Source of the DNA: Macrostomum lignano
Lineage: Eukaryota
Assembly: GCA_002269645.1 (NCBI GenBank)
Contig: NIVC01000930.1
Span: 124,001-188,000, forward strand
Length of the DNA stretch: 64,000 nucleotides
Direction: 5' to 3'
Position numbers and translations under genes: made by a program. Shown in pieces: positions 1 through 64,000 of the stretch. The notes below the pieces were generated by a model that was not told the origin of the DNA, made no database searches, and worked only from the letters and a program-made list of their open reading frames with translations. Every line of letters begins with the position of its first letter. The stretch's first letter is position 1.

Positions 1-115
1 GGCCCGTCTGAAAAATAGAAAGACGGAGGAAAGACGACTTTACGCGCTGCCTTCTTAGACCGCGAATCGTACGACAAACGTCGTACGAATCGTACCAAAG
101 TTTTTTGTGTGCTTC

Positions 116-2965
116 CTAATAATGATGGCCAATCCAGCTACCTGGGTGCGTTGGCACTGAGCAACACACTCTTATCCTACTCTGAGATTGATCTAGATTA
201 ATGGAAGTCTCACCATAAGATCGCTTGGCAATCCGTTTAACATAGGGGCCAGCCTTGACACAGGCCTGGCTACACTTCTCATCGGCACTAGCCTGACAGG
301 CGCTCAACTGATCAGCCTTGGTGTACGGCAGAACAGCCTCCGAGAACGTGTTCAAAAGTCTATGCCTAGAGGTTGAACACTGGAACAAGCTGCAAGCTTT
401 TACGGCGGCCAGTTGGCAAGCTCGAAGACGCAGCAACGCCTGCGAAGACGGCACCGAAAGTGACGGCAAGCGATCAACAAATAGCAGCTTGACGCTGACG
501 GACGCTGGCAAAGACGAGTCAGCGGTCAGGTTCAGCTGATCAGGATCTGTCAGCAGTGAAGTCAACAAAGTTAAACTGTGCGTAGCTAAGGTTGACGATG
601 CTTTCAACAGCTGTTGCTGTCTCAACAGCTGAGATGATTGTATGAGAAACACGCTGGCCGCTTCAGCCTCGTGTGGTGCCAGAGATGCCAGGCTGGCAAG
701 ACGATAAGTTCGAGTCACCAGCCAGTGACGCACCTCGAGCAGCATCTGGGGAGATTAAGATGCAGAATCAAAATGTTAGATTTAGTTAAATCAATAATTT
801 GCGCAATCTGGCAGTATCAACATCAACTACTGCCTCGCCTCAGTGCTGAGGCATTTCAGTACATTCTGCTGACTCCTGAGCACATACAAGCGCCAATATT
901 GTACACAGGCACACACTCTCACAGCGGTGTACAGCGGCCCTGACAATCTAATCATCAGACATGTACACTCTGTGCCTTGGGGGTTGGCCCTAATGGCTGT
1001 TAATTGCACAACCCCTGGCACAAGCCCCAAATAAATGTGACCGCGCACGGATATCCTCTGGCCCCAACATCAACCATTCTCACTGACAATTTCATCAATC
1101 ACAGTTTAATAACCTCCGAGAAAGTAATGCTCATCCGCTTCGAGCAAGAAACCCACCTGGTCAACACCGCCACCCTTGACCTTGGACAACCGAAACACAT
1201 TCGAATCGGCCGAGCCAGCAGTCGCACTGGCGGACAATTTCTTAGCAGCCGCGACGGGATCGCCGCGTCCAAATGCCACACCCAAAAGCGTGGGAGCTTT
1301 GACGCTGCCCAACGATCGATAGGAGTCGATTAGAGCAGCGGATGGCGAGGCCGCCTTCGACGCTTCAGCGAAGCCCCTCGGAGCGAGCACCTCCGGCGCC
1401 AGCTTAACATAAGCCTCGCCTAGCAGAAGCAACGGAGTGGAAGATATCAGACGAGAACGAAGGCTGGCCAAGAGATCGCACAGATAATTGTACTCGAAAT
1501 TCAACGCATCCAGAGCAGCAGTTGAAGAAGAAGAGTCTGTTGCATCAGTCTGGCCTAGTAGTAGGTGAGTTGGCCCAATTAAAAATGTCATTCGACCGCC
1601 ATCGCCCGCACCAGCAGCAACGTTTTCGCACAGCCGTCCATCAGCCAGTCTCTGATTTAGCCGGCCGACAACAAACTGCACTAATCGGCGATAGATGGCG
1701 CGAACCATGCCGGCCAGTGCGGCGTTGCACTCTTCGGCTGTGCGATTGCGCAACGCTTTTCTGTGACCATCGCGCAGGACTTCGTATCTGCGTAGTGCGT
1801 TTGTTGATTGAAAGGAGAGGATATACAAACGAGCAAGAGACTTAGTGTTTTTGTTTTCTAAACATTTAATACTTTTCTCCGAGGAAGAACAGATTGATAT
1901 GCAGACGTTACAACCTAGAGCATCCTATTCGGAGCCATGGACAAAGAATAATTGACCAAGAAACTAGATTTTAATTACCGCAACACACCTGACAGTGATC
2001 TCGCGCATAAGCGACTCCAATTCTAAGCCGAGCATTTGAGCGACGCGTTCCAAATTTTCGTGCCGTTCAAACTGGACGCATTTTTTCGGCTTGCGCGGAT
2101 CCGGAACCACGCGGACCAGACGTAGATGCAGGACGGCCGCGGCGCATCGATGAATAAAATCTAGATTCTCATCCGAGAATTCGAACAGTTCGGCAAGGCA
2201 TCGGGCTACATTGATTTGCTTGAGACGATCGTCCGACATCAGCTCCGCGTAGGCGGGAGGACAAGCCATGGACAAAGCAATCTCGCTATCGTCAAGGTAG
2301 TAAGCAGCTCTGACAGACTCAGTAGCGTTCTCCATCAGCGAGTAGAAAAAGCAAAACGCGGTTAAATTTTCAGCTTCCAAGTCGTCGCGACCAAGCAAGC
2401 CGTAGCCCATCAGCCAGAGAACATCGTACTTAATGCTAATCAAATCGCCGTTCTCGTTGAAGTCAGCGTGCAGCATTGTTACCGAATGGTTATCCAGCTC
2501 AACTCGATCACCTAGCTTTCGATAGACACAGGTGAACATGCGTACTAGGTCTAGGCTAGACTGAACTAGCGGACGAGCAGACAGCATCGGAGCGTCCTTA
2601 GCAACCATATGAACCAGCTGCTGCAAGGCATCGGAATCGTTTATGGCTATCAATAAGGGCCGCGTGCATAACAACAGATTCGGGTCCGACTTGCTGTACA
2701 ATTGGCTCTTAGCGCAGGTGTAAAAGTTCACTAGCGTAGGCGCGTTGCAGCACGGATACCAGGTGCAATTAGACGGTGTAGTTGCATCGAAGTCACCATC
2801 ATCAACGCTATCATCAGCTGGCTGGTCGCCTAGCAACAGAGACTCTCCGCACCATTTTGAACGAACGGCTTCATCGTCTGAAGCCAGCATTAAGTCGAGC
2901 AGCTGCTGTTCGGAGCGCCAATCGCCCAGTTCAAGGATATCCTTAGCCACTCTAGCAGTTGCCAT
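116..2965 (-). CDS. Highly divergent myosin-motor-like protein (probable pseudo-ATPase), multi-exon
   Basis: Exon 2965-1989 (donor GTGTGT) joins exon 1787-1157 in frame (ITVR|YEVL). A probable exon at ~1057-840 and a final exon at 745-116 follow (acceptor CCCCAG directly before 745). Segments follow myosin-head order: KDILELGDWRSEQQLLDLM (DDL..L..L.E..IL), AFCFFYSLM (HIFYQLL), IHRCAAAVLHL (IFRILAAILHLG), LERVAQMLGL, AIYRRLVQFVVGRLNQRL (ALYSRLF.WLV.RIN), MIRLSGPLYTAVRV (QLR.SG.LE.VRI). Splicing of the third exon is uncertain. Confidence 0.72.
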
Positions 2966-3661
2966 GCTGTTGGTTTGTTAGCTGTGCGTATATCTAAGCG
3001 CACCTGCGTGGTTTTTCTTCTTTGGCTTCTAATTTTCCAAGAATACTTGAAGGCTTGGTCTTTAGCCAAGGAACAAATGCATTTCTTTATATAAGCGTTC
3101 ATGGCCAGCAAGTCTACCTCGCACCTCTCTCTTGTCCACAAGGTTGCTTTAAAAAAGACAGATAAGAAATCGTAACTAAAAAAGTCTTGAAAACTTTCTG
3201 CCTAAAAGTTTGAGCAAGAGCAAATGAAATATTTGAAAAAATTTAGCCCGACGTTATCGTACCTAATAATAAAGCTAAGCATAAGCCTAAAACTAAACCT
3301 AAAATTTCGTTCTACACACTAAACTAAACACTAATGCCTACTTTAATTACGCACTCATTACTTGTTGAAAATGACAATAGGACGCAAATAAATTAACTTT
3401 AAGCATTAGTTCTCAACGCATCAAATAAAAAAAGTTGAAACATCCGTTATTATTGTATTTTTCAACACTTGAAATCTAGCAATAAACAGCATATTCTACA
3501 AACATTTGGCAGCAAACACCCAACAAGCATCGAACAGTACGCACGCAGTAACCTCCCATATCCAAGTAAACTACATACCGAATATAATAAAGGCCGCATC
3601 CAATCAAACAGTACTGGAACAATAAATGAAATAGATTATTTAATTAAAATTAAACTGCAAA

Positions 3662-6600
3662 TTAGAGCCCCTCCCCGGCAGGCACCTCAGTTTCAACGTT
3701 TGCTTCTTCATCGGTTGAGGAGGCAGCGTTAAGATGAGCATTAACCAGAGTGAGCAGCACCGGATACACCGCAGCGTATTCACGGACACCTCTGGCCTGA
3801 GCAGACTTGGCGTAGGCAACCAGGGTGCCCTGGATGAAGCGGAGCCGGTCAGACTCTTCGGGATGATCCAACAGCCAGGATACGTACCGGCTTACCTGGA
3901 GTTGGATTGTGGGTAGGGGATTAGAGATATGAGATAATATGGGATCTCTGTGACATACTTGTAGATAAGGGCGATTCTAGATGGGAGTAAAGGGCGGTTC
4001 TAGTGGATTAAAGGGCGGTTCTAGATGTGAGTAAAGGGCGGTTCTAGTGGGGATTAAAGGGCGATTCTAGTGGGGATTAAAGGGCGGTTCTAGATGGGAT
4101 TAAGGAGAACTCTAGATTCTAGATAGGATTAGGGAGAATTCTAGATTTTAGTGGGGATTAAAGGGCGATTCAAGGTTGGATTAAAGGGCGATTCTAGATT
4201 GGATTAAAGGGCGAAAAAAGATGGGATTAAAGGGCGATTATAGATGGTATCTCGGCGGATCTAGTGGGGATTAAAAGGCAATTCTAGCGATCCTGGATTG
4301 AGATTAAAGGGAAATTCTAGCAGCATATTCCCAGAGAAAATTCCCTCAAAACTACTCACCGACCAGCCAGCCGCAGTGTGAGGCGATTGCATATCAGCCG
4401 GGGCCCTAGAGAACAGGAGGTGAGCCACCAGGCTGGCGGGCAGGGCCTCCCCAATAGAGGGATTATTGGCCACGTGATGCGCCGATTGAAACAGCAGCGG
4501 CCTAAACGCCCTCAATCGTCTGTAGTGCTGGCCAAGGTCGGACATCCTCCGGCACAGAGGCGACAGGGCCAGCTCTAATTGGGCGCAATCGGCGGCCAAT
4601 CGGAGTCGGCCAGACTCGGCCAGAGGCCGCACCAGGCTGGCCAATAGGAGGAAGACTTCGATACACTGGCACGCGATTGGCTGCAGGCTGGAGTACAGGA
4701 AATCGCGCTGGCGATAGCTGGCCAAGTATAGCTGGGCTACGCGGCTGACAAAGTCCTGCTCGAAGTAAGGGGTCAACCGGTTTGAGAATAAGCCTTTTCT
4801 TGCCGACTGTCCTTCGTCATCCTAGTCTCTCCCACTCTACCCTGTCTCCCTCTCTACCCTGTCTCCCTCTCTACCCTGTCTCCCTCTCTACCCTGTCTCC
4901 CTCTCTACCCTGTCTCCCTCTCTACCCTGTCTCCCTCTCTACCCTGTCTCCCTCTCTACCCTGTCTCTCCCACTCTACCCTGTCTCTCCCACTCTACCCT
5001 GCCTCCCCACTCTACCCTGCCTCCCCACTCTACCCTGACTCCCACTCTACCCTGCCTCCCCACTCTACCCTGCCTCCCCACTCTACCCTGCCTCCCCACT
5101 CTACCCTGACTCCCACTCTACCCTGCCTCCCCACTCTACCCTGCCTCCCCACTCTACCCTGCCTCCACACTCTACCCTGCCTCCCCACTCTACCCTGCCT
5201 CCACACTCTACCCTGCCTCCCCACTCTACCCTGCCTCCCCACTCTACCCTGCCTCCCCACTCAACCCTGCCTCCCCACTCTACCCTGCCTCCCCACTCTA
5301 CCCTGCCTCCCCACTCTACCCTGCCTCCCCACTCTACCCTGCCTCCCCACTCTACCCTGCCTCCCCACTCTACCCTGCCTCCACACTCTACCCTGCCTCC
5401 CCACTCTACCCTGCCTCCCCACTCTACCCTGCCTCCCCACTCTACCCTGACTCCCACTCTACCCTGCCTCCCCACTCTACCCTGCCTCCCCACTTTACCC
5501 TGCTCCCCAACTCTACCTATGTCTAAAATCTACTCTCTCCCCAATTAATATTTGAGCTTTCAGACCAACAGACCTGCAATTCTCTCATATAGAGTGAGCA
5601 CTGCTGCTGCTGCTGTTGCTGCTGCGCTTGTTGCGAAGGCTGATCAAATCGTTCCTGATGCATTGTCAGAAGAATCGCTTCCAAACTATCTTGAACGGAA
5701 CCTAGCAACGGTTCCAAAGTTTGAGTCATTAATTGGCGCAATTCGGCCAAACTTCCGTCCAACAGGGAGACGGCGGTGTCCGGCAAATCAGCGGATAGCA
5801 GGGCCGATCGAAGATCCTGGCTCAGATGGCCAAGCATGTTTACTAGACTAGCGTTTGTCTGCAAGTTAAGTGTTGGGTAAACGGCTTGGGTAACTATGTA
5901 TTTTATTGGATAACAAAATACCTCGGCATCGTTTTAGTCGATAAAGTATAATCGGAAACAAAAAGTACAGATTTATAAGTCACCTGTTGCCCTTCAGTAG
6001 GCGGCCCCAGCACCTGACTCGCAGTGGCATCCGCCACTCTGGTAGCTTCAGCTTTGCGGCAGACAAACTGCACAGTTTTCACCACATTCTTGGCAATCTT
6101 CAGCAGCAGATCTTGGTCAACCTGGGTGAATGTCAACTCTGACGTCATGGCTTCGACTATTCGGCGAATTTCGATTTCACTGTTCAATGATTTCTGGCCG
6201 CCGCTGAACATGGCGTCCACTGGGTCGAACAGGCGGCTGAGGGATCTGGGAGAAAGTTTATCGAAGGGACATTTTTAGTGACTCGATGGCGCAAACAAAC
6301 AAAACTCTAAAACTAGGTGTCACAAACTCCCCCCTCACAGAATGTCAGGAAAAGACCAAGACAATAATGCGAACAAAAGACTTAAGTATGAGCCAATGTG
6401 TTCCTATGAATCTTGTCTTGTTGGTATCGTGACAATTAAGAGTCAATTTTCAACGGGTGCGACACTAAGTCACAATGGTGCAATCAGTGTGACAAACCCT
6501 GTCACAAGCGTGCAATCAGTGTGACACATCCTGTCACAATCGTGCAATCAGTGTAACAAACCCTGTCACAAGCGTGCAATCAGTGTGACACATCCTGTCA

Positions 6601-9600
6601 CAAGCGTGCAATCAGTGTGACACATCCTGTCACAAGCGTGCAATCAGTGTGACAAACCCTATCACAAGCGTGCAATCAGTGTGACACATCCTGTCACAAG
6701 CGTGCAATCAGTGTGACAAACCCTATCACAAGCGTGCAATCAGTGTGACAAACCCTGTCACAAGCGTGCAATCAGTGTGATACATCCTGTCACAAGCGTG
6801 CAATCAGTGTGACACATCCTGTCACAAGCGTGCAATCAGTGTGACACATCCTGTCACAAGCGTGCAATCAGTGTGACACATCCTGTCACAAGCGTGCAAT
6901 CAGTGTGACACATCCTGTCACAAGCGTGCAATCAGTGTGACACATCCTGTCACAAGCGTGCAATCAGTGTGACACATCCTGTCACAAGCGTGCAATCAGT
7001 GTGACAAACCCTGTCACAAGCGTGCAATCAGTGTGATACATCCTGTCCCAAGCGTGCAATGTTGCAGGTTTTCCAAGAGACCAAGAAACACCATTGACTC
7101 AATAAAAAACTAGTTAATGCATAAAGTAAAGAGCAAACCTGGACAGGTAGGCGGCCTCAAAGCTAGCCAGATGAGCCCGACCCAACGGCGGCAATTCTTC
7201 GTCAACAGCCGCTAATCTGGTTGACAAATCATTGGCCGATTTCAACAATCGCGGATATTCGCCTTCGAATGCGTGCTTTAAAAATGCGGACGCGCTGGCA
7301 GCGTTGGCCAGGCTGTCGCGCAGACAGTCGGACAACCAGTCGGCAAATCCGGCCGGGCTGATGGCTTCGGACGCGGCCGGTGACAGCAGGTCGGACAGGG
7401 GTCGCTGAGTGTTTGGGTCGCGTTTTTTAGCCAAAATGCGACGCAGACTGGCCAGAAACTGGGCGCCAGAAATGGCCTCCTCGTTGAGGGCGTCCAGGCC
7501 GGACCAGAGGGCCTGGGAGTAGGCGGCCGACTGGCCCGCTGGCAGGTTGGCGCGGCCGGGCGGGCCTCCGCCGCCACCGGAGCCGCTGCGGGTTGCGAGA
7601 TTGGGTTGTAGGGGGGGGGGGGGTGAGATCAGCTACCGTGGAGAGATTCAACTATATGAGAATGCATGAGATTTCAATACAAGGGTGATATTTGGTTATA
7701 AAGGGATGAGATTCTGTTATAAGAAGACGAGATTCTGTCATAAGGGGATGAGATTCTGTTACAGGGAGATGAGACTCTAAGGGGATGGGGTTCTGTTATA
7801 AGGGGATGAGTTTCGGTTATAAGGGGATATTCTGTTACAAGGAGATGAGACTCTGATATAAGGGGGTGAGATTCAGTTAAAAGAGAGTGAGATTCTGATA
7901 TAGGGGAGTGAGATTCTGATATAAGGGAGTGAGATTCTGTCATAAGGGGATGAGATTCTGTTATAAGGGGTGAGATTCTGTTAAAAGGGGTGAGGTTCTG
8001 ATATAAGGGGTGAGGTTCTGATATAAGGGAGTGAGATTCTGTTATAAGGGGGTGAGATTCTGTTATAAGGGAGTGAGATTCTGTTATAAGGGGGTGAGAT
8101 TCTGTTATAAGGGAGTGAGATTCTGTTATAAGGGGGTGAGATTCTGTTATAAGGGAGTGAGATTCTGTTATAAGGGGTGAGATTCAGTTATAAGGGGTGA
8201 GATTCTGTTATAAGGGGTGAGATTCTGTTAAAAGGGGTGAAGTTCTGATATGAAGGATAAGTATCTGTTAAAAGTTGCGCCACGAGGCAGATTTGGTTTC
8301 AAGGATGGTAAGGTTGAAAATTATAGGTCAGAAAAATCCCTCTAACTACTTGCTAACCTTGCTTCTCACCTTCCATAAGCAGCCTGCCCGGACCCGCTCA
8401 CAAACGGAGTCTTCTGCATGAGCGAAGACATGTCCAGAGCCGAACGGATGCGGGTGCGCAGGTCGGATCTGACCCGGCCGGCCAGGTCAACAATGCAATC
8501 GTCCAGCCGGCCAAGGCAGAATACGGCGTGTAGGCAGGTCGCCAGTTGAGGATGCGGAGCGCCGGACGCAGCGACCGAGCCAACCTGAAATCGTTTTTAG
8601 ACAGCCACTGAACGTAAATGCCAGATTAACCTAGCAGCGGAAAAAGTAATAGTTTTTTACCCTAGCAACGGGAGACATTATCTCTGCAGTTAAATCTCAC
8701 CCCCTCATAACCGAATCTCACCCCTCATAACCGAATCTCACCCCCCTTATTAACAACCGAATCTCACCCCTCATAACCGAATCTCACCCTTCATAGCCGA
8801 ATCTCACCCCTCATAACCGAATCTCACCTCCCTCATAACCGAATCTCACCCCTCATAACCGAATCTAACCCCCCTTATTAATAACCGAATCTCATCCCCT
8901 TATAACAGAATCTCACCCCTCATAACCGAATCTCACCCCCTCATAACCGAATCTCACCACTCATAACCCAATCTCCGCCCTAAACAGAATCTCACCCCTT
9001 ATAACAGAATCCCACCCCTTAACAGAATCTCACCCCCTCATGACCAAATCTTACCCCATAATTATTGAATCTCACCCCTCATAACCGAATCTCGTATACT
9101 CATAACTGAATGTCACCACCCTTATTAATCTCACACCATATGATTAAAAAATTACTGCCTAATTTACCCTAGCAACGGGAGACATGGTTGCTTGTTTACC
9201 CTTGCGACTGGAAAATCATTGATTATGTATCCTAGCAACAGGAAATATATACTGATTACCCTAGCAACGCGAATGAGATTGTTTGTTCATTTACCCTGGC
9301 CACACAATTGAAGCTTTCTGTTTACATTAGCAACAGCAACTCACTGCGCTTGAAGAGCCGATTCCGCGAGCATCTGCCAGCAGGGCGGTGGCACGCGTCT
9401 CCGCCGCCTCGCGCCAACGGGCAAAGCGCCGATGCTCCCTCTCTAGCGCGTGCACTCCGCGCCAATCCAAGCCGGAGAATTGGTGCCCCAGATCGCCCAG
9501 AGTCTGCGCCACTTTGCCCAGCTGATCCTCCGGCAAGGTGGCAGCCTCTTCAACCCCGGCCGCCGGCTGCGGCGGCAGCTTCTTGGCCAGAGCGAAAATT

Positions 9601-10845
9601 CGACCCGACCGGCGCAGGAAATCGCAGGCCGATTGAACCCGGCGCAGATGGAGAACCCGCTGCTCAAGCCTGGCGTACGGCTCCCCGATCCTGGCTCGAA
9701 TCTTTTTTAATCCCTGCAGCAGGGCGTCTGTTCGAGACTGGACTACGGAGAGCACGGATTCCAATGTGTCAATGCCGCTGGCTCGGGACAGAAGGTCTTT
9801 GTGATGACGGACCACGTGACGCTCGATGTCGCTTTCGAGCCTGCTCAATGAGTAGGGACAGGCTCTTTCACTCTCACTGAAGCTTCCCATACCCTCAGTG
9901 AAGCTCTTTCACTCTCCCCGAAGCTCTCGATACTCTCCCTGAAGCTTCATTACTCTCCCTGAGCTCCATTACTCTCACTGAAGCTCCCCATACTCTCACT
10001 GAAGCTCCCCATACTCTCACTGAAGCTCCCCATACTCTCCCTGAAGCTCCCCATACTCTCACTGAAGCTCCCCATACTCTCCCTGAAGCTCCCCATACTC
10101 TCACTGAAGCTCCCCATACTCTCACTGAAGCTCCCCATACTCTCCCTGAAGCTCCTCATACCCTCATTGAAACTCACTACTCATTTCAAAGATTTTCTAC
10201 TCTCCCTGAAGTTCCAAAAATCTTCCTGAAGCCCTTCAATCATCCTGAAGCCCTTCAATCATCCTGAAGCCCTTCAATCATCCTGAAGCCCTTCAATCAT
10301 CCTGAAGCCCTTCAATCATCCTGAAGCCCTTCAATCATCCTGAAGCCCTTCAATCATCCTGAAGCCCTTCAATCATCCTGAAGCCCTTCAATCATCCTGA
10401 AGCCCTTCAATCATCCTGAAGCCCTTCAATCATCCTGAAGCCCTTCAATCATCCTGAAGCCCTTCAATCATCCTGAAGCCCTTCAATCATCCTGAAGCCC
10501 TTCAATCATCCTAAAGCCCTTCAATCATCCTGAAGCCCTTCAATCATCCTGAAGCCATCATTCTTCTTGAATCCCTTTTACTTTCCTTGAATCCAAGTTT
10601 CCCTTAGTCCAGTACCCATAAATAATACTTCTTCTTGTACTCTACTATATTAAATGAAATAATCAGACTATTTTTGTTAGTAACAATAAAACTAATCAAG
10701 CAACTCACTTTCCAATGCAGGCGTCAATCTTTTCAATAACCTCGCTAACAACTTGGGTTTGCAGCACATTGATAGCGAATGATTTCTCATCGAAACTGTC
10801 ACCTTCAAACACTGCCAAAAAATTATCTGCTTCTTCGCCGTTCAT
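3662..10845 (-). CDS. COG5: Conserved oligomeric Golgi complex subunit 5
   Basis: Phase-consistent GT-AG exons: 10845-10709, 9840-9345, 8584-8370, 7585-7139, 6245-5984, 5858-5574, 4755-4360, 3895-3662 (2472 nt, ~823 aa). COG5 motifs recognised: HHKDLLSRASGIDTLESVL, LAKKRDP, FEAAYLSRSLSRLFDP, MQSPHTAAGWS, and the C-terminal RFIQGTLVAY...YAAVYPVLL. Confidence 0.93.
3975..4330. repeat. Degenerate ~20-22 bp minisatellite (GGGATTAAAGGGCGATTCTAGAT-like), COG5 last intron
   Basis: Repeated gggattaaagggcg(g/a)ttctag units. Confidence 0.8.
4825..5520. repeat. 17/18-bp minisatellite (CTCTACCCTGCCTCCCCA), COG5 intron
   Basis: Direct reading; gives the spurious LPTLPC-repeat ORF. Confidence 0.95.
6470..7060. 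repeat. 32-bp minisatellite (TGTGACACATCCTGTCACAAGCGTGCAATCAG), COG5 intron
   Basis: Period 32 (catcctgt at 6783 and 6815); each unit contains the inverted repeat TGTGACA-N5-TGTCACA. Confidence 0.95.
7690..8260. repeat. 19-20 bp minisatellite (GGGGTGAGATTCTGTTATAA), COG5 intron
   Basis: Direct reading. Confidence 0.92.
8690..9130. repeat. 19-20 bp minisatellite (ATAAC(C/A)GAATCTCACCCC), reverse complement of the 7690-8260 array
   Basis: TTATAACAGAATCTCACCCC is the reverse complement of GGGGTGAGATTCTGTTATAA. Confidence 0.9.
9860..10200. repeat. 21-bp minisatellite (TACTCTCACTGAAGCTCCCCA), COG5 intron 1
   Basis: Direct reading. Confidence 0.9.
10222..10556. repeat. 19-bp near-perfect minisatellite (CCTGAAGCCCTTCAATCAT), ~17 copies
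   Basis: Period 19 (10225, 10244, ...). Confidence 0.95.
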
Positions 10846-12039
10846 TTGTATTATTAGTATTGATCAGAATTAGCAATTTATGAGTAGTTTATCAATTACA
10901 CTCATTTGACTCAGATATTTTCAACAGAAGTAAAAATAATAAAAAACATGTTATTTTATGTTATTTACTCTCATCTGAAAGTTTACATGGTACTGGCAGC
11001 AAACTACTACTCTTAGTAACCAAACAAAAAAGTTACAAAATTTATGGGATTTCATTTATAATTCTTTAAGCTTATTTAATCTTATATACTCAGTAAGTAT
11101 ATGTAGCCTTCTTAGAAATATTGATAGTTTATTAAATAAATTTTTTTGCTACTTTAGGAACTAAAAACTCAAATTTTGAATTGGTATTGATATTGAATAT
11201 CCCTACAACCAATTTGAGCAGCTTCACTTTATAGAGCAAAGCATCTTGAATCTGGCAAAAAAAGCCTGAAACAAAGTAGATCCTTTAGAAATGAGACTAT
11301 ATTGCTGCATAAAAATATTTGTTAGTTCCCTTGTATAGACTACTTGGCTATGAATCTAAATATACTTCTATCTCAGAAAGGGAAACTTGACAAACAATTC
11401 TAATCAAGTGGCACATTTGTTAAAATTGATAGTTTAAAGAAACTAAATAGCAAATTTAAATTTAGCCAGAGTCAAATTCATTATGCTACTTCTCAATCCA
11501 AGCCATACATAACCTCTAAAACTAAACTATACTAGCTATAACTTATTTATGATTGAAAATATGAATTCATTTGCAACTCAAAAAAAACAAATAAAAATAT
11601 CTTATTCATTGTTACAAAAATTGTCAAAAACTTGCTTTAACCCACTATATAGAAATTAAACATTTGAAGATTCAAATTGGTTTTTTTGCATTTTATAACA
11701 AATTCACCAAAACAATTTGTATGTTACACATAGTAGAGACATAAAATATAGGTCCTAGCATAGCTAAGCATATGAGTAACAAATCTACTAAATTCAAGAC
11801 CCAAATAAATGTTCCAAAAAGATGACCAGTACAGCTAAAATATCTATAAGTATATATCTTAGCCAATTGCCATACTTGAAAATTTATTCTAATAAGACCT
11901 TTAACCATTTTGCTAAAATCTATTATATATTTACCTTTTCAAAGCCAACTCATTTTTCAAAATTCAAAATTCAAATCCAAATATGTTAACATGTTTCCAA
12001 ATGTAAGCAAAAAGTAAAAAGTAAATGGCAAGAGATGTA

Positions 12040-14150
12040 TTCAGTAAATGTTTAACAAAATTGTCTATTTAGTATGCAAGACAGTGTACATTTTTAGACT
12101 TTTTTATGCATGTCTCTGCTTTAAAAAGACACATCAAACACACACAAAGACACTATACAAGCTGAGATATTCCCTAGCAACGGTTGTTATGACATTTCCC
12201 AATATACCAAATACTGTATATGGTCATTTTTAGAGGAGCCGCTGCATTGTCGCACTTTGCTCTTTCTGAATGAAAATTGCACAGCTGCTTTATGCATGTC
12301 TCTACTTTAAAAATATACCCAGACACACTCAAAGACATCTTACAAGCTGAGATATTCCCTGGCAACAGTTGTTACAATGTTTCCCAATATACCAAATACC
12401 ATATTTGGTCATTTTTTGAGGAGCCATTACATTGTGGCACTTTGCTCTTTCTGAATGAACAGAATGAATGCACAGCTGCTTCACACATGTCTCTGCTTTA
12501 AAAAGACACCCCAGACACACTACAAAGATGTTTCACAAGCTGAGATATTCTTTAGCAATAGTTGTTACGACATTTTCTAGATATACCGAATGCTGTTTGA
12601 TGTTGCTGTTTGAATCATATAACCTTTTTTTCAGAAGCTGTGCTCTTTCTGCATGAAAATTGCACTGCTACTTTACACATGCCTTGCTATAAAAAGACAC
12701 ATTAAAGACCAACAAAGATGCTTCACAAGCTAAGATAATCTTTAGCAATGGTTATTACTATGTTTTCTAAATACTTAGTACACTGAATGCCTGTCTTTGG
12801 CATTTGCACATTCTCCAGTTGTTCGGTAGGCGATTTTGCTTACCCTTGTCAGAACTGTCAATTGCGAATTGCTTCGAGACTGGGTCAATTTTGCCCAACA
12901 ACCTGGCCCAACAATAACAAATTTTTTTGTTTGTGACAGAAAGTTCTAAACTCACAAAGGACACAGACATACATCTACATATATGTATAAAATCTTTCAC
13001 TCTGTGGTCTTTCCGACTGGAATGGGAATGCAATGTTTGAGCAGAAAGAAAGTGTCTATGGCCCAATTTTGACCCATCTGACTGAAACGGAGAGTGACAA
13101 ATATCTTCACTGTCTTGAAGAAGTTAAATACTACCTAAAATTTTTACATATGCTCTCAATAATCTTACCTTAATAATAATAATAGTAGTACAGTATATAA
13201 TCATAGTAGTATTGGTAATAATAACAGGACAGTAACATTAATAGTAACAATATTAATATTAATAATAATAAAATAATAATAAATCCAAAAAGCATTTATT
13301 ATTATTATAAAAAAATAATATTAATTTTAATAGTATTCAGTGTACTTAGTATTTAGAAAACATCGTAACAACCATTGCTAAAGAATATCTCAGCTTGTGA
13401 AACATATTTGTGGTGTGTCTGGGGTGTCTTTTTAAAGAAGAGACATGCGTAAAGCAGCTGTGCAATTTTTATTCAGAAAGAGCAAAGTGTAACAATGTAG
13501 TTGGCTTCCCAAAAAATGACCATATATGGTATTTGGTAATATTGGGAAATGTTGTAACAACCATTGCTAAGGAATATCTCAGCTTGGGCCTTTTCATATT
13601 ACCAATTCTAGAACCAGAATCGGTTCGGAATTCCAAGAAAAACAGCAGTATAACTATTAAACTCTGTTAATATTTGACTGCCTTAACAACCTAACTTAGC
13701 AAAATTTTTCACTTTCTTCTTGGCGATTGTCATTCAATAATAAAAACTTTATAGCATGTATTTCCCTCTAGTTATGGAGACAAAAAGTTATACTTCACAA
13801 ATTGGTTCTGGTTCTGGAACCAGAGCAAGCAATATGAAAAGGCCCCTTGTGAAGTATTTTTGTGTATGTCTGGGATGTATTTTTAAGGTAGAGACATGCA
13901 TAAAGCAGCTGTGCAATTTTTATTCAGAAAGAGCAAAGTGCGACAATGTAGCAGCTCCTCAAAAATGACCATATATGGTATTCAGTATATTGGGAAACTT
14001 TATAACAACCATTGCTAGGGAATATCTCAGCTTCTAAAGCATCTTTGTGTGTGTCTGATGTGTCTTTTTAAAATAGACACATGCGTAAAAAGTTAAAAAT
14101 GTACACTATCTTGCATACTAAATAGACAATTTTGTTAACCATTTACTGAA
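12040..14150. mobile_element. Foldback-like element: long inverted arms built from ~185-bp subrepeats
   Basis: The left arm (~12040-12789) is the reverse complement of the right arm (~13333-14150). Outer ends: ttcagtaaatgtttaacaaaattgtctatttagtatgcaag / cttgcatactaaatagacaattttgttaaccatttactgaa. The spacer is ~540 bp and AT-rich. No transposase or clear TSD seen. Confidence 0.78.
13586..13845. mobile_element. 260-bp MITE (PIF/Harbinger/Tourist-like) nested in the foldback right arm
   Basis: Perfect 15-bp TIR GGGCCTTTTCATATT / AATATGAAAAGGCCC, a subterminal inverted motif (ttctagaaccagaa / ttctggttctggaa), and a 3-bp duplication CTT interrupting the host unit ctcagctt|gtgaa. Confidence 0.8.
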
Positions 14151-15115
14151 CAATTTCTAAATGTCTATCTGAATGTCTATTGGGAAACCAATACATTGGC
14201 AAGAGTAACAATAACACTTTTAAGTTATGATTAGGCCCAATACTTAAACAATGATTACCTTAAAATATTTTTGCAACTTTAGGTTTAATGCCCTAAAGGT
14301 CCCAAAGTAAATAACTTTATTTAATAAAACTTTTTAACTATATGTTACTTTAAAACTTGACAATTATAAAATGAAAAAAAAACACTAAATTTTACCTTTT
14401 TAATTCTTAATTTATTAGCCTAATTAATTTCCTATTTCAAAAGTTTTATTTCTTAAATGTTTGCATTTGTTTTGGTTTCTTGATTTTTTTAGATTTGGAA
14501 GCACATTAAAAATATTTGGAAAAAGTTTTTGAATCCAAAACATTTATATTTTTAAAAATAAAACATTTTTTTCATTTTAGTCATAGATTTCAAATTCAAA
14601 TCCAAATATTGGATCCATCACTATTTATTGAATATTAATACTAGTAAGGAGTCTAATAAAAACTTATTTTTTGGAGCAGTTAGAAAGTGGTCTGATAACT
14701 GATATATTATGGTTAAAATATAATTGGTCTAAGATATGATAATGAGCTTAGGCCTTTATTTATTGAAAAAGGAAAAAATCATTTTTAAATCATGTAGGCC
14801 TACACAAGGCATCAGGCTTTGGCAAGCACTTGGTAATTTCTTAGCAGGGTCTAACATAAAAATTTTTTCACCAAAAAACCCTTTCTTAGAAAATGATTAT
14901 ATACAAATGTTGTCTGAGGCCTACACTACAACTCGAATCTACATGTATTATGGCAAGGCCAAGGCCCAAGGCTAGGCCTAATTTATGGTCAAATCAAGTC
15001 AGTCTTCCAGATTTTCCATCTTTAATCAGAATTCCTTGGCCATGCCGTGACACACACAAACTGTTCAATCAGTTTACTTGCTGTAAAAGAGATAAAGAAG
15101 TTAAACATTTGGGTT

Positions 15116-15218
15116 ATCCTGAAGATTCCCGCGTTTAATTATAACCCCCACCCCCACCACCCTTGAATAGAGGGCGAAATAATTCCGTAAAATAATTAAA
15201 CGCGGGAATCTTCAGGAT
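15116..15218. repeat. Perfect 27-bp inverted repeat around a ~49-bp spacer (mini-MITE or hairpin)
   Basis: ATCCTGAAGATTCCCGCGTTTAATTAT (15116-15142) versus ATAATTAAACGCGGGAATCTTCAGGAT (15192-15218). Confidence 0.85.
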
Positions 15219-15779
15219 TGCCAACATTTGTAGGGCCTACTATACATGACATGACTTAACAATTGGGAACTAGGAATTATTAGGGCCATTAAAATACAAG
15301 TCATATCGGTTATTTAAGATTGTCAGTCACGTGATTCACGACCATTTGAAAGAGTCAAAGTTTGCCGGAGGAAGGTTGTACACCTTGAAGCCGACTAAAC
15401 TGAAACGGTTACGTACGGCAAGGAATCGCGAAAATGTCCTGGAAATTTTCATACATTTAAAAGTTTACACAGGTATAACAAATTTAAATGCCTAAAATAT
15501 TATTGCTGCTATGATTAGCTACTAAAAGCACGTATCTGAATCTGCGTCCTAAAGAAAGTCAAAATTTGACTAATAATAATTTTATTTTATTGGTAAACAA
15601 ATTACCACACGTTCTTAGCAGTCCACCAGAAGGCCCAACGATTTCTTAGAAATGCGTTGGATGAGAAAAATTCAAAAATTTAAAACAGGGTGCAGCTCAT
15701 CTGGGCGATGTGGAGTCGATCTATAACCAACGTGGTTAACTTTTGTTTGACATTGCTTTAATAGCAATGTAACGATATA

Positions 15780-16020
15780 TACCGATTTTTTTCGGCAGCA
15801 ATTGCGTAAGCTGAAGCCGCGTAGCGGCTGAAGCTTAGTAGAGCAATTGCTGCCGAAAAAAATCGGTACATGTCATTATTGTACCCTTTTGACTTCCCCT
15901 GTCTATGGCCCAGACATGTCGCGGCTACGCGGCTTCAGCTTACGCAATTGCTGCCGAAAAAAATCGGTACATGTCATTATTGTACCCTTTTGACTTCCCC
16001 TATCTATGGCCCAGACATGT
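15780..16020. repeat. Interlocked inverted and direct repeat cassette
   Basis: 46-bp perfect inverted repeat 15780-15825 / 15924-15969; 77-bp direct repeat 15843-15919 / 15944-16020 (one mismatch). Confidence 0.88.
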
Positions 16021-16269
16021 ATAGTGCGGATGCTGAGTATGAAATGCGATTGTTGCCGGAATGCGCTTTGAAAGGGTTGTAGAGATAATCAATCGTCTAT
16101 GGCAAATTTAGTTGCTCTCTAAATGAAAGGGTTGTAGAGATAATTAATCGTTTATGGCAAATTTAAAGGACAGTGAAGACAGCTAGCCTGGCTGCCATGA
16201 GTTAATTCTCAAGTTGATTTTGAGCTTAAATTAATTCTCCTATTCGGAGTGCAAATAGGAAAACTAGCT

Positions 16270-16599
16270 ATGATTCGCTACGCAAACATTCCTGGCGGAG
16301 AAATATGTGGACTCTCCACGGACGAGTTGGCTTTTGTCACCCGAGAGTCGAGCACGCGCTATGTTCTGGAGATGGACAACCTGGATGCGTCGTCCAGTTC
16401 CAACGGGCTGCCTGAGCTAGGTAGCGAAGATCTGGAAATGTTGGACCGACTTGAGAGTGACTCAGTGCCGAAATCGACCGAGACGCAACGGAAGCTTCAC
16501 GTGGCAAGGTTCCGACAGTTCCTCAACGAGAAGGGGCTCTGCCAGGAGTTTGAGCGTGTTCCGGATCGATTTTTGAACGATTATCTGAGGCTTTTTTGA
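16270..16599 (+). pseudogene. Crypton-like (tyrosine-recombinase transposon; ZMYM/KCTD1-related) N-terminal fragment
   Basis: SVPKSTETQRKLHVARFRQFLNEKGLCQEFERVPDRFLNDYLRLF resembles the Crypton motif PKNT...T...V..F..WL......F......ELN..L..F. The frame stops where FY.E is expected and no catalytic domain is seen downstream. Confidence 0.55.
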
Positions 16600-18311
16600 G
16601 GTTTGTTCTTAAGAACTTTTTGTGACTATGAAACACTTTCGCCGTGTTGCTATTGTTGTTCCTTGTTTTGATAGCCAAATACATTCGTCTGAAATCCGGC
16701 AACAATCGAAAAAAGCCGACAAACAATTAAATTGTTACCGCAAGTATGAATGCCGGAAACCATAGACAAAAGGGAACAATAATAAATCCAGTCTGTGGGT
16801 AGTCGATATACAAATTAACCTGCATGGCTTGAGTCCTAATTTCTAAATTTTTTTTCCCACCCTCTCCTACCTCTTTACCGCTCCTACCGCTTCGCTTTAC
16901 ACAAATCGAAGGCATGATGGTCAACCCCCACAAAACACTGAATGATTACCATTCGATCTACATGTAACTGCATGCTTTCAATAAAAAACTATCGTTTTAT
17001 GCCGTTAAAATGAAAAGTTTCTATCTCCGTGTAGTGTGTATTTATCAACACATCGTGACATCCAGCCCCAGAAGTTTTATTCAAGGACCACTAGAAGTTT
17101 AGCATCGCTAAATATACACGTAAACAAGCGGGCCTTCAAAAAAATTGCAATTATTGCGTCCTGACACAACAGTAACTTCTATAGTGGTCCTTGGTTATTA
17201 TAAGCTTCCCAAAATCCTCGTTAGTCGACAGACTTTACTAATCTTTAATTAACGGCTCAAATGTACTAAATCTTTTTGCAACTATCATGTAAGATTAATG
17301 GTCATGCAAAAGACGGTTGTGGGAAACATTGGCACCCATGCTCCAACGCCTTCGACGACATTGTCACAAAATAACCTGCGCTTGAGGCAATTCTGCTTCC
17401 GATGATGACTCGAGCCTGAGCACACCGCTAGCACAAAGGTATACAGCGGTCAGCGGCCCTTATTTTTTAATCGTCAGGCATGTATTTGAAGTAGACTCTG
17501 TACCGGGGGATGGTTAATTGACTTTCGATGGTGTGAATCACACGAAAACACGCGCTGCGGTCAATTTTCGTGCACAAGTCAATCCCAGATGAATGTGTGT
17601 CTTAGCTCACGGAATCGAACAAGGATGCCCCCGCCCCCGAAATTTACCCCTCCCCTGAAATTCCGGAGAAAAAATCCCTTCCCCTTCCCTCTTCTGGGGT
17701 GCTGAATGGCCCCCCCGAAATTATAAATTCCTGGCTGCGCCACTGGGCCCTGTACGCGATCACACACAGATTGTACGTTACACATGTAAAATCTACTTAA
17801 AATTGTGGTATAAATAATAGCTCGTAAATAGAGGCATAATAGAATGATCGATCAAAACAAAGCGTTTATTGATAAACAAGAGTCATAATTGAGAGTTCAC
17901 TTTACATGTGATCATATCGTCAATTAGATCGATTGATATTGAAGCAGTGAATTCACTGAATAGAGAGACAACAATCAAAATGAACTTGAATTTACACTCA
18001 ATGCAAAGATGCTAATACTGACAAATTTACCCTATGTTTTTATGACCTCAAGAAAATCCTCATACCCAGACTTTGGCGAATCACTTTAAGCAGCTAAACG
18101 CTGATCGTTCTTCGTAACATATTTGCTTATCTAGGAGCAAAGTAATAAAAACCCCATCATCGTCCGGAAATGTTCCTCAAGCATTAATTATTTGTGTGGG
18201 GGCATATTTGGCGCACTTTTATGAAAATTAATAATGCTTCTGTGGTGCTGTGCGTACAACCCCTATAGAAGGCAAGTTTGCAATGATATGCGGTTATTGG
18301 TTGCACAGTGT

Positions 18312-21300
18312 TCATTTGGATATTCCACTTTTAACTGCGGATCCAGTGTTGGGTATTAGTTGATTGAAGGCGCTCAAAATTAGCTTCATTTGTTGTCGCT
18401 GATTTTCCAGTCCGCGTACCAAAGCAGCTTGATCTTCCCTCAGACTCCGCAGCTCCTGATGCAGACTGTTCTGAGCAGTTGACAATTGAGTCACTGCCTG
18501 TTGCAGCTGCTCCCAGTTACTCTGCATCTCGCCTTGCAGCCTCACCAGTTGTTTCTGCGATTCAAATTTTATCTCGTGCATCCCATCGTCGAGGCTCTCC
18601 CGCATCAGCTCCAGCATATCGGCCTGTCTCTCGATGGCGCTCTCGCTCTCGTTCTGCATCTCCAGCAGCTGCTCAGTGTGCCCAATCAGCTCCTGCAGCT
18701 CTCCCCGATTCTGCGATACCGCCTGCAGCAGCTTCGGTCGTGACACTCGAAATCGTAGGGCCTGAAGCTTCAAAAACTTCTGGTAGTCCGCCGGAATGTC
18801 CGGCCCGTCGCCCGACCACCAAGGCTGAAAAGGCGATTTCAAACGCATCTATAGTTACAGATGCATGCAGAGTGCATACAGATTGGCTATGCGAAGCCAT
18901 GTGGCCTAATAAGTCAACTATTATTATCAATTTGAACTCGGCCACGGTACTTACTTCGGCAGCACTTCTTTTAGAGCATTTTGATGTATCGTCTCGCCTC
19001 CGACAGGTGCGGTACCACTTAGCCAGGTAGTAGATAAAAGATATCGGCGGAGGCAGAAAGCTGATGTGCCTGTATTCCTGGAGCATATCGTAGTACTTTC
19101 GCCTCCAAATCACCAAGGCCTTATCCGCCATTCTGTTCACAGTTAGACTGAATAGAGCAATCAGTAAGTTGACCATGACGATGTTGACGAGAATGAGGAA
19201 CGCAAATATTAGAATGTTGTAGAACCACCAGTGTCCTCTAGGATGAGCGATTTCGCCAACCTTGACGTTGGTTGAGTTTGCCTCACTGGAATTAGCCTGA
19301 TTAAAGTCGAATTTCTCGAAAATTCCAAACATCATGTAGAAAGGCATGGTGAATATTTGAGCCGTAATCACCGAGAATGCTCGGTCATCGGATTCAATAG
19401 CGGCCACAGGAAATAGCAAGTTTAAAAAGAACACACCGAATGAGTAGAAGATTATGAAAATGAGCAGCAGAAATGGCAGCAAGTCTTTGATGATCAAGCT
19501 GCCTAGGATCGAGATCACGGGGCCGATTTTGTGGTAGTAGTAGAGAAACGCAACAGACCGAAATCCCCAGAGCAGGAATGAGGTGCTTAAAACAATCTGG
19601 TTGGCGTGGCAGATTTTTCCTCTCGACTGCGCGTAGACAATCCCCGTCAGGTTTAACAAAACGCCAGTCCACATCGCTAAAATCGCTAAAATATCGAAAT
19701 AATTCAGCATGTCTTTGAAGTACTGGGGACACCAGAAGCCTTTGCCGAATGCGAACGTCCTTCGTTTGCACTTGCGCCTGTAGAAGTCGTCGATCTCGTG
19801 ACAGGTGAACGATAGCGCGTACAGTGCGATGACCACTAGAAGAGCTAACTCCCTGGGTGGAACTTCCGTTGACGACAGTGGCAACCGAAAGCAGATGATG
19901 TGGTAGGCAAAAACGCAGAGAAAAACAATAAATGAGAAAAAGTATGAATAGAATTTCTTTTTGGCGGAGAGCTTCCACATTGGCACAACAGCGTCAGGTT
20001 TAGGCGCTGCCCAGTCGCTGCATACGAAGTGGTGCATGCACTCGGTTGCAAACATGTCGTCGCAGTCGGACTCTTCTATCAATTTCAGCACCGTCTTGAA
20101 TCCCGTTGTGCCATCTAGGGACGATCTGCTAGAGAATTTTGGTCCCTTTGTCGAGCTCCTGGACGAATCATCATCTTCATCCGAATTTGACTCAAAGTTG
20201 ATGTCCCCTCGAATGTAGTTATAGAGCAGTTCCTTGTCCTGAACAAAGCCATTCAAATACAAGTCATCCAGGCACGTGGCCGTCACAGTGATAATTCGCT
20301 TTCTGAGCTTGCTCAACTGATCGTGCTTGCCTTCCCTGGCGACAACCTTCGACTTCAACTGAATGATGGCGTTCAGAGCGCAAGGTATGATGTCGAACTG
20401 TCTGATGATAATCAGATCGGGTAGAATGTTCACTCTCTCGTGCAGAGCCGCGACGTCAGACATTGTGAGACTCTCGGCTTCGAGTGAGCTGATGCTAGAG
20501 TTTCTGCTCAATGAAAATCCTTGTTTAGCTTTCGCTCTTCTCAGAATCATCGGAATTTCTTTCGTTGGTCCCGCGTCCAGCTCACAACTGAACATGCTGA
20601 GGAACTCTTTCTCGGCTTTCAGGCTCAGAAGTTTGAGCCGAATCGCGCAACGGAGAATGACCGGCGAATCCTGTTCAAAAGCTTTGCACAGAATGCTAAT
20701 ATCTGCACCGAATTCATCCGACTCATTGCCGAGACTGGCACCGCCGCCGTCATCTTGTCGCTTAGTGTTTCGGTCCTTTTCCACTTCGGCTAAGACGGAA
20801 GCGTCCGCGATCAGTGCGAGAGATTTTCTAGCAGTCTCCAGATCCGGCAGTTTCAGTCCGCACTTTGGCGGATCGATGAGACGCAGAAAGTCGACCTGGG
20901 AAACACCGTTGGCCGATGCAACTTCTGAGATGACGTCCAATCTTCCCTTGTCGAAGCCGAAATCGATGCAGGATAGGCCCGCGTGGGTCTCATATGAGAG
21001 TGACAGTCCTTTGTCTAGCAGGAAACGAATGTTCTCTTTGTGACCGGCTTCGCATGCAAAGTGGAGGCATGTTGCGCCGGCGTACGGACCCTTGGAAACC
21101 GGAAGCCGAACCAAATCCTCGGCAGACATTTCCGAAATCTCCGCAAGCGGCTCCAGTATTTTTTTCAAGTCGTAGCGCCTAGAAAACGTGTGAGCAGCAT
21201 GAAGTCCCTGAGAATTGACTAAAATCCGCTTGAGAATTTCAGCCATTTCAGTGTCAGTAGACGAGTATTTGAGAATCTTGGCCAGAAATTCTGTTGGCAG

Positions 21301-23727
21301 CACGGAACAGTGAAGAAAATTCTCGTGCACATTGTTCTCTCTGCTCGGATCAACACCGCTTGAGCACAGAAGCTTAACAAAGCGAATGTGATTCAGGGTA
21401 GCATTGTGATCGGCATAGAAATGGTTGTCAGGCGGCATGAAAAGCGAGTGAAGCAGGGTGCCCTGGCTCAAGTTGGCATGCCTGAATGATATTCTATCGC
21501 TATACTCGACTAAAAAGTCGTACAATTTATTTCTTTGATCGAATTTCTTTGGCAACGGCACGTGACGCAGAGCCAATTGAAGAGGCGTCTCACGGTCTTT
21601 GTTCAGCCACTTCAAGCTGTCCAGACCGCTTAATTCAACCACTCGAGTGAATGTTTCCTGAAAGCCTCTGGCGGCGTAGTGCAGACAAGAATTGCCGGCT
21701 TCGTCCGTCAGTTTGAGGCTGTGACGTGACGTCAGCGCCAGGCAGTGCTCGACAACTGACCAGCTCTGGTGCTCCAGCAGAAAGTGGAGCGGCATTTGCT
21801 TCTGCCTGTTTCCTTGAAACAGACCTTCCTGACCGAATGTGTTAATTATTTTAGACCATTCTGTCCTACTAATTCTCTTATTCTTGGACAGATAGTGAAG
21901 ACACGTATTGCCGTTAGAATCCGCCAGATTCGGACAAGCGCTCATTTTGCACGCAATCTCAAGCAGTTTCATGCAAATCTCCGGCTTTTGAACCTCGCAG
22001 ACAATGTGCAGCGGCGTTCGCTGGTTGTTATTCTCGAGAAGAATGCACTTCTCTTTGTCGTCTGCCATCTTTATGAGTTCGATGATCATCAGTCCATTGT
22101 CGCGCTTCTTAGCCGCAATGTGGTAGCACGTGTCGCCGCTCTGGTCTTGCAGGACCTCGAGAAAGTTCTTCCGAATGCCGGCATTGAGTGCCATGAAAAC
22201 AAGCTCTAGGACTGTCTCAGCATTCTGATGCCTGCAGGCGATGTGCATGGGTGTCTGCATCGACTCATTCAGCTGCAATAGGCTCATTTCCTTAAACTCG
22301 GTTCTGTTAACCAGTTCAACGATGAGTCGCCCGTCGTGCCATCGCTTTGCAGCCATGTGGAAGCACGTATTCTTCTTTTGATCGCACTTCTGTGTTAGAC
22401 AGTAACGATTCTCCTGCTGGGCCAGTTCGACAAGTTTCAGAGCGGTGCTCATGCCTTTGAACTCGCACGCTATATGCAGCGGCGTCTGCTTCCAGATGTT
22501 TTCAAGCAGCAGACCTTTCTCCTTGCTGGCTGCCATCTTCACGATCTCCATGATCAGCATGCCGTTGTCTCGCTTTCTTGTTGCGATGTGAAAGAAAGTG
22601 TCCAGATTGTGATCGGCCATCTCTAAGCAGTCACTGTTAACTGCCAATGCCAGTTTGATCAACTTCAATGCCGTGTGCGCATCCTGCTTGTCGCAGGCAA
22701 TGTGCAACGGAGTCTGCTTCCAGTTGTTGAGCAGAAGCAGGCACTGCTCACTGCAGTATCCTTTCTCGCCAACTAACTTGGCAATGAGTGTCTCCGTGTC
22801 CTTTTTCCTGGCTGCAACATGAAGGCACGTGTCCCCATTCTGATCTCGGGCGGTCTCTAAGCAGTTCTCATCGGCTTTGACTGCCTGAGCTACTAGCTGG
22901 AGCACTGTAACTGCCGGCTGCTCTTCGCATGCAATGTGGAGCGGCGTCTGCTTGCTGCAGTTCTCAGCCAGTAGCAGTCTACCGCTGCAGTCCACCAGCT
23001 TCACCAGCTCCGCGATCAACGTGCCGGTGTCCCGCCGACCGGCAGCAAAGTGAAAGCAGGTGTCCCCATTGCGATCCTGCATCTTCTCGAGGCATCTGGC
23101 GTCAACTGACAGCGCCGCCTCCACTAATTCGGTAATGATCTGCGAGCAGTGGCATTTGCACGCGTTCAGGATTGGCGTGCAGCAGTTGTTGTCCTCCTGC
23201 AGCAGGCAGGTGGGCCCGAAGGCCTCCAGCAGGGCTTTCAGAGCGAAGGCTCCGCGGCAATCCAAAGCGGCAAAGTGAGCAGCGGTTCGGCCGGATGTCA
23301 GCGAAGCGAGCAGCTTCTTGCCAGCCGTGGGAACCGGTATGACTTTCGTCAGCGAGACAACTTTGTCGAAGAGCTTTGCTTTAGCAGCGTCGAGCAGCTG
23401 CTGCTGCCAGCAGTCGGCGGCCAAGCGGGTTCCGCTTATTGACGGCCGCGGGTTCAGCCGGAACGACACATCGGCTGCGTCGATCGAATCCGACCGCTGA
23501 TTCAGCGACGTGAAGTACGGCCGAGTCGACCGAGCTTCTTCCACAGCTTCGGCCGTGATTGCGTAGAACTGCGGCCGGCCCGTCTGCCGCGCTGGAGAGG
23601 CCGGCGTAGCTGCGGCCTGCGGTGTTCGCGGTGGCATGGGTGGCGGAGGCGGCGCCGGCGGAGGCAGCGACGGCGACTGCGGCAGCAACGGCTCCAGTTC
23701 GACTTCATCAGGCAAATTTCCGCTCAT
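18312..23727 (-). CDS. Ankyrin-repeat TRP cation channel with TRPM-like pore region (~1769 aa)
   Basis: Exon 1 is 23727-18955 (donor GTAAGT), the intron is 106 nt, and exon 2 is 18848-18312 (acceptor ATAG, phase 0). About 20 ankyrin repeats, six hydrophobic segments, S4-S5 KIGPVISILGSLIIKDLLPF, pore PFYMMFG, S6 VNIVMVNLLIALFS, TRP-box region IWRRKYYDMLQEY..FLPPP, and a C-terminal coiled coil. Confidence 0.9.
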
Positions 23728-24499
23728 TTTTGCGCCTCTAAACTAGGCGTCAACGCCCGCTAATAACTGGAGCCAGCGCGGTAACTCTGCGAATATTAGT
23801 TTATGCTTTTTCTTATCTGAAATTTGCAATTTCAATAAAGGCCCAGCGGAAGTCTGGTCGGTTAATCTGTTCAGGCGTGAAGTGACTCTGTAGCCGCGGC
23901 AGTGTAAATCTTTAGGTATTAAAGTTAAGTCTTAAGATTTCTGTTACCGATAAGCTTACTAGGCTAGTATCAAATGAAACAGATTGGCCGGGGTATGGTA
24001 GCTTTTGAATCAGCATTCACTTATCTGCAGAGTGGGGTCAGTAACATCTTAATAAAAGGTAGAGAGACAGAAACAGAGGCAGAGAGAGACCAACTAGCAA
24101 CGTCCATCGCTGACGCGTACAGCCCACGCAATCTCACAATTTGCTATTGTAAAATAATGCCACAATAGTGAAGAGAATGTTCTTCTTATCACAGTGCGTA
24201 AGAAAATGCTACGCTAGTTAGTTTGTTTACCGCGGTGCAATAACTAATGCAATGCCGCGATTGCAGAAGCCCACAAAATTTCTAACGCACTACTTATATA
24301 CGTCAACTAAGTAGTCAAGATGGAACTTCGATTTCTAATCTACATATTGACGTGATTGGCTGATTGTTTAGTGTCGACTAGTTTTGACCTTTGAAAATCT
24401 TTCTGTTACAAATTAGGTTAGGGACGGTGGTTGAGACCGGTGAAGAAGGCGGCTGCTGCTCACGTTGCAGGGGACTCATCACTAGAGAAGGCATAGCGC

Positions 24500-24690
24500 T
24501 GTGTGAGGTTTCATTGTCGCTCAGGCAGTGAAAGCGCCAAGCACTTTATCTGCCACTGCCCGAGCTTCACCAGGGCCAGGCTCACTTACCTCGGGCCAAA
24601 CCCGGCTCTCTTCGACGTTTGCAGACCCGAGAGAACCCGGCTGCTCGTTCGGTACGTCAGTGACACGGGACGAACAAAATTCTTCCCCAC
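24500..24690 (+). mobile_element. Degenerate 3' fragment of a non-LTR retrotransposon (C-terminal CCHC zinc knuckle)
   Basis: CRSGSESAKHFICHCPSFTRARLTYLG matches the C..C...E...H....CP.....R pattern at the end of LINE RT ORFs. Confidence 0.6.
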
Positions 24691-24871
24691 AGCGAGACCG
24701 ACGGGTCCCCCTGAGCGACATCACTTCGATGGAAATAGGCGGTCCTCTCCGCCTCCTCGCCAAACCTGCCAGTCGATGCGCCCCCGCAGCCGAGTCAAGG
24801 GGTGTCACCATAGACAAATCTGGTCGAGAAAAACCCGCGTTGCTATAGAACCTTTGTTTAGCGATGCTGTT

Positions 24872-26051
24872 CAGGGGTGTCGCCACCGGCAACATGTCTC
24901 CCCCCAGAAAAAGCTATGGGGGGCATGCCAATACTTTTTCCCCCACCCCACCTTGTGACCCAATTTGGAAATCAATAATTTTGCTGCAGGGCGAAAAAAC
25001 ATAGTGCCTGCGGCACCTAAATGAGTGCCTGCGGCGCCTAAATGAGTGCCTGCAGCGCCTAAATGAGTGCCTGCGGTACCTAAATGAGTGCCTGCGGTAC
25101 CTAAATGAGTGCCTGCGGCGCCTAAATGAGTGCCTGCGGCGCCTAAATGAGTGCCTGCGGCGCTAAAACAAGTGCCTGCGGCGCCTAAATGAGTGCCTGC
25201 GGCGCCTAAATGAGTGTCTGCGGTACCTAAATGAGTGCCTGCGGTACATAAATGAGTGTCTGCGGTACCTAAATGAGTGCCTGCGGTACCTAAATGAGTG
25301 CCTGCGGCGCCTAAATGAGTGTCTGCGGTACCTAAATGAGTGTCTGCGGTACCTAAATGAGTGTCTGCGGTACCTAAATGAGGGCCTGCGGCGCCTAAAT
25401 GAGTGTCTGCGGTACCTAAATGAGTGCCTGCGGCGCCTAAATGAGTGCCTGCGGTACCTAAATGAGTGCCTGCGGTACCTAAATGAGTGCCTGCGGCGCT
25501 AAAATGAGTGCTGCGGCGCTAAAATGAGTGTCTGCGGCGCTAAAATGAGTGTCTGCGGCGCTAAAATGAGTGTCTGCGGCGCTAAAATGAGTGTCTGCGG
25601 CGCTAAAATGAGTGCCAGCGGCGCTAAAATGAGTGTCTGCGGTACCTAAATGAGTGCCTGCGGTACCTAAATGAGTGCCTGCGGCGCCTAAATGAGTGTC
25701 TGCGGTACCTAAATGAGTGTCTGTGGTACCTAAATGAGTGCCTGCGGCGCTAAAATGAGTGTCTGCGGCGCTAAAATGAGTGTCTGCGGTACCTAAATGA
25801 GTGCCTGCGGCGCTAAAATGAGTGTCTGCGGTACCTAAATGAGTGTCTGCGGTACCTAAATGAGTGTCTGCGGTACCTAAATGAGTGTCTGCGGTACCTA
25901 AATGAGTGTCTGCGGTACCTAAATGAGTGTCTGCGGTACCTAAATGAGTGTCTGCGGTACCTAAATGAGTGTCTGCGGTACCAAAACGAGTGTCTGCGGC
26001 GCTAAAATGAATGCCTGGTAAAAAATTTTTACCTAGAGGTGGCGATGCCTG
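24872..26051. mobile_element. Non-autonomous element carrying a 21-bp minisatellite (AAATGAGTGCCTGCGGCGCCT), copy 1
   Basis: Array ~25010-26010, period 21. Imperfect terminal IR CAGGGGTGTCGCCACC / GGTGGCGATGCCTG. The leader (gctatggggggcatgccaat...ccccaccttgt...ggaaatcaa) is shared with 55125-55260. Confidence 0.65.
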
Positions 26052-26197
26052 GCAAAACAGCCAGTTCCCGAGAGGGTCACGGTTTCCGCTTCGATGTAGC
26101 TGCGGTTGAGTCCCAGCAGGACCCTGCGGAGGGCGGGGGAAGGACAGGGGACGGTCACGCGGGATTGCCGGCAGTCTGGGGGGGGGGAGGGGTTAGT

Positions 26198-28116
26198 CAT
26201 AGAATTCTAGATAACTAACTGGAAGAGAAGGCTCACTTTTTCGTGGGTCGAAAGCGGACACAACCGGGCCGAGTCATTTTAGCTTGTTTAAACGGCCTGC
26301 CTTTCCCTATCTCAGTCCCACTGACTAAGCGGGGTTTGAGGTGGGCAGGCTCTTCACAAGGCTTGGAAGTTTTTTGTCCTAGACAGGAGAAAAACCCTTC
26401 GGAGGGGAAGGAAGATCCCCGGTAAATCAGTGCTGTTTCTTTGTCTGTGATGCACACGGGGTAACAGGCCCCCCACTTGAAAGCTGAACGCATGCACATT
26501 GGGTGTACATTTGCTCGCATGCTTTTGAGGATGCCTTCTCCACTTCACCCTAAATGAAAAATTTATAAAGATTCGATATGATGCATGCTATATCAGAGAC
26601 TATAGTCAGAGAAAAAGAATTGTTTATAAATACGCAGCTTACAACTACAGGTCTGGATCTGGATATGCAACTACAATAAAAATCCAGCGGTTCAATCTTC
26701 AGGAGCAGAAAGCAGAATATTTTCTCATGTGCTTCCTTTGCATGATTTTCAACTATTTGAAGAGTGGTCGCAACGAATTCGAAGGGTAAACTACCAACCC
26801 AGGACAGAATCTCAACTGTGCTCGTTGCACTTTATTGCCACCGATTTTCACACAACGTCACAATATTCTTAGTGAGCGCAGGAGAAACAGCGACACTCTG
26901 AATAAGGAATGATGGTGTGCCGGTGTGCCTCCATACAACAACAAAATGCGCTGTCAGCCATTCCAGCGAGTCATGGTCATGAGAGACAAGGACAACGTCG
27001 CACGTTTCAGGGCCTGGGCGCGAACCGCCGGCCGCACCGCCGGCAGAGTCCGGGGCGCCGGCATTAGCCGGCAAGAAGTCGACGAAACACAGACTGCGTG
27101 CCTGTCCCCGCCGGTAGGGTGCCTGCAGCGACAGCAGCAGCACTTCCTGCACCGGCTGTGGACTTTAGGACTCGGCTCGGATGATGTGGCCAGCTGGAGT
27201 CGTGGACGGCGCAAAAGTTTGCTGGGAAGGGACAGGCCAGTGCGGCGATATAGCCCGCATTGGTGACGTGCTCGCAGCCGATCTTAAAGACAGGCCAGCG
27301 TGCGCCGCATTGACCTGCTGTTCGAGCGAATCCGTCAGTGTCCAGGTCTCGGTGTTGTACAACAGGACGGTCTCGATCACCGCCTTGAACAACGCCGCCC
27401 TCTGGCGGTCAGGCAGGGCCTCGGACTGCAGGACAGCCCTCACGAAACGGAAGGCAACCCAAGCAAGTCCACGGCGACGTGCTAGGTCCTCTGGAACATC
27501 AAGCACCATGGTCTGCAGACCGCCGAGGCAGACGAACTGCTGACAGTGCGGAAGCTTCGACACCTGCCTGTCAGCGTCTCGGTATTCGAAGCACGACGGT
27601 CTTCTGCGTGTTGACCCCCAGGCCGACGCTCGCAGCAACGCTCACAAGCTGGTCCAGCTGGCGCTGGGCGCGTTCGACGGTCGGCAGGAAGAGACTCGAC
27701 GAAATCGTCGAGTTTGACCGCGATGCATCAGGTGAAATCGATCGCCGGAAAGTACCGCGATGCAGTGGCGATGGTACCGCGATGCATCTTCTTCATAGAT
27801 TAGATTAAGCAGCTAATTTATGTTCATACTGTGATTTTTTACTGATCCTATGTGTTTACTTTGCGGCTTTGCAAAAATATTAGTTTTGTTAAGATATGTC
27901 ACAAATACCTTTAGAAACTCTTAATAAGCACTGACTTGTTAATTAAAAAAATAAACTTAAAGAATTAAATATTACTCTTAATAACAGCAGCCAATTATTA
28001 GTGAAAACATTAGTGTTGAATAAGGCAGCCAGAAAACATGCAGGCTCCCACTCGGCCCGGTTGTGTCCGCCCCCCAAAAAAGCCTTCGCTTCCAGTTAGT
28101 TATCTAGAATTCTATG
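26198..28116. mobile_element. P-element-like non-autonomous DNA transposon (1.9 kb)
   Basis: TIR CATAGAATTCTAGATAACTAACTGGAAG (28 bp perfect, extending imperfectly to ~75 bp including GCGGACACAACCGGGCCGAGT). A 7-bp TSD GGTTAGT flanks it (26191-26197, 28117-28123). CA...TG termini with a 7-8 bp TSD fit the P superfamily. Confidence 0.78.
27165..27640 (-). mobile_element. RTE-clade LINE reverse-transcriptase C-terminal fragment, inside the P-like element
   Basis: LARRRGLAWVAF...QRAALFKAVIETVLLYNTETWTLT is the typical RTE post-RT motif (VLLYGSETWTL); truncated and frameshifted. Confidence 0.8.
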
Positions 28117-28581
28117 GGTTAGTCCACCTCTCCGAATGGTTGGCCATGCACCAACAGCCCTACACTATATGACTCTTTCTACAAAATTTTCGGCATCGAC
28201 CCAGTTACCAACCGAGTGAGCGAGTGAGTCATTATATTGTCGATCTAGCAATACAGCAAGAAATCTTAATTATATATACAGACACAGCTTAATTGCACTT
28301 TTCAATTTTAATAAGCAATGGCGCGGGTAGTATAGAATGAGAGCGAAAATTGCCTTTTTTAATTGCAACAAATTTGTCCACTCCGAACCAGAGTGGTTTG
28401 GGGGAGCCTTGTTGATCGGAGCGCGAGAGCTGTGGTGCTCCAGTTTCAAGCCGTCTGCCGCTGACGCCAGCGAGGGGCTGCTGACGCACTGGAAGGGAGG
28501 CTGGCTGGGCTGGGAGGGAGCCAAACGGGACCAAGCGACAGCAATTGACCTGCTGCAGCCCTGAACTTGATCGGAAAACAG

Positions 28582-29125
28582 GTGTGGGGTAACTGCAGCT
28601 GTCTGTTCAGTGTGTGGGGTAACTGCAGCTGACTGCTCAGGGTGTGGGGTAACTGCAGCTGTCTGTTCAGGGTGTGGGGTAACTGCAGCTGACTGCTCAG
28701 GGTGTGGGGTAACTGCAGCTGTCTGTTCAGGGTGTGGGGTAACTGCAGCTGACTGCTCAGGGTGTGGGGTAACTGCAGCTGTCTGTTCAGGGTGTGGGGT
28801 AACTGCAGCTGACTGCTCAGGGTGTGGGGTAACTGCAGCTGTCTGTTCAGGGTGTGGGGTAACTGCAGCTGACTGCTCAGGGTGTGGGGTAACTGCAGCT
28901 GTCTGTTCAGGGTGTGGGGTAACTGCAGCTGACTGCTCAGGGTGTGGGGTAACTGCAGCTGTCTGTTCAGGGTGTGGGGTAACTGCAGCTGACTGCTCAG
29001 GATGTGGGGTAACTGCAGCTGTCTGTTCAGGGTGTGGGGTAACTGCAGCTGACTGTTCAGGATGTGGGGTAACTGCAGCTGTCTGTTCAGGGTGTGGGGT
29101 AACTGCAGCTGACTGTTCAGGGTGT
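28582..29125. repeat. 30-bp minisatellite organised as a 60-bp dimeric higher-order repeat
   Basis: GTGTGGGGTAACTGCAGCTG(AC/TC)TG(C/T)TCAGG variants alternate; consecutive 60-nt lines are identical. Confidence 0.96.
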
Positions 29126-29774
29126 TGTAAACGCGAATAGCAGGGCGCAGTTTAAAATGTTTTTCTTCTTTGATTCAGCATTTCCATTTTCGTTGTTAGA
29201 CTTTCGCTTTTTAGCAACGCATGTTATTGCTATTAATCAATAATTTCAAATGAAAAGGGTACAGGGACTACTCCAGCAATGTCTGCAGACTTGCCAGCAG
29301 TGAAAGTTTCAAAGTTCAAAAGCAGTCTATATAGTTTGCAATCTAGGTTTTTTTCAGAAGCAAAGTCGCATTGCCTAAAAAATACTCGCTGCATTTGAAT
29401 AATTATTTGGTTGAAAAAAAACTACAATTGAAACTAGAAATAAATTTTGTCAAACGCATTTTAACTGCGCATTAGGTATTTACTAATGGGGTCAACAATC
29501 TAGCCTATGTGAGCTGTGCTGTGTTAAATAATATGCTTAGCTTCGTATGCCAAATTTCTGACGTATGCCAAATATCTCACGAGTCACACATACAGGAGAC
29601 AGACTGGAGGTTTTTTGTTATTTATAACAGCAGGCACCAACACAACAGCAATAGAAATTATTGAATTTTTTTGTTATAATTAATTTCAGAAAATTGCGCA
29701 TTTTTATTTGGTTATACGAAAGTTGCTTTAAGAATGTTGTTCCTCGCAGATGCAGGAGTTCCAGGTTAAAACTG

Positions 29775-30725
29775 AAATCCGTCACTCCAGTTCATCCAGG
29801 GTCCTTCAGGATTCCGTCACTCCAGCTCATCCAGGGTCCTTCAGGATTCCGTCACTCCAGCTCATCCAGGGTCCTTCAGGATTCCGTCACTCCAGCTCAT
29901 CCAGGGTCCTTCAGGATTCCGTCACACCAGTTCATCCAGGGTCCTTCAGGATTCCGTCACTCCAGCTCATCCAGGGTCCTTCAGGATTCCGTCACTCCAG
30001 CTCATCCAGGGTCCTTCAGGATTCCGTCACTCCAGCTCATCCAGGGTCCTTCAGAATTCCGTCACTCCAGCTCATCCAGGGTCCTTCAAGATTCCGTCAC
30101 TCCAGCTCATCCAGGGTCCTTCAGGATTCCGTCACACCAGTTCATCCAGGGTCCTTCAGGATTCCGTCACTCCAGCTCATCCAGGGTCCTTCAGGATTCC
30201 GTCACTCCAGCTCATCCAGGGTCCTTCAGGATTCCGTCACTCCAGCTCATCCAGGGTCCTTCAGGATTCCGTCACTCCAGCTCATCCAGGGTCCTTCAGG
30301 ATTCCGTCACTCCAGCTCATCCAGGGTCCTTCAGGATTCCGTCACTCCAGCTCATCCAGGGTCCTTCAGAATTCCGTCACTCCAGCTCATCCAGGGTCCT
30401 TCAAGATTCCGTCACTCCAGCTCATCCAGGGTCCTTCAGGATTCCGTCACTCCAGCTCATCCAGGATCCTTCAAGATTCCGTCACTCCAGCTCATCCAGG
30501 GTCCTTCAGGATTCCGTCACTCCAGCTCATCCAGGGTCCTTCAGAATTCCGTCACTCCAGCTCATCCAGGGTCCTTCAAGATTCCGTCACTCCAGCTCAT
30601 CCAGGGTCCTTCAGGATTCCGTCACTCCAGCTCATCCAGGATCCTTCAAGATTCCGTCACTCCAGCTCATCCAGGGTCCTTCAGGATTCCGTCACTCCAC
30701 TCTCCAGTTCATCCAGGGTTCCTCA
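29775..30725. repeat. 35-bp minisatellite (ATTCCGTCACTCCAGCTCATCCAGGGTCCTTCAGG), ~27 copies
   Basis: Period 35 (29821, 29856). Confidence 0.96.
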
Positions 30726-31589
30726 GGATTTCTACACAGACTCATTCCAATGTCCAGTCTGCCCAGGTCCTTAGTACTTAAGGGGCTATAAAACCACCCA
30801 ATGACAAGGCGGTCTCATATTAGAGTCAATATCCAATATTGTTACATTCGACCACCCAATCTGCTCAACACCAGTCAGACAGACAGACTCTTTTTTGCCC
30901 AAACAATTTTTACAATGCGAGAATGACCAATTTTAGTAATAAAAAGCGAAGGAAAGGCGGGCCAGACGCTGGCAAAAGGTGTGAGAATTTTGTTTCTTTA
31001 TAGGGAAACTCATCTCTGACCATTCAGCGGATGAAGTGTGCATGTGAATGTCATAGGAAACCGTGAGGTACCTGATCCCATTATTCGCACGCAGACAGAT
31101 TTCTATATTATAGCAATAGGACAAGTTCCAGTGTGCGAGAACTTATCATTGAGTGACCTTAGCAATGGTGCCCTGTGTTCTTTCTTTGCCTCTTTTTTAC
31201 GATCCCATGGCCATTTTTTGGGAATCTTATAACACAACAAATCTCTGCGAGAATAAGGTTTGGAGCTTACACGGGAAATCTGAGAGTCTCTCGGAGACAC
31301 TTTATGATCCCCCGCTTTTGGCGGTAGAAAAGGAAACTTCTCCCCCCCGCCACCTACCCCCGACTGGACTGGAGGAGGGGAGGGGTGATGGAGCCGGAGT
31401 GTCTGGGAGAATTCCCAGGATCTCGGCACAGTCAGCGATATGAAATATTACATGTGCGGAGGCTGACGCTTGAGGGGCCCAAATGCATGGCCTCTCAACG
31501 CCTGTGCACCACACCAAGGAGATCAACGAATCAAAACCTGGAGTAACAGCACCGCCTTGAAAACATCCGAAGTATGAATTTGTCTCCGA

Positions 31590-32130
31590 AATTCTAATCT
31601 GAGATCCTGGGATCCCGATCGCGAAATCCTGAGATCCCGATCGCGAAATCCTGAGATCCCGATCCCGAAATCCTGAGATCCCGATCCCGAAATCCTGGGA
31701 TCCCGATCCCGAAATCTTGGGATCCCGATCCCGAAATCCTGGGATCCCGAAATCCTGGGATCCCGAAATCCTGAGATCCCGAAATCCTGGGATCCCGAAA
31801 TCCTGAGATCCCGATCCCGAAGTCCTGGGATCCCGATCCCGAAATCATGGGATCCCGATCCCGAAGTCCTGGGATCCCGAAATCCTGGGATCCCGAAATC
31901 CTGGGATCCCTATCCCGAAATCCTGTGATCCCGATCCCGAAATCCTGGGATCCCTATCCCGAAATCCTGGGGCCCCATCCCGAAATCCTGGGATCCCGAT
32001 CCCGAAGTCCTGGGATCCCGATCCCGAAATCCTGGGATCCCGATCCCGAAATCCTGGGATCCCGATTCCGAAATCCCGGGATCCTGATCCCGAAATCCTG
32101 GGATCCTGATCCCCATTCCGAAATCCTGAA
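31590..32130. repeat. 16/22-bp minisatellite (GATCCCGATCCCGAAATCCTGG)
   Basis: Direct reading. Confidence 0.92.
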
Positions 32131-32649
32131 AAAAGGTTAATTAGTCTGAAATTGGACTCGGGGGGAGGCAATCGCTATACCAGAATCTTGCTATAGCACT
32201 CTTTGGCCCTACTCCTCCAGACAGCCCATTAGCACAGATATAATAGCAGGCCACCTGGTTCTAATTGCGTGCAAAGAACAAACTCAATTCCAACTCAACA
32301 TGCGCACCTGCAATTCAATTCAAAGGGAAATATCAAGCAAGCAAAGAGAAGTTGGAAGAGGCGGCAATGTTGATGCAGTAGATTAATACAATGAAGACAT
32401 TAATGTACACTTAAAAATTGAATTGAGATTTTTATGTTGGGAGTTTTACGAGTTTTGAGCATAAAATTATTTTTATTTTTATTTGATTCATTTCACGTTC
32501 CTAAGATTTATTTTTTATGACAGCCTGTCTTACATAAGAATTCAGGTACAGAAATTCATATGGTGCCTCTATTCAAGCTCATTTATTGGATATATAAACT
32601 CCCACTGATCTAATCTCTAACTTACTAATAATTAGTCTCGTTGATCTAA

Positions 32650-33130
32650 TGAGTATGTAGTGTGATCTCTCACTGATCTAATCTCACACTGATCTAATCT
32701 CTCACTGATCTAATCTCTCACTGATCTAATCGCTCGCTGATCTAATCTCTCGCTGATCTAATTTCTCACTGATCTAATCTCTCACTGATCTCATCTCTCA
32801 CTAGTCTAATCTCTCACTGATCTAATCTCTCACTTATCTAATCGCTCGCTGATCTAATTTCTCGCAGATCTAATCTATCACTGATCTAATCTGTCACTGA
32901 TCTAATCTCTTACTGATCTAATCTCCCACTGATCTAATCTCTCACTGATCTAATCTCTCACTGATCTAATCTCTTGCTGATCTAATATCTCACTGATCTA
33001 ATCTGTCACTGATCTAATTTCTCGCAGATCTAATCTTTTCTGATCTAATCTCATACTGATCTGATCTCTCATTGATCTAATGAACCGGCTCTCGCAGAAC
33101 TATTTAATCTCTCAGATTGAGCTTTCGCAG
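32650..33130. repeat. 16-bp minisatellite (CTGATCTAATCTCTCA)
   Basis: Direct reading. Confidence 0.9.
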
Positions 33131-33664
33131 ATCTAATCTCTGAACTTTCTCAGATCTAATCTCTCAATGATTCAAGGCTTCAGAATCTGTGTTTATCTAA
33201 TCTAATCTATTATTAATCTACCAACTGTCGCTAATCTCTCTGTCAATAGTTATTGTCTAATCAATCACAATTAAAGTAAATTAATTAATTACCATACAAC
33301 AGGTATTCGCATTCCTTCTGTGCTGCGGCGATCCAGGCCGAGCTCCCTGATTGGCCAGAGCTACGGCCGCCCGGGGGGAGCGGAGTGAAAAGCCCGGTTG
33401 GCCCTGAGCTCCTCCCCTCTCCTCCCGACCACGACCTCCCGCCTCAAAGCTTCAATAAGACCCTTCCGAAATATCAGTTTTTTTACTAAAGTCTATTTCT
33501 CAGTTATATTCCGAAGGACAATTGTATGCGTGCAAACTAGCATACTCGATAGCTTTCTGCCAGTTTGAAATACCAATTTCTGCTTTTAATAAAACCATTC
33601 AAATAAGGTAAGAAGTTTCTTATTGTGCTTTTTTGCATTTGTGTATCTTTCATATATACGAACC

Positions 33665-34680
33665 CTGCATCCATCTCCATCTACCTCTCTCACACTCCTA
33701 TCCCCATCTTTATCTCCCCTCCCATTCGTATCCCCATCTCAATCTCCATCCCTCCATCTCAATCTCCATCCCTCCATCTCAATCTCCATCCCTCCATCTC
33801 AATCTCCATCCCTCAATCTCAATCTCCATCCCTCCATCTCAATCTCCATCCCTCCATCTCAATCTCCATCCCTCCATCTCAATCTCCATCCCTCCATCTC
33901 AATCTCCATCCCCCCATCTCAATCTCCATCCCCCATTTCTATCCCCATCTCAATCCCCATCCCTCCATCTCTATCCCCATCTCAATCTCCATCCCTCCAT
34001 CTCAATCTCCATCCCCCCATCTCTATCCCCATCTCAATCTCCATCCCTCCATCTCAATCTCCATCCCTCCATCTCAATCTCCATCCCTCCATCTCAATCC
34101 CCATCCCTCAATCTCAATCCCCATCCCTCAATCTCAATCTCCATCCCTCCATCTCAATCTCCATCCCCCATCTCTATCCCCATCTCAATCTCCATCCCTC
34201 CATCTCAATCTCCATCCCTCCATTTCAATCTCCATCCCTCCATCTCAATCCCCATCCCTCAATCTCAATCCCCATCCCTCAATCTCAATCTCCATCCCTC
34301 CATCTCAATCTCCATCCCTCCATCTCAATCTCCATCCCTCCATCTCAATCTCCATCCCTCCATCTCAATCTCCATCCCCCCATCTCAATCTCCATCTTTC
34401 CATCTCAATCTCCATCTCAATCTCCATCTCAATCTCCATCCCTCCATCTCAATCTCCATCCCTCCATCTCAATCTCCATCCCCCCATCTCAATCTCCATC
34501 CCTCCATCTCTATCCCCATCTCAATCTCCATCCCTCCATCTCAATCTCCATCCCTCCATCTCTATCTCCATCTCAATCTCCATCCCTCCATCTCAATCCC
34601 CATCTCAATCTCCATCCCTCTATCTCTATCTCCATCTCAATCCCCATCTCAATCTCCATCCCTCCATCTCAATCTCCCTC
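33665..34680. repeat. 20-bp pyrimidine-rich minisatellite (CTCCATCTCAATCTCCATCC)
   Basis: Direct reading; stop-free in three frames, so the long ORFs are spurious. Confidence 0.93.
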
Positions 34681-35317
34681 ACTCTCTGAAGGGCGCTTCA
34701 GTGGCTCTGATCTATTTCTCGTTTTAATGCTCCCACCACCACCTATAGCATACATGTATAGTCTAAAATGTTTTCCTCTCAGTCTCACGCCTCCTATGCA
34801 TTCCCAAATAGAATTACAGGTTCAGAGCTGCATCGCTACATATGCTTGCTACACTGGCCAAAAAAGTATCAGAAACTGACGCAAACCAAATAATTAACAG
34901 CTAGCAGACTTAAAAGCTCATAACAGAATTTAGCACTGCTCCGAAGGCTAAACCGATCGAGGTATTGTATTTCTCTCGGAATACAGTAGCACACAAACAC
35001 ACAGAATCCCCAGGAACTGTATACTTCATTTCCTCATTTGGGAAAAATATCCGTATACCCAACACTCTGCAGAGAGTGTGCGCTCTTCAGATGCAGTATG
35101 TTAATGAAATCTGATCCTTTTGTTCGAAGAAGTTGTGTCAGTGACTAATAACAGTATAATACTATACAACGGTTACGATATATAGAATTGCCACAATATT
35201 CTTCTTGATGCGGTGGGTTGAGTTTTATATATACATGTGAACCAACACTTTTACCCTGCGTGTGGGTGGCTGCTAGATTTATTATTTAGCTAAATTTGGT
35301 GCTGTGCTGTCTGTCAG

Positions 35318-36395
35318 GCTGTGGTGAAGTTTCGGGGGGGGTTGTGGTGAAGTTTCGGGGGGGGGGTTGTGGTGAAGTTTCGGGGGGTTGTGGTGAAGTT
35401 TCGGTGGGGATTGGAAGTTTCGGGGGGGGGTTGTGGTGAAGTTTCGGGGGGTTGTGGTGAAGTTTCGGGGGGGGGGGTTGTGGTGAAGTTTCGGTGGGGA
35501 TTGGAAGTTTCGGGGGATTGTGGTGAAGTTTCGGGGGGGGATTATGGTGAAGTTTCGGTGGGGGGGGTTGTGGTGAAGTTTCGGTGGGGATTGTGGTGAA
35601 GTTTCGGTGGGGGATTGTGGTGAAGTTTCGGTGGGGGTTGTGCTGAAGTTTCGGTGGGGGATTGTGGTGAAGTTTCGGGGGGTTGTGGTGAAGTTTCGGT
35701 GGGGGGTTGTGGTGAAGTTTCGGTGGGGATTGTGGTGAAGTTTCGGTGGGGATTGTGGTGAAGTTTCGGTGGGGGGTTGTGCTGAAGTTTCGGTGGGGGA
35801 TTGTGGTGAAGTTTCGGGGGGTTGTGGTGAAGTTTCGGTGGGGGGGGGGTTGTGGTGAAGTTTCGGTGGGGATTGTGCTGAAGTTTCGGTGGGGGATTGT
35901 GGTGAAGTTTCGGGGGGTTGTGGTGAAGTTTCGGTGGGGGGGGGTTGTGGTGAAGTTTCGGTGGGGGATTGTGCTGAAGTTTCGGGGGGATTGTGGTGAA
36001 GTTTCGGTGGGGGTTGTGCTGAAGTTTCGGTGGGGGATTGTGGTGAAGTTTCGGGGGGTTGTGGTGAAGTTTCGGTGGGGGGGGTTGTGGTGAAGTTTCG
36101 GTGGGGATTGTGGTGAAGTTTCGGTGGGGGATTGTGCTGAAGTTTCGGTGGGGGATTGTGGTGAAGTTTCGGGGGTTGTGGTGAAGTTTCGGGGGTTGTG
36201 GTGAAGTTTCGGTGGGGATTGTGGTGAAGTTTCGGGGGGGATTGTGGTGAAGTTTCGGGGGGGATTGTGGTGAAGTTTCGGGGGGGGGGTTGTGGTGAAG
36301 TTTCGGGGGGATTGTGGTGAAGTTTCAGGGGGGGATTGTGGTGAAGTTTCGTGGGGGATTGTGGTGAAGTTTCGGTGGGGGGTTGTGCTGAAGTT
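35318..36395. repeat. G-rich minisatellite (TTGTGGTGAAGTTTCGG + variable G run)
   Basis: Direct reading; G-run length varies between units. Confidence 0.93.
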
Positions 36396-37074
36396 GCAAA
36401 ACTTAAGCTTATAGTTTAGCCTGCAGAAGTGGCCACTTCTCACTGTGGTAGGTTTGTCTTAATTCTACAATTTAAAAACGGTTATAAAGTCGGACATCCC
36501 GTTTGAAGCGCCCCCACGCCTCCTACAGGCCACGCAATTTTTAGGGGCACCTGCAATTTTCCAAAGAATCCAACTTTGAAATCGCAGCGGGTTTATAGCC
36601 ACCTCCTAATATAAAAAAACAGCTAGATAGATATATTGGAAATTGGCTGAGTGACTGAGTGTGAGTCGGCATTATACTCGTAAAATGACGAATGCATTGC
36701 TCAAGTTGACTCTGGCCCAGATACCGGCTACACTCTCTCTTTCATTCGGTTTCTTCGTATTGGCAAAATTTGAATTATGAGGCTTCAAAGCGGCTCTCTT
36801 GCAGTACGAAAACCCAAGGCGTCGCAAAAATCACGATCCCAAAAAGCTGCCCCCATGAAACTAGACAATAAATTTTAACTGTTTCTCGTGACTGCTCAGG
36901 GCTCACGTGGCCCGTGCGGTGGAATAGCAAATCGCTTCACTATAGGCAGACGAACTTGCGAAACATTGAGGATTTTGACTATTCAGAACTTCTCTCTTTT
37001 CTCTCTTTTGGGAATTTAGTCTTTTGAAATAACTGATTTTTCTCGTTATATGAATCCTTTCCTTAAATCTCACG

Positions 37075-37993
37075 CCCAGATCTCGATCTCACTCTTAGAT
37101 TTTGATCTCACCCCTAGATCTCGATCTCACCCTTAGATTTTGATCTCACCCTATATCTCTATTAAACCTAGATCTCTATCTCACCTAAATCTCTATCTCA
37201 GCTAGATCTCATCTCAGCTAGATCTCTATCTCACCTAGAACTCTATTTCACCTAAATCTCTATCACGCCTAGATCTCTATCTCACCTAGATCTCTATCTC
37301 ACCTAGATCTCTATCACACCTAGATCTCTATCTCACCTAGATCTCTATCACACCTAGATCTCTATCTCACCTAGATCTCTATCTCACCTAGATCTCTATC
37401 CCACCTAGATCTCTATCACACCTAGATCTCTCTCTCACCTAGATCTCTCTCTCACCTAGATCTCTATCACACTTAGATTTCTATCTCTATCTTTAGCTAT
37501 CTTATCTCACCTAGATCTCTATCTCACCTAGATCTCTATCTCACCTAGATCTCTATCTCACCTAGATCTCTCTCTCAGCTAGATCTCATCTCAGCTAGAT
37601 CTCTATCTCACCTAGAACTCTATTTCACCTAAATCTCTATCACGCCTAGATCTCTATCTCACCTAGATCTCTATCTCACCTAGATCTCTATCACACCTAG
37701 ATCTCTATCTCACCTAGATCTCTATCACACTTAGATTTCTATCTCTATCTTTAGCTATCTTATCTCACCTAGATCTCTATCACGCCTAGATCTCTATCTC
37801 ACCTAGATCTTTATCTCACCTAGATCTCTATCTCACCTAGATCTCTATCTCACCTAGATCTCTATCTCACCTAGATCTCTATCACACCTAGATCTCTCTC
37901 TCACCTAGATCTCTCTCTCACCTAGGTCTCTATCACACTTAGATTTCTATCTCTATCTTTAGCTATCTTATCTCACCTAGATCTCTATCTCAC
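37075..37993. repeat. 17-bp minisatellite (CACCTAGATCTCTATCT) ending at the acceptor of the nuclear receptor first coding exon
   Basis: Direct reading; a larger internal block is duplicated (~37200 and ~37578). Confidence 0.93.
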
Positions 37994-38037
37994 CACTGTA
38001 GGACACCGCGGAGCGCCAGAGCAGTCCTGAAGCTGCC

Positions 38038-50752
<12,715 letters not shown>

Positions 50753-51605
50753 CAGACCGCCTCAAATTGATATTGTTATAATCGACGATAATTGTTCACA
50801 CAGACACAAAATTGATGTTTTCCAATTTTGTTGTAACATTGCGCCCTTGTTATTGTCTGGCTGTTGTCAGTTTTGGTTTGACTCTGTAATATTTGTTGTT
50901 TTATGTGAATTGTTTATCAGCATTGCTGCGCCCATTTGTTAAATAATGCATCAAATATCTCTAGTTCGAGACAATTAGACAAGCCCTACTACTCTACTGT
51001 TAGTAGGCGAGTAGGGAATTTTTGCGTAGAAATTTAACTGCGTGTAAAACTGGTATTGGTTTATCATACTGTTATTTAATTACCACGGTAAGTGGCCCAG
51101 TATAATTTAATTTTATTGCAATTAAAACTTTTCTGTCTTACCTTGAAACAATTAATTCTTACATTTAAACCACTGCTTGCCACAAAGAAAAGGCAGTTTT
51201 ATTATTATTTTTACATACTGTTTAAATTAATATAAGGAATCCAATTGCGTCCGCCGCCACCCCTCTCCCTCAAAAATCTGAACGGCTTACTCCCAGCAAC
51301 ATTTTCTCAACCGTTTTTCAGGTCGAAACAGCCAGTGCGTTTTTATAATATTGAGTGGCTACCCTGTTTAATATTGGCTTTGTTTCTGTTTGCTTTTGTG
51401 AGTCTCTCTGCTTTTGTTTGTTTGTTTGTTTCATTTACTAATATCATATCGTATCTCAGTTGCTTTAAAATTGGCTTAATTAATGAGGTATTTATAGTGC
51501 AATGGCAAATACACTGCAATGCCCCAATGAACCTTCATGGCAGTTCGAGACCAGTTCGCCTGCACCTATTGAACCCACGGCTAGCAAGAATTTGCATGGG
51601 ATTTT

Positions 51606-53415
51606 GGGATAATGAATCTGGATTTAGGGATAATGAATCTGGATATAGGGATAATGAATCTGGATGTAAGGATAATGAATCTGGATATAGGGATAATGAA
51701 TCTGGATATAGGGATAATGAATCTGGATATAGGGATAATGAATCTGGATATAGGGATAATGAATCTGGATATAGGGATAATGAATCTGGATGTAGGGATA
51801 ATGAATCTGGATATAGGGATAATGAATCTGGATATAGGGATAATGAATCTGGATTTAGGGATAATGAATCTGGATATAGGGATAATGAATCTGGATGTAA
51901 GGATAATGAATCTGGATATAGGGATAATGAATCTGGATGTAGGGATAATGAATCTGGATATAGGGATAATGAATCTTGATGTAGGGATAATGAATCTGGA
52001 TATAGGGATAATGAATCTGGATATAGGGATAATGAATCTGGATTTAGGGATAATGAATCTGGATATAGGGATAATGAATCTGGATGTAAGGATAATGAAT
52101 CTGGATATAGGGATAATGAATCTGGATGTAGGGATAATGAATCTGGATATAGGGATAATGAATCTTGATATAGGGATAATGAATCTGGATATAGGGATAA
52201 TGAATCTGGATATAGGGATAATGAATCTGGATATAGGGATACTGAATCTGGATATAGGGATACTGAATCTGGATATAGGGATAATGAATCTGGATTTAGA
52301 GATAATGAATCTGGATTTAGAGATAATTAATCTGGATATAGGGATAATGAATCTGGATATAGGGATAATTAATCTGGATATAGGGATAATGAATCTGGAT
52401 ATAGGGATACTGAATCTGGATATAGGGATACTGAATCTGGATTTAGAGATAATGAATCTGGATTTAGAGATAATTAATCTGGATATAGGGATAATGAATC
52501 TGGATATAGGGATAATGAATCTGGATATAGGGATAATGAATCTGGATTTAGAGATAATTAATCTGGATATAGGGATAATGAATCTGGATATAGGGATACT
52601 GAATCTGGATATAGGGATAATGAACCTGGATATAGGGATAATGAATCTGGATATAGGGATACTGAATCTGGATTTAGAGATAATGAATCTGGATATAGGG
52701 ATAATGAATCTGGATATAGGGATACTGAATCTGGATATAGGGATACTGAATCTGGATATAGGGATACTGAATCTGGATACAGGGATAATGAATCTGGATT
52801 TAGAGATAATGAATCTGGATATAGGGATACTGAATCTGGATATAGGGATACTGAATCTGGATTTAGAGATAATGAATCTGGATATAGGGATACTGAATCT
52901 GGATATAGGGATACTGAATCTGGATATAGGGATAATGAATCTGGATATAGGAATACTGAATCTGGATATAGGGATACTGAATCTGGATATAGGGATACTG
53001 AATCAGGATATAGGGATACCGAATCTTGATATAGGGATAATGAATCTGGATATAGGGATAATGAATCTGGATATAGGGATACTGAATCTGGATATAGGGA
53101 TAATGAATCTGGATATAGGAATAATGAATCTGGATATAGGAATAATGAATCTGGATATAGGGATACTGAATCTGGATATAGGGATACTGAATCAGGATAT
53201 AGGGATACCGAATCTTGATATAGGGATAATGAATCTGGATATAGGAATAATGAATCTGGATATAGGAATAATGAATCTGGATATAGGGATACTGAATCTG
53301 GATATAGGGATAATGAATCTGGATATAGGGATAATGAATCTGGATATAGGAATAATGAATCTGGATATAGGGATACTGAATCTGGATATAGGGATACTGA
53401 ATCTGGATATAGGGA
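51606..53415. repeat. 21-bp minisatellite (ATAATGAATCTGGATATAGGG), ~85 copies
   Basis: Direct reading; source of the 609-aa MNLDIGI ORF. Confidence 0.97.
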
Positions 53416-54150
53416 CAATGAATAAACTTAAATTAAATTGAATAGGATCAAGTTAAATTGAATAAAAGCTGGCAAAGTCACCCGCAAAATTGGGGCAGGC
53501 GGTTTTGATTTGCTCAATTTTGACCAAACAGCCAGCGCTAAAGAAACTCCAACCTGAGCACGCCAAACTCCTCCACAAAGCATCCAATTAACAATGCAGT
53601 CAATCAGCCAGCTTCTGACAGGGTTATCAACAAACTGTGGAGCAAAAACTGATTTGGTATTTTTTTTAAGTCAAGAACCGGCAAAGTCAGTTCAAGGGCT
53701 GCATAGCAACCAAACGGTCCAGACGAACTGAATCCTGCAAGCCGCCTGGTGACGCAAAGCAGCGCCCTTATCAACCAGATAAAATATAATAATAAACTCG
53801 CAATATCCAAAAATTCAACACAGCGGCTTCAATATTGATGATTAGCAAATTATCCAACTTCCATTTTTGGTCACCGTTCTGACTTGGCGACTCCTACAGA
53901 TTTGAGATTAGACCGTGGGTCCGAAAGCTAAAACAAGCCCCTACTCAGACTCGACAAACTCAGTTAATTATTGATGATCCTACCGAGATGCGTGCAGCTC
54001 AACAACACTCGACAAAGTTTGCCTGTTAGGTAGATTTGGAGCATGAGCTTCTCGGGCATAAAAGCAAAGATGGATTCGCACCGACTCTGCCGGTTGCCAG
54101 CCAGAGAGTTGAACTCATCCATCAGCACCAGTTAATATTCTCGCTAAACT

Positions 54151-54753
54151 ATGCAACGACTGACCGCATCCCGTCTGATGGCCCTCATGGCGCCCATCCT
54201 AGTCCTGACCATCGTGCAGGCGGCTGCGCTGGCTCACGGATCTCCAACGGAGCAGCAGCAGCATCGTGCCGTAAGTGACACCCATCCTCTCTCTGTCGAA
54301 ACCAATCCCCAACATTCGTCACTCTCTCGTCTGCAGTCGAGACTCCGTCGCGACGTTCCCGACATCCTCCTGCCGGACGTTCTTCACGATGGACGTCGGA
54401 AGCGCGGCATTCCGGCCGCGACTGCCAGCCGGCCCGGCCGGTCCTGCATCAAATTCGACGAGGCTGCCTTGCAAGAGTTAGCCGGACTGCTCAACGACGC
54501 TGAGTTGTCGCAGGCGGCGCCGACAAGTCTGGCTAAGCGCTTCTTTGACAGCCTGGTCCGCCCGGTCCCCATCAACAACGGGCGCAGGAAGCGATTCCTG
54601 GACAGCCTCGTGCCCGCCAGGTCAATCTACAACGGCAAGCGGAAGAGATTCTACGACAGTCTGGTCAGGCCAAGCTCGTTCTTCAATCGGGCCGCTCGTC
54701 GAATGGCCAGAGGCGACTTGGTCAGGGATGGAGAGGCTTGGTGCCCGATTTGA
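54151..54753 (+). CDS. Neuropeptide precursor (pedal-peptide/orcokinin-like)
   Basis: Hydrophobic signal peptide (LMALMAPILVLTIVQAAALAHG). Basic cleavage sites (RLRR, RRKR, KR, KRKR) delimit three paralogous peptides: FFDSLVRPVPINN-G, FLDSLVPARSIYN-G, FYDSLVRPSSFFN. Probable in-frame 66-nt intron 54271-54336. AATAAA lies ~65 nt after the stop. Confidence 0.85.
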   Translation: MQRLTASRLMALMAPILVLTIVQAAALAHGSPTEQQQHRAVSDTHPLSVETNPQHSSLSRLQSRLRRDVPDILLPDVLHDGRRKRGIPAATASRPGRSCIKFDEAALQELAGLLNDAELSQAAPTSLAKRFFDSLVRPVPINNGRRKRFLDSLVPARSIYNGKRKRFYDSLVRPSSFFNRAARRMARGDLVRDGEAWCPI

Positions 54754-55124
54754 ATGTTGACGCGCAGTAGATTTTGACCAATATTTGAAAAATTGAAAAA
54801 ACTGCGAATTTCATTGGAAATAAATCTGCCGATAAAACCACATTTATTGATCTCCTTCAGTCTTCAACCCATAGGAGTTGCCGGAAAGTTACGGCGAAAG
54901 AAATTCATTTTGTTGCGTATCAATTGCTACTGATAGTAGCTTGAATTGAATGCTTAAAACCAGAGCTATAGCTTTGTTTCTCGGTCTCTTTGAAAAGAGC
55001 ATCGAACTGACTTTGCGGGCTGCCTTTCGCTCTGTAGGTCAAGGCTCTGCCCGTAAGCACTGCGCAAAGACTCTAGCGGATACTTTTACAACCGCTCTAA
55101 TACTAAAAGTATTAATTAAGTGGC

Positions 55125-56055
55125 AGGGGACAGGGGGGACATTCCCCCCTCAGTAACAGCTATGGGGGGACATGCCAATGCTTTGGCAACCCGCCCCACC
55201 TTGTCAACCGCTATGGAAATCAACAGTTTTGCTTCAGGGTGCCAAAAAAGCGCCTTCGGCCTCGGCGCCAAAATGAGGGCCTGGCTGCGGCGCCAAAATG
55301 AGTGCCTGCGGCGCCAAAATGAGTGCCTGCGAAGCCAAAATGAGTTGCCTGGCTGCGGTGCCAAAATGAGTGCCTGCGGTGCCAAAATGAGTTGCCTGGC
55401 TGCGGCGCTAAAATAAGTGCCTGTCTCTGGCGCCAAAATGAGTACCTGCGACGCCAAAATGAGTTGCCTGGCTGCGGCGCCAAAATGAGTTGCCTGGCTG
55501 CGGCGCCAAAATGAGTGCCTGCGGCGCCAAAATGAGTGCCTGCGAAGCCAAAATGAGTTGCCTGGCGGCGGCGCCAAAATGAGTGCCTGCGACGCCAAAA
55601 TGAGTTGCCTGGCGGCGGCGCTAAAATAAGTGCTTGCGACGCCAAAATGAGTTGCCTGGCGGCGGCGCCAAAATGAGTGCCTGCAACGCCAAAATGAGTT
55701 GCCTGGCTGCGGCGCTAAAATGAGTGCCTGCGGCGCCAAAATGAGTGCCTGGCTGCGGCGCTAAAATGAGTGCCTGCGGCGCCGAAATGAGTTGCCTGGC
55801 TGCGGCGCTAAAATGAGTGCCTGCGGCGCCAAAATGAGTGCCTGCGGCGCCAAAATGAGTGTCTGCGGCGCCAAAATGAGTGCCTGCCGCGCCAAAATGA
55901 GTGCCTGCGGCGCCAAAATGAGTGCCTGCGGCGCCAAAATGAGTGTTTGCGGCGCCAAAATGAGTGCCTGCCGCGCCAAAATGAGTGCCTGCGGCGCCAA
56001 AATGAGTGCCTGCGGCGCCAAAATGAGTGCCTGCCTGTGGGGCGCCAAAGTAAGT
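55125..56055. mobile_element. Satellite-carrying element, copy 2 (21-bp AAAATGAGTGCCTGCGGCGCC array)
   Basis: Same leader and same repeat unit as 24872-26051, in the same orientation. Confidence 0.65.
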
Positions 56056-56904
56056 GCCAACATGATTCCCAAAATAATATAGGAATTTTGTTATGTCGAA
56101 TTCTTTGCTATGAATAAATGAGCTGATAATATATTTTATTTACTTAGTGCAAGGAATCTTGCCAGGAAATAAACGCACACACAGACACACAGACATCTGA
56201 CTTTGCACAGTAGTATGAATGCACATAATTTCAATATTCGGGAAAAAAATATGATAAAATGACACGCAAGCAAAGATTTATAGACAAACATTTTCCCCAC
56301 ACAAATAGACTTCAGGCTACTTGAACGCACACAATTTAATAAATGGATTGCGTATAAATTGCAATAACGGAATAACACAAAATAAAGTACATCGAGTCCC
56401 AGAAAACCGAAAAAAAAACAGAGGGAACAGATTGGTAGGACATGGAAATTGGTTTCAATAAAAAATGGATTTTTATAACGACAAAGAAATATTGAGGAAA
56501 ACACAATATTTTCAAATTTGACTAGAAGGACACGAGGTGACAAGATAAATATTTGATTCTATATTAGAGGTTAAATATATTGAAAATACACACATTTGGA
56601 ATTGTTTTTTGCTATATTTAAAAAAACCCTGACCCCAATTCAACTTTAAAAAATGCGAGCACTAAAAGTAGTTGTACAATTTTGTTTAAATAATCTGCAT
56701 TTACGAAAAAGACAACAGACAAAAAAGCTACCGCGGCCTTTTGCTTTACGACACAACCGAAAATTTAAAGCCGATTAAATAAATCAATAAATGAAATTTG
56801 CGAGTCCAATTGGCCGATTTTAACTAATTGTAGGATTGGGTTGTGCTTTTTAAAAAACTATTTCATAGATATTAATATGTGAAGGCATTCACGTCGAAGC
56901 GAGA

Positions 56905-57450
56905 AAGTGGGGGCTGACCGGGAGAGGATGTACATTGGAGAGAAGTAGGAGTGGGGCTGCCCGGGAGAGGATGTACATTGGAGAGAGTAGGAGTGGGGCT
57001 GCCCGGGAGAGGATGTACATAGGAGAGAAGTAGGAGTGGGGCTGCCCGGGAGAGGATGTACATAGGAGAGAAGTAGGAGTGGGGCTGCCCGGGAGAGGAT
57101 GTACATTGGAACGAGTAGGAGTGGGGCTGCCCGGGAGAGGATGTACATTGGAACGAGTAGGAGTGGGGCTGCCCGGGAGAGGATGTACATTGAAGCGAGT
57201 AGGAGTTGGGGCTGCCCAGGAGAGTATGTACACTGGAGAGAGGAGTAGAGGCCGCCCGGGAGAGGATGTACATTGGAGAGAGTAGGAGTGGGGGCTGCCC
57301 GGGAGAGGATGTACATTGGAGCGAGTAGAAGTTGGGGCTGCCCATGAGAGGATGTACACTGGAGGGAGTAGGTATTGGGGGCTGCCCGGGCGAGGATGTA
57401 CATTGGAGCGAGTAGGAGTTGGGGCTGCCCGGGCGAGGATGTACATCGGG
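56905..57450. repeat. ~41-42 bp minisatellite (GTAGGAGTGGGGCTGCCCGGGAGAGGATGTACATTGGAGAGA)
   Basis: Direct reading; lies downstream of the ICA1 stop. Confidence 0.92.
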
Positions 57451-57783
57451 ACACTAAGTTACAAGGGAAGTCACATAGGTCATAGAGTCACATCGGAAGT
57501 CACTTACATATTCGAAAGATACTGGATGAAAAGATCACAACAACATCCGGCAATATCTAGTAAGACTTATAATAATATAGTAAATCATAAAATGGTTTCT
57601 GTAATGCCATATCAATGAGAATTTATAGAGCTTTAGCAGAAGTATAATCGAGCATTCGAAAAAAATCTTATTCGATTAGCTCTGCTAACAATCTTAGCTC
57701 GTAGCAATAACGCACAAAGCCACAATTTTGTAAAGCTTAATTAAGATCGTACAAATTCCATCATCAAATAGCAATCCAGTTAT

Positions 57784-63708
<5,925 letters not shown>

Positions 63709-64000
63709 TGTTGTATAATTTTAATATGAAAGAAACCAATGGAGCACTAAATTTTTAGTTAGATTCAATATATTCTGAAATCTTATTAAGAAACACTTTG
63801 CAATGTAGAAGTTGAAGTATAAAAGAGCCTATATAGTCAAAATAAATACAAACATTTTTTAAATCATACATACTAACATAGTATAAAAAATATCCTATAA
63901 TAACAACTACAAACAAATTTTAAACATTCCAAAATAACTAAAAAGATAAAATGTATCTATCTATCTAGGTAATGAGGTATGCAATTGATTTTAGTTAGAG

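What the first reader, a model, noticed from the sequence alone, without database searches (positions are those of the whole stretch)
116..2965. Intact myosin-head-like gene with all nucleotide-binding motifs erased (candidate pseudo-myosin)
Seen: open, spliceable reading frames whose helical segments follow the myosin motor domain from its N-terminal DDL..L motif to a converter/IQ-like tail. Where the P-loop GESGAGKT should be it reads NLLLCTRPLLIAIND. Switch I (NNNSSRFG) reads ELDNHSVTM and switch II (DIFGFE) reads roughly FLIGPTHL. Established: these three motifs are required for myosin ATPase activity; class-18 and Drosophila class-20 myosins are known motor-impaired cases but keep recognisable motifs. 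Inference: a compact ~800-aa scaffold or actin-binding pseudoenzyme more degenerate than those, kept open by selection rather than decaying.
Basis: partly seen in the sequence, partly recalled or inferred. Interest (0 to 1): 0.8.

Follow-up and report, generated by a model that had tools for sequence, protein, structure and literature searches.

The report
Flatworm myosin-derived gene without ATP site
This is a real, spliced, annotated gene of the flatworm Macrostomum lignano whose protein descends from a myosin motor but has no ATP-binding loop at all, so it is most likely a "dead motor" kept for some non-motor role. Only about 175 of its 1114 residues can still be shown to be myosin-like.

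Summary
The gene is real. It lies on the minus strand: exon 1 at 2965-1989, exon 2 at 1787-1157, exon 3 at 745-214, and 7 nt of exon 4 at 7-1. The other exons lie off the window. It is GenBank PAA74664.1 (BOX15_Mlig034240g3, Macrostomum lignano), 1114 aa in 8 exons, not ~800 aa.

Pfam Myosin_head scores 44.8 bits, above the curated cut-off of 33.3 (E 7e-12), but only residues 203-376 match. The rest of the head C-terminal to that shows weak collinear similarity (z about 4). The N-terminal 200 aa, where the P-loop and switch I would sit, cannot be told from shuffled sequence.

No Walker A motif, and no GK[ST], occurs anywhere in the protein. No switch I motif occurs either. The only switch-II-like string is DALNFE, where Asn replaces the catalytic Gly.

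A second homeologous copy keeps the same 8-exon reading frame. Exons differ by 0.87% with one in-frame indel. Short introns differ by 3.5% with 7 indels. dN/dS is 0.47, about the same as the neighbouring COG5 gene.

An exhaustive search of 1.84 billion proteins found no orthologue. AlphaFold models were of low confidence.

Several details need correcting, and its function is untested.

The parts
1989..2965 (-). Exon 1: start ATG at 2965-2963, codons 1-325 plus 2 nt. It holds the orphan N-terminal 200 aa and the start of the recognisable myosin segment.
   Evidence: ORF. Donor CAG|GTGTGT at 1988. Translation identical to P0002. Exon model recovered from both homeologous loci.
2642..2665 (-). 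Residues 101-108 (TRPLLIAI), the position where the P-loop GESGAGKT falls in alignments with myosins. No Gly, Lys or Thr/Ser of the motif is retained.
   Evidence: MAFFT alignments A3 and A4. No Walker A or GK[ST] anywhere in the protein. The placement is not statistically supported.
2471..2497 (-). Residues 157-165 (LDNHSVTML), the candidate switch I position by spacing. It sits 45 aa upstream of AFCFFY, which corresponds to the NFHIFY motif, and is followed by HADFNENGDLIS, which resembles RINFDASGYIAG. The SSR motif is absent.
   Evidence: Direct reading plus the anchor from the phmmer alignment to myosin VI. MAFFT instead places switch I 8 residues downstream. No SSR or SRFG anywhere.
1788..1988 (-). 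Intron 1 (GT..AG).
   Evidence: It diverges 4.0% from the homeolog, with indels.
1157..1787 (-). Exon 2: completes codon 326 (1 nt) and holds codons 327-536. It contains the end of the recognisable myosin segment, the switch II region and a relay-helix-like region.
   Evidence: The junction ...GGGVDQ|MLLEVRH... is the same in P0001 and P0002.
1637..2359 (-). Coding span for residues 203-376, interrupted by intron 1. This is the only segment with statistically significant myosin-head similarity. It covers part of the upper 50-kDa subdomain, from the NFHIFY helix through the cardiomyopathy-loop hairpin to the long helix ending RLNQRL.
   Evidence: Pfam PF00063: 44.8 bits, E 7e-12, profile positions 190-358. 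PDB myosin VI, E 6e-4. hhalign score 85.5 against shuffles of 16+-3; z = 33.7 in constrained global mode. AlphaFold pLDDT 50-84.
1562..1585 (-). FLIG resembles the FIG(I/V) strand that precedes switch II.
   Evidence: Direct reading only. Not chosen by MAFFT or hhalign.
1493..1513 (-). Residues 418-424 (LDALNFE), the alternative and alignment-preferred counterpart of switch II LDIAGFE. Asp, Phe and Glu are kept; the catalytic Gly is Asn.
   Evidence: hhalign global alignment. MAFFT invariant columns L418, D419, F423, E424. Regex D...FE.
746..1156 (-). Intron 2.
   Evidence: It diverges 3.6% from the homeolog.
214..745 (-). Exon 3: codons 537-713 plus 1 nt. It covers the lower-50K, SH-helix and converter-like region, with only weak collinear similarity to myosin. 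For example, LEVRHWLVTRTY resembles FSILHYAGKVDY, and LLTSLLTD resembles FVRCIIPN.
   Evidence: Acceptor cccag|ATG at 746 and donor TATG|GTGAGA at 213. Trimmed MAFFT alignment. Constrained global hhalign z = 3.8.
8..213 (-). Intron 3. The open frame that runs on to the stop codon at 116 is read-through of this intron.
   Evidence: It diverges 5.7% from the homeolog, with indels.
1..7 (-). First 7 nt of exon 4 (ACGGGCC, completing ...Y|DGP...). Exons 4-8, coding residues 714-1114, lie beyond the window start.
   Evidence: Exon 4 starts at L002 position 5959, which is window position 7. Sequence.

Best explanation
The window holds the first three exons of a transcribed, protein-coding gene of Macrostomum lignano (BOX15_Mlig034240g3). 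Its 1114-aa product descends from a myosin heavy chain but has lost its nucleotide-binding site entirely.

Shown:
- A 175-residue stretch of the upper 50-kDa subdomain is still clearly myosin.
- The remainder of the head lies collinear with a myosin head at about the right spacing. An IQ-like motif follows at residues 748-758, then a ~330-aa tail with no known domain.
- The protein has no P-loop, no switch I and no intact switch II.
- The reading frame has been under purifying constraint since the recent genome duplication.

Inferred:
- The protein cannot bind or hydrolyse ATP the way a myosin does, so it cannot be a motor.
- It most likely works as a nucleotide-independent binding or scaffold protein.
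- It may still contact actin through the retained upper-50K/cardiomyopathy-loop surface, and may carry a calmodulin-like light chain on its IQ-like helix.
- It appears restricted to the Macrostomum lineage and has evolved fast.
For: Identity and gene model:
- Identical to PAA74664.1 over 713 aa. The window equals NIVC01000930.1.
- The 8-exon model was recovered in two homeologous loci.
- The assembly's annotation is built from RNA-seq transcripts (PMC5730564).

Myosin descent:
- Pfam Myosin_head 44.8 bits against a cut-off of 33.3, E 7e-12.
- All top PDB sequence hits are myosins.
- hhalign z = 33.7 for residues 200-373 and z = 3.8 for residues 374-728, both against the corresponding parts of a myosin profile.
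- Residues 713-792 align with the converter end and IQ region: score 25.6 against shuffles of 13.9+-1.9.
- Residue 203 aligns with profile position 190, so the N-terminal length fits a head without the SH3-like domain.

Loss of the active site:
- No [AG]xxxxGK[ST], GK[ST], SSR or D..G.E anywhere in 1114 aa.
- GESGAGKT aligns to TRPLLIAI.

Selection:
- Exons differ at 29 of 3342 sites (0.87%), with one in-frame indel. Introns 1-4 differ at 42 of 1209 sites (3.5%), with 7 indel events.
- Simulated neutral change predicts 2.8-4.4 premature stops, with P(none) = 0.05-0.013.
- dN/dS is 0.47, comparable to 0.55 for the neighbouring COG5.
- CDS divergence sits at the genome-wide CDS average of 1.1%, against 2.2% overall (PMC10733133).
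- The ORF remains intact although the sequence has diverged from every other myosin to below 20% identity. That implies long-term maintenance.
Against: - The N-terminal 200 aa show no measurable similarity to the myosin N-terminal region (z = -0.6). Their descent from the nucleotide-binding part is assumed, not shown.
- AlphaFold gave no confident fold outside residues 204-375: pLDDT 29.7 with 2 sequences, 42.1 with 12 myosins in the alignment.
- Foldseek TM-scores are only ~0.2. The second model is also circular, because its alignment contained myosins.
- No orthologue was found in any other species among 1.84 billion representative proteins. Long-term dN/dS therefore cannot be measured.
- The dN/dS between homeologs rests on 29 changes (p = 0.04).
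- I found no expression data specific to this gene in the supplements I searched.
- Actin binding and light-chain binding are pure inference. The Pfam IQ score of 12 bits is below its cut-off of 20.3.
Confidence: 0.7

Rival explanations
1. Partial capture. Only a fragment of a myosin head (about residues 200-380, perhaps also the converter/IQ end) was incorporated into a lineage-specific gene. The N-terminal 200 aa, and much of residues 380-700, are unrelated or newly arisen sequence. On this reading the P-loop was never 'erased' in place.
For: The N-terminal segment scores like shuffled sequence, both in local mode and in position-constrained global mode. Segments 381-560 and 561-720 are not significant on their own. 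AlphaFold gives no confidence there, even with myosins in the alignment.
Against: - The significant segment spans the exon 1/exon 2 junction. Pfam profile position 190 falls at residue 203, so the N-terminal length is what a complete head would have.
- Residues 374-728 taken as a whole are collinear with the matching part of the myosin profile (z = 3.8; 389-792 aligned to 418-829).
- Many short collinear matches occur at the right spacing: KDILEL/EDMAEL, LLCT before the P-loop position, HW..RTY/HYAG.V.Y, L..QL.K...TL, and G.K.VF followed by an IQ-like motif.
Confidence: 0.15
2. A transcribed relic with no function of its own. It would be a decaying myosin gene carried along in a multi-gene transcription unit (COG5 - this gene - ACOX), with a reading frame that merely has not been broken yet.
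For: dN/dS of 0.47 is only weakly below 1 (p = 0.04). No orthologues were found. The gene index 'g3' and the tight same-strand spacing suggest co-transcription with neighbours. An independent annotation fuses its last exon to ACOX (P0003).
Against: - Exons are four times less diverged than introns. They carry one in-frame indel where about 19 indel events would be expected at the intron rate, and no stops where about 3-4 would be expected.
- The pattern matches the conserved neighbour COG5 and the genome-wide CDS average.
- A 3.3-kb frame across 8 exons has stayed open through near-saturating divergence from other myosins.
Confidence: 0.1
3. The protein is still an active nucleotide-dependent motor that uses an unrecognisably altered active site.
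For: None beyond the partial switch-II-like DALNFE.
Against: No Walker A, no GK[ST], no SSR and no DxxG anywhere in the protein. By established knowledge, these elements are required for nucleotide binding and hydrolysis in all myosins, kinesins and G proteins.
Confidence: 0.02

Closest known systems
Class XVIII myosins (myosin-18A/18B)
   Same: They have a myosin-head fold, no measurable ATPase and retained actin binding, and they serve as structural or scaffold components (PMC7900500).
   Different: Myosin-18 differs from active myosins at only a few key residues and remains readily recognisable over the whole head. It carries PDZ/KE and coiled-coil domains. Here the P-loop and switch I are entirely absent, three quarters of the head is unrecognisable by sequence, and Pfam finds no PDZ or other tail domain.
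Drosophila class XX myosin Dachs (from my own knowledge, not checked here)
   Same: It is reported to be a motor-impaired myosin that acts as an actin-binding adaptor rather than a transporter.
   Different: Dachs keeps recognisable nucleotide-binding motifs and a full-length Pfam head match. No special similarity to it was seen in this work.
Kinesin-like pseudo-motors Vik1/Cik1 of yeast (from my own knowledge; an analogy in the sister motor family)
   Same: They have a motor-homology domain that lacks a nucleotide-binding site, is retained by selection and is used as a filament-binding partner.
   Different: A different superfamily branch (kinesin fold, microtubules). They work as heterodimers through a coiled coil. 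No long coiled coil or partner is evident for this protein.
Ordinary myosins (classes II, III, VI, I, XV), the best sequence hits
   Same: 28-34% identity over residues ~200-380.
   Different: All of them carry GESGAGKT, NxNSSRFGK and DIxGFE. No class affinity can be assigned, and the tail is an orphan.

Membership tests
Myosin head superfamily (Pfam PF00063) | Profile match at or above the curated gathering score | tested here: met
   44.8 bits against 33.3, E 7e-12, for the spliced product; 43.0 bits for the homeolog. The match covers only profile positions 190-358 of 679.
Myosin head superfamily (Pfam PF00063) | Homology along the whole head (N-terminal nucleotide-binding part, lower 50K, converter) | tested here: inconclusive
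   N-terminal 8-199: z = -0.6 (no signal). Residues 374-728: z = 3.8. Residues 700-800: score 25.6 against shuffles of 13.9+-1.9. Spacing fits a complete head.
Functional myosin motor | P-loop / Walker A GESGAGKT | tested here: not met
   No [AG]xxxxGK[ST] or GK[ST] anywhere in 1114 aa of either copy. The aligned position reads TRPLLIAI.
Functional myosin motor | Switch I NxNSSRFGK | tested here: not met
   No SSR, SRFG or N.NSSR. The candidate positions read LDNHSVTML or HADFNENGD.
Functional myosin motor | Switch II DIxGFE with its catalytic Gly | tested here: not met
   No D..GFE or D..G.E. The only related string is DALNFE at 419-424, with Asn in place of Gly. The position is ambiguous against FLIGPTHL.
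Functional myosin motor | Myosin head three-dimensional fold | tested here: inconclusive
   AlphaFold mean pLDDT 29.7 and 42.1. Only residues 204-375 exceed 50. The Foldseek top 50 are all myosins, but at TM ~0.2 with ~170-200 residues superposed. The alignment contained myosins, so the test is circular.
Functional myosin motor | Neck with an IQ light-chain-binding motif after the converter | tested here: inconclusive
   LQSHVRRLAAR at 748-758 fits [ILV]Q...R....[RK]. Pfam IQ scores 12 bits, E 0.19, below the cut-off of 20.3. The motif is encoded off the window.
Functional myosin motor | Actin binding and actin-activated ATPase | not testable with these tools
   Requires purified protein.
Class XVIII myosin | Whole head recognisable with a few active-site substitutions; PDZ/KE N-terminus; coiled-coil tail | tested here: not met
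   Pfam finds only Myosin_head (partial) and a weak IQ; no PDZ. There is no long helix in the tail beyond the neck helix 739-780 (low-confidence model).
Pseudogene (non-functional relic) | Premature stops or frameshifts, exon divergence equal to intron divergence, dN/dS about 1 | tested here: not met
   No stops and one in-frame indel. Exons 0.87% against introns 3.5% (Fisher p 7e-57 over all aligned introns 1-5 and 7, including the indel-rich introns 5 and 7). dN/dS 0.47, p = 0.04. Same pattern as COG5.

The most novel reading that the evidence does not exclude
A myosin-fold pseudoenzyme that has lost its nucleotide pocket completely, yet is retained as a nucleotide-independent actin-binding or regulatory module. 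One possibility is a static tether; another is a partner that modulates an active myosin, which would be the myosin counterpart of the kinesin pseudo-motor Vik1. It would be more degenerate than any characterised dead myosin (classes XVIII and XX).
Probability: 0.25. Interest if true: 0.75.

Novelty: new variant of a known kind. Interest (0 to 1): 0.5.

Why it matters
Motor-dead myosins are known, but they keep almost the whole active site. A selectively maintained descendant with no P-loop at all would show how far the myosin head can be repurposed as a pure binding scaffold. It would also give a natural 'nucleotide-free' head for studying actin binding uncoupled from the ATPase cycle.

M. 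lignano has transgenesis and RNAi, so function is directly testable. On the annotation side, UniProt's automatic name 'Myosin motor domain-containing protein' overstates what this protein can do.

Several limits apply. The gene is so far seen in one species only, the fold is unconfirmed, and no expression pattern or phenotype is known.

Tried and rejected
1. An alternative splice model that kept VGFLLEADEHYFLGG (donor at 1114) or added a 1057-840 exon. The frames do not join, and both annotated copies use donor 1156 and acceptor 746.
2. My first guess that SIKYDVLWLMGY corresponds to NYHIFYQL. The phmmer and Pfam alignments place AFCFFYSL there instead.
3. hhalign's global placement of the P-loop on 'CGES' at residues 39-42. 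It had zero confidence and the wrong spacing. That string more likely corresponds to YSGLF..VNP.
4. AlphaFold with only the two homeologs as alignment. pLDDT was 29.7, which is unusable.
5. AlphaFold with 12 trimmed myosins in the alignment. pLDDT was 42, informative only for residues 204-375, and circular.
6. Orthologue search. An exhaustive phmmer run over 1.84 billion representatives returned only the protein's own cluster, a chimeric tail-ACOX prediction and five ordinary myosins. The word-indexed search returned only the homeolog.
7. Expression look-ups for Mlig034240 and Mlig023546 in full text and in the supplements of four M. lignano papers. Nothing was found.
8. Rfam and tRNA scans of the window. 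No hits.
9. Literature search for an already described P-loop-less myosin. Nothing relevant was found.
Full report
**What is at the coordinates**

The minus strand of window 1-2965 carries three long ORFs: 2965-1964, 1828-1106 and 745-116. Reading the reverse strand shows canonical splice sites: CAG|GTGTGT at 1989/1988, tacgcag|A at 1788/1787, CAG|GTGGGT at 1157/1156, ccccag|ATG at 746/745 and TATG|GTGAGA at 214/213. Joining 2965-1989, 1787-1157 and 745-214 gives an open frame of 713 codons.

A protein search identified the organism and the gene. The product is 98% identical to P0001 (PAA82636.1, BOX15_Mlig023546g3). It is 100% identical over all 713 residues to P0002 (PAA74664.1, BOX15_Mlig034240g3; UniProt A0A267FN79, 'Myosin motor domain-containing protein'). 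Both are from Macrostomum lignano. The window is base-for-base identical to contig NIVC01000930.1 (L002).

I recovered the full gene model in both loci by demanding exact translation. It has 8 exons and encodes 1114 aa (1113 aa in the homeolog). Exon 4 starts at window position 7, so the window holds exons 1-3 and 7 nt of exon 4. The stretch 213-116 is intron read-through.

The annotation of this assembly was built from genome-guided RNA-seq transcript assemblies (StringTie and TACO). Gene boundaries were set from spliced-leader and poly(A) data, and ORFs came from TransDecoder (PMC5730564). The gene models, named Mlig034240.g3-style, therefore imply transcripts with these junctions. This is an inference. 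I found no gene-specific expression table.

**Is it myosin-like, and over what length?**

Pfam Myosin_head (PF00063) matches the spliced product at 44.8 bits, above the gathering score of 33.3, with E 7e-12. The match covers only residues 203-376, aligned to profile positions 190-358 of 679 (43.0 bits for the homeolog). The separate exons score 23.4 and 12.1 bits and are collinear.

phmmer against PDB sequences returns only myosins (VI, Ic, II, XV) for the same stretch, best E 6e-4. That alignment places AFCFFYSL on NYHIFYRL and AIYRRLVQFVVGRLNQ on TVYSHLFDHVVNRVNQ.

An exhaustive phmmer search of 1.84 billion representative proteins found only seven hits at E <= 1e-3. These were the protein itself, a chimeric prediction that fuses its last exon to the downstream ACOX gene, and five ordinary myosins. 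The myosins match residues ~200-380 at 28-34% identity. There is no orthologue and no closer paralogue.

I then built a profile from 28 complete myosin heads found and compared segments with hhalign against shuffled controls.

| Segment (residues) | Mode | Score | Shuffles | z |
|---|---|---|---|---|
| 196-380 | local | 85.5 | 16+-3 | - |
| 700-800 | local | 25.6 | 13.9+-1.9, max 20.3 | - |
| 381-800 | local | 26.3 | 15.7+-2.6 | - |
| 1-195, 381-560, 561-720, tail | local | within shuffle range | - | - |
| 200-373 | global, matching sub-profile | 78.1 | 3.5+-2.2 | 33.7 |
| 374-728 | global, matching sub-profile | 8.2 | 2.1+-1.6 | 3.8 |
| 8-199 | global, matching sub-profile | 1.8 | 3.2+-2.2 | -0.6 |

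The 700-800 match is collinear with the end of the converter and the IQ region. The 381-800 match aligns residues 389-792 to profile positions 418-829.

So about 175 residues of the upper 50-kDa subdomain are demonstrably myosin. This stretch includes the cardiomyopathy-loop hairpin and the long helix before switch II. The C-terminal half of the head is weakly but collinearly myosin-like. The N-terminal 200 residues are unrecognisable.

The spacing still fits a whole head. Profile position 190 falls at residue 203. The G-KLVF string, which resembles G-SKIFFR, sits at residues ~720-725. It is followed by an IQ-like LQSHVRRLAAR at 748-758.

**The nucleotide-binding motifs**

Independently of any alignment, neither copy contains [AG]xxxxGK[ST], GK[ST], SSR, SRFG, D..GFE or D..G.E anywhere in 1114 residues.

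- *P-loop.* MAFFT alignments with 53 full-length myosins and with 12 trimmed ones both put SILCTGESGAGKTENTK opposite LLLCTRPLLIAINDSDA.
The following hairpin also fits: HADFNENGDLIS against RINFDASGYIAG. MAFFT shifts it by 8 residues. Either way the Ser-Ser-Arg is gone.
- *Switch II.* hhalign and MAFFT prefer LDALNFE (418-424) opposite LDIAGFE, which keeps Asp, Phe and Glu but replaces the catalytic Gly with Asn.

These placements are not statistically supported in the N-terminal part, so they are inferences. The absence of any P-loop is a direct observation. A myosin-type ATPase is therefore excluded with high confidence. This rests on established knowledge of P-loop NTPases.

**Structure prediction**

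With only the two homeologs as alignment, AlphaFold2 gave mean pLDDT 29.7. With 12 trimmed myosin heads in the alignment it gave 42.1. Values above 50 were seen essentially only for residues 204-375, with short stretches around 500-555 and at 761-800.

Foldseek against the PDB returned myosins only, at TM ~0.2 with ~170-200 residues superposed at 3-4 Å. Because the alignment contained myosins, this is circular. It adds nothing beyond the sequence result. The full-head fold remains unproven.

**Is the frame maintained by selection?**

M. lignano is a recent polyploid with three homeologous subgenomes. Paralogous blocks differ by 2.2% overall and by 1.1% in coding sequence (PMC10733133). The window and locus L001 are collinear at ~96% identity over more than 12 kb.

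| Measure | Exons | Short introns 1-4 |
|---|---|---|
| Differences between the two copies | 29 of 3342 sites (0.87%) | 42 of 1209 sites (3.5%) |
| Indels | one 3-nt in-frame indel | 7 indel events |

Introns 5 and 7 carry large indels. At the intron rate about 19 indel events would be expected in the exons. Random substitution at 2.2-3.5% predicts 2.8-4.4 premature stops, with P(none) = 0.054-0.013.

Nei-Gojobori dN/dS is 0.47 (17 non-synonymous and 12 synonymous changes; one-sided binomial p = 0.04). As a calibrator, ORF blocks of the neighbouring conserved gene COG5 give pN/pS = 0.55 with the same pS of about 0.012. The pseudo-myosin therefore behaves like an ordinary coding gene of this genome since the duplication.

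There is a second, independent argument. The sequence has diverged from every other myosin to below 20% identity outside the core, yet it keeps a 3.3-kb frame across eight exons. That is hard to reconcile with neutral decay.

**Context**

COG5 lies about 700 nt upstream on the same strand, with its stop codon at window 3662. Acyl-CoA oxidase lies about 1 kb downstream. The order is the same in both homeologous loci. The gene index 'g3' and an independent annotation that fuses the last exon to ACOX (P0003) suggest a multi-gene, trans-spliced transcription unit. This is an inference.

**Interpretation**

The best-supported reading is a lineage-restricted, selectively maintained, myosin-derived pseudoenzyme (confidence about 0.7). 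It has no nucleotide pocket, and therefore no motor cycle.

Its likely mode of action is nucleotide-independent binding. It may bind actin through the one surface that has stayed recognisable (the upper 50K and cardiomyopathy loop). It may also carry a light chain on the IQ-like helix, with an orphan 330-residue tail for partners. All of this is untested.

The rivals are:
- capture of only a myosin fragment into a novel gene (0.15);
- a co-transcribed relic without function (0.1);
- an exotic active ATPase (0.02).

**Comparison with what is known, and novelty**

Myosin-18A/B lack ATPase activity but differ from active myosins at only a few key residues, and they still bind actin (PMC7900500). 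From my own knowledge, Drosophila Dachs (class XX) is similar. The nearest analogue in degree of degeneration is the kinesin-like Vik1, whose motor-homology domain has no nucleotide site (also from my own knowledge).

This protein passes the Pfam family threshold, so it is a myosin-head homologue. It fails every active-site criterion and cannot be assigned to a class. I rate it a new variant of a known kind.

The record is already public under an automatic name, and nothing has been published on it as far as my searches reach. I score interest at 0.5. It would be a clean and testable case of extreme motor-domain repurposing in a tractable animal. Against that, it is known from a single species, its fold is unconfirmed and there are no functional data.

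Noticed in passing
window 3662-10845, minus strand: The upstream neighbour is the COG5 gene (conserved oligomeric Golgi subunit 5; Pfam COG5_N and COG5_C in the public gene call). Its exon-like ORFs lie at 10705-10845, 9327-9890, 7114-7434, 5903-6220, 5523-5864, 4261-4776 and 3662-3871. Against the homeologous locus they give pN/pS of about 0.55 and pS of about 0.012.
   Followed up: partly
window 3967-10556: The COG5 introns are packed with long tandem arrays. Examples: an 18-mer x38.6 at 4831-5517 (95% matches), a 32-mer x18.5 at 6469-7060, a 21/42-mer at 7681-8274, a 20-mer at 8693-9093, a 21-mer at 9870-10175 and a 19-mer x17.8 at 10219-10556 (99% matches). They create long spurious ORFs such as 4782-5450.
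   Followed up: no
window 1-3661 plus L002/L001 flanks: COG5, the pseudo-myosin and acyl-CoA oxidase lie on one strand, separated by ~0.7 kb and ~1 kb, in both homeologous loci. The locus tag index is 'g3'. An independent annotation (UniProt A0A1I8FI66, P0003) fuses the last pseudo-myosin exon to ACOX. This suggests a polycistronic, trans-spliced transcription unit.
   Followed up: partly
L002 10404-11228 and L001 16925-17824 (off the window; intron 6 of the gene): A gene call of 274/299 aa on the opposite strand is nested in the ~4.9-kb intron 6 of both homeologs. It has no Pfam hit on record and may be a mobile-element remnant.
   Followed up: no
window 10001-16000: An AT-rich block (GC 0.335, against ~0.50 elsewhere) that includes a 185-bp tandem repeat at 12103-12591.
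   Followed up: no
window 42001-46000 and 52001-54000: Segments with strong positive GC skew (+0.35 to +0.40), and an opposite skew at 10-12 kb and 32-34 kb (-0.37). They are probably strand-biased repeats. No Rfam family or tRNA was found anywhere in the window.
   Followed up: no
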